The translations under genes and the position numbers were made by a program. Under the pieces are notes generated by a model. It was not told where the DNA came from. It did no database searches and saw only the letters and a program-made list of their open reading frames with translations. A stretch of 64,000 nucleotides of DNA from NCBI GenBank assembly GCA_965219685.1, contig CBDCOH010000002.1, positions 4,000,001 through 4,064,000 on the forward strand, given 5' to 3'. Origin of the DNA: Candidatus Spongiisociaceae bacterium. Its GTDB lineage: Bacteria > Actinomycetota > Acidimicrobiia > Spongiisociales > Spongiisociaceae. Below, one piece after another: positions 1 through 64,000 of this stretch. Numbering within the stretch: position 1 is the stretch's first letter; every line of letters begins with the position of its first letter.

Positions 1-111
1 GTGAGCGCCGGAGCAGCGCTCGTGGTCGCCGCCGGTCTCGACGGAGTGGGGCGCCGGCTCGAAGGGCGCAGCACGGGCGGCCTCGGTGCGCTCGGCCGCT
101 CGGGAATCTAG
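1..111 (+). CDS. 3' end of a partial membrane protein (possibly ABC permease C-terminus)
   Basis: Frame 1 is open from the window start to TAG at 109-111: VSAGAALVVAAGLDGVGRRLEG..., a hydrophobic stretch followed by D..RR. Confidence 0.3.
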   Translation: MSAGAALVVAAGLDGVGRRLEGRSTGGLGALGRSGI

Positions 112-210
112 TGAATGGTGAATGGTGAGTAGTTAGTAGGAACATCCACTCACCACTCCCCATTCACTATTCACTATTCACCACTCCCCATTCACCACTC
201 CCCATGCACC
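111..210. repeat. Inverted pair of heptamer tandem arrays (GGTGAAT/GGTGAGT ... CCACTCA/CCATTCA/CTATTCA)
   Basis: gtgaatggtgaatggtgagt followed by caccactccccattcactattcactattcaccactc. Confidence 0.8.
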
Positions 211-292
211 TGTAACCCGGCTCAGGGCATATCATTGCTAGGAGAGGCTGAGCCGGCCATGTGTCCGCAGGTCATCTGCCACGAGTGTTCAT

Positions 293-853
293 GTGGCTGG
301 GCCCGGAGAGGGAGAGGCTTTGAGAGGCGGCGACCCATCCGAAGACCGTGATGCGACCCTTCGCGTCGAGCAGGACATCCGTGACCACTTCTGCGACGAG
401 CGATGGTTTGACTTCCACGCCCATCAGGCGGTTATCAACATATACCGGGCGGCCATCACCGTGCGCAATCGCCTCGAACAGGAACTGCTCACCCGCTGGC
501 GGCTCACGTGGGGCGGGTTCACGTGCTTGTGGATACTGTGGATCTGGGGAGAGATGGAGTCGCGGCGCCTCGCCCACGAGGCGGGAGTCTCGAAAGGGAC
601 CCTGACCGGCCTGGTCAAGACCCTCGAGAAACGCGATCTGGTCTCTCGTCGCCGCCTATCCGGGGATCGGCGCCGGGTAGCCGTGTCCCTGACACCCGAC
701 GGGCTCGCCGTGGTCGAGGAACTCTACCCGCATTTCCATACGTGTGAGCGTATGTTGACGAGCGGCCTCGGCACCGACGAACAGGATCAACTGTCACGCC
801 TGCTTCGCAGCATCATGAGGCGCGCCGCAGCGCCGGACCTACTGGATGATTAG
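293..853 (+). CDS. MarR family transcriptional regulator
   Basis: wHTH pattern LAHEAGVSKGTLTGLVKTLEKRDLVSR, then DRRRVAVSLTPDG. Confidence 0.9.
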   Translation: MAGPGEGEALRGGDPSEDRDATLRVEQDIRDHFCDERWFDFHAHQAVINIYRAAITVRNRLEQELLTRWRLTWGGFTCLWILWIWGEMESRRLAHEAGVSKGTLTGLVKTLEKRDLVSRRRLSGDRRRVAVSLTPDGLAVVEELYPHFHTCERMLTSGLGTDEQDQLSRLLRSIMRRAAAPDLLDD

Positions 854-950
854 TTCCTGGTCTGCAGTCTGTAGCCTGTAGTGGTAATCGTTAGTTACCG
901 TTAGAGCAGGTCCGTCCCTTGCCGTCCCGTCGGTGTCAGGTGTAATACAA

Positions 951-1235
951 CTAGCAACTAGCGAGGAACTCGACCTCGCGGCTCTCCAGCAGGGGCCGGA
1001 GTTGCTTTACCGCTACTTCGTCGAAGTGGTCTGCTGCGATGTGGGCATCGACGGCGGCGCGGTCGGTGTACTGCTCGACGAGGACGAACAGGCGAGGATT
1101 GTCGATACCCCGGTAGACGTCGAAGGCGATGCATCCCGGTTCGGTGAGCACCATCGGTACGTAGTCGCGCAGGCCTTCGGCCACCTTCTCCTCGTTGCCC
1201 TCTGCCGCTACCCACCGGGCCAGGATGGTCACCAT
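951..1235 (-). CDS. ABM / putative quinol monooxygenase family protein
   Basis: EPGCIAFDVY..FVLVEQY...AVDAHIAADHF; 94 aa. Confidence 0.88.
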   Translation of the reverse strand: MVTILARWVAAEGNEEKVAEGLRDYVPMVLTEPGCIAFDVYRGIDNPRLFVLVEQYTDRAAVDAHIAADHFDEVAVKQLRPLLESREVEFLASC

Positions 1236-1290
1236 GGTCTATTCCTTTCGGTCATGTGTTCTTGCTTGATCTGACGGGACGGGCCGCGAG

Positions 1291-1620
1291 TCACATCGAT
1301 GCGAACCCGATCGACCTGAGTTGCTTCCGTCCTTCCTCCGAAACCTGGTCAGGACACCAAGGCGGGTCGAACACCCAGCTGACATCGAAGTCCTCGAGCA
1401 CGCCCCGGCCGACCAACTCGTTCCGCATCTGGTCCTCGATGACCGAGGTCAGGGGGCAGAAGGGGTTGGTGAGGGTGACGTCCAGGGATGCATGCGAGCC
1501 GTCGACCTGCACCTCGCGAACGAAACCGAGGTCGACGATGTTGACGCCGAGATCCGGATCGATAACCTTCCGTAGCGACTCGATGATCTGGGTCTCGATG
1601 CCCATGGGAGTGTCCATCAC
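1291..1620 (-). CDS. DUF59 (SufT/PaaD/MIP18-like) metal-sulfur cluster assembly factor
   Basis: VIDPDLGVNIVDLGFV, LTNPFCP and VFDPPW motifs. Confidence 0.9.
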   Translation of the reverse strand: MMDTPMGIETQIIESLRKVIDPDLGVNIVDLGFVREVQVDGSHASLDVTLTNPFCPLTSVIEDQMRNELVGRGVLEDFDVSWVFDPPWCPDQVSEEGRKQLRSIGFASM

Positions 1621-1621
1621 A

Positions 1622-2020
1622 TCACCTTCCTTCGGTCGTTCTGTCGTCGTTGGTGAGGCTCGGCCAGGTGATCACTCGGAGCTGTATCTCGACCCGGGTG
1701 GTCCTGGTGGTGATCCAGTCGGCTATGCCGTGGGCCATCCGGCGGAGTCGGGTTACCACGTCTCCGTCACCTACGGTCCAGGGTCCGACCACCATCTCGT
1801 GGCTTCGGATCCCGAAGCGGGCTGCCTCCGCGATCCCCTCCTCGAGTACCCGTGCGAGCGGCGCCGAAGTCGTCCCGGCCCTGAACTTCAGGGCACGGTG
1901 AGCCTCGTCGGCGGGTATACCGTCGAGACGCGAAAGGATACGCCTCGCCTCGTCCTGGTCGATACGCACGTTGGTCTTGCAGGCCGTGACCGTTGGTTCC
2001 GGGATCCGCGCCCTGCTCAT
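1622..2020 (-). CDS. Divergent ribosomal protein uL22-like protein within monooxygenase operon
   Basis: Near gap-free manual alignment to bacterial L22 (VR....AR.....G....A...L....VLE.IA.A...G.....V....V.DG...R...A.G.AD.I..RT). Its start overlaps the upstream reductase stop (ATGA). Confidence 0.8.
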   Translation of the reverse strand: MSRARIPEPTVTACKTNVRIDQDEARRILSRLDGIPADEAHRALKFRAGTTSAPLARVLEEGIAEAARFGIRSHEMVVGPWTVGDGDVVTRLRRMAHGIADWITTRTTRVEIQLRVITWPSLTNDDRTTEGR

Positions 2021-3261
2021 CGCCGTCTTCTCTTCCGGCCGATGCGGCGCAGGTCAGTCGACAGATCCTCGACCTGGGCCGCGGTAACGGCAGTGCCTGC
2101 CCTCATGAGCTTGCGGGCGGCGAAGATGTCGCGGGGTCGTCCGATCGTCAGCACAGCTTCGATCTTATCCGCATCCGCCTCGTCGCCCGATAGCTGGAAG
2201 GCGGAAAACGACCTATCCTCTACCGAACCCCGGATCACATGGCGGGCGTACGGGTCGAAGTGTCCGAGCGACTGGATGGTCAGGTCGTACTGGTCCGACC
2301 AGAACCAGTGGGGGCTGTCGTCGGTCGCGTCCTGACCCAGGATATTGCGAGCGACTACTGCCCCCTGCCTCATGGCGTTGTCGTGATGCTCCACCCGCAG
2401 GTGGCGCCCATCGCGCTGCTGTGCCGCGGCGACATCTCCGGCCGCGTACACGTTGGGTACCCGTGTCCGGCAGTGCCTGTCGACGCGAATCCCCCCTCTC
2501 ACCTCGATAGCGGTGTCATGAGCAGGTTCGGTATTGGGGATCATCCCGGCTGCTACCAGCATCCACTCGCACTCGAGTTCTCCCCGGTCGGTGGTTACTG
2601 CCAACCCGTCGGAGGTCTCCACCACGCTCGTCACCCGCTCTCCGAGCCGCAGCACGCATCCCTCGTCGCGGTGGACTTCGGTCATGACCCTGCCGTAGCG
2701 GTCTCCTAGCGGGGCACGCAGGCACTGCTCCTCCATCTCGATGATGGTTATCTCCGCTCCCAGCCCGCGCCCGGTGGCCGCAACCTCGCATCCGATGAAC
2801 CCTCCGCCGAGTACCACGGCCCTATCGCTGTCACGCAGCCGACGGGCCAACTCCTCGGAGTCGTCACGGGTACGCAGATGCAGGATCCGGTCACCCTCGA
2901 ACCCCGGCAGTCTCCGGGCTCGGCCGCCGGTGGCGACCAGGAGATGGTCGTAGGGGACCGTCCCTTCTCTGTCGGTCTCGATCGCCGAGGAGTCGACGTC
3001 GATCGAGACCCCTCTGGTGCCGAGTAGGAGTTCGATGTCGTTTTCCCGGTACCACTCCTCGGCCCGGATGGTGGTGTCGCCGGACCGCATCGACCCGGCG
3101 AGCACCTCCTTGGACAGGGGTGGGCGCTCGTATGGGGGCGCCTCCTCCTCGGATACCAGGACGACGCGGCCATCGAACCCCAGATGTCTGAGGGTCGACG
3201 CGGCCGCCGCCGAGGCAGTACCGCCGCCCAGGAGCATGACGGTCTCGGAGAGACCAGTCAT
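2017..3261 (-). CDS. FAD-dependent ferredoxin reductase (putidaredoxin-reductase/GR type)
   Basis: PYERPPLSK, LLVATG, VLGGGFIGCE, YAAGDVA, VEH, FWSDQY; no 2Fe-2S Cys motif. Confidence 0.92.
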   Translation of the reverse strand: MTGLSETVMLLGGGTASAAAASTLRHLGFDGRVVLVSEEEAPPYERPPLSKEVLAGSMRSGDTTIRAEEWYRENDIELLLGTRGVSIDVDSSAIETDREGTVPYDHLLVATGGRARRLPGFEGDRILHLRTRDDSEELARRLRDSDRAVVLGGGFIGCEVAATGRGLGAEITIIEMEEQCLRAPLGDRYGRVMTEVHRDEGCVLRLGERVTSVVETSDGLAVTTDRGELECEWMLVAAGMIPNTEPAHDTAIEVRGGIRVDRHCRTRVPNVYAAGDVAAAQQRDGRHLRVEHHDNAMRQGAVVARNILGQDATDDSPHWFWSDQYDLTIQSLGHFDPYARHVIRGSVEDRSFSAFQLSGDEADADKIEAVLTIGRPRDIFAARKLMRAGTAVTAAQVEDLSTDLRRIGRKRRRR

Positions 3262-3262
3262 G

Positions 3263-3583
3263 TCAGCCGGGCGGCGCTACACAGATGACGCCTCCCTCGA
3301 CCTTGCAGGGGATGGAGAAGAGGGCCGAATCGGCGGGGTTGATGCCTTCGCCGGTGAGGGCGTCGAACTCCCAGAGGTGGTTGATGCACGTCAGCACCTT
3401 GCCGTCCAGATCCCCGTCGTGAAGGGGCCACGCCTGATGGGGACAGCGGTCCCGGTAGGCGCGTACCTCCCCGTCCACGTTGACGATTACGACCTTCGTC
3501 CCGCCGACGTCGAGGCCTTCGATGTCACCTTCCCAGAGGTCATCGAGGTCCATGACCTCATGCCACCGGGCTGCGTCGCTCAT
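3263..3583 (-). CDS. tmoC: Rieske-type [2Fe-2S] ferredoxin (TmoC-like)
   Basis: CPHQ...CINHLWEFD..TGEGINP Rieske motif; located in the SDIMO operon. Confidence 0.92.
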   Translation of the reverse strand: MSDAARWHEVMDLDDLWEGDIEGLDVGGTKVVIVNVDGEVRAYRDRCPHQAWPLHDGDLDGKVLTCINHLWEFDALTGEGINPADSALFSIPCKVEGGVICVAPPG

Positions 3584-3613
3584 CCGTGGCTCAGTGGTCT
3601 GTCGGCGAGCTGG

Positions 3614-4639
3614 CTACGCAAGTTGCAGAGCGCCGAGTCCGGCGTCGGCAAGCAGTTGCTCCCGCGCCGCCCGAGCCTCCGCGGCCACCGCTTCCGCGGT
3701 GATGTCTCCGGCCGGCGCCTGGGCCAGGATGCCTCCCAGAGCCAGGACGGCGGCATCCGCCCGGGGTGCCCACTTATTGATCCAACGTTCGAAGGCCGGG
3801 CCGTTCTCCGGACGACCTTCTACCGCCAGGCGCGCCACGGCCGCCGACCACCTGCCCCTACGAGCCGAGTCCTGGTGCAGGTTCTGGCACAGCAGCCACG
3901 TGAGATCGTCACCGTTGGCGCGGGCTGCCTCTCCCAGCGCCCGGTTGAGGACATCGTCGAGTGTCGGAGCTATCACCAGGTTGGCGGCTGTCAACGCCTC
4001 GCCCCAGTCGTAGGCGATCAGCGCCCGCTCGAGAAGCTCTCGGGTCGGCTGCCAAGCCTCGTGGCCCTCCCAGACCTCCCGCTCGCCGGTGGCGAAACCT
4101 GCGTCCGGGTAGCCCAGCTGCAACTCACGCGTACGGATGGACACCACCGTCACCCGCCGGAGCTGGTCCGCCATCGACAAGGATGCCGCATTGGTGATGT
4201 ACGCCGTGGGGGACATGTGTGCCACGTAGGCCTGCAGCATCTGCAGCGCATGGGACGGGTACCGGATCGGCGTGTAGAACGTCCGCAGTATCTCCACCCA
4301 TCCGGGGGAGAGGGACTGGTCGTGGCCAATGCTCGAGTAGCTGTCCATCAGACCGGCGACCTTCGTCTCCTGGGCGGCCTGCTTGGCTACGTAGGCCCGG
4401 TACGTCAACTGGTCCGGGTCTCTGTACACCTCCCAGTCGTCGAGTTGCAGGGGCGAGTTGTCACGATAGGCCAGGAACCACAGGTTGCCCGGCGACGAGG
4501 GGTTCTGCTCCAGCGGCGCCATCCTGTCCCGTCGAACCGTGTAGTTGGCGGCGTGGGCGCCGATCTCGTACTCGGTAGGCCGGCGGCGGATGTCGCCGAA
4601 CTCGCTCCAAGTGCGCAGCTTTCGCTTCTTGGCGCTCAT
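3614..4639 (-). CDS. tmoE: Soluble di-iron monooxygenase hydroxylase beta subunit (TmoE-like)
   Basis: LRTWS..RRRPTEYEI, RDPDQLTYRAYV, WQPTRELLERALIAYDWGEA. Confidence 0.92.
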   Translation of the reverse strand: MSAKKRKLRTWSEFGDIRRRPTEYEIGAHAANYTVRRDRMAPLEQNPSSPGNLWFLAYRDNSPLQLDDWEVYRDPDQLTYRAYVAKQAAQETKVAGLMDSYSSIGHDQSLSPGWVEILRTFYTPIRYPSHALQMLQAYVAHMSPTAYITNAASLSMADQLRRVTVVSIRTRELQLGYPDAGFATGEREVWEGHEAWQPTRELLERALIAYDWGEALTAANLVIAPTLDDVLNRALGEAARANGDDLTWLLCQNLHQDSARRGRWSAAVARLAVEGRPENGPAFERWINKWAPRADAAVLALGGILAQAPAGDITAEAVAAEARAAREQLLADAGLGALQLA

Positions 4640-4941
4640 GATGTGACGTCCTCCTCCGTCGCCCCTCCGAGCGACCAGCTCGTCTGGTCGCTGCGGGAGG
4701 TGTTTATACGTCCGGCATTGGCGGTCAGCAGGTTCTCCAGCGACCGCAACTGGTAATCGGGTCCCAGATAGCGCTTGAGCGACTCGGCTGTCACCTTGAG
4801 GAAGGAGGAGGCGTGGACGCGCACGTACGCGCCCCGGTCGATCACCTCGATCTCGCGGCCCGGGTTGTCGTCCTCGATGGCGCTTATGATCTCCTCGATC
4901 GTGTCGCTCATCCGCAGGATCGGCCCTACCGGATTGTCCAT
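4636..4941 (-). CDS. tmoD: Monooxygenase effector/coupling protein (TmoD/MmoB/DmpM family)
   Basis: NPVGPILR, AIEDDNPG, DRGAYVRV, AGRI; start placed at ATG 4941 after a GGAGG-like RBS. Confidence 0.9.
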   Translation of the reverse strand: MDNPVGPILRMSDTIEEIISAIEDDNPGREIEVIDRGAYVRVHASSFLKVTAESLKRYLGPDYQLRSLENLLTANAGRINTSRSDQTSWSLGGATEEDVTS

Positions 4942-4951
4942 ATCGACCCTC

Positions 4952-5227
4952 CTACTCTGCCCAGTCGACACGGATGTGGTCGAGCGGGCCTATGCCCGCC
5001 TCGGCCACCGTTACGTCGTCGGGCACTATCCGGTTGTTGTGAATGACGAGCTTGGGCAAGCCACGGTCCCGCACCCGCACTCCCACCGTATGGTGGGCGA
5101 CGGCCTCCGCAACCTCCGCCATGGTGTTGTTGGACATCACCGGGATGAGCAACTCGACGAAGTCGTCGGCGAAGATGGCGTTGAGCGGGACGAGCTGGGG
5201 TTCGGCGGCGGCGCCGTTGTCGCTCAT
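4952..5227 (-). CDS. tmoB: Hydroxylase gamma subunit (TmoB-like)
   Basis: PLNAIFADDFVELLIPV..TMAEVAEAVAHHTVGVRV...AGIGPLD; ATG at 5227 overlaps the alpha-subunit stop. The ORF-track upstream extension is spurious. Confidence 0.9.
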   Translation of the reverse strand: MSDNGAAAEPQLVPLNAIFADDFVELLIPVMSNNTMAEVAEAVAHHTVGVRVRDRGLPKLVIHNNRIVPDDVTVAEAGIGPLDHIRVDWAE

Positions 5228-6732
5228 CCACCCACCCCCGCGCCTACCGGCTCGGTGCGTGCGTAGGCCTCCGTCCAGTCGTAGCCGCCGGCGTCGTCGC
5301 CCATGACATCGGGCGTGAGCCCCATATACCCGAGAATTCCGGGGACATCCATCGGCTGGATCTGGCCGGCGAGGAAGCGCTCCACCACCGTATGGTTGTT
5401 GAGAGCGTCCCGATCCTCCCACCAGATCTGGCGGCAGCCCTTTGTGCAGAAGTGGTACGTCACACCGTTGTGCTTCAGCGAATGGTTGCGCACCCGCCAC
5501 TTGCCGTCCCGCCCGTACGATGCGTTGCAGGTCGGGAGGTGGCAGTAGTTGCACAGCCACGGGAGCGTCTCCGGCAGGGCGCGGTGCATGTTCCCGGCGT
5601 TGATGTTCTCCGCCAGGATCTTCCACTTGTCGCCGTACAGGAGGTCCCAGTTGGGATACTTCTCGATGAGCCACTCGCGTGACTCGGGCGTGATCCCGAC
5701 GGGCTTCCACCACAGGGTCGGGCGCCAGAACCACTCACCCATCTGTAGCGAGTGATGCCACACGTCGAGGCCCTCGATGAACTCGTCCCAGTACCAGGGG
5801 CGCTTCAGGCCGTAGTCCTGGATGGTGCGGACGAACTGGTCGATGATCCATTCCTCCATGAACTCCCGGTAGCTGTACTTGCGGGACTCCACCGGGGTGT
5901 TGTAGTCCATCGACGGTCCGGTGAGGGCGGCGAAGGCCCGTGCGGAGAGCCAGAAGAACTTGTCGACCGTCCACTGAGCCCGAACCGGGTCGTGCTCCAC
6001 CAGGACCTCCAGCGTGGGCCCACCCTGCTGGGAGTGGCGAGCCTCGTCGGTCTGGATCGAGGAGATCAGGTTGGCGAAGGCCACATCCCCGGCCTCGAGG
6101 GCGTCGGCGGCCAGTGCCACGAACTGGATATTGGTGAATCCGGTCTCGAATGCGAACGGGAGTTGGATGGCAATGTCCACCACGCTGCCGCCGATCATCA
6201 TGTTGTCGATCAGCGCCCGCAGGGCGATGGCCACCCAGTCGTTGGTGAGCAAGGCCCGGTGAGCCCAGTCGAACTGGGGATCACGCTCCACCAACTCGTG
6301 GGCGAACGATAGGCTGAGCTGGCCGTGGCGGATCTCGTCGAGGGTGCCCATCACTGCCATGTTGCGCCAGGCTGGGCTCAACCCGAAGCGGGCCATGCGG
6401 CTTTCGCCGTACACGGCTGCATACTCGACCAGGGCAATCCCGCCGAGGTGCATCTTGACCGACGACCTCCACGCCTCGTCCAACTTTTCGTACTGGTTCG
6501 ACCGGTTCAGGGCGGCCTTCACCGCGTAGGCGGAGGTTTCCTTCTCGTCCTGGGTGGCGACGTACTCGGGGTAGGCGACCTTGTAGCTCTCCTCCCACTT
6601 CGACCAGGCCTCACGGGGCACCTTGCCCGATCCGCTCAGCCAGTCCGGGTAGACCGCCTCGTCGTCCACGTAACCGAGAGTCCAGTCGACATCCCGGACG
6701 ATCCCCTGCCATTCCTCACGTCTGAGAGTCAT
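5224..6732 (-). CDS. tmoA: Soluble di-iron monooxygenase hydroxylase alpha subunit (TmoA/TouA/IsoA-like)
   Basis: Two di-iron motifs DEIRH and DEARH, FETGFTN, and C-terminal YHS-like YHFCTKGC. Confidence 0.95.
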   Translation of the reverse strand: MTLRREEWQGIVRDVDWTLGYVDDEAVYPDWLSGSGKVPREAWSKWEESYKVAYPEYVATQDEKETSAYAVKAALNRSNQYEKLDEAWRSSVKMHLGGIALVEYAAVYGESRMARFGLSPAWRNMAVMGTLDEIRHGQLSLSFAHELVERDPQFDWAHRALLTNDWVAIALRALIDNMMIGGSVVDIAIQLPFAFETGFTNIQFVALAADALEAGDVAFANLISSIQTDEARHSQQGGPTLEVLVEHDPVRAQWTVDKFFWLSARAFAALTGPSMDYNTPVESRKYSYREFMEEWIIDQFVRTIQDYGLKRPWYWDEFIEGLDVWHHSLQMGEWFWRPTLWWKPVGITPESREWLIEKYPNWDLLYGDKWKILAENINAGNMHRALPETLPWLCNYCHLPTCNASYGRDGKWRVRNHSLKHNGVTYHFCTKGCRQIWWEDRDALNNHTVVERFLAGQIQPMDVPGILGYMGLTPDVMGDDAGGYDWTEAYARTEPVGAGVGG

Positions 6733-6745
6733 GGTTGCTCCTTCC

Positions 6746-7210
6746 TCAGTCGACTTCCATGTGGCCGAGTTGGCGGTAGATCGAGGCGCTGTTCCAGTAG
6801 GCGGTCAGGCTCTCGATCTTGCCACCGTCATTGACATCGAAAACGAACGCGTGGGGTTCCCAGTACTTCATCCCCTTCGGGGCGATCGGTCCCCATGCCT
6901 TTTCCTGGCAGCCGCCGATGCTCACCACCACGGCGACCTTTCCGTCCTCGGAGGCGGTGATGGAGTGGACCTCGTTGGACAGGTCCGGGAAGGAGTTGAT
7001 AAGTCCCTCCCACATGGGCCGACCCAGCGTGGCCACCTTGCCGTCGCCCCTGATGACCCGTTGCTTGGTCCAGATCTCGAATGGGACGTACGAGAAGTCG
7101 GCGTTGTCTGTGCATAGGTCGACCATCGCCAGCGTGTCGTGGCGGCGGTAGGCGTCGAAGAAGGCCTCCACCGTGGTGGTGGGATCGGCCTTCGTAGCAG
7201 TAGTTGTCAC
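6746..7210 (-). CDS. SnoaL-like / ester cyclase (NTF2 fold) protein
   Basis: VEAFFDAYRRHD, SFPDL, KIESLTAYWN; GTG start after AAGGAG. Confidence 0.85.
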   Translation of the reverse strand: MTTTATKADPTTTVEAFFDAYRRHDTLAMVDLCTDNADFSYVPFEIWTKQRVIRGDGKVATLGRPMWEGLINSFPDLSNEVHSITASEDGKVAVVVSIGGCQEKAWGPIAPKGMKYWEPHAFVFDVNDGGKIESLTAYWNSASIYRQLGHMEVD

Positions 7211-7224
7211 GATTTCTCTCCTTC

Positions 7225-7644
7225 CTAAACGATCGACACCGCGTCGAGGCGCTTGACCGCCAGCCTGCGGTAGAGAACGTTCTGATCCCAGAATCCCCGG
7301 ATCGAGGAAATACGTCCGTCGGATGTGCCCAGTAGCCACACCTGATCGAGGTCGATGTGTTTCTCCTGGTTGACGACACCCAGGTACTCGGCCGCCTGGG
7401 TTCCCTCCATCTTCATCTCGGTCACCGCGGTTCCGTCGGTTCCGATGAAGTGGTTCTTGGTGGTCAGCAGCAGATCCGGGAAGGCAGTGACCGTGGCTGC
7501 GAAGAAGCCCCTGGCCTCGTCCTTGCCTCCGTCGACGTTGGCCGGGAGCACGTCGATGGTCGCGTCATCGGCGACCAGGTCCATCGCGCCGTCCACGTCA
7601 CCGGCCCGGATCGCATCCCAGAAGTCAGCAGCTGTGTCGGACAT
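7225..7644 (-). CDS. SnoaL-like / ester cyclase (NTF2 fold) protein
   Basis: FWDAIRAGDVD, AFPDL, EGTQ, DGRISSIRGFWD. Confidence 0.85.
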   Translation of the reverse strand: MSDTAADFWDAIRAGDVDGAMDLVADDATIDVLPANVDGGKDEARGFFAATVTAFPDLLLTTKNHFIGTDGTAVTEMKMEGTQAAEYLGVVNQEKHIDLDQVWLLGTSDGRISSIRGFWDQNVLYRRLAVKRLDAVSIV

Positions 7645-7659
7645 CGGTATCACCACCCG

Positions 7660-8679
7660 TCACAGTACATCGAGGCTCTTGAGAACCGCGTCGGCCACCG
7701 CGTCGGCTGAACCCGGGTTCTGGGCGGTGATCAGGTTGCGGTCCACCACCACATGGGATGCCCAGGCGTTGCGCCCGTCGTCGAACACCGCTCCGGCGTT
7801 GCGCAGGGCGCTCTCCAGGTACCAGGAGAGACCTTGCTGACCGGGCCGGGTCTGGTCCTCCTCCTCGTCGGTGAAGGACGTCACCCGGTAGCCGTCGAAC
7901 AGCCACTGGCCGTCCATGTTGGCGGGTGCGGAAAGCAGGAAGGCAGGGCCGTGGCACACCGAGGCTATGGCGGCCTGCTTCTCGTGGAGGATGCCTATCA
8001 CCCGGGTCACGTCGGGGTTGTCGGCCATGTCCACCATGGGTCCGTGGCCACCCGGTACGAACACCGCGTCGAACTCGGCGATCTCCTCGTCCGTCATGGC
8101 CGAGAGGTTGGCCGGCGAGACGAAGTCGGGGAGCGCGTCGAGGGCGTCCTTGACACGCTGCGACTCGGCGCCGCTGTCTGCGATCACCTCGGAAAGGGCC
8201 GCCTCGAGCTCGGTCCGCGTGACAGATCCGGGGAGGTCCTGGGTCTCGAGTTCGTCGAGGAACTGGGTGTCGTTCCGCCAGGAGACGGAGGCGGCGCTCG
8301 AGATGAGCTTGCGGGCCTCGATCGGGCTCAGGCCGGCTTCCTTGAGCCGGTTGAACACCCGGAGCGCGGAGATCATGCCCAACTCCGTCAGGTGGTGGAG
8401 GGTCAGGCGGATGTCGTCCACGTCATGGGCGAAGGTCCGGGTGATGCTGTTGAGGAAGTCCTCGTCGTCATCCGGATAGTGGAAGATCTCCTCGAGCCCG
8501 TACGGGTCGGCGTAGGGGGAGCGGCCGTCCGGCGTGGCGACCACCACATCCACCCCCGCCTCGATGAAGCGCTCGTAGGGAGTGAGCGCCTCGTCGGCGA
8601 AGTAACCGGTCTCGTAGTCGGATCCGTCCGCGAGCTGCATCTCCCGCGCGCTCGACACTAGGAACAACAATCGTGGCAT
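7660..8679 (-). CDS. DJ-1/PfpI (type 1 glutamine amidotransferase-like) protein with internal insertion
   Basis: TGYFADEA, VATPDG, FVPGGHGPMVD, SVCHGP, LITAQNPGS; start at ATG 8679. Confidence 0.9.
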   Translation of the reverse strand: MPRLLFLVSSAREMQLADGSDYETGYFADEALTPYERFIEAGVDVVVATPDGRSPYADPYGLEEIFHYPDDDEDFLNSITRTFAHDVDDIRLTLHHLTELGMISALRVFNRLKEAGLSPIEARKLISSAASVSWRNDTQFLDELETQDLPGSVTRTELEAALSEVIADSGAESQRVKDALDALPDFVSPANLSAMTDEEIAEFDAVFVPGGHGPMVDMADNPDVTRVIGILHEKQAAIASVCHGPAFLLSAPANMDGQWLFDGYRVTSFTDEEEDQTRPGQQGLSWYLESALRNAGAVFDDGRNAWASHVVVDRNLITAQNPGSADAVADAVLKSLDVL

Positions 8680-9281
8680 GGCAGGCCTTCCTTCCGCTGC
8701 TACACCGGTCGGTTCGGTTACGTCTGGACAAGCTGCTGAGGTCAGCCACACCCGAAACGGCTGAGCGGGACCGGCACGGCGGAGGCTATCAGAAACCCGC
8801 CCGGACTGTCAGATTGCCGGGCCCTAAAACGCCACCGGCGGTCGATCAGCGCTACCCGCCACGACGCAGCCGATCGTGGCATGGGGAACCTCCCGACGAG
8901 GTGCGATGCCGGTCTTGGGGGCCGGTTGGTTTGAGACCGCAAGGAGGGGCCGGGCCGGGGGGCCTTTGCCGGCTCGGTTTGTGGAATGGCATCCTGGTCA
9001 TGTGTCTGCTGCCGGTGGCTCGCCGGTACGGAGTCCGGCTACCGCCCGGGACTAAGGTGGGATGCCCAGTGACCGGATTACGGATGCCTGCCGGAAGGCC
9101 ACATGTCGCGATTGAGGTACCGCGAAGCGTCACGCTGCTGAGACCGGTTCCCGCTTCGGTGTTGCTGGACGGGCTGGACGCTGTAGTGCGGCCGCGCGCG
9201 CTCGATCAACACGCAAGACGATTCTCGTTCCCCGCGGGAGTGCTTCGTTCCCGCCGGACACCGAGTCAAGGAGGGTAGGAG

Positions 9282-10025
9282 ATGAACCTGTCCAGGACAC
9301 TTCGTCGGGGGCTGCCGGGCATCGTTCTGATGGTGGTCGTCCTGTTCTCGGTCAACGCCTGCGGCGGGGAGCCTGCGCCGGATCCGGCCCCGGGCGTCGA
9401 CCTGGACGACGTGCTTTCCGGGGCGGGGGAGAACATGGCCGCCATGTCCACGTTGAAGTTCAACATGGTCGACGTGGAGGAGTCGGGAGCCAAATTCTTC
9501 GGGACCACCTTCAAGAGCATGGAAGCCGAGGTAGAGGCACCCGACAGCTTCAAGATGGTGGTGGACGTGGAGGCTCCGGGGTTCGGTTTCGTGGAGATCG
9601 AGATGCTGGCGGTAGGCGAGCAGGCCTTTCTGAAGTTCTCCAAGGACTCCCCATGGAACCCCCTCCCACCAGAGGAGGTGCCCTTCAACTTCGCAGGTTT
9701 GGGCCTGACCCTGCGGGATCTGCTCACCACCATCAGGGACGGCGCCGTCGTCACGGGCCGCGAGTCCTTGGGAGGCGTCGAGGCCATCGTGGTCGAGGCA
9801 GAGCTCTCGTCTGACGAGTTGCTGTCCCTCATCACCACCGCGGACCCCGGTCATGACGTGGACCTGACCTTGTGGATCGACGAAGCCGAGCACAACCTGC
9901 TCCGGCTGAGGATTGCGGGCCGGATCTACGACGACGACGCCCCGGAGACCGTCCGTCTTCTGAACATCGTGGGCATTGACGTTCCGGTGGACATCCAGAT
10001 CCCGGACGTCGGATCCGGGTCGTGA
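9282..10025 (+). CDS. LppX/LprAFG-family lipoprotein
   Basis: Signal peptide with lipobox VNAC; LolA-like beta-rich body, TLWID, C-terminal VPVDIQIP; overlaps the MFS gene. Confidence 0.75.
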   Translation: MNLSRTLRRGLPGIVLMVVVLFSVNACGGEPAPDPAPGVDLDDVLSGAGENMAAMSTLKFNMVDVEESGAKFFGTTFKSMEAEVEAPDSFKMVVDVEAPGFGFVEIEMLAVGEQAFLKFSKDSPWNPLPPEEVPFNFAGLGLTLRDLLTTIRDGAVVTGRESLGGVEAIVVEAELSSDELLSLITTADPGHDVDLTLWIDEAEHNLLRLRIAGRIYDDDAPETVRLLNIVGIDVPVDIQIPDVGSGS

Positions 10026-11497
10026 CCGGACTCAGGAACCGAGTCTCCTCACTGGGTTCTTCCGAATCGGTCGTGCTGGCCATCCTCTGCCTGGGGGTGT
10101 TCTCCACCGCCCTGGACCAGACCGTGGTGGTCGCCGCACTGCCCGGCGTGATGCTGGACCTGGAAATCCCGCTGACGGAGCTGGACAGGGCGTCCTGGAT
10201 CGTCACCGCCTACCTGGTCGCCTACACCGTGGCGATGCCTCTGGGGGGGCGCCTGTCCGACGTCCACGGCCGAGTCAGGATGTTCCAGGCGGCCTTGGTG
10301 GTGTTCTCCGTCGGGTCGGCGTTCGTGGCGCTGGCGCCGAACTTCGGTTGGATCGTCTCCGCCCGGGTGGTCCAGGCAATCGGGGGCGGCGCCACCGTCC
10401 CCATAGGCCTGGCGATGGCGGTGGCGGCCGTGTCAGCCCGGAGAAGGGGGATCGCCATCGGCCTGGTGGCTGCGGCGGCCGAGGCCGGGTCCGTCCTGGG
10501 CCCGCTCTACGGGGGCGCCATCATCGAGTTGCTCGGCTGGCGGTGGATCTTCTGGCTGGACATACCACAGAGCTTCATTCTCATCGCACTCCTGGCCCTC
10601 CTGCCGGACCGCGCCAACCCGGAGGCCAAGATGGACTACCTGGGGGCGATGGTGATGGGAGGAGCACTGATCTTCCTGACCGCCGGGCTGTCGCAGAGAA
10701 GCCTCTTCTCGGCGACGTCGGTCTACCCGTACCTGCTGGTTGCGACGGGAGCGCTGCTGGTCGGCGTGCTGGTACGGCTGGAGCGGCGGACGACGCAGCC
10801 TCTACTGGCGCCATTCCTGTACAGGTCGAGGGCGTTCCTCTCCTCCAACGGCACCCAGGTCCTGGTGGGAGTGGCCTTGATCATCGCCCTCGTCTCGGTG
10901 CCTCTGATGGCCGGCACGGTCCAGGAGAAGTCGGCCCTGGAGAGCGTGCTACAACTGCTGCGCCTGACCGCCGCCATTCCCGTGGGGGCGGTGGCGGGAG
11001 GCTATGTCCTTCGCTGGGCCGGCGTGCGGTCGGTGTGCATCACGGGCCTGGTGTTGATGGGAACGGGCCTCCTGTTCATGAGCACCTGGCAGACACAGGT
11101 TGCGGAGCCGAGGCTGACCCTGCCGTTGATATCGGCGGGTCTGGGGTTCGGGCTGGTCATACCCCCTATCGGCGTCAGCGCTCTGAGCGCGTCCCCCAGC
11201 AGCTATTGGGGCGCGGCGGCGTCATTGGTCACGGCGGCGCGCATGGTGGGGATGGCGTTGGGCCTCGCCGCCCTGTCCGCCTGGGGCATCGAGCGCTTCT
11301 ACAGCCTCACTGCGGACGTGGGCCTCGGCCCGTCGTTCGAAGAGACCGAGGCCGTCTTGATCGGAGCCGGCGTCACCGTGTTCCAGAACCTCTTCATGAT
11401 CACGGGTCTGCTTTCCCTCCTGGCCATCCTGCCTGCCCTGCTGATGAGAGAGGAAGAGGTGGAAGAAGGTAGCTACAGCGACGAGCCGGGCGCGTGA
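10022..11497 (+). CDS. 14-TM MFS transporter (P55/Rv1410c-like)
   Basis: ALDQTVVVAALP, WIVTAYLVAY..AMPLGGRLSDVHGR, GSVLGPLYGG, ARMVGM. Confidence 0.88.
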   Translation: MTGLRNRVSSLGSSESVVLAILCLGVFSTALDQTVVVAALPGVMLDLEIPLTELDRASWIVTAYLVAYTVAMPLGGRLSDVHGRVRMFQAALVVFSVGSAFVALAPNFGWIVSARVVQAIGGGATVPIGLAMAVAAVSARRRGIAIGLVAAAAEAGSVLGPLYGGAIIELLGWRWIFWLDIPQSFILIALLALLPDRANPEAKMDYLGAMVMGGALIFLTAGLSQRSLFSATSVYPYLLVATGALLVGVLVRLERRTTQPLLAPFLYRSRAFLSSNGTQVLVGVALIIALVSVPLMAGTVQEKSALESVLQLLRLTAAIPVGAVAGGYVLRWAGVRSVCITGLVLMGTGLLFMSTWQTQVAEPRLTLPLISAGLGFGLVIPPIGVSALSASPSSYWGAAASLVTAARMVGMALGLAALSAWGIERFYSLTADVGLGPSFEETEAVLIGAGVTVFQNLFMITGLLSLLAILPALLMREEEVEEGSYSDEPGA

Positions 11498-11654
11498 CCC
11501 GAGTTCTCATCGCCCGAGCGGGAGCCACGCGACCGGCCGGTCCCGGGGCTCTACACCCGCCGCGAAGAGCCGCTTCAGGTGTTGAAACCCCCATCCCCCG
11601 TTAGTACGCTGAGAGCAGAACTCACCGCAGGGACCGAGGATCGGAGCCATTGTT

Positions 11655-12032
11655 ATGAGACGGCTGAACGTGACCTTGCTGGCTGTTCTACTACTAGCGG
11701 CTTGTGGTGGACAGTCCGAGGAGGAGGCTCAGGCGGAGGCTATAGCCTCGAGGACGCCCCGAGGCACCGAGGACGCCCAGGCGGCCTTCGACAACTTCAT
11801 GGATCAGCCGTTCATCACCGACGAGCAGGTAGAGCAAAGCAGAGACCTGGTTTGGCGCGCCTGCGCCGCCCTGCAGGAAGGTGCCACCTGGCAGCAGGTC
11901 GAGGATCAGGAACTGGCCGCCATCGAGGCGCAGGGCAGAGCCTTGAGCCCCATAGAGATAAGCGGGATGCGTACCGCCGCCGGTCTCGGTCTAGCCGCCT
12001 ACTGCCCCCAGCATGAGGACAAAGCCCCGTAG
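11655..12032 (+). CDS. Small lipoprotein (DUF732-like)
   Basis: Lipobox LAAC; RACAAL..G and C-terminal AAYCPQH. Confidence 0.65.
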   Translation: MRRLNVTLLAVLLLAACGGQSEEEAQAEAIASRTPRGTEDAQAAFDNFMDQPFITDEQVEQSRDLVWRACAALQEGATWQQVEDQELAAIEAQGRALSPIEISGMRTAAGLGLAAYCPQHEDKAP

Positions 12033-12035
12033 GCT

Positions 12036-12083
12036 GGTGAGTGGTGAGTGGTGAGTGGTGAGTGGTGAGTGGTGAATGGTGAA
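12036..12083. repeat. Heptamer tandem array (GGTGAGT)n/(GGTGAAT)
   Basis: Read directly from the sequence; lies between convergent genes. Confidence 0.9.
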
Positions 12084-12127
12084 GTAGCAATCCCATAGGT
12101 TGACATCCCCTAACACCGAACACCTAG

Positions 12128-14164
12128 TCACCTCCAGGCCTCGAGTTCGCCTGCGCCTATATGGCGGTCTTCGAGCGACCCGAGTTCGCGACCGGCGACG
12201 AAGCCTTCGTAGATGGCGTGGTCGAGTGAGCGGGGCGCCACGCAGTCCCCGATCCTGCGCAGGCGCGCCGTCCGTCCCTTGAGTTCCTTGTAGAGACTGT
12301 CGTCGGCGACTCGACCCGTGACGAGCACCACGGTGTCGACGTCTCGAATCACCCGACGCTTCCCGGAGTACAGGTTGTACACCGACATTGAGTCGGGGGT
12401 GATCTCCGACACCCATGAGTTGAGGTGGTACCCGAGGCCCTTCGAGAACAGCCGCTGGTATACGAACGTGCGGTCGAGGGTGGTGACGGTTGCCGGGAAG
12501 AGGTCGGCGTTCGGGCTGATCAACTCGACGTGGGCGCCCCGATCGAGCAGTACCTCGGTGGTGCCGGCGGCGTAGCGGGACCCGTCTCCGTCCAGGACCA
12601 CGACCCGGTCCCCGGCTGGTCGTCCCTCGCCGAGGATTTCCCATGGCGTGACGACATGGGGGAGTTCCACGCCGGGAATCCGGCGTGTCAGAGGGGCTGC
12701 ATGGGAATACCCATCCCGTCCGGGCAGGGCTCCGGTGGCTATGACCACGCCGTGGGGGTCGTGCTGGTCCACCGTCTCGATGGTTGCTCTGGCACCGAGC
12801 CGGATCTCGACACCGAGCCGGCCGAGTTGGTTCCGCAGGTCGGTGACGAGCAACCCGAACGTATCCCGGCCCGGGGTCCGCATCGCCAGGTTCACCTGCC
12901 CTCCCAACCGGTCGGCGGCCTCGACGAGCGTTACCTCGTGGCCGGAGCGGGCCAGGCCTTCGGCGGCCTTCATTCCCGCCGGGCCACCTCCGACGACCAG
13001 CCAGCGGCGCCCCGTGCCGGTCGTCGCCACCCGGGGGCTCCCGAAACGGCCTTCCCGGCCGGTGGCCGGGTTGACGGTGCATCCGACCGCGAGGCCGCGG
13101 AAGACACGGGAGATACATCCCTGGTTGGCTCGGATGCAGTGGTACACCTCGTCCTCCCGCCCCTGCCGGACCTTGTCGGGGAACTCCGGGTCGGCGATCA
13201 TGGTCCGGGTCATCGCCACCATGTCGGCCTGGCCACTCCTTACGATCTCGTCAGCTTCGGCCGGATCGTTGAGGCCTCCGATCACGAAAGTGACCAGCCC
13301 GGGAACAGCCGCCTTGACCTCGGCGGCCATCCCCACCATGTGACCGCTCGGTACGTCGGACGGAGCGATCTCGAGACCCTTGTTGAACCCCGCGGCCGAC
13401 AGGCTCACGTAGTCCACCTGCCCGCTCTCCGCCATCGCGTCAACGACAACGATCGTGTCGGCGAGGTCGTGAGCCCCCGCGAGGAAGTCGGTCATGCCGA
13501 GCCGCACCCCGACGACGAAGTCGTGGCCCACCGCTGCCCGCACCGCATCGACGATCCTCATCGGAAGCCGGATGCGGTTCCCGATGGGACCTCCGTAGCC
13601 GTCCGTCCTCCGGTTGAACATCGAGGAGAGGAACTGGTGGATCAGGTAGCTGTGGGCGAAGTGGAGTTCCACGCCCTGGTAACCGCCCTCCCGGATGATC
13701 TCGGCCGACCATCGGTATGACTCGATCAACTCCTCGATGTCCTCGGGTTCCATCTCCTTGGCGATCTCGGACGGATGGGGAGACGGTATGGGTGACGGGC
13801 TCCACAGGACACGGGGGTCGTCGTTGGCGTCACTGGGCATCATCATGCCCACGTGGGCGAGCTGTCCGTATATGACGGCGCCGTGTTCCCTCACGGCCGT
13901 GGTGAGCCGCCGATCGTAGGGGATCCCTTCCCGCAGGTAGGCGAGAGTGGCGCCCCGCTGCGCCCCGGTGGGATGGACCGGGCGGCTTCCGGTGATCATC
14001 AGGCCGACCCCGCCCGCCGCCCTGGCCACCTTGTAGTCGTAGTCCCGCTGGGAGACGAGATTCCGGACCGAATATGCTTTGCCGTGAGCCGTCTGCATGA
14101 GGCGGTTGCGAACCGTCGTGTTGCCTATCTCGAGAGGGCTGAAGAGGTGCGGGTACCTGGACAT
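12128..14164 (-). CDS. Old yellow enzyme / FadH-TMADH family NADH:flavin oxidoreductase
   Basis: LFSPLEIG, NRRTDGYGG, CTVNP, VVGGGPAG, RIGDCVAPR. Confidence 0.92.
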   Translation of the reverse strand: MSRYPHLFSPLEIGNTTVRNRLMQTAHGKAYSVRNLVSQRDYDYKVARAAGGVGLMITGSRPVHPTGAQRGATLAYLREGIPYDRRLTTAVREHGAVIYGQLAHVGMMMPSDANDDPRVLWSPSPIPSPHPSEIAKEMEPEDIEELIESYRWSAEIIREGGYQGVELHFAHSYLIHQFLSSMFNRRTDGYGGPIGNRIRLPMRIVDAVRAAVGHDFVVGVRLGMTDFLAGAHDLADTIVVVDAMAESGQVDYVSLSAAGFNKGLEIAPSDVPSGHMVGMAAEVKAAVPGLVTFVIGGLNDPAEADEIVRSGQADMVAMTRTMIADPEFPDKVRQGREDEVYHCIRANQGCISRVFRGLAVGCTVNPATGREGRFGSPRVATTGTGRRWLVVGGGPAGMKAAEGLARSGHEVTLVEAADRLGGQVNLAMRTPGRDTFGLLVTDLRNQLGRLGVEIRLGARATIETVDQHDPHGVVIATGALPGRDGYSHAAPLTRRIPGVELPHVVTPWEILGEGRPAGDRVVVLDGDGSRYAAGTTEVLLDRGAHVELISPNADLFPATVTTLDRTFVYQRLFSKGLGYHLNSWVSEITPDSMSVYNLYSGKRRVIRDVDTVVLVTGRVADDSLYKELKGRTARLRRIGDCVAPRSLDHAIYEGFVAGRELGSLEDRHIGAGELEAWR

Positions 14165-14241
14165 GAATCCTCCCGTCAGGTGGCTGGCGCGCGTGCCTGC
14201 CCGGAAGCCTACCGAGGCCCGTACGCGGTCTCCCGGCCGGT

Positions 14242-15675
14242 GTGAGCACTGTGCGCCGGTTTGCCTGCGACGTCCTCGTGGCCGGGTCCGGCATCGGCGG
14301 GATGAGCGCCGCGGTCACGGCTGCCCGGGCGGGCGCGGAAGTGGTGGTCGTGGAGAAGGACCGCCGCATCGGAGGCAACGCGAAGTGGGCCGGCGGCTTC
14401 GACATCGAGTCGGACACCTACGAGGGGATGCGCGCCGGCAACCCGGAGGGTGATCCCGACCTGCAGCAGGCACTTGTCGACGACTTTCCGGTCGCTCTCG
14501 ACTGGCTCCGCTCGCTGGGAGTCGAGTTGATTCCCGACGCGGATGCGCCGGGCCGCTACAACTATTTCCCGCACCAGGGGCTGGGCGGGATCCGGCTGTT
14601 CTCGGTGCTCCGCCGGCAACTCGAGGAGCACGACGGCCGCCTCCTCCTCGGGACGGGTCTCAGGAGTCTGAGAACGGATGACCGTGGCGCGGTGGTCGGA
14701 GCGGTCTGCCAGAGCGATGGCACCCCGGTGGCGGCGGAGGCGCCGGCGACGGTGCTGGCAACCGGCAGCTTCAGCCGGAATACCGACATGAGGGTCCGGT
14801 ACTTCGGCGTCTATGGCGACCGCGGCAGTTACTACGGATCCCGGCATCACGACGGGGATGGCATCCTGGCGGCGCTGGACGTGGGAGCGTCGGTCAGCAG
14901 TGGCATCTCGGTCAGCACCGGTGGTTGCGTGTTCGCCCCGCCCTTCGATCCCCCGGACGACCGGCGCGAGTTCCTCGGCGGTGGGAGCGGTCTGACGCCG
15001 GAGCAACGCCGGATGCCGGAGCCGGTGCCCTCTGGGGTCCAGAGGCTGAGCCTGCGCCCTCCCATCTGGGGTGACGAGCCGTCGATCCTCGTGAACCTCG
15101 CGGGTGATCGCTTCGTAGACGAGTCCTCCCGTTACACGGTGATCGGATGGGCCACCGGCCGCCAGCGGGAGGGAGTGGGCTTCTGCATCTTCGACCGCCC
15201 CGTTTACGAGGACTTCGGCGAGACCATCGAGGTCGCTCGCGGACTGGGCGCCCGGATACTGAGTGCCGAGACCGCAGAGGACCTGGCCTCCGGGCTCGCC
15301 GGATGGCGCAGGACCCCCTCCTACAACGAGGGTGTGAACCCTCGACGCCTCCTGCGGACGCTGGCCGAGTACAACGCCTCCGCGCGAGGGCGCAAGCTCG
15401 ATGGTCTGTGGCCGCCGCGCAGGGAGGGAGGCCGTGCCATCGACCACCCACCCTTCTACGCGGCCCCGGTGGTCCAGGGGGTGGTGGACCCGGCGGGTGG
15501 TTTGCGGATCGACGCCGGCGCCCGCGTGCTCGACCGCGGCGGGCGGCCGATCAAGGGACTCTTCGCAGCGGGCGCCGACGCCGGCAGGGCCTACACGCGC
15601 GAGCACGGCGGTCTTGCATTCGGCCTGATCTTCGGGCGTCGCGCCGGAGCCAATGCGTTTGTTGCTAGTTGCTAG
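14242..15675 (+). CDS. FAD-binding oxidoreductase (flavocytochrome c/TcuA/3-ketosteroid dehydrogenase-like)
   Basis: DVLVAGSGIGG, VLATGSF, VNLAGDRFVDE, PPFYA, GGLRID, GLFAAG. Confidence 0.88.
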   Translation: MSTVRRFACDVLVAGSGIGGMSAAVTAARAGAEVVVVEKDRRIGGNAKWAGGFDIESDTYEGMRAGNPEGDPDLQQALVDDFPVALDWLRSLGVELIPDADAPGRYNYFPHQGLGGIRLFSVLRRQLEEHDGRLLLGTGLRSLRTDDRGAVVGAVCQSDGTPVAAEAPATVLATGSFSRNTDMRVRYFGVYGDRGSYYGSRHHDGDGILAALDVGASVSSGISVSTGGCVFAPPFDPPDDRREFLGGGSGLTPEQRRMPEPVPSGVQRLSLRPPIWGDEPSILVNLAGDRFVDESSRYTVIGWATGRQREGVGFCIFDRPVYEDFGETIEVARGLGARILSAETAEDLASGLAGWRRTPSYNEGVNPRRLLRTLAEYNASARGRKLDGLWPPRREGGRAIDHPPFYAAPVVQGVVDPAGGLRIDAGARVLDRGGRPIKGLFAAGADAGRAYTREHGGLAFGLIFGRRAGANAFVASC

Positions 15676-15738
15676 TTGCTAGTTGCCCGAAGCTATCAAC
15701 TATCAACTATCAACTACCGACTATCAACTACCGACTGG
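15661..15738. repeat. Heptamer arrays (GTTGCTA)n and (CTATCAA/CTACCGA)n overlapping both convergent stop codons
   Basis: Read directly from the sequence. Confidence 0.8.
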
Positions 15739-17009
15739 GACTGGGAATCCAGACCCTCGGGGGTCCGGGGTAAGAGCACCGTGACGGTCGTGGATTCCCC
15801 GGGCTCGGACATGGGTGTGATCTCACCTCCGTGCACCCTTACGATCTCGTGGGACAGCGACATTCCCAGCCCGCTGTGCCGGTTGCCCGCCTTGGTGGTG
15901 AAGAACGGGTTGAAGATCCTCGACAGGACTTCCGGGCTCATTCCCGCTCCGTTGTCCCGGACGGTGATGGCGGCGCCATCCTCGGTGCGCCGGGTCTTCA
16001 CCCTCAGCTCCGGTTCGTAGCTGTCACCGGATATGTCGGTCCGCTCGGCCATGGCGTGGCAGGAGTTGGTCACCAGGTTGGTGAAGAGGCGGGCCAGATC
16101 CTCCTCTACGGCGCGAATATCCCCCAGGTCGGGATCGGTGTCGAAAACTATAGTGGCGCTGAAGGCCGGGGTCTGGGCCTGCACCGCTCGATGGGCGAGG
16201 CGTGTCTGTTCCTTGACCAGGCGGTTCAGGTCGACAGCACCGAAGGTTCCGGTGCTTTTCCGTCCCATGGCCAGCATGTCCGAGATGATCCGGTCCGCCC
16301 TGTCCGTGTGTGTGACGATCCGTCCCATGTTCTCGCCTATGTCTCGGGTCAGCTCGTCCAGTACCTCGGGGTCGTTCACCTCCGGTTCGCTCGAAATCTC
16401 CCGGATCTCGTCGACCATGATCTGGGACGAACCGGCGAAGTTCCGGATGAACTGCAGGGGGTTACGGATCTCGTGGGCGACGCCGGCGGACAACTCTCCC
16501 AGTTCGGCCAGCTTCTGCTGGCTGATGATCCGGTCCTGGGCGTTCCTTAACTCGTCCAGAGTGTGTTCCAGGGTGGCGTTCTTCTCCTTCAGTTCGTCCG
16601 AGAGTTCCTGCACCAGATCGAGCTGCATCGCCCGGATGGAACTCTGCCGCAGTGTCTCGAGGGCCTCGCACGACTTCGATATCTCGTCGCGGCCCCGTGG
16701 TTCGATCCTGTATTCGAAGTCACCCATTCCCAGGCGTCGGATCCATGCCTCGATGGCGATGGTCCGGGTCCCGACGAACAGGAGAAGGCCCGTCTTGACC
16801 AGTGTCACCCCAAGAGCTGCTCCGACCAGGATTCGCAGGGTGGTGTCGGCGGTGGACGCAGCCTGGATGTTGATGGCTATCAGAACACCGATGACGACGA
16901 GGACCATCAGCAGGTACTGGACCGAGTAGCGCCTTATCGAGAACCTCGACATACCGAACGGATCGTTGGACTCCTGAGCTTCGTCGCGAATCGGGTTCTG
17001 TCCGGTCAT
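15714..17009 (-). CDS. Membrane sensor histidine kinase (HAMP + HisKA + HATPase)
   Basis: Two TM segments, GVAHEIRNPL H-box, NLVTNS, DNGAG, FNPFFTTK, GLGMS. Confidence 0.92.
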   Translation of the reverse strand: MTGQNPIRDEAQESNDPFGMSRFSIRRYSVQYLLMVLVVIGVLIAINIQAASTADTTLRILVGAALGVTLVKTGLLLFVGTRTIAIEAWIRRLGMGDFEYRIEPRGRDEISKSCEALETLRQSSIRAMQLDLVQELSDELKEKNATLEHTLDELRNAQDRIISQQKLAELGELSAGVAHEIRNPLQFIRNFAGSSQIMVDEIREISSEPEVNDPEVLDELTRDIGENMGRIVTHTDRADRIISDMLAMGRKSTGTFGAVDLNRLVKEQTRLAHRAVQAQTPAFSATIVFDTDPDLGDIRAVEEDLARLFTNLVTNSCHAMAERTDISGDSYEPELRVKTRRTEDGAAITVRDNGAGMSPEVLSRIFNPFFTTKAGNRHSGLGMSLSHEIVRVHGGEITPMSEPGESTTVTVLLPRTPEGLDSQSQSVVDSR

Positions 17010-17111
17010 TGGCTGGCCCTCCCGCGCGGCACTGGAGTGATTGTGCCACTTCAGGCGGGTAACGACCCCCGGCAGCAGGCGGACCGTCGAGTAAGCGGGA
17101 ACCCCGACGAA

Positions 17112-17140
17112 AGAGGCGGCCCGCCGGGCGAGCCGCCTCT
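17112..17140 (-). terminator. Intrinsic terminator-like hairpin downstream of cupin gene
   Basis: agaggcggc...gccgcctct inverted repeat. Confidence 0.6.
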
Positions 17141-17163
17141 CTTGTTCTTCGATGGTCGGTGGG

Positions 17164-18075
17164 TCAGCGTCCGTAGCCGTCCCAGGGACCGATGCTGCGG
17201 GAGCGGGTGGGGATACCGGCGATCTCGGGCGCCTGATCGGGGTCGTCCGGGTCGTAGTTGTCGGCGATTCCCTTGACGATCACCTCCGGCTCGAGCGTGA
17301 CCCAGTTGATCAGGTCGCCGTCGAGGCGGAAGATCCAGGTGGTGCCTTCTTCGTTGTCGGCGAGGAACGAACCGTGCTTGACCTTGGCCGGGCGCCAGAA
17401 GTAGACGCCGGGGGAGATCGGGCCGTAGTTGTAGGTCATGCTGCCCGACAGGCAGTAGGCCTCCTCGAACACGGGATGGTGGATGAGCCGCTCGTCGCCC
17501 CATCCCGGCGGTGCGTGGCACACGAAGGTGCGGAAACCCTTGGTCTGGTGGTTGGGGTCCCAGTCGAAGAAGAGGTCCTTCTTCGAGAGGAACTGCTGGG
17601 TGAGGCCCCGCTCCGGCTTGTTCTGGATGAAGTCCATCTTCTCGCTGTGCACGATCGTGAGTTCGCCGGGTTCGGTGGACACGGTGTTCCCGCCCTTGGA
17701 GACGAACTCGCTCCGGTCCCGGTCGTCGACCGAGAAGCCCCAGTCGCCGTACTCGCGGAAGATCAGCACCTCCGTACCGGACTCCACCCGCATGTGCGGG
17801 ACCCTGAGGCCGGCCGGGGCCCGCCAGTAGCCGCCCGGTCCGAAGTCTGTATCGCCCAGGTGTACACGTCCTTCCAGCACGAACCACTCCGTGTCGGCGC
17901 TGTGGTAGCCGCCCGGCCGTCCCCAGTCGGTCTCGAAGAACACCTTGAAGGAGCCTGCCCCGTTCTCCTCGTCGTAGGACAGGTTCTGCTGGCGTGCCCG
18001 GCCCTCACCGCGGGGTAGTTCGGGCGTATGCCATATCAGATCCTGCTCGTGAACCATCTCGACGTGGGAGCGCAT
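17164..18075 (-). CDS. Bicupin (DUF4437/ChrR-like) protein
   Basis: GYHSADTEWFVLEG and HHPVFEEAYCLSG...YFWRPAKVKHG cupin motifs; ATG 18075 after AAGGAG. Confidence 0.82.
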   Translation of the reverse strand: MRSHVEMVHEQDLIWHTPELPRGEGRARQQNLSYDEENGAGSFKVFFETDWGRPGGYHSADTEWFVLEGRVHLGDTDFGPGGYWRAPAGLRVPHMRVESGTEVLIFREYGDWGFSVDDRDRSEFVSKGGNTVSTEPGELTIVHSEKMDFIQNKPERGLTQQFLSKKDLFFDWDPNHQTKGFRTFVCHAPPGWGDERLIHHPVFEEAYCLSGSMTYNYGPISPGVYFWRPAKVKHGSFLADNEEGTTWIFRLDGDLINWVTLEPEVIVKGIADNYDPDDPDQAPEIAGIPTRSRSIGPWDGYGR

Positions 18076-18193
18076 CCTTCTCTCCTTCTCGCAGCTGTTC
18101 GGTCGAGTTTCGAGCGCGAAAGGGCAGGTGTCAAGCGCGTCCCGAAGAGCCGGTCGGCTACTCTGCGCAGCCATGATGGGAGAGGGGTGCGAA

Positions 18194-18535
18194 GTGGGGA
18201 TCACCCGACTGAGCGCGCAGATCGAGGGCTTTCTCGACTCGGTGCCGGACAAGGCCGATGTCCGGGCTTTCCTCCGGACGGTCGAACGCATTTCCGACGT
18301 GGCGGTGCCCGTGTACGACGGGCCGACCGAACTTCTCGTCGCCCCGTCGGCGATCATCGGGAACGACGGGTCGCCCATCGTGACCAGCGAAGCCACCCGG
18401 GGTCAGCTCATAGATGCCGCGGCCGGTTTCCGGACCAACGCGCAGAAGCTCGTCGCCGAAGCGGGTCGGGCGATGGCGACCGCGATCACGCTGGAGCAAC
18501 TCGCCGACAGTCTGGCCCCCGGCAGGAGACGCTAG
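18194..18535 (+). CDS. Hypothetical protein
   Basis: GC3-rich ORF filling the gap between two minus-strand genes; GTG after AGAGGGG; no motif recognised. Confidence 0.5.
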   Translation: MGITRLSAQIEGFLDSVPDKADVRAFLRTVERISDVAVPVYDGPTELLVAPSAIIGNDGSPIVTSEATRGQLIDAAAGFRTNAQKLVAEAGRAMATAITLEQLADSLAPGRRR

Positions 18536-18638
18536 ACGAGTAGTTCCAGGCCATCCGACCGGAGGCATCGCCCCGAACAATTTAACCCACCGCTAACTAC
18601 CCGGTCGCCACCTAACACCTAACACCCAACACCCAAAG

Positions 18639-20207
18639 TCAGGTTCCGAGGACGCCCGGGTTCATGATCCCGTTCGGGTCCAGTTGCTGTTTGAGCGTCC
18701 GGATGTAGCCCGAGTAGGCCTCTGATACGTGGCCGGCGAAGTCGTAGTACCGCCCGATCTGGAAGTTGACGCAGCCGTGGTCCTGGTAGAGGTCGGCTAC
18801 CTCGCTCCGGAACTCGGCAGCCACCCGTCGTGCCTCACCGAACCGTCCCCTGCGGCGGGTCACGCCCTTCATGAGCGCCTTCACGGCCATCCCTGTCGGC
18901 ACCTTGCCGAGCATCTTGACGTTGCGGGGATCCAGGACGTACGCCCGGCGCAGAGGGTCCAACTCGTCCGGCCACACGATGTTGGTCTCGAGCAACAACT
19001 GGCCCTTGACCGCGCACATCAGGTGGTAGCTGTAGACGTGTTCCCGCTCGAAGGCGTCGGCGTATCCCTCGGCCAGATCGTCGACCTTGTCCATGAGTTC
19101 CTCTGCGGCGGAGAACGGCACGACTCCATGAACCGGCGCCCACACCTCCCCGTTGGTGGTCACCAGGGAAGCGGTGATGCCGCCCACGAAACCCATGAAC
19201 GGTTCGTCCCGCCACTTGCCGGCGAGTTCACCGGCCAGTTCCCGGCCGCCGTGGTCCCCGACGATGGAGCGGATTGCGCCGGCGTTGGCTGATATCACGT
19301 CGGCGCTCGGGCCCTCGGTCGATGCGTGCAGTACTTCGGTGGCGCCTGCGAGGAAGCCGTACCCCGCTTTGATGAGCCCGTCCAGACGCTTGCTCGACAG
19401 GTAGAAGACCTCCGACGCCAGGCGCGACCGCGCTATTGCGGACATGGCCGAGAGGAGTCCGGTGAGGGAGGGGAAGTCGAAGCTCATGGACTCGTGACCG
19501 TGGGGCTGCGCCATCAGTTCGAAGCTGGCTTCGGTCTTGATCCCGAAAGCCCCGGAGTCGCCGACGAACATCCCCGTGAGGTCGGGTCCGTAGTAGCGGA
19601 AGTGCTTCCATCCGTCGACGTGGGCGCCCGAGCCGGTCCTGATCACGTCTCCGGTGGGCGTGACCACCTCCAGGCCGAGGAGGGTGTCCCCGACGGTTCC
19701 GTACTTGCCGGACCCGTACCAGACCACGTTGTTGGATATGCACCCTCCGAGGGTCGACCCCTCGCCGGACAGGGGTCCCCAGAAGACCATCCGGAGTCCT
19801 CTCTGCGTGAGGGTGGCGTTGAGGTCCTTCCAGGTGCAGCCGGTCTGGGCGGTTATCGACATGGCGTCGAGGTCGATCTCCCGGACCGCGTTCATGCGGG
19901 ACGTGTCGAGCAGGATCCCGCCCTGTTCGATGGGCGTGTAGCCGAGCGTGTAGGACAACCCACCGCCTCGCGGATAGACGGGTGTTGCGTGCTCGTTTGC
20001 GAGGCGGACGACGGCTGCCACCTCCTCGGTCGTGGCGGGCTGCACGACGAAGTCGGCCGGGGCCACCTCGGTCTGGCTGAGGTCGGTACCGTAGTAAGCC
20101 AGGTCCCGCTTGGTGGTGGAGACGTGTCGGCCACCTACCGCATCCCTGAGGTCTCGCTTCAGCTGTTCCACGATGACCACCTCCGAACCAGGCTCAGCAT
20201 GTTCCAC
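18639..20207 (-). CDS. FAD-binding oxidoreductase (VAO/GlcD/D-lactate dehydrogenase family)
   Basis: PRGGGLSYTLGY, STLGG, GLEVVTPTG, GDSGAFGI, LDPNGIMNPG. Confidence 0.9.
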   Translation of the reverse strand: MEHAEPGSEVVIVEQLKRDLRDAVGGRHVSTTKRDLAYYGTDLSQTEVAPADFVVQPATTEEVAAVVRLANEHATPVYPRGGGLSYTLGYTPIEQGGILLDTSRMNAVREIDLDAMSITAQTGCTWKDLNATLTQRGLRMVFWGPLSGEGSTLGGCISNNVVWYGSGKYGTVGDTLLGLEVVTPTGDVIRTGSGAHVDGWKHFRYYGPDLTGMFVGDSGAFGIKTEASFELMAQPHGHESMSFDFPSLTGLLSAMSAIARSRLASEVFYLSSKRLDGLIKAGYGFLAGATEVLHASTEGPSADVISANAGAIRSIVGDHGGRELAGELAGKWRDEPFMGFVGGITASLVTTNGEVWAPVHGVVPFSAAEELMDKVDDLAEGYADAFEREHVYSYHLMCAVKGQLLLETNIVWPDELDPLRRAYVLDPRNVKMLGKVPTGMAVKALMKGVTRRRGRFGEARRVAAEFRSEVADLYQDHGCVNFQIGRYYDFAGHVSEAYSGYIRTLKQQLDPNGIMNPGVLGT

Positions 20208-20370
20208 ACTACCGCCGAGCGGTGGCTGGTGGGTCCTTGGCTCGGACTCCTCGCAGCCACTTTCCGCGAAGAGCCCACCTCGGCCTAAGGGCGAGATACA
20301 ACGGTGCGATGGAGGATGGAAGATAATCCAATCTTATGGTAACCACGACTAGCAACTAGCAACTGGTGGG

Positions 20371-21297
20371 TCACGCGCCGAGTATCTCGAGTGCCTCGGC
20401 CATGAGGGGCTCGTCCCAGGCTCCGATGGACTGGACGTAGAAGCGGGTTACGCCGGCAGCGGCCAGCAGCGCCATCTGGTCGGCGACCTGGTTGGGCGTT
20501 CCGTGTGGCAGCAGGCACTCGGCGAAGCTGGCCTCCAGATCGTCGGCATCCATCTTGCGGTAGGCGGCGCCCGCCTCAAGTCGTCTCCGGTAGGTGACCT
20601 CGTCGGAGGCGACGATGACCGGTCCCAGGGCGCTGATCCGCAGGGCTCCGGGCGGCCGTCCCGCTGCGGCGGCGGCCGCGCGGGCCCGCTCGATCCGGGC
20701 CTCCAAGTCATCGATCGGGGCGAGGAGTGCCAGGTTGTACTCGTCCGCGTAGGCCCCTGCAAGGCGCGGCGACCGGTGGGGACCGAACCCTCCCACCATG
20801 AGGGGGAGATCCCCGGTGGGAGGCGGTTCGACCGGCTTGGCGTCCAGGTAGTAGTGCCTCCCGGAGAATCCGGGCCGGGCCTTGCCGAACGCGGCCCTCA
20901 GGTAGCCGAGCGCCTCCTCCAGCCTCTCCCAGCGCTCCGGCCATGGCGGGTAGGGAATGCCGAACCTGCGGTGCTCCTCCTCCAGCCACCCGGTACCGAG
21001 GCCCAGCGTGAAGCGGCCTCTGGACATGTGGTCGATGGTCATCGACTGCTTGGCGAGAACGGCGGGATGGCGGAACGTGATGGGGCTCACGAGAACCACC
21101 AGTTCGATCCGCTCGGTCTCGCGAGCCAGCCCGGCGAGGATGGCCAGCGTGTCGTAAAGACCTGCGTTCTGGCCCGACAAGGTATGGACCAGGTAGTGGT
21201 CGGCCCGGGCGAAGGCCACCAGCCCCTGCCGCTCCGCCCACTTGGCGGCCCGCATCGCCAGGTCGTAGTCGCCGCCAACCTGTATCCCGAATTCCAT
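20371..21297 (-). CDS. LLM-class (probably F420-dependent) oxidoreductase
   Basis: RADHY, LVSPITFRHPAVLAK, GRFTLGLGTGW..EEH, LAGAYADEYN. Confidence 0.88.
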   Translation of the reverse strand: MEFGIQVGGDYDLAMRAAKWAERQGLVAFARADHYLVHTLSGQNAGLYDTLAILAGLARETERIELVVLVSPITFRHPAVLAKQSMTIDHMSRGRFTLGLGTGWLEEEHRRFGIPYPPWPERWERLEEALGYLRAAFGKARPGFSGRHYYLDAKPVEPPPTGDLPLMVGGFGPHRSPRLAGAYADEYNLALLAPIDDLEARIERARAAAAAAGRPPGALRISALGPVIVASDEVTYRRRLEAGAAYRKMDADDLEASFAECLLPHGTPNQVADQMALLAAAGVTRFYVQSIGAWDEPLMAEALEILGA

Positions 21298-21338
21298 CCA
21301 ACCTCCCGAACGACATGGGCGCGTACGTGCTGATCCTA

Positions 21339-21465
21339 GGGTGGTGAGTGGTGAGTGGTGAGTGGTGGATGGTGAGTGGTGAGTGGTGAGTGGTGGATGG
21401 TGAGTGGTTTGGGATGGTGGATGGGTTGGATGGTGGATGGTGAATGGTGAATGGTGAATGGTGAA
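21339..21465. repeat. Long degenerate heptamer array (GGTGAGT/GGTGGAT/GGTGAAT)
   Basis: Read directly from the sequence; about 18 units. Confidence 0.9.
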
Positions 21466-21606
21466 TAACTCTGGAGGGTACTCGAAGGCCGGGCTAGGTC
21501 CTTGTCACGATGAGCCAGGTGTGGTAGCCGTTTACGGCAACCGGCTGTTATCGGCCTCCTACAATCGCCGGGGACTTCTCGTGACGGACCGGCCTGGGGA
21601 GACGAC

Positions 21607-22476
21607 TTGGCGCACAGTGGAGAACAGCCTGCATCGGCGTCCTCGCCGGTGATCGACACGTCGGTGAACTTCCGGCCCTCGACCCGGCTGGGCCGTTACG
21701 ACTACTTCGGGATGGACAGTTCGGTGGGCGGCGGGAGTGCCGACTTCTTCTTGGAGATGATGGAGGAGGGCGGGGTCGACATGGCCGGCATCATCGCCAA
21801 CCGGGTGGCGGACGGTGTCGGGGGCGAGGAGATGGGCAACCACGTCGATCTGGTGGCGCCGTTGCTCGAATCCCACCCGGACCGCTTCTTCGGCTGGGTG
21901 GGCATCAATCCGCTCCTGGGCATGGAGACCATCCGTTACGTCCGCTACGGCATCGAGACCCTGGGCTTCGCCGGTGTCCATGTGTACCCGCACTGGTTCG
22001 GTCTCGACATCAACCACCGCCGCTACTACCCGATCTACTCGGTCTGTTCGGAACTCGGCGTCCCGATCGCCATGCAGATCGGTAGCCAGTCGATGCGGTC
22101 GGGGGCGAAGCTGGTGGCCCTCCCGACGATGGTCGACGACGTGGCCTTCGACTTCCCCGAGCTGACGTTCGTGGCCATCCACAATGGTTGGCCCTACGAG
22201 CGGGAGACGGTCATGCTGGCGAAGAACTTCGAGAACGTGTTCATCCTGGCGGACGGGCACCCTCCTAGCACCTGGCCGCCGGACATCCTCGATTACATCA
22301 AAGATGCTCAATGGTGGAACCGCGACGGATCCGAGAAGGTGATGTGGGGTACCGACTGGCCGGTGCAGACGATGAAGGAGTCGCTCGACGAGGTGCGCGC
22401 CCTCGGGCTCTCGGACGACGGGTACGCGAAGCTCGTCGGCGGCAACGCGGCCAGGATCCTCGAGCTGGGGAAGTAG
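21607..22476 (+). CDS. Amidohydrolase_2 family protein
   Basis: PDRFFGWVGINP, YPIY..C.ELGVP, DFPEL, IHNGWP, KVMWGTDWP, GGNAARIL. Confidence 0.88.
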   Translation: MAHSGEQPASASSPVIDTSVNFRPSTRLGRYDYFGMDSSVGGGSADFFLEMMEEGGVDMAGIIANRVADGVGGEEMGNHVDLVAPLLESHPDRFFGWVGINPLLGMETIRYVRYGIETLGFAGVHVYPHWFGLDINHRRYYPIYSVCSELGVPIAMQIGSQSMRSGAKLVALPTMVDDVAFDFPELTFVAIHNGWPYERETVMLAKNFENVFILADGHPPSTWPPDILDYIKDAQWWNRDGSEKVMWGTDWPVQTMKESLDEVRALGLSDDGYAKLVGGNAARILELGK

Positions 22477-22478
22477 CA

Positions 22479-23258
22479 GTGGATCTGGGGCTCGACGGCC
22501 GGGTGGTGGCGGTGGCGGGCGCCGGGGTGGGTATCGGTCGCGCGGTCGCGCTCGAGATCGCCCGTGAAGGTGGCGCCCTCGCCGTCGGCGCGCGCGACTC
22601 CGATGCCATCGCCCGTACGGCCGAGCGGGCTCGCGCCATCGGAGCGACTGCAGTCGGCGTGGTCGGTGATCTTGCCACCACGCTAGGGTTGGCGGAGCTC
22701 ATCGGGATGGCCGTGGGGACGCATGGGAGACTCGATGGTCTGGTCTGTTGTGTCGGCTCGACCCCGCTGGGTGACCTCTCCGAACTGACAGACCGCGAGT
22801 GGCGGATGGCCTTCGAGATGAAGGTGCTGGCCACAGTCAGGGCCGTCAGGACGGCGCGGCCCTATCTGGCCGAAGGCGGTGGCGGACGGGTGGTGGTGGT
22901 GACCGGTAACGCGTCCCGTACCCGCTTCCCCTACCTGCTGACCTCCACCGTCATGAACGCCGGGCTGGAGAGCCTCGTGTCGTCACTCGCCGTCCAACTC
23001 TCCGCGGACGGCATCGCCATCAACGCCGTATCGCCGGGTCCGGTCAATACCAGGCGATACGAGGGGCTGCAGGAGGCTGTGGCAGCGCATGAGGGGTTGG
23101 ACTCGCCCTCTGCCCGCCGGCACATCGAGAAATCCATACCGGCCGGACGGATTGCCGAACCAGGCGAGGTAGCCCGCCTGGTCACGTACCTGGTATCCCC
23201 GGCCTCCGCCCCCATAACGGGGGCCACCTACGTGCTCGACGGGGGCCAGAGCGGTTGA
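22479..23258 (+). CDS. Short-chain dehydrogenase/reductase
   Basis: Start GTG 22479 (MDLGLDGRVV); GAGVGIG, INAVSPG, IPAGR, DGG. Confidence 0.88.
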   Translation: MDLGLDGRVVAVAGAGVGIGRAVALEIAREGGALAVGARDSDAIARTAERARAIGATAVGVVGDLATTLGLAELIGMAVGTHGRLDGLVCCVGSTPLGDLSELTDREWRMAFEMKVLATVRAVRTARPYLAEGGGGRVVVVTGNASRTRFPYLLTSTVMNAGLESLVSSLAVQLSADGIAINAVSPGPVNTRRYEGLQEAVAAHEGLDSPSARRHIEKSIPAGRIAEPGEVARLVTYLVSPASAPITGATYVLDGGQSG

Positions 23259-23383
23259 AGCTCTGTGGAGCAGTGACCGGGCGCGTGTAGTTCTACGCAG
23301 ACGCCTACCTGGCGATGGAGTCTTGACTCCGAGACACTGGGACTCTTCGGCCGGATGTGGGGTGGAAACGCCCGCCGGGGGAG

Positions 23384-23593
23384 TCACGGGAGCCGGGACA
23401 GGATGATGGACACGGCAGCGGCCAGCCCGCCAACGACAACGCCGGCAAGACCTACGAGGAGACCTGCAAGCCACTTGGTCTGGCGGAAGATGGCGCCTTC
23501 GACTCCCCGCAAGGCCTCGGAAAGGTCGTTTCGCACCTCTGCCTGACGTTCTTTGTCCTTCGCATCCACCATAGACTCGGTGACGATCACCAT
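23384..23593 (-). CDS. Small coiled-coil + C-terminal TM protein (DUF1640-like)
   Basis: Charged helix, then QTKWLAGLLVGLAGVVVGG hydrophobic tail. Confidence 0.5.
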   Translation of the reverse strand: MVIVTESMVDAKDKERQAEVRNDLSEALRGVEGAIFRQTKWLAGLLVGLAGVVVGGLAAAVSIILSRLP

Positions 23594-23708
23594 AGCCCAC
23601 CCCCGCTGTCATCGATTCAGATCGTGTAATAATCCAGTATACGACAGTTAACGTTAGATATCCATCCGAAGGTCTTCCCATCAGTTTGTGGCGCCGTTGC
23701 CACCCCGC

Positions 23709-25250
23709 TCAGGAGGAGAAGCGCTCCCGCAGGTCGCGTTTGAGCACCTTCATGCCGGCGTTGCGCGGGAGCACGTCGACGGTCTCGTAGCGACGGGGGA
23801 CCTTGTAGCGGGCCAGTTGCGAGCGGCACAGCTCGTCGAGTTCGTCCATCGGAAGCGGCCGCCCGCCTCTCGTGACGACCACCGCGGTCACCTGTTCGCC
23901 CCACCTTTCCGACGGCAGCCCGATGACGGCGACGTCCTGCACGGACGGATGCCTCACCAGGACCTCCTCGACATCGCGGGGATAGATATTGGCGCCGCCC
24001 GAGATGATCAGGTCTTTCTTCCGGTCGACGATGTAGTGGTAGTTCTCGTCGTCGACCATGGCCAGGTCGCCGGCCGAGAAGAAGCCGTCGTCGGTGGTCG
24101 ACTCGGCCGTGGCCACAGGGTTCTTGTAGTACCCGTTCATCAGGTACGGGGACTTCGAGAACAACTCGCCGATCTCGCCGGGCTGCACGCGGTTGCCATC
24201 GTCGTCGACGACCCTCACCTCGGTCATGAACCAGGCCGGTCCCACGCAACGTTCCTTTCGCATGATGTCCGGCGGGCGCAGGTTGGTGACGATGGCCGCC
24301 TCGGTCGACCCGTACAGCTCGTGGAGGCCGACATGGGGGAACATCCCGTGCACCCATTCCTTGAGGGACTGGGGGAGAGGGGCGGCGTTGAAGTAGATGA
24401 CCTCCAGCGAGGAGACATCGAAACTGCGGATGCAGTCCTCGCCGAGGGAGCGCACCAGGACGGCGTGGGTGGGTACGAGAAACACCGTGTGGGGCCGGTC
24501 CCTCTCGATCATCGCGAGCAGGCCGTCGGGGCTGAAGGCTCTCAGCATCGAGACCGTCCCGCCTGTGTGGACCGCGGCGTAAGCGAACGCGAACCCGGCT
24601 CCGTGGTACATGGGGGCCACGGCGATGGTCCTCCTGCCCGGCCCGAGACCCCACTCGAGGGCGGTGGCGTAGAAGGTGAGCGTCCTGGAGCGGTGGCTGA
24701 TGACCACACCCTTGGGGTTGCCGGTCGTGCCGGACGTGTACGCGATGGCGAACGGGTCCGTCTCCGCCACCCGGATGCGGGGGTCGGCGCTCCTTGCACC
24801 CTCCAGTGCGGCCTCGTAGCCGGCTCCTGCCTCGTCACCTCCGATGGACAGCACGATCGCCGGCTCGCGGGACTCGATGGCCGCGCCGGCGCTCGGGGCG
24901 AGAGAGTCGTCGAGGATGAGGGCCCGGGCATCCGAATGGTCGAAGATGAAGTCGATCTCGGGAGCGGGGGACTTGGGGTTGAGCGGGATCATCACCATGC
25001 CGGCCTTGGCGATGCCGGCGGCGACCTCGCAGTACTCGAGCCGGTTACCGCTCAGGAACCCGATGTGGTCACCCGGTTGCAGACCGGCGGCGAGGAGGAC
25101 GTTGGCTACCCGGTTGGAACGGTCGTCGAGTTCGGCGTAGGTCTGCGTGCGGGCACCGTCGATCACCGCCGTCGCGCCCGGAGTGGCGATCGCGAACTCG
25201 CGTATGCCGTTGGCGATGTTGAGGTCCGCACCTCGTGGAAGGATTGCCAT
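23709..25250 (-). CDS. AMP-binding acyl-CoA synthetase
   Basis: YTSGTTGNPKG, LYGSTE, GDLA, DRKKDLIISGGANIYP. Confidence 0.95.
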   Translation of the reverse strand: MAILPRGADLNIANGIREFAIATPGATAVIDGARTQTYAELDDRSNRVANVLLAAGLQPGDHIGFLSGNRLEYCEVAAGIAKAGMVMIPLNPKSPAPEIDFIFDHSDARALILDDSLAPSAGAAIESREPAIVLSIGGDEAGAGYEAALEGARSADPRIRVAETDPFAIAYTSGTTGNPKGVVISHRSRTLTFYATALEWGLGPGRRTIAVAPMYHGAGFAFAYAAVHTGGTVSMLRAFSPDGLLAMIERDRPHTVFLVPTHAVLVRSLGEDCIRSFDVSSLEVIYFNAAPLPQSLKEWVHGMFPHVGLHELYGSTEAAIVTNLRPPDIMRKERCVGPAWFMTEVRVVDDDGNRVQPGEIGELFSKSPYLMNGYYKNPVATAESTTDDGFFSAGDLAMVDDENYHYIVDRKKDLIISGGANIYPRDVEEVLVRHPSVQDVAVIGLPSERWGEQVTAVVVTRGGRPLPMDELDELCRSQLARYKVPRRYETVDVLPRNAGMKVLKRDLRERFSS

Positions 25251-25334
25251 GTCACCTCACAGCTGTCGACAGGAGACTAGTGACACCCTGTTCCTCCCCC
25301 CATGGCGAGACGGGCCCAGCGGGAACGCACGCCC

Positions 25335-26096
25335 TCACCGGGGCGGGAGTTCGTAACCGTCCACGGGGTCATAGGTGTTGCCGATGGGTCCTCGCACGAT
25401 CACGAAGAACAGGCAGCCGTCGTCCGAGTGCATGGGTCCGTGCACGTCCTCCGGGGGATGGGCCAGGTAGGCGCCCTTGGTCATCTTCCCGAAGGTCGTG
25501 TCGATGGTCCCCTCCAGGATGTAGACCTCCTCCGAGAACGTGTGCCACTCGGTGAACGGGCTGATCCACTGCGGTAACAGGCCGTTTATGGAGGCGCCCT
25601 GCTGGGCCTCGGGGTCGTTGCGGAGCGGCTTGCGGGCCGCGCCTCCGGGGAAGTCGTCGAAGCGCGGGGACTCCCAGGTCACGGCCAGGCAGTCAACGAG
25701 CGGGACCGACCGCTCGGGCCGGAACATCGGGCCCGGCTCGTCCGAAGGGTTCCACTGCGGGGTCCCCGTGAACGAAGCGAAGACCAGCGCGCCGTCGGTG
25801 GTGCGCAGCGGCTCCCGTAGCTTCCCGGCCGGATGGAATGCGTAGCACCAAGGGCCGTAGGTGAGGTCGCCCCACGTCATCTCACCCTCCAGATAGAAGA
25901 TGTCCTCGTCCGACTCGTTGTAGCCGGTCTCCTGCCGCTCGAAGCCTGGAGGGAACTCGACGATCGCCGTGACGCCCCCGGTATCGGGATCGCGGCTGAG
26001 GGGTTTCATCCTGGTGGGCATATTCCCGCCTGGCAGGGCGAGTTCCATCCAGTCGATGTCGTCGACGTGGATGAAGTCGATGTGTGGGCGGGTCAT
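25335..26096 (-). CDS. Bicupin (DUF4437/ChrR-like) protein
   Basis: MTRPHIDFI, EDIFYLEG, WHTFSEEVYILEG, HPPEDVHGP. Confidence 0.82.
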   Translation of the reverse strand: MTRPHIDFIHVDDIDWMELALPGGNMPTRMKPLSRDPDTGGVTAIVEFPPGFERQETGYNESDEDIFYLEGEMTWGDLTYGPWCYAFHPAGKLREPLRTTDGALVFASFTGTPQWNPSDEPGPMFRPERSVPLVDCLAVTWESPRFDDFPGGAARKPLRNDPEAQQGASINGLLPQWISPFTEWHTFSEEVYILEGTIDTTFGKMTKGAYLAHPPEDVHGPMHSDDGCLFFVIVRGPIGNTYDPVDGYELPPR

Positions 26097-26124
26097 GCGA
26101 GTTCCTTTCTGGATCGGGTACTGG

Positions 26125-26973
26125 TCAGTTGCCGGTGATCACGTAGCCAAGCGCGCGGTCGACGTTCTTGGGTACCCAGGCGTCGAATCCGTTCCACGAT
26201 CCGTAGCCGGCGCGCAGTTCTTCGGTGACCGCCCGGCAGACTTCGTCCCTGAACCGTTCCGTCATGGCGATGCCGTCCTCGCCCGGCAGGGGGTTCTGGC
26301 CGCCACCCCGACGGAAGGCCGCTTCGGTACGTTCCACGAGTTCCTCGAAGTAGGCGAGATACCCGGTCACCCAATCCGGATCACCCGGCCCGCGATGTCC
26401 TCCCATCACGGTGCGGAACTCCAGGCCGGAGGCAGCCCGCAAGCTCCTGATGCTGCCGATGATGTCTGTGTCGGGCAGTTCGCGGTAGGGCGCCACTCCC
26501 GGCTCCACCAGATCCACGAACAGGAGCATCGGGCCGGTCCCGGTCGGAAGGAGGAACGCCGAGTTGGTGCGCGAGTGGTTGGGGCCGAAGTGGTGGAGTT
26601 CGATCTCGTATGCCCCGAACTCCAGTACCTCGTCATCTCCCAGGTGGCGGGTCGGGTGGACGATGTTCCGGTCGCCCCGGGCGGCCAGCCACGGTCCGAC
26701 CGAGTGATGGGCGATTACTTCGGCCTCGGGGGCCAATGCCCGGGCACCGGTTATGTGGTCTCGGTGGTCGTGGCTGTAGAGGATCCATCTGACCGGCTCC
26801 GAGGTTATCGACGCGATCGCATCTCGATAGGCAACAGCCGCGGTCTCGTCTATCGGGTCGGTGGCGACCACTCCCGAACCCGTCACGGCGAAGACACTGG
26901 CGTAGAACCCCGGCCTCCAACGGAACACATGCGTGCCCTCGCCCAGATCCTCGACAGTCCAGAGGTTGCTCAT
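26125..26973 (-). CDS. Metallo-beta-lactamase-fold hydrolase
   Basis: YSHDHRDH, GPNHS, VD, GGH motifs; paralog of 58263-59120. Confidence 0.88.
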   Translation of the reverse strand: MSNLWTVEDLGEGTHVFRWRPGFYASVFAVTGSGVVATDPIDETAAVAYRDAIASITSEPVRWILYSHDHRDHITGARALAPEAEVIAHHSVGPWLAARGDRNIVHPTRHLGDDEVLEFGAYEIELHHFGPNHSRTNSAFLLPTGTGPMLLFVDLVEPGVAPYRELPDTDIIGSIRSLRAASGLEFRTVMGGHRGPGDPDWVTGYLAYFEELVERTEAAFRRGGGQNPLPGEDGIAMTERFRDEVCRAVTEELRAGYGSWNGFDAWVPKNVDRALGYVITGN

Positions 26974-27420
26974 CGCGGCATCCTAGATGACTGGTTCCTA
27001 GTCGGTAATCTCTAGTTTCTAGTTGGTACTCGACGGTTAACGTTAGATCGGATCATTTGCCATCCTCCATAGTGCTGTTTGGGTCTCGCGTTTGCGCCAT
27101 GGGTGGCTCTTCACGAATTGGCAGCCCTGGGGTCCGAGTCCAGGAATAGGGTCACACCAGTTGCAGGCGTGTTGTGCAGCGTTGTGTAGCGATCATAGAG
27201 GTACGGTCGCTGCTGATCAGCTTCTTTGGAACTACTCGTCTAGGGCGCTCCGGCGATACCGCCGGTTGGAACGATCGAGGGAGCCGGTGGCCTGTCACGT
27301 GTCGAGGAGCCACGCGAGCATGGAGGTGGGGATGGCCATCAGTCCCGGAGACTCAGGGTTCAGGACGATGCGAATAGCGGCGGAACCCTACAATATTGAA
27401 AGCCACGCTTCAATTCAGGG

Positions 27421-27453
27421 TACTTTTTCGAAAGTCAAGTTTTCGAAAAAGTA
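27421..27453. promoter_or_regulatory. AT-rich perfect 13-bp inverted repeat, candidate operator
   Basis: TACTTTTTCGAAA-gtcaagt-TTTCGAAAAAGTA in a divergent intergenic region. Confidence 0.5.
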
Positions 27454-27558
27454 GAAATCTCCAAAACTACGGCTCGACGTACGTGTAATTCACGAACCCG
27501 ACCACCGATCCCGGGACCGAACAGTAGGGTGGCAGTCGAGCGTCCTGTGGAGTCCACG

Positions 27559-28350
27559 ATGACAATCCGTCGCCGAATCGTCGATACGCCGCACGGGCAG
27601 ATGCATGTGAGGGCTACCGACGGGGAGGGACTCCCGCTGCTGCTGCTCCACCAGTCGCCGCGCAGCGGACTCATGTACGAACCGCTCATGGAGCGTTGCA
27701 GCCGTCCGACGATGGCGCCGGACCGGCTGGGCTACGGGTTCTCCGATCCCGGGCCCGACGATCCGGCCATCGAAACCTACGCGGAGTCCACGATGGCGGT
27801 GGTGGACGACGCCGGCTGGGATGCCTTCGACATCCTCGGGATCCACACCGGTTCCATGGAGGCCGTGGCTATCGGCATCGGGTGGCCGGATCGGGTGAAC
27901 CGGGTGGCGATCGTGGCGGTCCCCGTGTTCAACGACGAGGAGGCGGCCGAGATAGCGACTCTCTACGCGGAGCCGCGGGCAAGGCCGGTCGACGACGGCT
28001 CCCACCTGCTCGAGTACTGGCGGGCCCGGCTGGTGTGGCGGGATCCGCCCTACGACCTGCAACATCTGCAGAGCCTCACGGTTGAGGAACTGCTGGTGGG
28101 TGATCGGGCGCATATCGCGTACCGGGCGGTGGTCGGCTGGCCGATGCAACGGAAACTCGACGAGTTACCGGTTCCCTTGGTGGTCTTCGCCCCGCACGAC
28201 GATCTCATCGTGCAGACGGCGTACATGCGCGACAGGCTTCCCCCAGGGACCGTCTACGTAGACCTGCCCCACATGGACATGGACATCTTCCATCGCCACG
28301 CCGACGAGATGGCCTCCCTAGTGGCCGAACACCTACCTGGTGAGTGGTGA
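27559..28350 (+). CDS. Alpha/beta-hydrolase-fold protein (GxHTG variant)
   Basis: LLLHQSP, PDRLGYGFSD, ILGIHTGS. Confidence 0.85.
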   Translation: MTIRRRIVDTPHGQMHVRATDGEGLPLLLLHQSPRSGLMYEPLMERCSRPTMAPDRLGYGFSDPGPDDPAIETYAESTMAVVDDAGWDAFDILGIHTGSMEAVAIGIGWPDRVNRVAIVAVPVFNDEEAAEIATLYAEPRARPVDDGSHLLEYWRARLVWRDPPYDLQHLQSLTVEELLVGDRAHIAYRAVVGWPMQRKLDELPVPLVVFAPHDDLIVQTAYMRDRLPPGTVYVDLPHMDMDIFHRHADEMASLVAEHLPGEW

Positions 28351-28385
28351 GTGGTGAGTGGTGAGTGGTGAGTGGTGAGTGGTGG
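28338..28385. repeat. Heptamer array (GGTGAGT)n supplying the upstream gene's stop codon
   Basis: Read directly from the sequence. Confidence 0.9.
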
Positions 28386-28465
28386 TAACTCTTCGGGGTA
28401 ATCAGCTACCGAGCTAGGACCAGGTCGCGATGCGCCAGGTCCGGTAGCCGTTTACTGGCACCTCG

Positions 28466-29947
28466 TCAACGGGTCCCTGGTCTGCGGAGCAGGGGCAGGC
28501 CTACCAGCACGCCGAGGCCGAAGACAATGCCGGCCAGGATCATGAGGTTGCCGAATGCGTCGCCGGAGGCGGATCGGATTACGGCTTCGACCTCATACGG
28601 CATGGAGGTTTCGAAACTGGCGAACCTGACGCTGTCGGCGTCGTAACCGAGCGATTCCAGGGCGCCGCGGGAGCGGAACTGGGTGGCGAAGGTGGCAAAC
28701 GTCCCGAAGAGAGCGACCGAGAACGAGGCTCCGACCTGGCGCACCGCACTCAGAGAGGCTGACCCGGCCGATGCGAACGTTGGCGGCACGCTGCTGACTA
28801 TGGCGGTGCTCTCGATCGAGAAGTGCCATCCGAGGGCCAGGCCGAAGAGGGCCAGGGGCGGAAGGATCGCAGCTATCGAGGAAGCCGAGTTTGCCACTAG
28901 GCCGAACCAGACCAACGAGGTCGCCATGAGGACCATGCCCATGATCAGCGGCCGCTCGAACCCCAGGCGGTCCCCTGCGGTACCTGCCAGGTAGGGGCTG
29001 AAGGTCAGCGGAACGAACACGATGGCGAGGATCACCCCGGCCGTCCACGGGCTCATCGACAGTACGGACTGCAGGTACAGGACGATGAGGAAGAACACAC
29101 CAGTGACGGCGGTGTTGGCGCAGACGCCGATTCGCAGCACCGTTCCGAATGAGGAGTTGGCGAACAGCGCCGGGTCGACCATCGGATGATCCGACCGGCG
29201 CTCGACCAGGACGAATGCGGCTGCTGTCGCCAGCCCCAACGCCACGCTCGCCCAGACGATGGGGGAGGTCAGACCGCGCCGACCGGCCTCGACGAAACCG
29301 AAGGTGAGGAAGAACAGGGCTACGGTCGCGGTGGCCATGCCCGGATAGTCGATGCTGGCCTGTCTCCTCACCCGGTCGTCCGGCACGAACTTGACCATCC
29401 CGGCCGCCCCGATCACGGAGAACACGGCCGTCACCCAGAAGATTGCGGGCCAATCGAGGTGTTCCACCATCCATCCGGCCATCAGCGGGCCGGCGATCAG
29501 CGCCCCGGATGACAGGCCGATCCAGATCCCGACGGCTTTCCCCCGTTCGCGTTCATCGAAGACCACGCCGATCTGGGCCAGAGCGTTGGGGAACAGCAGC
29601 GCCATCCCGAACCCCTGCACTGCCCTTGCGCCGAGCAGCAGTCCGACCGTCGGGGTGAGCGCCGCGGCGATCGTACCGGCCAGGTACAACCAGTATCCCA
29701 ACAGCATGGTCCGGCGCCGACCGTAGAGATCCCCGAGCGACGCGCTGAGCGGCAGCAGGGTGGCGTTGCCGAGCGCGAACATGACGGTGATCCACTGCAG
29801 GTCCGAGATCGACGCTCCGAGGTCGCGGCCGATCGTCGGGAGAGCGACGATGACCATCGTGCCGTCGAGGTTGGGGATCCCCAATGCCGGGAACAGAGCT
29901 ACGAGTACCCACCATCGACTTCGGCCGGGCGGGTTGGGCGGTGACAC
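28466..29947 (-). CDS. DHA2 (EmrB/QacA-like) MFS transporter
   Basis: LDGTMVIVALPTIGRDL, LGDLYGRRR, ARAVQGFG; about 14 TM segments. Confidence 0.9.
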   Translation of the reverse strand: MSPPNPPGRSRWWVLVALFPALGIPNLDGTMVIVALPTIGRDLGASISDLQWITVMFALGNATLLPLSASLGDLYGRRRTMLLGYWLYLAGTIAAALTPTVGLLLGARAVQGFGMALLFPNALAQIGVVFDERERGKAVGIWIGLSSGALIAGPLMAGWMVEHLDWPAIFWVTAVFSVIGAAGMVKFVPDDRVRRQASIDYPGMATATVALFFLTFGFVEAGRRGLTSPIVWASVALGLATAAAFVLVERRSDHPMVDPALFANSSFGTVLRIGVCANTAVTGVFFLIVLYLQSVLSMSPWTAGVILAIVFVPLTFSPYLAGTAGDRLGFERPLIMGMVLMATSLVWFGLVANSASSIAAILPPLALFGLALGWHFSIESTAIVSSVPPTFASAGSASLSAVRQVGASFSVALFGTFATFATQFRSRGALESLGYDADSVRFASFETSMPYEVEAVIRSASGDAFGNLMILAGIVFGLGVLVGLPLLRRPGTR

Positions 29948-30056
29948 CTGAGCACGTTACTAGCGATTCGCGACGGGGCGAGGGGGTTCCCGGTACTATC
30001 TTGCTGGGCGGGCCTTCCTAGGCGGGCCTCCCTTCAGTTGGCGGCCGGGAGGGGAC

Positions 30057-30764
30057 GTGTTCGAGCCTTACGTACTTCTCAAGACGCTGCATGTCCTGCT
30101 GATCGCAACCTGGCTGGGGATGGACTTCGGGACCTTCATCTCCTACAAGCGGATGCGCGACGCCTCGCTCTCGATCGACACCCGCAAGCAGATGTACCGG
30201 GTGTTCGCGTTCATCGACATGGGCCCCCGGTCCTCCCTGGTGCTCATGCTGACCCTCGGTGTGGCCCTCACCTACATGGGAGGGTGGGGCTTCGCCGGTT
30301 CTGGAGGGCGCGCCTTTGCCATCGTGGTGGCCATCCTGGGGATCGTCTGGGTGGCGGCCATGTGGCACCAGTACTGGGTGCATGAGGCGCCGCCGGGCGA
30401 GCCGAGGCCTGAGCTGCACGTGAGGATCCAGAAGGTGTTCCGTCCCCTCGACATCTGGCTCCGGGTGGGGCTCGCCGGGGGTCTCGCAGTCGCCGCCGTT
30501 GTCTCGCTTGCCGGCGGGGACGGACCGATCCACGCCAACTGGCTCTCGTGGAAGCTGATCCTTTTCGCGGGCATCGTGATGTCGGGCGTCGGCATCCGGA
30601 TCTTCCTCCCGGCTGTGGCCAGCGCCGTAGCCGAGATCTTCACCAAGGGTTCGACCCCCGAGCGAGAAGCAGCTTTGACCGCCGGATCGCGCCGGACCAT
30701 CTGGTTCGTGTACGCCATCTGGGTGCTGATCATCGCCATCTCGTGGGTGGCGATCGCGGGGTAG
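30057..30764 (+). CDS. Hypothetical polytopic membrane protein
   Basis: LKTLHVLL..WLGMDFG, IDMGPR, WLSWK; about 6 hydrophobic segments. Confidence 0.75.
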   Translation: MFEPYVLLKTLHVLLIATWLGMDFGTFISYKRMRDASLSIDTRKQMYRVFAFIDMGPRSSLVLMLTLGVALTYMGGWGFAGSGGRAFAIVVAILGIVWVAAMWHQYWVHEAPPGEPRPELHVRIQKVFRPLDIWLRVGLAGGLAVAAVVSLAGGDGPIHANWLSWKLILFAGIVMSGVGIRIFLPAVASAVAEIFTKGSTPEREAALTAGSRRTIWFVYAIWVLIIAISWVAIAG

Positions 30765-30771
30765 GCAGGAG

Positions 30772-31203
30772 GTGAGCGAGCTCAGGAGGCGCCTCGCCCG
30801 AGTGGTGGGGATCTGGGAAGGCACGTACACCTCGGTCACGCCGACCGGGGAGTTGATCGAGCGGTACCGGAGCCGCCAGGAGACCAGGCTCGACGGCGAC
30901 GTGTGGCGCGAGCGCATCACTTACTTTCGCGAAGATCAGGAACCTCAGACCTACGACTTCACGGGCCGGTTCGAAGGCGAGATGCTCCTGTTCGAGGACG
31001 ACGACATCTCCGGCGACACCTACTTCGTAGGTGACGACATCCTGGTACTGCCTTACACGTGGAAGTCACGTCCGGACGAGCAGGTGGTCGAGACCGTGAT
31101 CCTGGCCACTCCCTCCCACAAGGCCCGCATCTGGCAGGTCTTCGACAGCGGGGAACTGGTCCGCGTGATGATCATCAGCGAGCATCTAGTCGGTAGTCGG
31201 TAG
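30772..31203 (+). CDS. Beta-barrel (DUF3598/lipocalin-like) protein
   Basis: GIWEGTY N-terminal lipocalin-like GxW motif; beta-rich. Confidence 0.6.
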   Translation: MSELRRRLARVVGIWEGTYTSVTPTGELIERYRSRQETRLDGDVWRERITYFREDQEPQTYDFTGRFEGEMLLFEDDDISGDTYFVGDDILVLPYTWKSRPDEQVVETVILATPSHKARIWQVFDSGELVRVMIISEHLVGSR

Positions 31204-31317
31204 TCGGTAGTCGGTAGTCGGTAGTCGGTAGTCGGTAGTGGCCCTTCTGGCAACCATTCACCATTCACCATTCACCATTCACCATTCACCATTCACCATT
31301 CACCATTCACCATTCAC
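31187..31317. repeat. Two heptamer arrays (TAGTCGG)~7 and (CCATTCA)~9 with a short spacer
   Basis: Read directly from the sequence. Confidence 0.92.
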
Positions 31318-31346
31318 GCCGCCCGAGGGGTGGTACCATGTATGGC

Positions 31347-31556
31347 ATGAGGAAGACCACGGTCTATCTGCCGGACTCGCTCAAGCGCGAGGTGGAACGC
31401 CAGGCTCGCAGGCGCTCGTGCTCCGAGGCGGAGGTAATCCGGCAAGCGATTCGGGATGCGATCGCGCGTCCTGAGCCCCGGCCCGGGATCATCCCGGGAG
31501 GCGACTCCTGGGCGGAGCGTGTCGACGACCACTTGGGGGGATTCGGCGATAGATGA
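31347..31556 (+). CDS. vapB: CopG/RHH antitoxin
   Basis: MRKTTVYLPD..K......SEAEVIRQAI, C-terminal LGGFG; overlaps the PIN gene. Confidence 0.88.
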   Translation: MRKTTVYLPDSLKREVERQARRRSCSEAEVIRQAIRDAIARPEPRPGIIPGGDSWAERVDDHLGGFGDR

Positions 31557-31966
31557 TCATTGCCGACACCAGCGGCCTCATCGCCTTCTTCAGCGAGTCG
31601 GGACGGCATCACGAGGCAGTTGTAGCCTGGTTGGAGGGAAACAACCGGACAATGGTGGTCTCCCCATTCGTCATAGCCGAGGTCGACTACCTGGTGGCGA
31701 CCCGCAAGGGGCTGGAAGCAGAGTTGAGCGTCCTTCGGGAGTTGGCCGGTGGCGCCTACGAACTGCCCGCGATGAGCGCCGAGGATATCGAAGCGGCGGC
31801 CGAAGTGGTGCATCGTTATCGCGACCTGGGGATCGGGATCGCCGATGCGTCTCTGGTGATACTGGCCGAGCGGTACGGCACGCGCACCATCCTGACGCTG
31901 GACCGGAGGCTCGGGGTCGTGCGCCCGCTGGGTGGCGGTCACTTCGAGATCATCCCCGGACGTTGA
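31553..31966 (+). CDS. vapC: PIN-domain toxin
   Basis: IIADTSG, AEVDYL, DASLV, ILTLDRR. Confidence 0.92.
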   Translation: MIIADTSGLIAFFSESGRHHEAVVAWLEGNNRTMVVSPFVIAEVDYLVATRKGLEAELSVLRELAGGAYELPAMSAEDIEAAAEVVHRYRDLGIGIADASLVILAERYGTRTILTLDRRLGVVRPLGGGHFEIIPGR

Positions 31967-32044
31967 GCGTACTTTGACGGATCGAAGGGCACGGCGGGCA
32001 TCGGGACTAGTGTCGATAGGGGCGACCGAACGGAGGCGAGCGGT

Positions 32045-32986
32045 ATGTTTTCCGAGGTGAGACTGGGAACAATCTCCGTAGCGGACCTATCCAGGTCCGA
32101 GCGGTTCTATCGCGACGCCTTCGGGTACGCCGGCAAGGGGAGCGGTTCGCTGCGGGCCGATGATCGGGACGGTCGGGTGGGAGAGGCATGGATGATGCCT
32201 GCGGGATTGACCGCCAGGTACTCGGTGGTCGGGCCGGCCGGATGCGACAGTTGCCTGCTGCGCATCGTGGAGTTCGACGCCCCGGGCGAACCCATCTGGG
32301 GTGATGTGCCGGCCGGGAAGGTCATCGGCCTGTACGCCCTCAATATCAGGGTTCCCGAGATCCAAACCGGCTGGGAGCGGATAGTGGCCGCCGGTGGAGC
32401 CGTCAAGTCCCCTCCCACCCACTGGAACCTGAGCGACGGGTCTGCCTGGGACTCGCAGATCTACGATCCCGATGGCGTGCTCATCGACGCGTGGAGCGTG
32501 GAAGGGAAGATCGCCGACCGGCTGGGACCTGCGATGGAGCCGGCCAGCGAGTTGCAGACCATGGCCCTCCACGTGGGAGACGCGGTCCGCTCCAAGGAGT
32601 TCTACCTCTCCTTAGGATACGGCGTGCTCTACGACCAGGAGGTCACGGGCTTGGAGGAGTTCTTCGGCGTGCCCGGAGGCGTCGTCATGCACAACGTCAA
32701 CCTCATCATGGACCACACACCTGTCGGGCGGATGGAGATGAGCCAGTACCTGGGCTATCCGGGCATCGAAGTCAGAGAACGGGCCGTCCCTCCCAACCAC
32801 GGGATCCTCTCGGTCACCTTCGAGGTGGATGACCTGGAGGCTGCCTCCCGCCACGTGGTCTTGCTCGGCGCCGAGCCGGTCGGGGGACCGGTGGCCCTCG
32901 ACATGCCCCCCTTCGGTCCGATGCTCGCGTCGACCTTCCTCGGACCGGACGGGGAGATGATCGAAGTCTTCGAGCGCAAGGAGTGA
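32045..32986 (+). CDS. VOC (glyoxalase-like) family protein
   Basis: TISVADLSRSERFY, DPDGV, AVPPNHG, GPDGEMIEV. Confidence 0.85.
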   Translation: MFSEVRLGTISVADLSRSERFYRDAFGYAGKGSGSLRADDRDGRVGEAWMMPAGLTARYSVVGPAGCDSCLLRIVEFDAPGEPIWGDVPAGKVIGLYALNIRVPEIQTGWERIVAAGGAVKSPPTHWNLSDGSAWDSQIYDPDGVLIDAWSVEGKIADRLGPAMEPASELQTMALHVGDAVRSKEFYLSLGYGVLYDQEVTGLEEFFGVPGGVVMHNVNLIMDHTPVGRMEMSQYLGYPGIEVRERAVPPNHGILSVTFEVDDLEAASRHVVLLGAEPVGGPVALDMPPFGPMLASTFLGPDGEMIEVFERKE

Positions 32987-32988
32987 GC

Positions 32989-34404
32989 ATGTCCACGGGT
33001 TGGGATCTCGTAGTTGTCGGCGCCGGTACCGCCGGTATCCCGGCTGCCATCTTCGGAGCCCGGCGGGGCCTGCGGGTCCTTGCCGTCGAGAAGAGCCACC
33101 AGGTGGGGGGAACCCTCTACCTCTCGGGCGGCCAGATGAGCGCCGCGGGAACCCGCCACCAGCAACGGCACGGAGTGGAGGACACGCCGGAGGAGCACTT
33201 CCGCGATGTGATGGCCTTCTCGGAAGGCAAGGCCAACCGGGATCTGGTCCGCCTCGCCACCGGCAACGCTGCCGGCACCATCGACTGGCTGGACGACCTC
33301 GGCTTCGATTTCTCCCCCGAATGCCCCGCGCCCACCGTGCACTACCACCACAACCCGTACTCGAAGGCGCGTATGCACTGGGGCAACAGAGCCGGCTACT
33401 CGATCCTGGACCTGATCGTTCCCGAGTTCGAAGCCCTGGTCGCCGGCGGCTCGATCGGCTTAGCCCTCGATACTGCGCTGGTGGGCTTGGACAGGAGTGG
33501 TGACGGCAGCTGGGGCGTCCGCCTGCGCGGGCCGGACGGCGACTCGGAGCATGCGGCCCGGGCGGTGGCGCTCACGGCCGGAGGCTACACGGCCAACCCC
33601 GCCATGTTCCGGGAAGTCAGCCATGGCCGGCTCGTCTCTCCCGGTCTGACGACGGTGACCGGAGACGCACACCGCATCGTCACGGGGCTGGGAGGCAGCT
33701 TGCGGAACGGCGAGCGGTGGTTGCCCACGTTCGGTGGGATCGAGGATCCGGCTACGCCCCATCGCGCGCTCCACACCGACTACTGGGCGGCCCTCACGCC
33801 TCAGGTAAGGCCGCCATGGGAGATATACGTGAACGCCGCCGGCCGCCGGTTCATGTCCGAGGAGGAAGGCGATGAGGTGACCCGCGGACGAGCACTTCGC
33901 GCTCAGGAGGGCCACGTCTTCTGGGTGGTGTTCGACGAGGCGATCCTCGACCGGGCACCTGTCATCCTGCCGACGTGGGGCGCCGACGGGGTCCGATCCC
34001 GCGCAGGTGAGACACCCCCGGTGTTCAGGGGCGACTCGTTGAGGGACTTGGCGGCGGCAGCCGGGATCGACCCGGCGGGACTCGAGGCGACAGTGTCCGC
34101 TTACAACGCCGCGGTCAGGGGTGAGCCTGACGGGCTGGGTCGCCGACACCTACCGCTGCCCATCGTCACGCCTCCCTTCTACGCGGTCGAGAACCATGCC
34201 ACGACTTTGCGTACCCCCGGCGGGGTGACCGTCGACGGCGGGCTCCAAGTCCTCGATAACGAGGGCCGACCGTTCGGCGGGCTATATGCTGCGGGTGAGG
34301 TGCTGGGCAGCGCGGTGTTCAGCGGCGGCGGAGCAGCCGCCGGTATGAGCATCACGCCCGCCATGACGTTCGGCCGGTTGCTCGGGTCGAGCCTCGTTAT
34401 CTGA
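32989..34404 (+). CDS. FAD-dependent oxidoreductase (flavocytochrome c-like)
   Basis: DLVVVGAGTAG, LTAGGY, VNAAGRRF, PPFYA, GLYAAGE. Confidence 0.88.
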   Translation: MSTGWDLVVVGAGTAGIPAAIFGARRGLRVLAVEKSHQVGGTLYLSGGQMSAAGTRHQQRHGVEDTPEEHFRDVMAFSEGKANRDLVRLATGNAAGTIDWLDDLGFDFSPECPAPTVHYHHNPYSKARMHWGNRAGYSILDLIVPEFEALVAGGSIGLALDTALVGLDRSGDGSWGVRLRGPDGDSEHAARAVALTAGGYTANPAMFREVSHGRLVSPGLTTVTGDAHRIVTGLGGSLRNGERWLPTFGGIEDPATPHRALHTDYWAALTPQVRPPWEIYVNAAGRRFMSEEEGDEVTRGRALRAQEGHVFWVVFDEAILDRAPVILPTWGADGVRSRAGETPPVFRGDSLRDLAAAAGIDPAGLEATVSAYNAAVRGEPDGLGRRHLPLPIVTPPFYAVENHATTLRTPGGVTVDGGLQVLDNEGRPFGGLYAAGEVLGSAVFSGGGAAAGMSITPAMTFGRLLGSSLVI

Positions 34405-34429
34405 CGAATACTGGGCACAAGGAGTTGAA

Positions 34430-35584
34430 ATGCCTCAAAACGGTCGCGGTGTGATCGACGCGGACTCCCATGTGGGACTCGCACTGGACACATGGGATCG
34501 ATTCCTCGACCCAGGCATGGCGAGCCATCCTCGCCGACCGCGTTTCGTGCAGGAAGACGGCATCCATTACTTCATGGCGGATCGCTACCGGTGGCCTTCG
34601 CAGACGGGGAGGCTTCCGTACCGGACCCCTTCCGGACACGCGCCGGGTCCGCGCGGAGGAGTTGACGCCGAGTACCGCATGAGGGACTTCATGGATCCCG
34701 AAGGTGTCGACCGCGGCATGCTGATGCCCGGGCGGTTCATGTCGGCGATCTCCTACTTCGAGGACCGCGCGATCGGAAACGCTCAGGCGCAGGCCTACAA
34801 CGACTGGCTGGCTGACTTCTGCGGCGCCTACCCGACCCGCTTGTTCGGGTTCGGGGTCGTCAATGTGGCCGATCCCGAAGCGGCCGTGGCAGAGATGCGC
34901 AGGTGCGTTCACGATCTGGGGTTCCCGGCCATCTACATCTCGCCTTCGGTAGTGGGCCGGAATCCCGCGGACTACCGGGTGATGTCCGACGAGCACTTCT
35001 ATCCCGTGTACGAGGAGGCAACCCGGCTCGATGTCCCGCTGTCCATCCATGCTTTCAGCGATCCCCATGTGGAGGGACATGGCCACAACTGGCCGCGGGC
35101 GGGTTCGATGCTCTGGAGCGACATAGTCGGTTTCCCGTTCCAGGGCATGCAGGTGTTCGTCAACCTCGTCCTGGGCGGGGTCTGCGATGCGTTCCCGGAG
35201 ACGAGGTTCGGGATCTTCGAATCGGGTCTGGGATGGATGCCGATGGTCATCGACCGGATACACGAGCGCCAGGAGAAGTTCACCGAGCTCGTGAAGATGG
35301 CCGCGCCCGAGATGGAACTCCTACCGGAGGAGTACATCCAACGTCAGATCTGGATGGGGTTCGAACCCGAGGATCCCTTCCTGCCCCACTTCATCGAGTG
35401 GACCAAGGCTCCCCATCGGACGTTGCTCTCGATCGACTATCCCCACCTCGACTACGAACCCGGCCAGGTCGAAGGGTTCCGCGCTCGCGACGACGTGTCG
35501 GACGATCACATCAGGATGGCGGAGTGGGACAACTCCATCGACTACTTCAGATGGGAGGACACCGGAGTGGTGAATGGTGAGTAG
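34430..35584 (+). CDS. Amidohydrolase_2 family protein
   Basis: IDADSH, AYNDWLADFC, LSIH, FESGLGW, DYPHLD. Confidence 0.9.
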   Translation: MPQNGRGVIDADSHVGLALDTWDRFLDPGMASHPRRPRFVQEDGIHYFMADRYRWPSQTGRLPYRTPSGHAPGPRGGVDAEYRMRDFMDPEGVDRGMLMPGRFMSAISYFEDRAIGNAQAQAYNDWLADFCGAYPTRLFGFGVVNVADPEAAVAEMRRCVHDLGFPAIYISPSVVGRNPADYRVMSDEHFYPVYEEATRLDVPLSIHAFSDPHVEGHGHNWPRAGSMLWSDIVGFPFQGMQVFVNLVLGGVCDAFPETRFGIFESGLGWMPMVIDRIHERQEKFTELVKMAAPEMELLPEEYIQRQIWMGFEPEDPFLPHFIEWTKAPHRTLLSIDYPHLDYEPGQVEGFRARDDVSDDHIRMAEWDNSIDYFRWEDTGVVNGE

Positions 35585-35693
35585 TGAATGGTGAATAGTG
35601 AGTAATGGGTAGTGGTCAACTATCCGTATTAGCGGGCATCAAATGGCATACCCTTCACCAGTCACCAGTCACCAGTCACCATTCACCATTCAC
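35566..35693. repeat. Inverted pair of heptamer arrays (GGTGAAT/AGTGAAT ... CACCAGT/CACCATT)
   Basis: Read directly from the sequence; the left array supplies the amidohydrolase stop. Confidence 0.8.
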
Positions 35694-35695
35694 AA

Positions 35696-35724
35696 GGAGC
35701 GGCGCCCCGACGGGGCGCCGCTCC
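35696..35724 (-). terminator. Intrinsic terminator hairpin
   Basis: GGAGCGGCGCCCC-gac-GGGGCGCCGCTCC, a perfect 13-bp stem downstream of the SBP gene. Confidence 0.8.
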
Positions 35725-35747
35725 TGGGTCGATTCGGAAGGCTGCGC

Positions 35748-37466
35748 CTAGGCGAAGTTCCACTCCTGCTGGCGGATGTGGTTCACCCTCAGCAGGCCTG
35801 GGTCGATTCCCTGCAGGTTGTCGGCGTGGGCCGCTATCAGGGGTGGATACACCGGTGGGACGGACACGGCGTCCTCCGCGACGATCCGGTTGCCTTCCTT
35901 CCACAGCTCGATCTGGCGGTTCACGTCGTCGGTGGCGTCCACCTCGTCGAGGATCGCGTCGAGCCGGGGGCTGTTGTACTTGTGGAAGTTGGCCGGATCC
36001 TGGGAGTGGTTGACGCCAAGGACCACCCACGGCGTGTTACCCGCCGAGTAGCCCTCCTGGCTCGCCACCGAGATTACGTTGAACCCGCCGGTCACCCACC
36101 GGTTCACCCACGGACCGCTGTCCAGGATGACCAGGTTGGCCTTGAGGCCCGCCGCCAGCCAGTCGTTGGTCATGGCGACCATCGTGTCCCGGGTGAGGTT
36201 GTCGTTCTGGATGACGATGTCGAAGTCGACGACGTCGTTCTCGCCGTAGCCGGCCTGGGATAGGAGCGCGCGGGCCCTCTCGATGTCCGGCTCATCCGGG
36301 TACGGCCGGTAGCTCGGGTCGTAGCCGAGCGATGCCGAGTGGAGGGGCCCCGACGCCGTGACGGCCTTGCCCTGGAACACCACGTCGTTTACCCGCTTGC
36401 GGTTCATCGAGAAGGCCATCGCCTGGCGGACCAGGATGTTGTCCGTCGGCGGGTTCTCCACCTGCTCGAACCACAGGATGTCGACCGGGGCGTTGGCTGT
36501 GAGCGCCGTCAGGTTGGGTTGGGCCTCCAGTACCGGTAGATCGCTGAACCTCGGGTCGCCGAGATAATGCGACCGGCCGCTCAACAGGTTGACGAGCCGG
36601 GCGCCCGGATCCGGCACGAAGTTGAAGCGGATGTCCTTGATGGCGGGCATATGTCCCGACCAGTGGTTCTCGTTGGCTGTCAGCGTGGCGAACTGGCCGT
36701 CCACGAATTCGTTGAAGACGTAGGGTCCCGAGCCCATGTGGCTGTCGTTGACCTCTAACCAGTCCCGATGGCGGATATTGATGAGGGCCATCTTCGACAG
36801 CAGGAAGCTGTACGGGCGGTTCAGGTTGAACCTGACCGTCAGGTTGTCGACGGCCTCCACCGAGTCCACCGGGCGCAGGTGCGAACGCCAGATCCCGTTG
36901 CCCTGTATGAAGGTGTACAGGTCGGCCACCGCCTGAGCGTCGAGAGGATCGCCGTTGTGGAAGCTGACTCCGTCCCTGATCTTCACTTCCACGGTCAGGT
37001 CGTCGACCTTGTTCGGCATGCCGTCCGCCAGCCGCGGGACGATGTTGACATCGCTGTCCCAGTCGTAGAGCTTGTCCTCGACCATGTCGGCGATCCACTT
37101 CTGGTTCTGGATGTTCTGAACGGTCGAGTTGATCACCCGTGGCTGGATCCCCATCTCGAAGATGAGGGTCGGCTGCACGGCGGCCGGAGCCTGGGTCGTG
37201 GTCGTCGCCGGAGCGGTAGTGGTGGTGGTCTCGGCCATGGTCGTGGCGGGCTCGGCCGCCGCGGCTGTAGTGGTCGGGGCCGGTGGAGCGGTGGTCGCCG
37301 GAGCCACGGTCGTCGTGGCCGTGTCCGAACCGCATGCCACCAGGGTGAGACCGGCCGCGCTCGCCCAGGCCGATGTCTTCAGGAAGTCCCGGCGGGACAT
37401 TCCCAGCGCCCGGCGGCCCTCCTCGATGGTTGCCTCCTGCCTCTCGCGCCTCTTCCGCTCTGACAT
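35748..37466 (-). CDS. ABC transporter substrate-binding protein family 5 (Tat lipoprotein)
   Basis: SRRDFLK twin-Arg, LVAC lipobox, Thr/Ala linker, FHNG, GSGPY, VRQAMA. Confidence 0.92.
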   Translation of the reverse strand: MSERKRRERQEATIEEGRRALGMSRRDFLKTSAWASAAGLTLVACGSDTATTTVAPATTAPPAPTTTAAAAEPATTMAETTTTTAPATTTTQAPAAVQPTLIFEMGIQPRVINSTVQNIQNQKWIADMVEDKLYDWDSDVNIVPRLADGMPNKVDDLTVEVKIRDGVSFHNGDPLDAQAVADLYTFIQGNGIWRSHLRPVDSVEAVDNLTVRFNLNRPYSFLLSKMALINIRHRDWLEVNDSHMGSGPYVFNEFVDGQFATLTANENHWSGHMPAIKDIRFNFVPDPGARLVNLLSGRSHYLGDPRFSDLPVLEAQPNLTALTANAPVDILWFEQVENPPTDNILVRQAMAFSMNRKRVNDVVFQGKAVTASGPLHSASLGYDPSYRPYPDEPDIERARALLSQAGYGENDVVDFDIVIQNDNLTRDTMVAMTNDWLAAGLKANLVILDSGPWVNRWVTGGFNVISVASQEGYSAGNTPWVVLGVNHSQDPANFHKYNSPRLDAILDEVDATDDVNRQIELWKEGNRIVAEDAVSVPPVYPPLIAAHADNLQGIDPGLLRVNHIRQQEWNFA

Positions 37467-37681
37467 GTGAACCGTCCCTCCTCCGCGCCGCCCGCGCGTC
37501 GCTGTTACGACGATGGTTGCGAATACTAACCCGAGGGCAGCATGTGATGCCGGAGGTCAGGCTGCAAGTCCGTGCTCGCAGCTAGCGTGGGTCGGGCAGA
37601 TCCGAGTCCAAGAACGGATTCGCACCCGTTCAGGACTCGTTCTGGTGACGGTTCCGGGTTGAGGTTGATCGGGAGGTTGGA

Positions 37682-38341
37682 ATGGATGTGTTCGAGGTGA
37701 TGCGGACCCAGCGCAGCGTCAAACGGTTCCGGACTGATCCGGTCGACCGGGCCGACATCGAAGCCATCCTCACCGCTGCGACATGGGCGCCCAACGGCAG
37801 CAACCGCCAGGCTTGGGAGTTCGTCGTGGTGGACGATGCGGACACCAAGGCGGCCCTGGCCGATGTGTACCGGGACTCCTGGAACTTCCTGTACCGGCAG
37901 CGGAGCACGCGGCGTAGTTTCCACGACCCGCGGACCGCCCAGGCGAAGATGATCCGGGACTCGCAGCATCTCAAGGAGCATCTCGAAGAGGCGCCCGTGC
38001 TCATCCTCGTTTGCATGGATACGAGCAAGAACCTGGTGTCCACGGACGGCGTGATGCGGATGTACTGGGAGGAGGGCAACTACACGTCGACCCTCCCGGC
38101 GGTCCAGAACCTGATGATCGCCGCGAGGGCGCTCGGGCTCGGCACATGCCTCACGACAGCCCTGAACGTATTCGCCGAGAAGGCGAAGGACATACTCGGC
38201 CTCCCGGACGAGATGCGGACCATAGCGTTGATTCCGCTGGGGTACCCGGAAGAGCCCTTCAGGCCACTGAACCGTATCCCGGCCGCGGAGTCCACACATT
38301 GGAACGGGTGGGGACACCGGACCCCCTCCGGGTCCGGGTAG
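37682..38341 (+). CDS. Nitroreductase family protein
   Basis: RSVKRF, APNGSNRQAWEFVVV, QNLMIAARALGLG, IPLGYP. Confidence 0.92.
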   Translation: MDVFEVMRTQRSVKRFRTDPVDRADIEAILTAATWAPNGSNRQAWEFVVVDDADTKAALADVYRDSWNFLYRQRSTRRSFHDPRTAQAKMIRDSQHLKEHLEEAPVLILVCMDTSKNLVSTDGVMRMYWEEGNYTSTLPAVQNLMIAARALGLGTCLTTALNVFAEKAKDILGLPDEMRTIALIPLGYPEEPFRPLNRIPAAESTHWNGWGHRTPSGSG

Positions 38342-38380
38342 GGTCAGATGGATCCGAGGCGCGGGAAGGGAGGGCTGTCA

Positions 38381-39061
38381 GTGCGACACAGGACGTTCCG
38401 GGGACGAATCGACTACGTACATCGCAAGGATGGCGAGATCGGCCGTGAGTGGTTCAGCGTCACCGCCCAGCCGGGCGGGGACCGGACCCTGCGGGCGCAT
38501 TGCGAGATGGACGATGTGGAGTTGCTGCGGGAGGTGGTCCAGACCCATGACCCCGAATGGCTGCCCGTCGACGCCTTCGTCAGGTTGACCCAGTACGGGA
38601 GCTTCGTCGGCAGCAGTTGGTTCAACTTCGTTGACGAAGGGATCCAGTGTGAGGGCGTCACCGCCGATGCCGGCCGCTTCTCGCAATGGCTGCCGACCGA
38701 CGGCCGTGTCCGGCTCTTCGCCAGCCACCCGGTGGCAGCGGACGGCATGCAGTGTGCGGCCTACGATCATGATTCGCCAGAGCGGATACAGACCATCAGG
38801 CCTTGGGCCAACTCGTCTCCACGACCCGATGGAGCGTCGGGGCCGATGGCGGCTATCGGGAAGAAGGTCATCGAGTACATGGGTGTGGAGGAGGTCACCG
38901 TTCCGGCGGGCACGTTCGAAGCGCGCCACTACTCGCTCCATCCTTCGCGGCCGGACTGGACACCGCTCGAGACGTGGGTCACGGGTCCCGACTACCTGTT
39001 CGTGAAGCTGAGTTGGGATGTGTTCGAAGCCGATTACGTACTCGCCGAACTAGATGATTAG
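38381..39061 (+). CDS. Hypothetical beta-rich protein (DUF3108-like)
   Basis: GREWF, RTLRAHCE, EEVTVPAGTF motif. Confidence 0.7.
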   Translation: MRHRTFRGRIDYVHRKDGEIGREWFSVTAQPGGDRTLRAHCEMDDVELLREVVQTHDPEWLPVDAFVRLTQYGSFVGSSWFNFVDEGIQCEGVTADAGRFSQWLPTDGRVRLFASHPVAADGMQCAAYDHDSPERIQTIRPWANSSPRPDGASGPMAAIGKKVIEYMGVEEVTVPAGTFEARHYSLHPSRPDWTPLETWVTGPDYLFVKLSWDVFEADYVLAELDD

Positions 39062-39148
39062 TTGCTCGTTGCTAGTTGTTAGTTGTTAGCCGGTGGTTAG
39101 CTTTGGGCCAAGGTATTTGACTGCTCGTCTAGGGGCGTGGGAGGGGCG

Positions 39149-40771
39149 ATGAGGGTCCGGCGCCGTTTCCTGGAGGTCGTTGGCAGGCAGGTCCAGTACC
39201 GGACCGCCGGTGACGGTCCGCCGGTGATCGTGCTGCACGATGTGCCCGGTTCTTCGACGCAGGCCGCCAGAGTCGTCAGGGCGTTGGCAGAGACCCGGCG
39301 GGTCTACGCACCCGACGCTCCCGGTCACGGGCTCTCGGATCGCTGCTCGCCGCCGGATGACGTCACCGCCTTCGTCGAATCGACAGTCGCGTTCGCCGAC
39401 GCGCTCGGGCTGGGCCGGGTACCGCTGGTAGGTCCGGGGACCGGGGGGCTGCTCGCGCTGGCTGTTGCCCGCACCGATCCCGGACGGTTTCCCATCGTGG
39501 TGGACCGAAGCGTTCGGATCGGTTCGAAGCGACGCGAAAGGCTCCGGGCGGAAGGGTATCCGGCCTTCGCGCCCCGTCTCGACGGAGCCCATCTCGCCTC
39601 GGTCTGGCACTGGGTCCGCAGCCGGTTCATGTACCGGGCGCCCGATGGCAGCACGGCGGAGGACCGGCTCCGGATGGACCTGCCGTCGCCCCAATGGCTC
39701 AGCGATCTGGCGGTCGAGATACTGCGTCGCGGTCCCGGGCACGCAGACCTGGCAAGGGCCGCGCTGGCGCGGGACCCGGGCCCTGCTATCCGCACCGTGT
39801 CGGAGGCGGGTTCCCTGCAGGAGGTCGACTTCGGTCCGCCGGAGGCGCCGTCCAATGGGTTGGCGCCAGCGGTGGCGGCATCCGGCCGCCTTGGCGCCGC
39901 CCCGCCGAGGCCACCGCAGCCCGCTTCGCGACCCGGCCGGATCTCGCGAATGTTCGTCGACACACCGCAAGGTCAACTCCATCTCCGCCAGTCGGGAGCC
40001 GGGGGGCGACCCCTGCTCATGATCCACCAGTCGCCCGGTTCGGCCGAGAGCCTGGAGCCGATGATCTCGCATCTGGCCTCGGACCGCCTGGTCCTGGCGC
40101 CCGACACCCTCGGCAACGGGCACTCGGACAAGCCGCCGGTCGATCACGCCGAGATCGGCTACTACGCGGATGTCCTGGCGGCTGCGCTGGACGAACTGGG
40201 CGTCGACAGGGTGGATGTCTGGGGATCCCACACGGGCGCCCTGATCGCCATGGAGTTCGCCGTCCGGTATCCGGATCGCGTGCGGCGTCTCGGCATGGAC
40301 GGGATAACGCTGTTCGATCCGGCCTTCGTGGAGGAGGCCCTGGCGAACTACTTCCCGCCCCTGGAGCCGGACATGCACGGCCTGCACCTGCTCAGGGCCT
40401 GGCTGATCCGCCTCGACATGTACCTGTTCTGGCCTTGGTACAACCACAGCGCGGGAGGCGCCAACGTCAGGCCGCTACCCGAGGTGGGCGCGCTCAAGCA
40501 GTGGGCCGACGACCTGCTGGCCAGCGGGCGCAGTTGGCGCGTGGCCTACCGGGCCGCCTTCGAATACCCGACCCGGGATCGCCTTCCCCTGCTTGCCCGT
40601 CCGACGCTGCTCGCCACGTCCCCGGTCGATCCGCTTCGCTTCTACTCGGAGGAGGCGGCCCGGATCAGCGATTCCATCACGGTGGCCGAGTCGCAGGGTT
40701 ACGTGACTCCCGAAGCCGCGCGGCACACAGCCGAGTTGTACCGGGCGTTCTTCGACCGCCCCTACCGATAG
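39149..40771 (+). CDS. Tandem two-domain alpha/beta-hydrolase-fold protein
   Basis: Two repeats: VLHD.P/PDAPGHG.SD and IHQSP/PDTLGNG.SD; second elbow GSHTG. Confidence 0.85.
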   Translation: MRVRRRFLEVVGRQVQYRTAGDGPPVIVLHDVPGSSTQAARVVRALAETRRVYAPDAPGHGLSDRCSPPDDVTAFVESTVAFADALGLGRVPLVGPGTGGLLALAVARTDPGRFPIVVDRSVRIGSKRRERLRAEGYPAFAPRLDGAHLASVWHWVRSRFMYRAPDGSTAEDRLRMDLPSPQWLSDLAVEILRRGPGHADLARAALARDPGPAIRTVSEAGSLQEVDFGPPEAPSNGLAPAVAASGRLGAAPPRPPQPASRPGRISRMFVDTPQGQLHLRQSGAGGRPLLMIHQSPGSAESLEPMISHLASDRLVLAPDTLGNGHSDKPPVDHAEIGYYADVLAAALDELGVDRVDVWGSHTGALIAMEFAVRYPDRVRRLGMDGITLFDPAFVEEALANYFPPLEPDMHGLHLLRAWLIRLDMYLFWPWYNHSAGGANVRPLPEVGALKQWADDLLASGRSWRVAYRAAFEYPTRDRLPLLARPTLLATSPVDPLRFYSEEAARISDSITVAESQGYVTPEAARHTAELYRAFFDRPYR

Positions 40772-40779
40772 GAGAGACG

Positions 40780-41772
40780 ATGTCTGACCCCGGAACCGCC
40801 CTCGGGATCTCTATATGCGGGGTTGAGAGCCTCGACGGGGCCCTCGAGTACTACCGCGATCTGGTGGGGTTGGATGTCCTGGAGGACGGGACCTGGGCTG
40901 GCAAGGACTTCGAGGATCATTGGCACCTTCCCGGGGGAAGCGCGGCCCGGGCCGCGCTGGTCGGCTTCGGCGACAGCCCGGTCGGTCGGGTGCTGTTGGT
41001 CGAGTTCGACGCCGCCCACCGGGTGAGGGTGAGACCGCACAAGGAGAGGGCCTTCTACGGGCTCTTCAACCTCAACTTCTACTGCTACGACATACCGGCG
41101 GCGGTGGTGGAACTGAAGGCACGCGGCTACGAGGTGTGGAGCGATCCGCTCACCTACAACGTCTCCGCCCAGGCTGGCCAACCGACGGAGGTCCTCTACG
41201 ACGGGCCGGACGGGATCATCATCAACCTGGTGCAACCGGCCGGAGGAGGGGGTACGGCCGTGGCGGAGATGAAGGCGTACCTGGACTCGCACGGTGTCAC
41301 CTCCCGCGGCTTCACGGAGGTCGCCACCTCCTCCCATCGGGTCAAGGACCGGGATCCGGCCTTCGCCTTCCATCGGGATGTGCTGGGCCAGGAGATCTTC
41401 ATCGACGCCACGCTCGGGTCCGAGTCCACCAACCAGCTCTGGACCCTGCCCGACGAGGCCCGGACCAGGGCCACCTTCATGAGGGGTTCCCATCCGTTCG
41501 GCAAGGTGGTGCTGAGCCAGCCTCTCAACTACCGGCCGCCGGACTTCGTTCCCCGAGCCGTCGCTCCCAACATCGGTTACCTGGCCATGGTGTTCCCGGT
41601 CCCCGACCTCGCCGCGGCCTTGGACGCCGCCGACCTGGCACCCGATGGTGTGATCAACAGTCCCACCGAACTGACCATCCCTGGTGTGGGGAAGCGGACC
41701 ATAGCTGTCATCAGGGCTCCCGGGAGTGGCGCAAGGTACGAACTCATGGAGGATGACGTTCCCCAACCGTAG
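40780..41772 (+). CDS. VOC family protein
   Basis: ATG 40780 after AGGAG; GPDGIIINL, AVAPNIGY. Confidence 0.82.
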   Translation: MSDPGTALGISICGVESLDGALEYYRDLVGLDVLEDGTWAGKDFEDHWHLPGGSAARAALVGFGDSPVGRVLLVEFDAAHRVRVRPHKERAFYGLFNLNFYCYDIPAAVVELKARGYEVWSDPLTYNVSAQAGQPTEVLYDGPDGIIINLVQPAGGGGTAVAEMKAYLDSHGVTSRGFTEVATSSHRVKDRDPAFAFHRDVLGQEIFIDATLGSESTNQLWTLPDEARTRATFMRGSHPFGKVVLSQPLNYRPPDFVPRAVAPNIGYLAMVFPVPDLAAALDAADLAPDGVINSPTELTIPGVGKRTIAVIRAPGSGARYELMEDDVPQP

Positions 41773-41794
41773 GTGGTTGGCCTCGGATCGGGCC

Positions 41795-41829
41795 TTACGT
41801 ATACTAGAAACCACTATACGTATACGTAA
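41795..41829. promoter_or_regulatory. Inverted repeat upstream of TA operon (candidate antitoxin operator)
   Basis: TTACGTATAC-N15-GTATACGTAA. Confidence 0.55.
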
Positions 41830-41840
41830 CGGAGAAGACC

Positions 41841-42065
41841 ATGAAGCAGAAGCTGACCGTGACCGTGGAGGCCGAGCTGATCCCGCTGGCGAAGAGGTAC
41901 GCCCGCTCCCGAGGAGTCTCAGTCTCAGCCCTGATCGAGGAGTCGCTGCGGGATATCACGAAGGCGGCGACACCATCCTTCTCCTCCAGGTGGCGAGGCA
42001 AGTTTCGCGAGGCTGAACGGGACGACCAGCGTTACGAAGCGCTGGCTCGGAAGTACCTCCGCTGA
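41841..42065 (+). CDS. RHH-type antitoxin (DUF6364-like)
   Basis: MKQKLTVTV....AKRYA..RGVSVSALIE, C-terminal LARKYL. Confidence 0.82.
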   Translation: MKQKLTVTVEAELIPLAKRYARSRGVSVSALIEESLRDITKAATPSFSSRWRGKFREAERDDQRYEALARKYLR

Positions 42066-42469
42066 TGCTCCTGGACACGGACGTGCTCATCGACATCGCC
42101 CTCGACAGGCACCCGTTCGCGCAGCCGGCTGCGGACCTCGTGGACCGGATCGAGCAGAGCCGCAGGAGAGCATTCATAGCATGGCACTCCGTATCCAATC
42201 TCTACTACATCGTCGCGCCGGTGCACGGCGGGACACGAACCCGCGACTTCATCGTCGATCTCACGCGGATCGTCGAGGTGGCGACCACAGGCACCGAGGC
42301 CGTCCGGTACGCCGCCGGACTCCCCATGGCGGACTTCGAGGACGCCTTGCAGGTGGCCGCCGCGCATGGGTCTGGGGCTCGGCACATCGTCACCAGAAAC
42401 ATACGGGACTACAGAAGATCCCCGATCCGAGCCATGAGCCCGGCAGAGGCTCTCAGCGAACTGTTCTGA
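42065..42469 (+). CDS. PIN-domain toxin
   Basis: LLDTDVLID, DFEDALQ, IVTRNIRDY. Confidence 0.9.
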   Translation: MLLDTDVLIDIALDRHPFAQPAADLVDRIEQSRRRAFIAWHSVSNLYYIVAPVHGGTRTRDFIVDLTRIVEVATTGTEAVRYAAGLPMADFEDALQVAAAHGSGARHIVTRNIRDYRRSPIRAMSPAEALSELF

Positions 42470-42560
42470 CGGAAGGGCTTCCGACCGGCCACATAGCAGT
42501 GGGTGGCAACGTCGCGTTGGGGTCAGCGACACGGGCGGGCATGCGCGCGGGTCTCCCTTC

Positions 42561-43016
42561 CTAGACCGGGGGAGGCGCGGGGGCGCGCGGGGTGTACTCG
42601 GTCGCCAGCAGCGCCTTCCCGGATGGGCTGAGCACGGCGGCGCCCACACCCACGAGGGTTATGGCGCCTCCGGCGACGTGTACCGGCGTGACGACCTCTC
42701 CTAGGAAGAACCAGGCCATGGCAGCTGCCAGGAATGGCAACGCCAGGTTCATGAGGGGCGGGACGTTGGCCGGCACCCAGCGCAGGCTCCAGGTGAGCAG
42801 GATGGCGCCGATGTCGCCCGGCACGACCACGACACCGAGCACCTGCAGCATGTCCGGGCCGGTAACGTTCAGGCCATCCTGGCGGGTGAACAGGCAGAAT
42901 AACGACACGCACAGCCCGCTGACCAGCAGCATGCCCATCGTCAGCGGGATGGTGTGCATCATTCCCCGGGCCAGTTTCATGGTCACTAACTGCACTGACC
43001 AAGAAACGACGGACGG
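42561..43016 (-). pseudogene. 3' fragment of DMT/EamA transporter (diverged copy of 51041-51496)
   Basis: Colinear with 51041 onward at offset 8480, mostly synonymous differences; the 5' half is missing. Confidence 0.88.
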
Positions 43017-43347
43017 GGCCCTCGAGTACTACCGCGATCTGGTCGGTTTGGATGTCGTGGAGGAAGGGACCTGGGCCGGCAAGGACTTCGAGGATCATTG
43101 GCACCTTCCCGGGGGAAGCGCGGCCCGGGCCGCGCTGGTCGGCTTCGGCGACAGCCCGGTCGGTCGGGTGCTGTTGGTCGAGTTCGACGCCGCCCACCGG
43201 GTGAGGGTGAGACCCCACAGGGAGAGGGCCTTCTACGGGCTCTTCAACCTCAACTTCTACTGCTACGACATACCGGCGGCGGTGGTGGAACTGAAGGCAC
43301 GCGGCTACGAGGTGTGGAGCGATCCACTCACCTACAACGTCTCCGCC
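43012..43347 (+). pseudogene. Internal fragment of VOC gene (diverged copy of 40834-41169)
   Basis: 336-bp colinear near-identical copy lacking the start and the 3' part. Confidence 0.88.
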
Positions 43348-43349
43348 AT

Positions 43350-43433
43350 ACCCCCACACCACCCCGTGTAGTGGAAACACCCCACTCCCGCACACCCCCT
43401 GACCAGGCAAAACGTAAACACCCGCAAAGTCGG
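43350..43433. mobile_element. Remnant right end of an IS1634-like element
   Basis: Reverse-complement similarity to 48989-49075 (cccccacacc..gtagtggaaacacccc..ctgaccaggcaaaacg..aacacccgc). Confidence 0.75.
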
Positions 43434-43655
43434 CTCAGAGTCGAAATTGCGAGGAGCCGCGCGTCGCGCAGATTTTGGTGAAGTCCCTGGACGGATCACC
43501 AACGGTCGCGGTCGGGAGTGCAAGCGTTGAGAGGATCCCCGCTCCAACGTGACGTGCCGGTTACTTCACTACAGCGAGGCAGAGAGGTGTAGAGTTGTTC
43601 ACATATGTGCGCGGGAGCAGCCGAGCCCCCGGGCGGACTGAGAGAGGAACCGCAC

Positions 43656-44918
43656 ATGTTCAGGAAAAGTACCGGGCTCGCTGCCGTCATAGTGCTGAGC
43701 GTCGCTGTCGGTGGGGCGGTGCTGGCCACCTCTGGCAGCTTCGATCCTCACGGGAAGCCGCCGACCAAGGGTTATGTGGCGGTCGAGGCGTACAAGTGGC
43801 TGCGAGACAACGCCCCGGATGCGATTGCCGGCTGTGAGAAAACGGTCGACCGGTTTGACGACCTGCGCCAGCCGGGGGTGTCGAAGTTCAAACGGGAGGC
43901 GATAAACTGCCTGGACTCGGTGGGGTTCTTCGACAACTATCCGGTGGCGGACCCGGCACCTGGACCTGGACAGGACGTCGGTTCCGGGACATCCGTTGAG
44001 GCGCCGGTGGTTCAGGTTCCCTCCGGCACTTCGACGGAGCTTGCGGTGGTCTTTGAGGCGGTCGTTCGAGTTGGGGAGACGAGGGCGTATGACTTCGGTA
44101 TTCGCACGAAGGATCCTCGGGGTAGTTGGATTGAGGCGTGCAAGACGTTCAGGAACACGTCCGGTCGGGCTGGACCGGCAGTATTCGAGCAGGGGTTTTC
44201 GGGTCTGGAGCCCGAGACCGTGTACGAGGTCCGGTATCGGTATCGCAACTCGTCGCAGTGCGGTCGCGGCTCTCCCACCGCGTGGTCCGCGATAGGGGAG
44301 GGCACCACCGGCGCCGAGGAGTCCGGGAGTTCTTCGGGGTCATCCCGTGAGGCGCCGGTGGTTCAGGTTCCCTCCGGCACTTCGACGGAGCTTGTGGTGG
44401 TCTTTGAGGATGTCTTCGTTCGAGTTGGGGTGAGGGCGTATGACTTCGGTATTCGTACAAAGGATCCTCGGGGTAGTTGGATTGAGGCGTGCAGGAGGTT
44501 CAGAAACCCGCCCAGTGGGGCTGTAGCGGCAGTAATGAGGCCGCGTTTTTCGGGTCTGGAGCCCGAGACCGTGTACGAGGTCCGGTATCGGTATCGCAAC
44601 TCGTCGGAGTGCGGTCGCGGCTCTCCCAGCGGGTGGTCCGCGATAGGGGAGGGCACCACCGGCGCCGAGGAGTCCGGGAGTTCTTCGAGGTCATACCGCG
44701 CGGGAGACGCTATTCCTGGTTTCCCGGCCGGGTTCAGCGCTCTGTCGGGGGCTTTCAGAAACGGTGTGCAGGTTACCGCTGTTGGCGGAGTGGTCACTAT
44801 CACGATGAGCAACGGCGGAACGGCGGAGTACGCCGACGCGACGTACACGTGTGCATCGGCAGGAGGATGTGTGATCGAGGACGGCCGCGTGATTCGCGGG
44901 ATAGTGATTGCATCATGA
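43656..44918 (+). CDS. Secreted protein with two tandem fibronectin type III-like repeats
   Basis: Signal peptide; FSGLEPETVYEVRYRYRN...WS occurs twice with a period of 117 aa. Confidence 0.8.
   Translation: MFRKSTGLAAVIVLSVAVGGAVLATSGSFDPHGKPPTKGYVAVEAYKWLRDNAPDAIAGCEKTVDRFDDLRQPGVSKFKREAINCLDSVGFFDNYPVADPAPGPGQDVGSGTSVEAPVVQVPSGTSTELAVVFEAVVRVGETRAYDFGIRTKDPRGSWIEACKTFRNTSGRAGPAVFEQGFSGLEPETVYEVRYRYRNSSQCGRGSPTAWSAIGEGTTGAEESGSSSGSSREAPVVQVPSGTSTELVVVFEDVFVRVGVRAYDFGIRTKDPRGSWIEACRRFRNPPSGAVAAVMRPRFSGLEPETVYEVRYRYRNSSECGRGSPSGWSAIGEGTTGAEESGSSSRSYRAGDAIPGFPAGFSALSGAFRNGVQVTAVGGVVTITMSNGGTAEYADATYTCASAGGCVIEDGRVIRGIVIAS
43998..44687 (+). repeat. Intragenic direct repeat, period 351 bp
   Basis: gaggcgccggtggttcaggttccctccggcacttcgacggagctt at 43998 and 44349. 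Confidence 0.9.
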
Positions 44919-45035
44919 AGCGCCGGAGGCCAGCGGTAGGACCGAGCACTCGGATGTCGTGAGCGGTGCGATGTGGGGGATTGTCAGAGCGCCCCTCAGA
45001 CTGCGTCCGGGGCGCGGGAGGGGGGTAGTCGCTTG

Positions 45036-48000
45036 ATGGTCCGTCTGCTCACCGGCATAGGCGTATTGGTTCTGTTGACGGTTCTTAGCCCTCGCGCTGA
45101 GACAGCGATCGCCGGACCGTTGGAGGCTGCGGAGCGGCTCCTGGCTTCGGCGAGCGATCCGTTGGGTGACGTGGGCGATGACTGTGATGTTCATGGCGGG
45201 TCTCAGGAAGGCTGTTTCTCAGTGCCTGTGAAGGCTGGCCCGTTCGTTGACGAAGCGTCTGCTAGTCGATTGGGTCCGACGGCTCAGCAGACTGAGGTCC
45301 GTACCGGGTTATACGAGGATGTCAGCGAGGATGACATCTTCCATGCGAGCATACGGAGGCTGGCTTCGCAGGGGATCTTTGCCGGTACGGACTGTGCGGA
45401 GGGCAGGTTCTGCCCTTCGGATCCTGTTGAGCGCTGGGTGATGGCGGTCTGGATGATAAGGGCGGTCTTGGGTGATGATCCGCCGCCCGTCTCCATTACA
45501 CGGTTTGACGATGTGGAGACCACTGAGTGGTGGGCTCCGTACGTCGAGCAAGTGGCGGATTGGGGGGTCACGACGGGTTGTAAGCTTGCGCCGCTGCGCT
45601 TCTGCCCGACGGCCCCGGTCACACGCGGTCAGATGGCTGCGTTCTTTTCTCGCGCGCTCGGTCTCGATCGAGGGTCAGCGGAGTTCTTCGTGGACACTGG
45701 TGATACGGTTCATCGGGAGGCTATTGTGGCTCTGGCCGCGGCGGGGATCACCCAAGGTTGCAGGGTTGAGCCACCTAGTTACTGTCCTGACCGACGTGTG
45801 ACGAAGGGTCAGATGGCTGCGTTCTTGGGGCGGGCTCTCGATCTCGGTGTTCAAGTCAGGACCGCACGACTCGCACCGGAGGACGAGGCGGACTTTAAGC
45901 TGCGTGTGGTCCCGTACGTTCTGTCCGCTGAGTCCTATTCCTTGGACTTCGCGGAAGATGGTCGTTTCGTTGAGTACGGTAGTGGCTACAGGGCTCCCGG
46001 CCGTTTCGAGTATCGGGCTATCGGATCGAAGTCTGGCATCCTAGTCCAGACCTATGATGACGGCGGTTTCGGTGGGTCGTGCACGACGTCACTTTCGTTC
46101 AGCACGCGATGGGCCGGGAGCCTTGAGTATACGTGTGATGACGGCTCACGTAGTCGGCAGAAATGGCGGATCGCTCCTATCCCCGTGCGGCCTCCGCCGG
46201 ACGTTCGGCCTATCGAAGAAGGCTCGACGGTGTTGCAGGTTTCGTTCGTTGATTCCTTCGAGGCGAACGAAACCCGTGCCTACGACTATCAACTCAGGTC
46301 CACAAGTGAAACGGGCCCATGGACTTCAACGTGTGACACGATTACGAACGTCAGTGGCCACCAGATCCGGTCCCGGGCGGGAAGCCAACTCCGGGAGTTA
46401 TTGCCGGGCACGGAATATCACATCCGCTATCGGTACCGTGGGTCGTCATCATGTGGCACAAGCGTGAACCGTCCGTGGTCGCACACCGCCACCATAACCA
46501 CCAACGGCCCTCCCACTGTTCGACCACCCAGCTTTGCGGAGGAAAGCTCCACGACGCGGCGCATGGTCGAGGGAGCAGGCCCCGGCGTCGACGTCGGAGG
46601 GCCTGTCTCTGCTCAGGGTGTGGGTCCTGTCACCTACTCGCTTGAAGGACCCGACGCGCAGAGTTTCTTGGTTGCGAGTCACTCGGGCCAGATCCGTACG
46701 AACAACACCTCGATGTACGACTACGAGACAAAGAGCCGCTATCACGTCGTGGTTCGAGCCGTCGACGGCAACGACGTGAGCACGACGACTGATGTTGACA
46801 TCGTTCTGGGCGACTTGAAGCCGGCTTGCCGGAGTATTCCGGACCTCAGGCTCAGGGCCGGTGACCGAAGCGTGACTGCTCGGTGGAGCCGGCCGGATCG
46901 TCAAGACGGCGAAGCAGGGATCCTCGGATACCAAGTACAGCTGCGCCGAGGGTCGAGCAGTTCATGGGGTGATGACCGGATCATGCCCGGACCCCAGTTC
47001 CCAGGGGTGGCATACACCGGGCTCCGCAACGGGGAGGCTTACCAGGTACGGGTGCGCCCGTTGAACAACGAGGGATACTGCTCGTGGACCCGCTCCACTA
47101 CCGCGACGCCGACGACCGCTCTAGCACCTTCGGACCCCCAAGACCTAGATGACCGCCTGGATGAACGCTGGATCGGCACACCCGACCATCATCTGACGTT
47201 CTCCGCGCCGACCAGGTGTCGGTACACGTCGAACGGCTCGATCTCTGATGCGTATTGTAACTACCGCAGAACCTCCCCCGATGAGGGCGAGATCATATTG
47301 GAGTTCGACGATCCATCCCGTGGCTATTGCAGTGTCGCGCTGGCCTTTTCGTCTTTGACGTCAGGTTCCTTCCTGGATGAATGCTGGAACGCGGGTGTGA
47401 ACGCTGGTGAACCCCCCTCCGAGTTCGTTGTTCCACCACACGCGCCCCGCACAGCCGACGAACTCAGAGAGTTACTCGCACGAGATGGAGTACCGACAGT
47501 CACGACTGCTCCTAGAGATAGAGACGAGTTTCTTCGTCTATTCGCAGGTAGGACCAACCTCATTCCCGGTGTAGTAATCGGAACCTTCTTCTTTAAGAGC
47601 CACTCCCTATCTGCCATACCCGAAGTCGTCCCTAGTGAGAAGAGTCAAGCAGCCTATGCGACCATTCTGAAATACGATTCGATAGGCAATCGAGAATCGG
47701 CAGCGTTCCATCGTTGGGAATACAGCATGACAGGACCCACCCGAGGGTTGCTCACCGTTCTACCAAACGGTGGTAGCGGAGGCTATCAGTTCTCGCTTGA
47801 CTTTCGAACTGATGGAACCATCGGTATCACGGTAACGGACGATAGCGGCCAATCGGTTGACTGGATTAGCCGAACCTTTGAAGGGCTTGGAGCAGCGGGC
47901 GAGTTGATGGACTCGGTACCGATTATCCTTCCGACTCCTCCTATCGCGCCGATGAGCCTGGATCAGCCGGACTTCGCACCGGACGATGACGAGACTTACT

Positions 48001-48988
48001 TTGCTGATCACTACTTACGGTTCCCTCCCTCGACGCGCTCGTGGAGAGATGTGGAGGCCGTTCTAGGAGGTAGCAGCCTCCATAGGCTCTTTCACAACTG
48101 GTCGTCACACAAGTATACGAAGACCGGACACAACCGGGGACGGATTAGCCTCACGTTTGGTGAATTCGATCCGAATCACCCAGAACGTGACCATTCCCTA
48201 CCGGACGAGTTCTATCAGCGCTTCGAGGGTGCCGTTTGGGAAATCGATATCGAGTTTCTGTCGGAAGACACGATTCGAGTTAACGCGCAATTGTTCATCA
48301 GGGGTTCCGAAACAGGTTTGGGAGTCAGTCGCACAATCAACTACGACGGCGACCGAGTAGGACTCGACGAGTTCCCATTAGAGGTTGTGCCCCCGGAGAA
48401 GCCGCCACAAGAACCAGGTGAGGACATTCCGGGCGTTGACGTGGCACCAGTAGTATCGGTGTCCGGGATAGGTCAGGACGACGTTCAACTGTTCCTTGTA
48501 CGGAACTCTGGTGAAGCGGAAGCCGCGTACAGTCCAGGGGACTGGCTTGAGCCTAAGGATGGCGCAGTACAGAGGATGATGATCGTCGGATCTACACAGG
48601 TCTCCGCCAGCCTTCCTCAGGATGCCACAAGATACGTTCTCGCGTTCTCCCGAGGAACGACTCGTGGCAGGTTAGGCTCGGTGAGCGGACTCGGCCCAGC
48701 AGCAGTCGTTGCTCTCAGACCGAATGCTACAGGCTTGCTCCGAATGCGCACCGCAGAACCGGAGTTCGCCCAAACCTCCAACAGGACAAGTCTGACACTA
48801 CTGCAGGTCGTCTGCATGCAGCAAGAACAGGACATACCGATTAGAGGAGCACGGTACTTTTCGAAGCCGAAGCAGGCTACCAGCACCGTGCAGATGTGCC
48901 AACGCGATTGTGTCTTGAACCGGAACGAACAGATCCAGAGTTGTGTATGGGAGTGCGAAGGCCATCCTTCACGCCCGGCATCATCTGA
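45036..48988 (+). CDS. Large surface protein: SLH domains + FN3 + cadherin-like; extreme C-terminus interrupted by IS1634
   Basis: Signal peptide; FCP..PVTRGQMAAF SLH motifs; YSLEGPDA..DYETKS cadherin-like; GLRNGEAYQVRVR FN3. The native tail resumes at 50943-50999. Confidence 0.82.
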
Positions 48989-50942
48989 CCCGAATTTGGC
49001 GGGTGTTTTGCGTTTTGCCTGGTCAGAGGGGGTTTGGCGGTGGGGTGTTTCCACTACATGGGCGGTGTGGGGGGCCGGTGGTGGGGTTAGGGGGTTAGGT
49101 GATGGTGGGGTTGTCCCAGGTGCGGGTGTCTGCTCCGATGGCGGTGAGGATTCGGGTTTGCAGGGGGCTGCGCCGGCTGGTGACCTGGATTCGGCGGCGG
49201 TTGGCGGTGAGTTGGTGGCGGCGGATTCGGTTGAGGTCGCGCAGGGCTCGGGCGGCGGTGAGGTGCTGGTCGCCGAGGTCGGGATCGCGGATGTCGGCTG
49301 CTGCGAGGGCGTGGTTGATGAGGGTTTCGATTAGGGCGGCGTAGACGCAGACCGCGACGTGGCCGCGGACTCGTTGTTCGGTCCAGTGCCTGACGGGGCG
49401 GAGCCTCAGGAAGTCTTTGAGGACCCTGAAGCGGGTCTCGACTGCTTGCAGTTGGCGGTAGTGGTCCACGACTTGGGCGGTGGGGGCCTGGGCGGGTGTG
49501 AGGCTTGTGGCTAGCACGTAGCGACCGGCGAGGAGTTCTTCGTATGTGTGGGTGTCTTCGTTGTAGTGGTAGAGAAACCGTCCAGCTCCGATCTCGATGT
49601 CGAAGAGCCGTCCGGCGCCGCCGGAGGCGAGGATACGCTGCGCGGCCGCCCCGATTTTGGCGGGGTCCTTCAGCTTGCCGGCGCGGACGCGCAGCTCCAG
49701 CGCCCGCAGTTTTGCCTCCGCCGCGGCGATGATGTGGGCTGTGCGGGCGGCGTCTCGGCGGGCGCGGCCGTCGGACTCGACCACAACCGCCCGGGTGCCG
49801 TCCTCGAGGCTGATATCAGCGGCGCGGCAACGGTACTGGTCTATGTCGACCCAGACGGTGTCGTCGTCGATGGCCGCAAGGGCTTGGTTGCTGATACGGT
49901 CACGACGCAGTTTCGTGGCCAATATGTGGTCGAACCCGGCTTCGGCGACCACTTCGATGTTGGCTGCCGACATCAGGCCCCTGTCAGCGACCACACAGAT
50001 ACGGCCCACCGCGAACCTCTCGGCCAGGTCGCTCAACACTGCCGCCAGGGTGATGACATCGGCGGTGTTGCCCGAGAACACCCGATGAGCGATCGGGATC
50101 CCGTCGGAGGTGCACAGCAGGCCGATCACTATCTGGGGCCGATCAGCACGATGGTCCCGCGAGTAACCGAACGCCCGGGATGGGAAACGCCCAGACGGGC
50201 GGGTCGAACCCTCGAAATATGTGGAAGTGAGGTCGTAGCAAACCAGCCGCAGGTCCAGGTTCGTCAGGTCGCACAACCGCGAATACAGATGTGTCTCCGT
50301 GTCGTCCTTGGAAGCGGCGACCGCGTCCAGGGCCCGGTAGTACTGATCAATCGACGGAGCCGACCAGCCCTCGGGCATGACCACATCCGCCCCGGCCCAC
50401 TCAACCAGTTGCCGCTTCGAGCACGGTGCCACCAACCGGTTGGCCACCATCGCGAATACCGCATGCTCCAAGGCCTTCGCGCCCCGTCTAGCGCCGACCT
50501 GAGCGAACCACTCGTCGAGGCCGAGCCGCTGCCACACCGCCCACACCGCCGCTACCGCCCCCACCCCAGGCGCCCCCTCAGCTTCCAACGCCCCCACATC
50601 GACACGTTCGCGGCGTAGATGACGCTCCAGCGCGGCCACGATCCGTTCCAGCTGGCCGGACTCCCGCAAAGCGGTCACCTCCCCCAGCCGCAAAAGAGTC
50701 CGGTGACCGACCTTCGACCCTTGGCGGAAAGACTCCACCAAAGACAAATACTCGTAAACCTTGTCGCCCCTGCGACGGCGGGTCGTCTTTACGAACATGG
50801 CCAGAACAATACCACTAACAGCCCATCTAATCAACGATATGTCGCCCCTACATTCTCGCACCGGAACGGTGTTCTACACCACAAAACCCCAGGTCAGCGA
50901 ACCAACCACCCCCACAAAGCCCCCCAACCCGCCAAACTCGGG
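48989..50942 (-). mobile_element. IS1634-family insertion sequence
   Basis: Terminal inverted repeats CCCGA(A/G)TTTGGCGGGT; flanking direct repeat TCTGA at 48984-48988 and 50943-50947. Confidence 0.92.
49095..50798 (-). CDS. IS1634-family DDE transposase
   Basis: YEYLSLVES, YDLTSTYFEG, GYSRDHR.DRPQ, VADRG, VETRFR.LK..L.LRPVRH. Confidence 0.93.
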   Translation of the reverse strand: MFVKTTRRRRGDKVYEYLSLVESFRQGSKVGHRTLLRLGEVTALRESGQLERIVAALERHLRRERVDVGALEAEGAPGVGAVAAVWAVWQRLGLDEWFAQVGARRGAKALEHAVFAMVANRLVAPCSKRQLVEWAGADVVMPEGWSAPSIDQYYRALDAVAASKDDTETHLYSRLCDLTNLDLRLVCYDLTSTYFEGSTRPSGRFPSRAFGYSRDHRADRPQIVIGLLCTSDGIPIAHRVFSGNTADVITLAAVLSDLAERFAVGRICVVADRGLMSAANIEVVAEAGFDHILATKLRRDRISNQALAAIDDDTVWVDIDQYRCRAADISLEDGTRAVVVESDGRARRDAARTAHIIAAAEAKLRALELRVRAGKLKDPAKIGAAAQRILASGGAGRLFDIEIGAGRFLYHYNEDTHTYEELLAGRYVLATSLTPAQAPTAQVVDHYRQLQAVETRFRVLKDFLRLRPVRHWTEQRVRGHVAVCVYAALIETLINHALAAADIRDPDLGDQHLTAARALRDLNRIRRHQLTANRRRIQVTSRRSPLQTRILTAIGADTRTWDNPTIT

Positions 50943-51040
50943 TCTGATCAACTACCGGCCAGCCAGACCGAGAGCCGCGGACTGTCAACAAGCCGATAAG
51001 GGGCAACGAGACGAGAAGACGAATACCTCCACGTCTTAGC

Positions 51041-52000
51041 CTAAACGGGGGGAGGGGCGGGCGCGCGCGGGGTGTACTCGGTGGCCAGCAGTGCCTTCCC
51101 GGATGGGCTGAGCACAGCGGCGCCCACGCCTACGAGGGTTATGGCGCCTCCGGCGATGTGAACCGGCGTCACGACTTCTCCGAGGAAGAACCAGGCCATT
51201 GCGGCCGCCAGGAATGGCAACGCCAGGTTCATGAGGGGTGGGACGTTGGCCGGTACCCAGCGGAGGCTCCAGGTGAGCAGGATGGCGCCGATACCGCCCG
51301 GCACGACCACGACACCGAGCACCTGCAGCATGTCCGGGCCGGTCACATCCAGGACGTCCTGGCGGGTGAACAGGCAGAACAACGACACGCACAGCCCGCT
51401 GACCAGCAGCATGCCCATCGTCAGCGGGATGGTGTGCATCGTTCCCCGTGCCAGTTTCATGGTTACGAACTGCACTGACCAAGAGACTACGGACAGGGCG
51501 CCGAGGGCGATACCGAAGGGGTTGCCGTCCGGTCCCGTCGACCCCCCGAGTATCACCACCGCGGATCCGAGGATGGCGACCAGGGTCCACAGGCGGAACC
51601 TCATCCCGGGGCGTTCCCCGAACAGCGGGATCGCCCACAGAGCGATGAACACCGGGTTCAACATGGTCAACAGCGAGATGTCGGCAACCGAGGTGAACTT
51701 CACGGCGATCATGAACATCGTGGTCGAGATGGCGTTGAAGAAACCGGCCCAGGCCGGGACCTTCCACTCGCGGCCACGCGGCAGCGCGAGGTCGAAGCGG
51801 CCGAATAGCGCGATCGCGGAGAACGTTGCCACGATCCCTATCCAGGACCGCCAGAACGCGAACACCGGCCCGGAAGCGGATGATGCCTGGATGAAGACGG
51901 GGGCTGTGCTGAACGCCACGACCGACGTGGCGATCAGAATCAGGGGTCTGCGCGATCCCAGGTCGCGGAGCCCCATGATGGCTGCAGGGGGGTTCAGCAC
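51041..52000 (-). CDS. DMT/EamA family transporter
   Basis: About 10 TM segments; AFWR, NPVF, LFGE and FLGE motifs. Confidence 0.9.
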   Translation of the reverse strand: MLNPPAAIMGLRDLGSRRPLILIATSVVAFSTAPVFIQASSASGPVFAFWRSWIGIVATFSAIALFGRFDLALPRGREWKVPAWAGFFNAISTTMFMIAVKFTSVADISLLTMLNPVFIALWAIPLFGERPGMRFRLWTLVAILGSAVVILGGSTGPDGNPFGIALGALSVVSWSVQFVTMKLARGTMHTIPLTMGMLLVSGLCVSLFCLFTRQDVLDVTGPDMLQVLGVVVVPGGIGAILLTWSLRWVPANVPPLMNLALPFLAAAMAWFFLGEVVTPVHIAGGAITLVGVGAAVLSPSGKALLATEYTPRAPAPPPV

Positions 52001-52044
52001 CGTTCAGAGAGAACGAAGCATGGGACGCCGACCTCGTTGATCGA

Positions 52045-53001
52045 TCAAAGGGGTTGCCGGATCTCGAAGCGCTCCTCGTTGGGACCGGCCAGGATCGCGA
52101 TCCGGTATCGATCGGATCCCACCGCTACCTCTGCGGGACCTGCCAGGAGCTCGTCGGGGCCGGCGCGGCTGACTACCGCGTCCACGTCGCTCACGTCGTG
52201 CGTATAGAGGGAGATACCGAGGTTGCGGGGATGCATCCGGCCGACCAGGCGGCGCCCGGTGCCTTCGTAGAAGTGAACCAGCAGGTACTTGCCGCTCGGG
52301 TCGGGAGGGACGTTGAGGACCAGGAAGTGCATGGGTGTACCGGGTGGAGCCCCGACCAGTTCGTTGGCGACGTCGAGCAGATCATCCGACACGTCGGCGG
52401 CGCTCCGCACGTTCATGCCCAGTACCTCCCCGTAGAACCTCCTGCTGTCCTCGGGGTCGTCGCAAATGACCGACACGGTCGCGATCTCGCTGTAGCGGGC
52501 ACCGGGCGGTTGCACCCGGTGGGAGGTTGCGGGGTGGTTCACGGCCACCATGAGCAGGAACGGGACCCCGTCGGGGCCGGTGAACAGGAGCTCCTCGGTC
52601 TCCGTGGGGCCGATCACGTAGTGGATGGGGCGGGAGCGGGGCGGGAACCCCGCTTCGGTGATCTCGGAGATGGCCTCGTCGAGGTCGTGGTTCACGTAGA
52701 AGTCGATCGCCTTGGGGCCGACATCGACCGCCGAGTCAGGGCCGTCTAGGTCGTCACGGACTCGCTGCGTGGCCGGCGGATGGTGCTCCACCAGCCTGAG
52801 TTGACCGCTGGGATAGCTCTCGTAGGACAGGTGGGTTATGCGCGCCGATACTTCCGCGTCCAGCCCCCAGAGATCCGCAAGGTCACGGCTCGCCTCCCAC
52901 TCGGCTTCGATGCGGAGTCCCACCACATCGCGGAACAGGCCCAAGGCTTCCTCGGTGTCGGTCACACCGATCGTCACTATTCGCAGCGGCCCGACGGACA
53001 T
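52045..53001 (-). CDS. VOC family protein
   Basis: VTIGVTD, GPDGV, SRRFYGEVLG, PRNLG, GPNEERFE. Confidence 0.82.
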   Translation of the reverse strand: MSVGPLRIVTIGVTDTEEALGLFRDVVGLRIEAEWEASRDLADLWGLDAEVSARITHLSYESYPSGQLRLVEHHPPATQRVRDDLDGPDSAVDVGPKAIDFYVNHDLDEAISEITEAGFPPRSRPIHYVIGPTETEELLFTGPDGVPFLLMVAVNHPATSHRVQPPGARYSEIATVSVICDDPEDSRRFYGEVLGMNVRSAADVSDDLLDVANELVGAPPGTPMHFLVLNVPPDPSGKYLLVHFYEGTGRRLVGRMHPRNLGISLYTHDVSDVDAVVSRAGPDELLAGPAEVAVGSDRYRIAILAGPNEERFEIRQPL

Positions 53002-53032
53002 GTCAACCCTCTCGGAAGAAACGAGGCCCATC

Positions 53033-54052
53033 TTATTGGCAGGGTTCGCCGAGGATCGCGTCGCGGAGTTCGGATCGGGCGGTGCGGGCATCTCCGACGG
53101 TGAGGCCGAAGACCTCCGGCATGTGCGAGTAGAAGTTCCCGCAGTTCACCGGAACCACCTCCTCGACCTCGTCGACCGCTGCGAGATCCTCCCCGACCCG
53201 GTCGGGCGTGCTCACCAGCACGAAGTCGCGGACAAGGTCGTCGGGCAACAGGCGGGCAGCCTCGGTCCACAGTTCTCGCTCCACGAGGGCCGCGAATTCG
53301 TCCCTCAACTCGTCGCCGGCTGCATCGGCCAGGCGGCCCATGTACCACGGCCGCGACATGGCGACCGTCACGTCGGCGCGGGCCCGGCGCAGAGACTCCT
53401 CCTCGTCAGGATGGACAGAAACCACCATCCCGGTGCTGAGGTAGAACGGAGCGGCCGGATCCCGAGCCTCCTTCACGATGGCGACCCGATTGCGCATGAC
53501 GCGCCTTGCGGTCATGAGGTGCATCACCAACCCGTCGGTGGCCTGCGCCGCCCATCGCACCGTAAGGGGTCCCTGCGCCCCGATCACCACCGGTGTGTGG
53601 TCGCGGTCGAGGCCGAACCCGGGATGGGCGGCCCGGTAGTGCTTCGTGGCCACCTCGACCGGTGCGCCGACGGGGCCCCGCAACACTCCGAGGATGCACT
53701 CGGTGAAGTCGCGCAGGCGTCCGAGCGACGGCCGGTACCCGACTCCGTGTGCATCCTCGTTGGTTGTGGGGGTGCCGATCCCCAGCCCGAGTGCGAACGC
53801 GCGGTCGAACGAGGCGATGCTCGCCGCGGCCAGGGCGGTCTGCAGCGGTGAGCGGGTAGGCAGGGCTACCCCGATGCCGAGCGGCACGCGGTCGGTGGCC
53901 GCCACCGCCAGCGCAGCGTCCACGAATCCGTCCCGGCCGGGGATATCGGCTGACAGAACACTGCTGACCCCGGCTCGCTCGGCGCGCACGCAGTCCCCGT
54001 ACCAGTCGCGGGATGAATCCGACAAGGCTCTCGAATAGCCGACCGATGCCAT
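53033..54052 (-). CDS. LLM-class flavin-dependent oxidoreductase
   Basis: AERAG, TRSPLQTA, FALGLGIG, IGAQGP, DGLVMH. Confidence 0.85.
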   Translation of the reverse strand: MASVGYSRALSDSSRDWYGDCVRAERAGVSSVLSADIPGRDGFVDAALAVAATDRVPLGIGVALPTRSPLQTALAAASIASFDRAFALGLGIGTPTTNEDAHGVGYRPSLGRLRDFTECILGVLRGPVGAPVEVATKHYRAAHPGFGLDRDHTPVVIGAQGPLTVRWAAQATDGLVMHLMTARRVMRNRVAIVKEARDPAAPFYLSTGMVVSVHPDEEESLRRARADVTVAMSRPWYMGRLADAAGDELRDEFAALVERELWTEAARLLPDDLVRDFVLVSTPDRVGEDLAAVDEVEEVVPVNCGNFYSHMPEVFGLTVGDARTARSELRDAILGEPCQ

Positions 54053-54188
54053 GTGTGTCCTCGTTATCGTTGGGTCTAGAGTCAGCGCAGAGAGCCTAAC
54101 GGCCTGGTTGCGAGACGGGAGGGGAAGTGACGTCGATGGCAAGCGGGGCACGGCGAGTTTTCTTCCGGCAGACCAAGAGGAGAGGCCG

Positions 54189-55112
54189 ATGATCTCACCA
54201 ATATCGGTAGCGACGGTCGGGGTCACCGACCTCGAGGCTTCTGTCCGCTTCTACCGCTCGCTCCTGCAATGGGAAGTTGTGGCAACCGGAGAGGTTCGCG
54301 GACCGGACCTCGAAGCGCTCTGGCGGATGCCACCAGGTCTCGCCGGGCGGGTGGTGGTACTGGGTGCTCCCGGCCTACGGCTCGGACGGATCCGCCTCGT
54401 CGAGTGGGACGAACCCGGGGAGTTGGTCCGGGATCCTCTCCGCAACCAGGACTTCGGTCACTACGCGCTGAACTTCCGGGTAGCCGACCTCCAAGAGGTC
54501 TGGGAGCGGTTGGAGGCGATCGGAGGTAGTGCGCGCTCGAGGCCCAACACCTGGGTGGTGGCCGAAGGCATCCTCGCTCACGACTCGCTGTGCTACGACC
54601 CGGACAGCATCACCTGCGACGTCTTCGAGCTTCCCGATGAGGGGCCGCTCGGTCCTCTGGGCGACCGTCCGTCCAGCGAGTTGCAGACCATGGCGATCCG
54701 CCCTAGCGACATGGCCGCCACGACGGCGTTCTACACGGGACTCGGCTACGAGGTCTGGTACGACCACAAGACCGACGGCATCGAGGGATTTCTGCACCTT
54801 CCGGAGGGGACCACGCTTCACAACGTCAACCTCCATATGCCCTCGATCTGCCGCAACGCTCGGGTCGAACTGGCGGCCTACCTGGGGTATCCGGGCGTGA
54901 ACGTTGCTGATCGGGCTGTGCCGCCCAACATCGGGGTCATGTCGATCAGCTTCGAGACCGACGACTTCGACCGGGACACGGCGCTGGTCGAGGATCTGGG
55001 GGCAGGATCGGTTGGGCGGTCGGACGGGATCGAGATCGCGCCCTACGGACCCACCCGGATCGCCACCTACCTGGGACCGGACGGCGAGGCCGTCGAATTG
55101 GTGGAGGTCTGA
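54189..55112 (+). CDS. VOC family protein
   Basis: ATVGVTDLEASVRFY, DPDS, AVPPNIG, GPDGEAVEL; paralog of 32045-32986. Confidence 0.85.
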   Translation: MISPISVATVGVTDLEASVRFYRSLLQWEVVATGEVRGPDLEALWRMPPGLAGRVVVLGAPGLRLGRIRLVEWDEPGELVRDPLRNQDFGHYALNFRVADLQEVWERLEAIGGSARSRPNTWVVAEGILAHDSLCYDPDSITCDVFELPDEGPLGPLGDRPSSELQTMAIRPSDMAATTAFYTGLGYEVWYDHKTDGIEGFLHLPEGTTLHNVNLHMPSICRNARVELAAYLGYPGVNVADRAVPPNIGVMSISFETDDFDRDTALVEDLGAGSVGRSDGIEIAPYGPTRIATYLGPDGEAVELVEV

Positions 55113-55732
55113 TGCACATCCCTGGCGTACCGTTCGAGGAGATGACCACGGAGATGCGCCGGCGGGCAGCGGCGGGCGCCGAGGTGGCCGGGGACATGCG
55201 CTTCATGCAGGCCATCGCGGCCGCCCCCCACATGGCGGAGTTCTACTTCGACGGTTTCTACGAGCAGGTGTTCTTCGGCGGCGAGGTGCCGATAGTGACC
55301 AAGGAATTGGTCCGGCTCCGCCTCTCCAACCTGCACGGGTGCGCCTTCTGAAACCGCACCAACCCCGTCTCGGCGAGACGGCACGGAGTAACCGAGGAGC
55401 AGATCGAGGCGGTGGCCGGGGACATCGACACCGGTCCGTTCACCGAAGCTGAGAAGGCGGCGCTGGCGCTGGCCACGGTCCTGTCCAACGCGGTGCAGGA
55501 CGGCGTGGTCGACGAGCACCTGGCGGCCGAGCTGCGCCGCCATTACACCGATGGCCAGATCATGGAACTGGCGATGGTGATCGCCATCCTCGTGGGAATG
55601 GCCCGCCTGCTGTTCGCGCTCGATCTGGCCGACCGCGAGGACGCCTGTCCGGTTGCTTACTCTCGGATCACCGAAACTAAGTCAGGTTTGGCTCGTGGAG
55701 ATCAGGTCCTTAGCCGTCCTTTCAATAGCTGA
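55112..55732 (+). CDS. AhpD/carboxymuconolactone decarboxylase-family protein, probable selenoprotein (CxxU)
   Basis: ORFs 55112-55351 and 55412-55732 are in one frame, joined across TGA 55349-55351: KELVRLRLSNLHGCAF-U-NRTN...FTEAEKAAL...HYTDGQIMEL. Confidence 0.8.
55365..55381 (+). promoter_or_regulatory. SECIS-like hairpin downstream of in-frame UGA
   Basis: CCGTCTC-ggc-GAGACGG; G-containing loop about 21 nt after the UGA. Confidence 0.6.
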
Positions 55733-55931
55733 GCATGGTGGTGATGGCAGGTCACGGCTCGTCTCAAGTAACTGGCGGAGCGCGCGGCAACATGGTTGAG
55801 TCAGTAGTTGGTGCCCCCATCGTAGCTCAGTCTAGAGTCGGGTTACCAAGCACCGGGCCTGGAAGCGCGGACCCGGTTGATGTGGACCTTGCAGTAGGAT
55901 AAACACTGAGGGTAGAAGAGGACAAGTAGAG

Positions 55932-57053
55932 ATGGCCAACGCCAAAACACGTGATGCACGAGCGGGTTTCGAGATATACGTCGAGACAGGCGGGAGTCTT
56001 ACACTAGATGAACTCAACGATCGCCTAGGCGGTGCAGGATATGGGAAGATTGCAGAACGTACACTTAACCACTATCGGAATCTACTCAGAGTAGGTTCTA
56101 ATCGCTACATACCTATCAACCGCTTTGATGTTGCCCGTGCTTCTCGAGCTTACGAGAACCTGTCGTCGCTAGTTCGCTACAGGTATCGGAGTACTGAGAT
56201 ACCCGTTAGAACCCGCTTCATTAAGGCTCAGAGCCTGTTGGACGTCAGTGGACTTGCCGTAGCATCAGGTGATGTTGGGGTATTAATTCACTTTGATGAT
56301 GACTCGATCAAAGAAGTCACCAACTTCAAACCCAACACTGGGAATATCGTAGTCTTGGAGTTTGGCAGCTCCAGTAAACCGATTCTGGGAATAGTAGTAT
56401 ACTGTGACTTATCGTCCACACCTCCTCTTGTTGAAGTGGAGTATACAGGACTCACTTCGCCACCCGACTTCGGGACTAATAGTGTGATTTCGGCCGAGCC
56501 TGTTCGGTTCATAGTCACGAGCGATACGCACGACAATAACGCCATCGATATAGTCGGACGACGCATCTACTACTTCTTTGAGCTAATTGAGGGGGTTCGG
56601 ACGCTCTTGAACAAAGCCGGCCAAGATTCCGATGATGTCTACTATATACCACCACCGATAGTTAAGGAATTGAGTTTCGCCTCTCCGATACAGATCGTAC
56701 TAGAGATACCGCCGATTCTGCTGCCTATTATACCCTGTCTAATTGTTGGGAAGCTAGCTCGACAATTCATAGAGATACGTCGGGTGTGGTACCAGGGATC
56801 TGTAGATAAGGCTCAGGGACTTCTTCTCTCACAGGCGCTAGAGAAAGAAAAGCAGGAGAAGGAAATTGTCGTCGAAACCAGGGAAGTTATCCGCCAGATA
56901 CTGCCTAAGTCTCAGCTCTCAGATGACGAGATCGATAGGGCAGTGAAGGAGCAGATACTAGTAGCTCTTCGAGGACTAGTGGAAAACGGGATTACTAACA
57001 TAGAGGCTCAAACACACCGTCAAGTAGTTGGTAGTGATAACGATGTCAAGTAG
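55932..57053 (+). CDS. Hypothetical protein in low-GC islet
   Basis: 373-aa ORF with AT-richer codon usage than its neighbours; GAGG-like RBS. Confidence 0.75.
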   Translation: MANAKTRDARAGFEIYVETGGSLTLDELNDRLGGAGYGKIAERTLNHYRNLLRVGSNRYIPINRFDVARASRAYENLSSLVRYRYRSTEIPVRTRFIKAQSLLDVSGLAVASGDVGVLIHFDDDSIKEVTNFKPNTGNIVVLEFGSSSKPILGIVVYCDLSSTPPLVEVEYTGLTSPPDFGTNSVISAEPVRFIVTSDTHDNNAIDIVGRRIYYFFELIEGVRTLLNKAGQDSDDVYYIPPPIVKELSFASPIQIVLEIPPILLPIIPCLIVGKLARQFIEIRRVWYQGSVDKAQGLLLSQALEKEKQEKEIVVETREVIRQILPKSQLSDDEIDRAVKEQILVALRGLVENGITNIEAQTHRQVVGSDNDVK

Positions 57054-57137
57054 ACATGTCGCCAAGCTACTGGATAGTAGAGGTACACCTTAACGTCTCC
57101 TATCTAGCAGATCGACAGTCAACGGTGATCCGGATGA

Positions 57138-58121
57138 CTAACCGACTGAGGAATCGCGGATATCGAGCTGTCTGATGCGGGCGTCTGCCAGTTCTACATA
57201 AGTTGAGTCTGTATCGTACCCAACACCACGGCGCTTAGCAGCTTTAGCTGCTACTAAAGTTGTCCCTGATCCCATGAACGGATCTAGTACAAGATCTCTC
57301 TCGTAGGTGTACAACTGTATTAGGCGGGCTGGAAGCTCCAGTGGGAAAGGAGCCGGATGTCCTATCCGGCTGGCGTGGGCAGGAGGTATATCCCAAACAT
57401 CAAGCGTTGCTTTCATGAATTCGGCCCGGTCGATAGTAGCCTTGTAAGGCAGTTTGTGTCTTCGTCTATGGGCAGGCGTAAGGGCTCGATCAAAGCGCCC
57501 TTTGCTGGCAATCACCACTCGCTCAGTCACATCCCGAAGCACAGGGTTGGTCGGACTCAACCATGATCCCCATGCACAGGAGCCATTAGCGGCCTTAGCT
57601 TTGCGCCATATGATCTCCCCCCGCAAGAGTAGACCGAGGTCATCTTGGAGTATACGGATCACATCGCTGCTAAGGCTGCGGTAGGGTTTGCGCCCAAGGT
57701 TGGCTACGTTGATAGCCATCCGTCCACCAGACTCCAACACTCGCGCACATTCAGTGAATACGTTGCGCAACAAGGTTAAGTACTCTGCGTATGACCTAGG
57801 TACTTGGCGGCCCGTCACTGCCTGCTCGTAATCTTTGCCGACGAAGTAGGGAGGTGAGGTGACCATGAGGGCCACGCTACTGTCTGGAAGTTCGGACATC
57901 TGCTGGCTATCGCCGTGAATCGCTCTTGGCTCTTCGAAGCCCTTCGCATACTCGACCGCGTCGTCGTCTGACAACTTGGGAGATGGGAATCGGGCGTAGA
58001 ATGCAGAAGCATCGTGGCCCTCGCGCCGGGCAGTTCCGAAGCTGGTCGTCGCCGTTCGCTGGCGTGGTTGCCGTTTGCCGTCCACGACGTCCTCCTCCCG
58101 CTCGGCTGAGTCTACAGCCAT
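57138..58121 (-). CDS. Site-specific DNA methyltransferase (N4-C/N6-A, beta class)
   Basis: VTSPPY (motif IV) precedes HPAPFP and LDPFMGSGTT (motif I); the start may be GTG 58085. Confidence 0.92.
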   Translation of the reverse strand: MAVDSAEREEDVVDGKRQPRQRTATTSFGTARREGHDASAFYARFPSPKLSDDDAVEYAKGFEEPRAIHGDSQQMSELPDSSVALMVTSPPYFVGKDYEQAVTGRQVPRSYAEYLTLLRNVFTECARVLESGGRMAINVANLGRKPYRSLSSDVIRILQDDLGLLLRGEIIWRKAKAANGSCAWGSWLSPTNPVLRDVTERVVIASKGRFDRALTPAHRRRHKLPYKATIDRAEFMKATLDVWDIPPAHASRIGHPAPFPLELPARLIQLYTYERDLVLDPFMGSGTTLVAAKAAKRRGVGYDTDSTYVELADARIRQLDIRDSSVG

Positions 58122-58262
58122 CTGTACCTGCATATGTGTAATTACAAAGGTAGGAGCCGTGTGTGACAACCCGCCTTGCCGGCGAAGTCCCTTGCAGCCC
58201 GATCTGAGGTATGCAAGCAGAGATGTGCGCTTTGCGCACACCGCTTTGACTGTCGGTATGCT

Positions 58263-59120
58263 TCAGTTGCCGGTTATCAGGTACGAGAGGGTGCGGTTGG
58301 CGTTCATCGGTGCCCACTGCTTGAAACCTGCCCAGTGTCCCCAGCGCGGTCTCAGCCTGGCGGCCACCTTGGCGCAGGTCTCGTTGCGGACCCGCTCGGT
58401 CATCTCTACCCCGTCCTCGCCCGGGAGGGGCTTCTGGCCGCCCATCGAGGCGAACTCCTCGGCCGTGACGTCGATCAGTTCGTGGAAGTAGGCGCGGTAG
58501 TCGTCGGCCCATGACCGTTGGTCGGGACCCAGGTGCCCACCCATGACGATGTCGAAGTCCTCGGCCGCCAGAGCATCGAGCGTGTCGACTATCCCGGCCA
58601 GATCCGAGTCGGCCAGGTCGCGATAGGGGGCTACCCCCGGCTCGATGACATCGGAGAACACCAGCAACGTGCCCCCGTCCGTGTTTGCGAACAGGGCGAT
58701 GTTCGAGTTGGAGTGGTTGGGTCCGAAGTACCGGGTCCTGATCTCGAGGCTCCCGAACCGAAGCGTATCCTCGTCGGCCACCAGGCGGGTCGGAAGCCGC
58801 AGGTCGTCGGCGCCCCTCCGGGCGATCCGCTCGGCTGCCAGCGGGTGGGCGATGATCTCGGCGTCCGGGCCCAGGATCCGGGCGCCGCAGGCATGGTCAC
58901 GGTGGTCGTGGGTGTAGACGATGGCGACCACCGGTGCGTCGGTGACGGTGGCGATCGCCCTGCGGTAAGCGGCGGAGGCGGTGTCGTCTATAGGGTCGAC
59001 GGCGCAGACACCCTCCGAGGTTACGAAGAAAGGGCTGGCATAGAAGCCCGTGCGCCACTTGAACAGGTGCACGCCCTTCCCCAGGTCCTCCAGGTCCCAG
59101 TCAGCCTCTCGTTCCGCCAT
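58263..59120 (-). CDS. Metallo-beta-lactamase-fold hydrolase
   Basis: YTHDHRDH, GPNHS, GGH; paralog of 26125-26973 (both end Y.ITGN). Confidence 0.88.
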   Translation of the reverse strand: MAEREADWDLEDLGKGVHLFKWRTGFYASPFFVTSEGVCAVDPIDDTASAAYRRAIATVTDAPVVAIVYTHDHRDHACGARILGPDAEIIAHPLAAERIARRGADDLRLPTRLVADEDTLRFGSLEIRTRYFGPNHSNSNIALFANTDGGTLLVFSDVIEPGVAPYRDLADSDLAGIVDTLDALAAEDFDIVMGGHLGPDQRSWADDYRAYFHELIDVTAEEFASMGGQKPLPGEDGVEMTERVRNETCAKVAARLRPRWGHWAGFKQWAPMNANRTLSYLITGN

Positions 59121-59229
59121 CGGACATTCCTCTTTCCTGACCCGGCGCGGCGCGGGACACTGACGGATGATAGGTTTACGTCGGCGGCCGCGGTGACGCT
59201 CTAAGGTCAGCGGTCGGGAGGATTACCAG

Positions 59230-60201
59230 ATGGCGAGCTTCATCCTACGCAGGGCGGTCGGCAGCGTGCTGGTGTTCTTCGCCGTCGCCATCCTCGTCTT
59301 CGCGATGATCCACCTCGCCCCTGGGGACATCGCTCAGCTGATGCTCGGAGTGAATCTAGACGCCACCATCATCGAGGAGCTCGCCCAGGAGCTCGGGCTG
59401 CGCCGGCCCTTCATCGTCCAGTTCGGTTCCTATATCGGTGACCTGCTGACCGGCGAGTTCGGTGAATCGGCCTTCTCGAAGCGGCCGGTCTGGGACATGA
59501 TCAAGGAGCGGGCGCCGGTCACCCTGGAACTCGGCCTGGTTACAGCCGTCTTCGCCACGATCATCGCGCTGATCCTGGGTCTGATCGCCGCGGCCCTACC
59601 CGGCAGCTTCCTGGACGGGCTGATCCGGGTGGTGACCGTCGTGGGGATCTCGATCCCCAACTTCTGGCTGGGCCTGGTCCTGATCATGGTGTTCGCCATC
59701 TACATCCCCGGGATCCTCCCGCCCGGGGGGTGGACCCCTTTCACGCAGGACTGGGTTCTGAACCTGAAGAGCCTGGTTCTACCCGGCGTGGTGCTCAGCG
59801 TCGGAACGATCGCGGTGGTGGCCCGGACCTTGCGAGCCTCGATGCTTGATGCCCTCGAGCGCGACTACGTGATGTTCGCCCGGTCGATGGGACTCAGACG
59901 TCGCCGGGTGATCGGGACCGTCGCCTTCCCGAACGCCATGCTGCCCACCACCACCGTGATCGGCCTGCTGGTCGGGTACCTGGTGAGTGGTTCGGTCATC
60001 GTCGAGACCGTGTTCACGATTCCCGGCGTCGGTCAGTTGCTCGTCACCGCCCTCCGCACCCAGGACATCCCGGTCGCGATCGGAGCGACCCTGTTCGTGG
60101 CGGGCCTCTTCCTGCTGATCAATCTGCTGGTCGACATCTCCTACGCAGTGCTGAACCCGAGAATCCGCGAGCTCTACCTGCGAAGGGGGGCGGCCCGATG
60201 A
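59230..60201 (+). CDS. ABC peptide-type transporter permease (DppB/OppB-like)
   Basis: HLAPGD, SIPNFWLG, DYVMFARSMG, VETVF.IPGVG. Confidence 0.93.
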   Translation: MASFILRRAVGSVLVFFAVAILVFAMIHLAPGDIAQLMLGVNLDATIIEELAQELGLRRPFIVQFGSYIGDLLTGEFGESAFSKRPVWDMIKERAPVTLELGLVTAVFATIIALILGLIAAALPGSFLDGLIRVVTVVGISIPNFWLGLVLIMVFAIYIPGILPPGGWTPFTQDWVLNLKSLVLPGVVLSVGTIAVVARTLRASMLDALERDYVMFARSMGLRRRRVIGTVAFPNAMLPTTTVIGLLVGYLVSGSVIVETVFTIPGVGQLLVTALRTQDIPVAIGATLFVAGLFLLINLLVDISYAVLNPRIRELYLRRGAAR

Positions 60202-61136
60202 CTCCGGCTTCCGAAGGAACGGGACCGATCGGTGAGGCGGTTCCCCACCGTCAGCGGACCTGGCGGCGGTCCCTGGCCCTGGCGGTGCGAACCCTCAACC
60301 ACAACTGGCTCACGAGGGTCGGCGCGGTTCTGGGTCTCTCATACATCCTGTTCGCATTGCTGGGTCCGGTCCTCACGCCCGATCCGCTCCAGCAGAGCAA
60401 CGACATCCTTCAAGGCCCGAACGCTGCGTACCTGTTCGGTACCGACCAGTTGGGGAGGGACATGCTGGCACGAGCCGCAGCGGGTGCCCGCGTCTCGCTG
60501 CTCGTGGCGATCGCGAGTGTGATCGTCGGTCTGCTGCTGGCTGTTCCCGCGGGGATGCTGGCCGGGTTCCGGGGAGGAACCCTCCTGGACGAGATCATCA
60601 TGAGGTCGGTGGACGTGCTCCTGGCCCTACCGCTCTTCGTCTTGGGCATGTTCGTACTGGGAGTGTTCGGGACCGGCGACACGCAGGTCGGCTTCCTGAC
60701 CATTCCTGCCGCATGGAAGGTGGTGGTGCTGATCGCCATCGCCGCGACACCCTTCTTCGCGCGCGTGGCGCGAGCCGCCACCCTGACCGAGGTCGAGGAG
60801 GACTACGTGGACGCACTCCGGGTGGTTGGTGTTCCGGGCCGGGCGATCCTGTCCAGGGAGATCCTCGTAAATGTCCTTCCCCCGGTGCTGGTCCAAGCCT
60901 TCCTGTGGATAGCCATCGCCATCTTCGCCGAGGCCGCCCTCAGCTTCCTGGGCCTAGGCATCCAGGCACCCCAGCCCACCCTGGGCAACATCCTGTTCGA
61001 CGCCACCAGCTACATGTTCGCCGGTGCCTGGTGGTTCTCGGTCCTGCCGGGCCTCGTCCTGCTGATGGCGACGGTCGCGTTCAACCTGGTGGGCGACGGC
61101 CTCAACGACCTCCTAGATCCGCGGCTCCGCCAGTAG
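60198..61136 (+). CDS. ABC peptide-type transporter permease (DppC/OppC-like)
   Basis: FGTDQLGRD, EDYVDA, EAALSFLGLG, NLVGDGL..LDPR. Confidence 0.93.
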   Translation: MTPASEGTGPIGEAVPHRQRTWRRSLALAVRTLNHNWLTRVGAVLGLSYILFALLGPVLTPDPLQQSNDILQGPNAAYLFGTDQLGRDMLARAAAGARVSLLVAIASVIVGLLLAVPAGMLAGFRGGTLLDEIIMRSVDVLLALPLFVLGMFVLGVFGTGDTQVGFLTIPAAWKVVVLIAIAATPFFARVARAATLTEVEEDYVDALRVVGVPGRAILSREILVNVLPPVLVQAFLWIAIAIFAEAALSFLGLGIQAPQPTLGNILFDATSYMFAGAWWFSVLPGLVLLMATVAFNLVGDGLNDLLDPRLRQ

Positions 61137-61236
61137 TTGTCAGTTATCAGTTGGGCTGTATCGAACACTGGCTGTTACCGCGAGACTCAAACAGCGCTAA
61201 GTATCAACTACAAACTAGCAACTATCAACTAGAATA

Positions 61237-62562
61237 CTAGCTGAACCGCTCGGCCAAGACCGCTACGTTCTCGACCTCTTCGAGGTTCCACACCAGCTCG
61301 ACGAGTTCACTCGCCTTGATCCGACCGACGACCGGTACGGCCTGCTGGAGGAACTTCTCGACGCAGTCGTCCCGCGTGAGTGGATCGTCTGGGGAACCGT
61401 GGAACCGGCTGCGATGGATCGAACGCCGTATCGTCCGGCCGAGGGCCTTCACCTCGACCTCGTTCATCTCCGGGTTCTCGTGGGCGGCCACCGTGACCCG
61501 GGAGGCGATCGCGGCGCGTCCGGGATCCCCCAGCCCTTCGGGGTCCACCCACGACTTGCCGGAGGGGATGCCTAGTAGGAGGCTCGCGAAGGCGAGTGGG
61601 ATGCTGCCCTGAGCCTCCCAGAAGGTCCGAGGGGACGGGTTGGCGAACGGGACGTAGATGTCCGGTCCGCGGAACACCACCGAATCCACCTCGTCGGGCC
61701 GTAGCCCTTCGCCGGCGATCATCTCGGCCAGCAACTGGAGGCCGCCCTGGAAGCCCCAACTGCCCACCCTGGGTTTCATCGAGAGGCGGTCGTGGACCGA
61801 GCGGAACCGGTGCGCGGTGTCCAGCATGACATCGGCCCGGTACTCGTCCCCGATAGTGGCTTCGAGGACTCCCGGCAGACCGCCGCCGGCCTCCGAGGCC
61901 AGCAGGACCGACTGGAGGCCGATCTGGCAGGCGTGCAGGTGGGGACTTACCCGGTAGGCGTTCTCGTTGCCCAGCCCGAAGGTCACTTCCATTCTCGGGG
62001 GCATCGCGGTCACCCAGGCAAGGCCGATGGCCCGCTCGGTCGTCTCGAGGTCGAGTCCCAGCATCCGGGCTGCCACCACAGCGACGTTGAAGTAGAGATG
62101 CCTGCGGGGATGTCCCCGGTAGACGCTGAAGACCCTCTCGGTGGCGGTGGCCGCGTCGAACACGCGGGTGTTCAGTTCGTAACCCAGGGCGGTGGCCGTT
62201 ATGACCTCCCGGCCCGACGCGCCGACCATCTCGCCGACCGCCAGGGCCATAGCCGAGATCGGCGCGAACATGTGGACTCCGGGGCCTTGCTCCTCGAAGT
62301 CGGAGTCCGACGCCATCTGGGAGTTGACTCCCGCGGCCAGTCCCGCGCTCACCCGGGCGCCGTCCCCGACGATGGTGGCCTGAGGACTCCCGCCGAGCGA
62401 ACGGGCCAGGGCCGCGAACGGCCGGTCGACGATGTCGTAGCTGAAGAACGTGATGGCCAGGTTGTCGAGAGTGGCGCGCTTGATGGTCTCGACGGACGCG
62501 GGCGGTATGTCCTCGAACGCGGTGGTGGCGATCTCCTCGGCGAATGCTCTCGACACGGGCAT
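61237..62562 (-). CDS. MmgE/PrpD family protein
   Basis: IKRATLD, AGVNS, SGREVITA..LGYE, GSPDDPL...EKF. Confidence 0.85.
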   Translation of the reverse strand: MPVSRAFAEEIATTAFEDIPPASVETIKRATLDNLAITFFSYDIVDRPFAALARSLGGSPQATIVGDGARVSAGLAAGVNSQMASDSDFEEQGPGVHMFAPISAMALAVGEMVGASGREVITATALGYELNTRVFDAATATERVFSVYRGHPRRHLYFNVAVVAARMLGLDLETTERAIGLAWVTAMPPRMEVTFGLGNENAYRVSPHLHACQIGLQSVLLASEAGGGLPGVLEATIGDEYRADVMLDTAHRFRSVHDRLSMKPRVGSWGFQGGLQLLAEMIAGEGLRPDEVDSVVFRGPDIYVPFANPSPRTFWEAQGSIPLAFASLLLGIPSGKSWVDPEGLGDPGRAAIASRVTVAAHENPEMNEVEVKALGRTIRRSIHRSRFHGSPDDPLTRDDCVEKFLQQAVPVVGRIKASELVELVWNLEEVENVAVLAERFS

Positions 62563-62616
62563 TGGCAACCTTCCGTTAGATGTCAGGTGTAGTAGCAGCT
62601 TCTCTACCGCCGACCA

Positions 62617-64000
62617 TCAGTTCAGCGTATCGTCCAGAAACGCCCGGTACACAGCGATCGCGCTGGGTGGTGAGACCAGTTCCCGATAGCGGCTGTGGAT
62701 CGGCACGGCCAGGTCCTCGGTCTCCTCGACGCGGGCGCTCGGCAGGACCCGTGAGGCAGCCTCGAGATGGACGATCCAGGGGTCGGTCGGCCGGGAGCAA
62801 ATCAGCATGTCGGCCTCGATGAGCGGCAGGCGCTCGGTGGTCGGGTACTTCCATAGGGCGAGGAAGTTGCCGTGGAACGTGCGACCACCCTTTAGGAACT
62901 CGACCAGGCTGTGGTGGATGTCCTCGGTCGGGGAGAAACTGCCCACCCGGGTGGCGGCCGCGGTGCGATCGTAGAGCGGCCACCAGAGGAGCACGTCCCG
63001 CATGTAGTTCCAGGCCCAGATCAGGTGGGCGCCGTCCCACGACGGCACCATGGGTGGTTGGTAGTTGTCGATGAACTCCTGGCTTTCGGCGGCCGTGTAG
63101 ATGGGGATGCCGTCCAGGATCAGATGGCGCACCAGCGACGGCCGTTCGATCGCCAGCTGCATGCCCAGCACCGCGCCCGTGTGGTTGCCGTAGGCGTCGT
63201 AATCGTCGTGGCCTTCCGCGTCGCACACCTCGGCGACGATCCGGGCCAGATCCGCCATGTCCGGCTCACCCGGGAACGGGGCTGAGTCCCCGTTGCCCGG
63301 AGTGTCGAGCGCCAGGGTGGGCCGGTCGGTTCCCATCGCCTTCATGAGCGGTTCGAGCGCGGCGCTCGAACCCGGGGGCGAAGCCTGCAACAGGAGCAGC
63401 GGCCGCCCGTCCCCGCCGCCGCGACGCACCAGGATCTGCCCGACCGACGTCGAGACGTATCCACGCCGAACCGTTCCCGGCACCTGCTCCTCGGGCGGGG
63501 GAGGCGGAGCTTCGGGGAGGCGGGATCCCGCCAGGAAGGAGCGGATCGAGCCGACCAGTTCGTCTCGCTCGTCGGTGATTCGGGGTCTGACCTCGATGGT
63601 CGCGGACAGTTCCGGCAGGCGTTCGACGTGACTCGCGAGGGGATCACCGGGCCCCACCGTGATCGCGGCGGGCACGCCGAGGCCGGCGAGGGCCTCACGC
63701 GGGTCGTACTCGAACGAGGCCTGATAGAGCTTCCGGTACAGCGGACCTGCCCGCAGCATGTCTAGCACCTTGTCGTGGAGACCGTCGACCGATGGCATGT
63801 CGGCCACCCGCCGCGACTCGGGAGTCCGCCTGTACCAGGGCCAGAACAGAAGCATGTCCCGGCGGACCGCCCAGGTTCGCACCAGGTGGGAGCCGTCCCA
63901 CTGCGGTTCCAGCGAGGGCGTGTAGTTGGCGAGGAGGTCGGCCCGCTCATCGGGCGTATAGACCGCCAGCGCGTTGAGGATCAGGCGGTTGACCCGCCGG
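62617..64000 (-). CDS. Tandem alpha/beta-hydrolase-fold protein (5' end outside window)
   Basis: Frame open to the window edge; DTPGNG.S, YGNHTG, FWPWY; paralog of 39149-40771. Confidence 0.85.
   Translation of the reverse strand, partial: RRVNRLILNALAVYTPDERADLLANYTPSLEPQWDGSHLVRTWAVRRDMLLFWPWYRRTPESRRVADMPSVDGLHDKVLDMLRAGPLYRKLYQASFEYDPREALAGLGVPAAITVGPGDPLASHVERLPELSATIEVRPRITDERDELVGSIRSFLAGSRLPEAPPPPPEEQVPGTVRRGYVSTSVGQILVRRGGGDGRPLLLLQASPPGSSAALEPLMKAMGTDRPTLALDTPGNGDSAPFPGEPDMADLARIVAEVCDAEGHDDYDAYGNHTGAVLGMQLAIERPSLVRHLILDGIPIYTAAESQEFIDNYQPPMVPSWDGAHLIWAWNYMRDVLLWWPLYDRTAAATRVGSFSPTEDIHHSLVEFLKGGRTFHGNFLALWKYPTTERLPLIEADMLICSRPTDPWIVHLEAASRVLPSARVEETEDLAVPIHSRYRELVSPPSAIAVYRAFLDDTLN

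What the first reader, a model, noticed from the sequence alone, without database searches (positions are those of the whole stretch)
1622..2020. Ribosomal protein uL22 fold apparently repurposed inside a di-iron monooxygenase operon
Seen: a 132-aa ORF coupled to its neighbours (ATGA overlap with the reductase, 1-bp gap to DUF59) aligns by eye almost without gaps to bacterial L22. Compared with E. coli L22 as I recall it, it keeps the structural core (R11, R18, G26, A32, VLE, IA.A, V.-G, A.G.AD.I..RT). Many basic residues are replaced: K16>E, R25>D, K41K42>GT, hairpin tip RAKGR>MAHGI, R95>W, K98>T. No other S10-operon gene is nearby. Established: rplV is normally single-copy in the S10 operon, and its hairpin lines the exit tunnel. 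Inference: this is a non-ribosomal paralog acting as a maturation or assembly factor for the hydroxylase or Fe-S partners (with DUF59), an RNA-binding regulator, or an alternative tunnel protein. I know of no characterised SDIMO accessory with this fold.
Basis: partly seen in the sequence, partly recalled or inferred. Interest (0 to 1): 0.88.

Follow-up and report, generated by a model that had tools for sequence, protein, structure and literature searches.

The report
uL22-like domain in monooxygenase operon
A diverged copy of ribosomal protein uL22 has become a fixed part, next to or fused with an iron-sulfur-assembly (DUF59) domain, of an unstudied group of toluene-monooxygenase-like enzyme operons, where it probably helps build the enzyme rather than the ribosome.

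Summary
Window 1622-2020 (-) encodes a 132-aa protein that matches Pfam Ribosomal_L22 over the whole profile (50.4 bits, cut-off 28). It falls below the rplV equivalog cut-off (41.3 vs 73.65). It folds as uL22 with the long hairpin. The genome has a normal rplV in an L23-L2-S19-L22-S3 operon elsewhere.

The paralog is not a one-off. In 87 related loci (sponge-associated Acidimicrobiia MAGs, soil metagenomes, a Rhodococcus koreensis plasmid) it follows the Rieske ferredoxin or reductase gene of the same SDIMO operon in 74 of 75 testable cases. DUF59 comes next in 73 of 75. In 52 of those 73 the two are one fused protein.

The paralog is under purifying selection (dN/dS 0.14). It has lost most of uL22's excess positive charge and several canonical residues. 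It has gained an invariant hairpin motif, RxRRxAHGxADW.

Two related TMO operons with the canonical gene order lack it.

Best reading: a non-ribosomal uL22-derived module working with DUF59 as a dedicated maturation factor of this monooxygenase. The genomic link is shown; the biochemical role is inferred. My literature searches found no description of it.

The parts
1622..2020 (-). uL22-like paralog, 132 aa. Predicted elements: strand 10-18, helices 22-32, 37-46 and 49-67, long hairpin 76-94/100-116 with the invariant motif T90-R-L-R-R-M-A-H-G-x-A-D-W-I-T-T-x-T107.
1291..1620 (-). DUF59 / FeS_assembly_P protein, 109 aa, with the conserved DPD...T-x3-C55 motif. It is fused to the L22-like domain in most relatives.
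2017..3261 (-). Ferredoxin-NAD(+) reductase of the glutathione-reductase family (Pyr_redox_2 + Reductase_C), 414 aa. Its stop overlaps the L22-like start (ATGA).
3263..3583 (-). Rieske [2Fe-2S] ferredoxin, 106 aa
3614..4639 (-). Hydroxylase beta subunit (Phenol_Hydrox), 341 aa
4636..4971 (-). MmoB/DmpM effector (coupling) protein, 111 aa
4952..5227 (-). TmoB-type gamma subunit, 91 aa. Its ATG overlaps the alpha subunit's stop.
5224..6732 (-). Di-iron hydroxylase alpha subunit, 502 aa. Two ExxH motifs (DEIRH, DEARH) are visible in the translation. It scores 556 bits to ToMO TouA.
6746..8751 (-). Upstream conserved genes: DJ-1/PfpI-family protein (7660-8751) and two SnoaL/NTF2-like proteins (7225-7656 and 6746-about 7222).

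Best explanation
The 132-aa protein descends from ribosomal protein uL22 but has left the ribosome. It has become a dedicated accessory module of one clade of group-1 (toluene-monooxygenase-like) soluble di-iron monooxygenases.

It works as a unit with the DUF59 protein encoded right after it. In most relatives the two are one polypeptide joined by a disordered linker.

The DUF59 half carries the reactive-cysteine motif known from SufT and PaaD-type factors, which support iron or Fe-S cofactor maturation. I infer that the L22-like half is the docking module. Its rigid, remodelled beta-hairpin (RxRRxAHGxADW) would recognise the client or partner, either the hydroxylase or the Rieske ferredoxin. 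The pair would then load or repair the metal centres of this enzyme, much as PaaD is thought to do for phenylacetyl-CoA epoxidase.

Shown: uL22 homology and fold, separation from canonical uL22, obligate operon linkage, fusion with DUF59, and purifying selection. Inferred: the maturation role, the hairpin as contact surface, and the identity of the client.
For: Homology and fold:
- PF00237 50.4 bits, above the cut-off of 28.
- The family profile hits only uL22 in the PDB.
- AF2 pLDDT 83.8, and all 50 top Foldseek hits are uL22.

Not the working rplV:
- TIGR01044 41.3 bits, below 73.65.
- The genome's own rplV scores 110.8 bits in L23-L2-S19-L22-S3.
- Paralogs split from 19 canonical uL22 with SH-aLRT 100.
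- Core net charge has a median of +3 against +12. The canonical residues at positions 24, 61, 62, 65, 69, 90, 94 and 109 are replaced.

Linkage, across 87 loci:
- A Rieske or reductase gene lies directly upstream in 74 of 75 loci with at least 400 nt upstream.
- DUF59 lies downstream in 73 of 75 loci with at least 500 nt downstream.
- The alpha subunit is present in 25 of 26 loci with at least 5.5 kb upstream.
- In the window's own family, the paralog is present in the 2 genomes that have the alpha gene and in none of the 3 that lack it.
- Two other TMO operons of the phylum (alpha 49-50% identical, canonical gene order) gave no L22-like or DUF59 hit in the 13-14 kb read.

Fusion:
- 52 of 73 loci are fused.
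- Both Pfam domains are present in 5 of 5 proteins of about 250 aa.
- Two Atlas clusters of 101 and 124 members carry PF01883 + PF00237.
- The Rhodococcus koreensis plasmid gene WP_206017194.1 is one such fusion.
- The fusion model has two well-folded domains, a linker below pLDDT 50, and pTM 0.52.

Selection: dN/dS is 0.142, close to DUF59 (0.122), Rieske (0.135) and reductase (0.151).

Functional surface: 11 of 18 positions conserved at 90% or more lie in hairpin residues 88-107 (P = 2.6e-6). R93, R94, H97, D101 and W102 are specific to the paralogs.

DUF59 precedent:
- PaaD is indispensable in vivo but not needed in vitro for a related di-iron epoxidase (PMC4498308, passages).
- SufT acts in Fe-S maturation through a reactive cysteine (PMC9045647, passages).
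- That cysteine motif is invariant in the window's DUF59 family.
Against: - No experiment or prediction here shows what the L22-like domain touches. The maturation role rests on guilt by association and on the still poorly defined DUF59 family.
- The hairpin keeps three invariant arginines and gains a tryptophan, and the domain is still basic in most members (median pI 9.7, range 5.9-11.5). This is also compatible with RNA binding.
- Two loci (L042, L043, near-identical) have the L22-like gene but no DUF59. An aldehyde dehydrogenase and an ABM protein follow instead.
- One locus (L112) shows no Rieske or reductase in about 700 nt upstream. One (L104) has no alpha within 7.6 kb upstream.
- The 80 metagenome loci were retrieved with the hairpin motif itself, so motif invariance within them is circular. 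The independent evidence for the motif is.
- Many loci are close kin: 71 distinct domains fall into 42 clusters at 90% identity and 12 at 70%.
- No RNA data were available.
Confidence: 0.6

Rival explanations
1. It is a permanent structural or electron-transfer subunit of the monooxygenase complex, for example an adaptor between the GR-type reductase, the Rieske ferredoxin and the hydroxylase. On this reading it is not a transient maturation factor.
For: It is always encoded inside the operon, translationally coupled to the reductase (ATGA overlap), directly after the reductase or Rieske gene. It is confined to the clade with a non-canonical reductase type and gene order. Its selection strength is similar to that of the redox partners.
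Against: In 21 of 75 loci no reductase gene lies between Rieske and the L22-like gene, yet the domain is kept. The fusion partner DUF59 is known elsewhere as a maturation factor rather than a catalytic subunit. PaaD, for example, is dispensable in vitro (PMC4498308). Structurally characterised T4MO and ToMO complexes work without such a subunit (recalled, not tested).
Confidence: 0.17
2. It is an RNA-binding regulator. The uL22-derived domain still binds RNA, for example the operon mRNA. Fused to DUF59, it couples iron or Fe-S status to translation of this iron-demanding enzyme.
For: It descends from an rRNA-binding protein. The hairpin has three invariant arginines plus an invariant Trp and His, and the domain is still net positive.
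Against: Net charge drops from a median of +12 to +3, and canonical conserved residues are lost. I looked for no conserved RNA element. No uL22 autoregulation is known to me (recalled).
Confidence: 0.12
3. It is an alternative ribosomal uL22, or a ribosome-docking module that places DUF59 at the exit tunnel so that the monooxygenase is matured co-translationally.
For: The full uL22 fold, including the tunnel hairpin, is retained at canonical length. Eleven core positions are shared with canonical uL22.
Against: It falls below the rplV equivalog cut-off. A normal rplV is present. The canonical residues at positions 24, 61, 62, 65, 69, 90, 94 and 109 are replaced, and the charge is much reduced. 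Its distribution follows the SDIMO operon, not the ribosome.
Confidence: 0.06
4. It is a decaying or functionless duplicate of rplV that hitch-hikes in the operon.
For: It evolves faster than the hydroxylase alpha subunit (58-81% against 89-97% identity).
Against: dN/dS is 0.14. The frame is intact in loci spanning down to 35% identity, with invariant new residues. The fusions are conserved.
Confidence: 0.02

Closest known systems
Ribosomal protein uL22 (RplV; Pfam PF00237; e.g. chains 8crx_r, 5o60_T, 1bxe)
   Same: Homologous over the whole domain. Same alpha+beta fold with the long beta-hairpin. Shared core residues R19, G34, A40, L44, L76, R91, A96, G98, A100, I103 and T107.
   Different: Below the rplV equivalog cut-off. 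Not in the S10 operon. Median net charge +3 instead of +12. The canonical residues at 24, 61, 62, 65, 69, 90, 94 and 109 are replaced. New invariant R93, R94, H97, D101 and W102. Encoded in, and often fused within, a monooxygenase operon.
PaaD, the DUF59 protein of the phenylacetyl-CoA epoxidase operon (PaaABCDE)
   Same: A DUF59 protein encoded within the operon of a bacterial multicomponent di-iron oxygenase. PaaD is needed in vivo but not in vitro and is proposed to help iron incorporation (PMC4498308, passages). The window's DUF59 hits PaaD models.
   Different: The scores are below the PaaD cut-offs (76 vs 180, and 55.5 vs 108.15). I recall no uL22-like domain in PaaD (not tested). The oxygenase family is different.
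SufT (M. tuberculosis Rv1466, PDB 5IRD) and other DUF59 Fe-S maturation factors
   Same: 5ird_A is the best solved relative of the DUF59 neighbour (131 bits). The D-P-[DE]...T-x2/3-C reactive-cysteine motif is kept.
   Different: SufT sits in the suf operon and has a different N-terminal extension. Here the N-terminal partner is a uL22-derived domain and the context is an SDIMO operon.
SDIMO accessory proteins (DmpK/PHK of phenol hydroxylases, MmoD of sMMO)
   Same: Small extra operon-encoded proteins that are not catalytic components. The review PMC11825192 lists an 'accessory protein' gene in PhMO and sMMO operons (passages). A role in assembly of the active hydroxylase is what I recall for DmpK/PHK.
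   Different: No sequence relation: the only Pfam hit is PF00237. Different SDIMO groups. The review describes group-1 TMO operons as six genes without an accessory (section 3.1).
Toluene/o-xylene and toluene-4-monooxygenases (ToMO 1t0q, T4MO 3dhg): group-1 SDIMOs
   Same: The alpha subunit scores 556 and 534 bits. TmoB, MmoB/DmpM, beta and Rieske ferredoxin components are all present.
   Different: The gene order is alpha-gamma-effector-beta-ferredoxin-reductase instead of alpha-gamma-ferredoxin-effector-beta-reductase. The reductase is GR-type. L22-like/DUF59 and upstream DJ-1 + 2 NTF2 genes are additional. The substrate is unknown.

Membership tests
uL22 ribosomal protein (functional RplV) | Pfam PF00237 domain above the gathering score | tested here: met
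   50.4 bits against 28, profile positions 1-103 of 104
uL22 ribosomal protein (functional RplV) | Reaches the NCBIfam equivalog model TIGR01044 rplV_bact cut-off | tested here: not met
   41.3 bits against 73.65. The genome's own rplV gives 111.4 bits on PF00237.
uL22 ribosomal protein (functional RplV) | uL22 fold with extended beta-hairpin | tested here: met
   AF2 pLDDT 83.8 with strands 76-94 and 100-116. The 50 top Foldseek hits are all uL22, TM 0.59-0.75.
uL22 ribosomal protein (functional RplV) | Encoded in the S10 operon between rpsS and rpsC | tested here: not met
   It lies between a ferredoxin reductase and DUF59. The canonical copy sits in L23-L2-S19-L22-S3.
uL22 ribosomal protein (functional RplV) | Strongly basic, with the canonical conserved residues | tested here: not met
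   Net core charge is +2 in the window protein (family median +3) against a canonical median of +12. The canonical consensus residues at positions 24, 61, 62, 65, 69, 90, 94 and 109 are replaced in the window protein.
uL22 ribosomal protein (functional RplV) | Incorporated in the 50S subunit | not testable with these tools
   Needs ribosome fractionation or cryo-EM.
L22-like::DUF59 SDIMO accessory family (proposed here) | Hairpin motif R-x-R-R-x-A-H-G-x-A-D-W | tested here: met
   Window residues R91 to W102. R93, R94, G98 and W102 are invariant, and R91, A96, H97 and A100 are conserved at 90% or more, in sequence-search-derived alignments A1 and A2. D101 is invariant in A1 and in the 34 fused proteins of A5 and is conserved at 90% or more in A3, but it is not among the positions listed at 90% or more for A2.
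L22-like::DUF59 SDIMO accessory family (proposed here) | Directly followed by, or fused to, a DUF59 domain | tested here: met
   In the window, DUF59 starts 1 bp after the stop. Across the family, 73 of 75 loci have DUF59 and 52 are fused.
L22-like::DUF59 SDIMO accessory family (proposed here) | Located at the 3' end of an alpha-TmoB-MmoB-beta-Rieske-(reductase) operon | tested here: met
   Window. Across the family, 74 of 75 loci.
DUF59 / SufT / PaaD (the neighbour gene) | PF01883 above cut-off and the conserved reactive-cysteine motif | tested here: met
   64.2 bits against 23.5. D21, P22, D23, T49 and C55 are invariant in 27 sequences.
DUF59 / SufT / PaaD (the neighbour gene) | Equivalog-level match to SufT or PaaD models | tested here: not met
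   TIGR02945 69.8 against 143.4, TIGR02159 55.5 against 108.15, NF041868 76 against 180.
Group-1 SDIMO (TMO) operon | TmoA-like alpha with TmoB, effector, beta and Rieske ferredoxin | tested here: met
Group-1 SDIMO (TMO) operon | Canonical six-gene order alpha, gamma, ferredoxin, coupling protein, beta, reductase (PMC11825192, section 3.1) | tested here: not met
   The order here is alpha, gamma, coupling, beta, ferredoxin, reductase, L22-like, DUF59.
Known SDIMO accessory proteins (DmpK/PHK, MmoD) | Sequence membership in those families | tested here: not met
   A Pfam scan at E up to 1 lists only PF00237 for the 132-aa protein.

The most novel reading that the evidence does not exclude
The uL22-derived domain still uses its ancestral nucleic-acid or ribosome interface. 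In one version it docks at the ribosomal exit-tunnel region. In another it binds the operon mRNA. Either way, the tethered DUF59 domain would deliver iron or Fe-S cofactors to the nascent monooxygenase subunits co-translationally, or would gate their translation by iron status. That would be a ribosome- or RNA-coupled metallo-enzyme maturation device built from a ribosomal protein.
Probability: 0.1. Interest if true: 0.92.

Novelty: new variant of a known kind. Interest (0 to 1): 0.72.

Why it matters
It would be the first uL22-fold domain I can find with a conserved role outside the ribosome. It also adds a previously unnoticed seventh and eighth component to a widespread but uncharacterised clade of toluene-monooxygenase-like enzymes, seen in soil Actinomycetota, a Rhodococcus plasmid and sponge symbionts.

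[quoted passage not shown] A dedicated maturation factor is therefore a practical candidate to include when expressing this clade.

It also gives DUF59 research a natural two-domain system with a defined client operon.

Tried and rejected
- Complex prediction of DUF59 with the L22-like protein, each as a 27-row alignment, returned 'no answer' (score 0.23, mark 0.32). I use it neither for nor against binding.
- Sequencing-run search: no RNA holder was listed, so there are no expression data.
- BLASTP of the paralog against the genome's own rplV found nothing significant (E 2.2). Homology is visible only to profiles.
- The ESM Atlas search with the 132-aa protein gave only sub-0.9 leads.
- The genome search with profile A2 across 400 genomes of the phylum could not separate paralogs by E-value alone, because canonical rplV scores up to 88 bits. 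Only G000 reached 173 bits, and no genome had two matches. Fourteen of those genomes are unpublished (G088, G391, G268, G120, G048, G226, G343, G001, G318, G018, G239, G336, G082, G148). The statement 'no paralog found in the 400 sampled genomes' therefore rests partly on them. The sample is probably the same.
- The Nonomuraea 'plasmid' hit (H2) lies about 3.5 kb downstream of a predicted EF-Tu gene, the only annotated feature there. It is probably the canonical rplV, but I did not check, and I set it aside.
- Literature searches:
  - L22 + 'soluble di-iron monooxygenase': 0 papers.
  - 'Ribosomal protein L22' + 'toluene monooxygenase': 0 papers.
  - DUF59 + 'diiron monooxygenase': 0 papers.
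  - DUF59 + L22: 4 unrelated papers, judged from the listing only.
  - The SDIMO review PMC11825192 holds none of 'ribosomal', 'L22' or 'DUF59'.
- Supplements are closed. S1A Fig of PMC9045647 (nine DUF59 architectures) and Tables S1/S2 of PMC11825192 could mention this architecture or clade, and I did not see them.
- I rejected the long + strand ORF 1256-2335 as antisense noise, because the homologues, Pfam and dN/dS all support the - strand genes.
Full report
**What is at the coordinates.**
Window 1622-2020 (-) is an intact 132-aa ORF. Its ATG overlaps the TGA of the upstream 414-aa reductase gene: the + strand reads tcat at 2017-2020. Its stop lies 1 bp before the start of a 109-aa DUF59 gene. 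The genes on the minus strand, from upstream to downstream, are:

| Coordinates | Product |
|---|---|
| 7660-8751 | DJ-1/PfpI-family protein |
| 7225-7656 and 6746-about 7222 | two SnoaL/NTF2-like proteins |
| 5224-6732 | hydroxylase alpha |
| 4952-5227 | TmoB-type gamma |
| 4636-4971 | MmoB/DmpM effector |
| 3614-4639 | hydroxylase beta |
| 3263-3583 | Rieske ferredoxin |
| 2017-3261 | Pyr_redox_2-type ferredoxin reductase |
| 1622-2020 | the L22-like protein |
| 1291-1620 | DUF59 |

The alpha subunit scores 556 bits to ToMO TouA and 534 bits to T4MO TmoA. This is a group-1 (TMO-type) SDIMO.

**Is it really uL22-like?**
Yes.
- Pfam Ribosomal_L22 matches residues 13-114 over profile positions 1-103 of 104, at E 2.7e-13 and 50.4 bits against a gathering score of 28.
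- A profile of 41 close homologues hits 50 distinct PDB sequences at E up to 0.01. All are uL22 chains, and the best are actinobacterial (8crx_r at 1.8e-11, 5o60_T at 6.1e-11).
- The AF2 model (pLDDT 83.8, pTM 0.71) has one strand, three helices and a long hairpin at 76-94/100-116.
- Its 50 best Foldseek PDB hits are all uL22, with E down to 1.7e-10 and TM 0.59-0.75.

**Is it the ribosomal protein?**
No.
- It scores 41.3 bits on the rplV equivalog model, whose cut-off is 73.65.
- The genome (4.42 Mb, 2 contigs) has exactly two PF00237 matches. The other scores 110.8 bits. It is a 121-aa protein flanked by L23, L2, S19 and S3 according to Pfam.
- BLASTP between the two copies is not significant.
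- In a tree of 71 distinct paralog domains and 19 canonical uL22 sequences, the two groups are split with SH-aLRT 100 across a long branch. This was a quick search on few columns, so only this split and a few starred clades are trustworthy.
- Over the aligned core, the paralogs have a median net charge of +3 (pI 9.7) against +12 (pI 11.5) for canonical uL22. The window protein has 16 K+R and 14 D+E, against 22 and 9 in its own rplV.
- Shared with canonical uL22: R19, G34, A40, L44, L76, R91, A96, G98, A100, I103 and T107.
- The canonical consensus residues K24, S61, A62, N65, N69, K90, P94 and H109 are replaced in the window protein.
- New invariant residues appear at 93, 94, 97, 101 and 102.

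**The family.**
- A word-indexed search found 43 clusters at 59-100% identity, all carrying PF00237.
- An exhaustive phmmer search of 1.84 billion representatives found 63 proteins at E up to 1e-3. The non-canonical ones, at 32-53% identity, share the hairpin motif RxRRxAHGxADW with a few variants.
- Several are about 250 aa long. Pfam finds Ribosomal_L22 followed by FeS_assembly_P in 5 of 5 of these tested.
- The ESM Atlas holds two clusters (101 and 124 members) in which 99-100% of members carry both domains. They are mostly Actinomycetota.
- Automatic source names are 'ribosomal protein L22', 'metal-sulfur cluster biosynthetic enzyme/ribosomal protein L22', and 'iron-sulfur cluster assembly protein [Solirubrobacteraceae bacterium]'.

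**Genomic context.**
I examined 87 loci. Six came from species-representative genomes, all Acidimicrobiia or Ca. Spongiisociaceae-type MAGs. Eighty are the best of 199 metagenome relatives. One is a Rhodococcus koreensis plasmid. I ran tblastn with the window's operon proteins against them.
- Of 75 loci with at least 400 nt upstream, the gene directly upstream (215 nt away at most) is the reductase in 53 and the Rieske ferredoxin in 21. In 1 locus (L112) it is neither.
- Of 75 loci with at least 500 nt downstream, DUF59 follows in 73. The exceptions are L042 and L043, which are near-identical and have an aldehyde dehydrogenase and an ABM protein instead.
- In 52 of those 73 the two domains are in one open frame. 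In 21 they are separate, as in the window.
- Of 26 loci with at least 5.5 kb upstream, the alpha gene is present in 25 (not in L104).
- DJ-1 plus the two NTF2 genes precede alpha in 19 of 19 loci with at least 2.3 kb upstream of it.
- The Rhodococcus plasmid annotation shows the same series. Its fused gene is named 'iron-sulfur cluster assembly protein'.

Two caveats apply. The metagenome loci were found through the hairpin motif, so they say nothing independent about that motif. Many are also close kin: there are 42 clusters at 90% identity and 12 at 70%. The context counts themselves are not circular.

**Distribution.**
- In 400 sampled genomes of the class, only 2 others have the paralog. 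Both are in the window's own family (2 of 5).
- Those same 2 have the alpha gene, and the 3 without the paralog lack it.
- In 400 sampled genomes of the phylum, none has a second L22-type match (this sample includes 14 unpublished genomes).
- Two genomes in that sample carry TMO alphas 49-50% identical to the window's. They have the canonical order alpha-TmoB-Rieske-MmoB-beta. The 13-14 kb read around them gave no hit to L22-like, DUF59, the GR-type reductase, DJ-1 or NTF2.

The module therefore marks one sub-clade, in which alpha is 66-97% identical to the window's. Its patchy spread and its presence on a plasmid suggest horizontal transfer, which is an inference.

**Is it functional?**
- Among 7 close sequences (21 pairs, Nei-Gojobori method), median dN/dS is 0.142 for the L22-like gene. 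The comparisons are 0.122 (DUF59), 0.135 (Rieske), 0.151 (reductase) and 0.061 (alpha).
- Of 18 positions conserved at 90% or more across a 27-sequence family alignment, 11 lie in hairpin residues 88-107 (hypergeometric P = 2.6e-6).
- From the DSSP strand limits (94 and 100), R93 should face D101, and L92 should face W102, across the hairpin. A cross-strand salt bridge that stiffens a free-standing finger is my inference, not a result.

**The partner domain.**
- The DUF59 protein keeps the D-P-D...T-x3-C motif, invariant in 27 sequences.
- Its best solved relative is 5ird_A (131 bits), which PMC9045647 identifies as M. tuberculosis SufT.
- That paper (passages) reports that the reactive cysteine mediates SufT's interactions with Fe-S biogenesis and client proteins.
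- PMC4498308 (passages) states that PaaD, a DUF59 protein, is indispensable in vivo but not required in vitro for the PaaABCE di-iron epoxidase, and may incorporate iron into PaaE or PaaA.
- The genome has two other DUF59 matches and only this one SDIMO, so the operon copy is a dedicated one.
- A model of a natural fusion (P0058, 34-row alignment) shows a confident L22-like domain (pLDDT about 95), a linker at 116-140 below pLDDT 50, a DUF59 domain at 70-85, and pTM 0.52. The two domains are tethered without a confidently fixed mutual orientation.

**Mechanism proposed.**
Shown: a uL22-derived, non-ribosomal domain family, bound by operon position and by gene fusion to DUF59 and to one SDIMO clade, and under purifying selection with a remodelled hairpin.

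Inferred (confidence about 0.6): the pair is a dedicated maturation or repair factor for the enzyme's metal centres, meaning the di-iron site or the Rieske cluster. DUF59 would handle the cofactor, and the L22-like hairpin would dock on the client or a partner.

Rivals:
- a permanent structural or electron-transfer subunit (0.17);
- an RNA-binding regulator (0.12);
- an alternative or ribosome-docking uL22 (0.06);
- a decaying duplicate (0.02).

**Comparison with known systems and novelty.**
- The SDIMO review PMC11825192 describes group-1 operons as six genes. It leaves subgroups A and B (Actinomycetota, Acidobacteria and others) uncharacterised (section 3.1). Its main text holds none of 'ribosomal', 'L22' or 'DUF59'.
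- Four literature searches found nothing on this architecture. Supplements were closed.
- Automatic annotations already display both domains. The architecture is therefore visible in databases but, as far as I could search, undescribed.
- I rate it a new variant of known kinds: SDIMO or DUF59 accessory factors, and extra-ribosomal paralogs of ribosomal proteins.

The complex prediction gave no verdict. No RNA-seq run was listed.

Noticed in passing
window 6746-8751 (-): A DJ-1/PfpI-family gene and two SnoaL/NTF2-like genes precede the hydroxylase alpha gene. The same three precede alpha in 19 of 19 related loci with enough upstream sequence, and on the Rhodococcus koreensis plasmid. The conserved module therefore has about 11 genes. 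NTF2-like proteins include epoxide hydrolases (recalled), which hints at an epoxidising SDIMO. The substrate is unknown.
   Followed up: partly
L004:6748-8001 and L039:8748-10001: Between the reductase gene and the L22-like gene lies an extra stretch of about 1.25 kb. It holds a degenerate partial copy of the L22-like N-terminus (residues 1-62, 52% identity) and of the reductase C-terminus (residues 329-414, 56-57% identity). This looks like the remnant of a tandem duplication.
   Followed up: no
L042:451-2411 and L043:8048-10325: Here the L22-like gene (151 aa) is not followed by DUF59. An aldehyde dehydrogenase (Pfam Aldedh) and an ABM-domain protein follow instead. These are the only DUF59-less cases among 75 testable loci.
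   Followed up: partly
L119 (Rhodococcus koreensis R85 plasmid NZ_CP070611.1, 321719-332493): The whole cluster sits on a 503-kb linear plasmid. It is followed by genes annotated as antibiotic biosynthesis monooxygenase, serine hydroxymethyltransferase (glyA) and succinate-semialdehyde dehydrogenase. These are possible clues to the pathway and to horizontal spread.
   Followed up: no
window 2017-3261 (-) and gene order 2017-6732: This SDIMO clade uses a glutathione-reductase-family ferredoxin reductase (Pyr_redox_2 + Reductase_C) and the order alpha-gamma-effector-beta-ferredoxin-reductase. This differs from the canonical TMO order and, as I recall, from the TmoF-type reductase. In 21 of 75 loci no reductase gene lies between Rieske and the L22-like gene.
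   Followed up: partly
L001:1857-3152 (own genome, rpsC): The frame read here (431 aa, from just after rplV's stop; the true start lies further in) has the KH_2 and Ribosomal_S3_C domains within its first 200 residues. A long C-terminal extension of repeated G/R/P-rich units follows.
   Followed up: no
L104:1-7629 and L112:1-712: These are two context exceptions. L104 has no alpha, TmoB or MmoB hit in the 7.6 kb upstream of beta. L112 has a fused L22-like::DUF59 gene with no Rieske or reductase hit in the roughly 700 nt upstream.
   Followed up: no
L107:185-1218: The L22-like and DUF59 parts lie in different frames of overlapping ORFs. This is a frameshift or an assembly error in an otherwise fused-type gene.
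   Followed up: no
window 1256-2335 (+): A 359-aa ORF runs antisense across the DUF59, L22-like and reductase genes. I treated it as a high-GC artefact, because all homology and selection evidence is on the - strand.
   Followed up: partly
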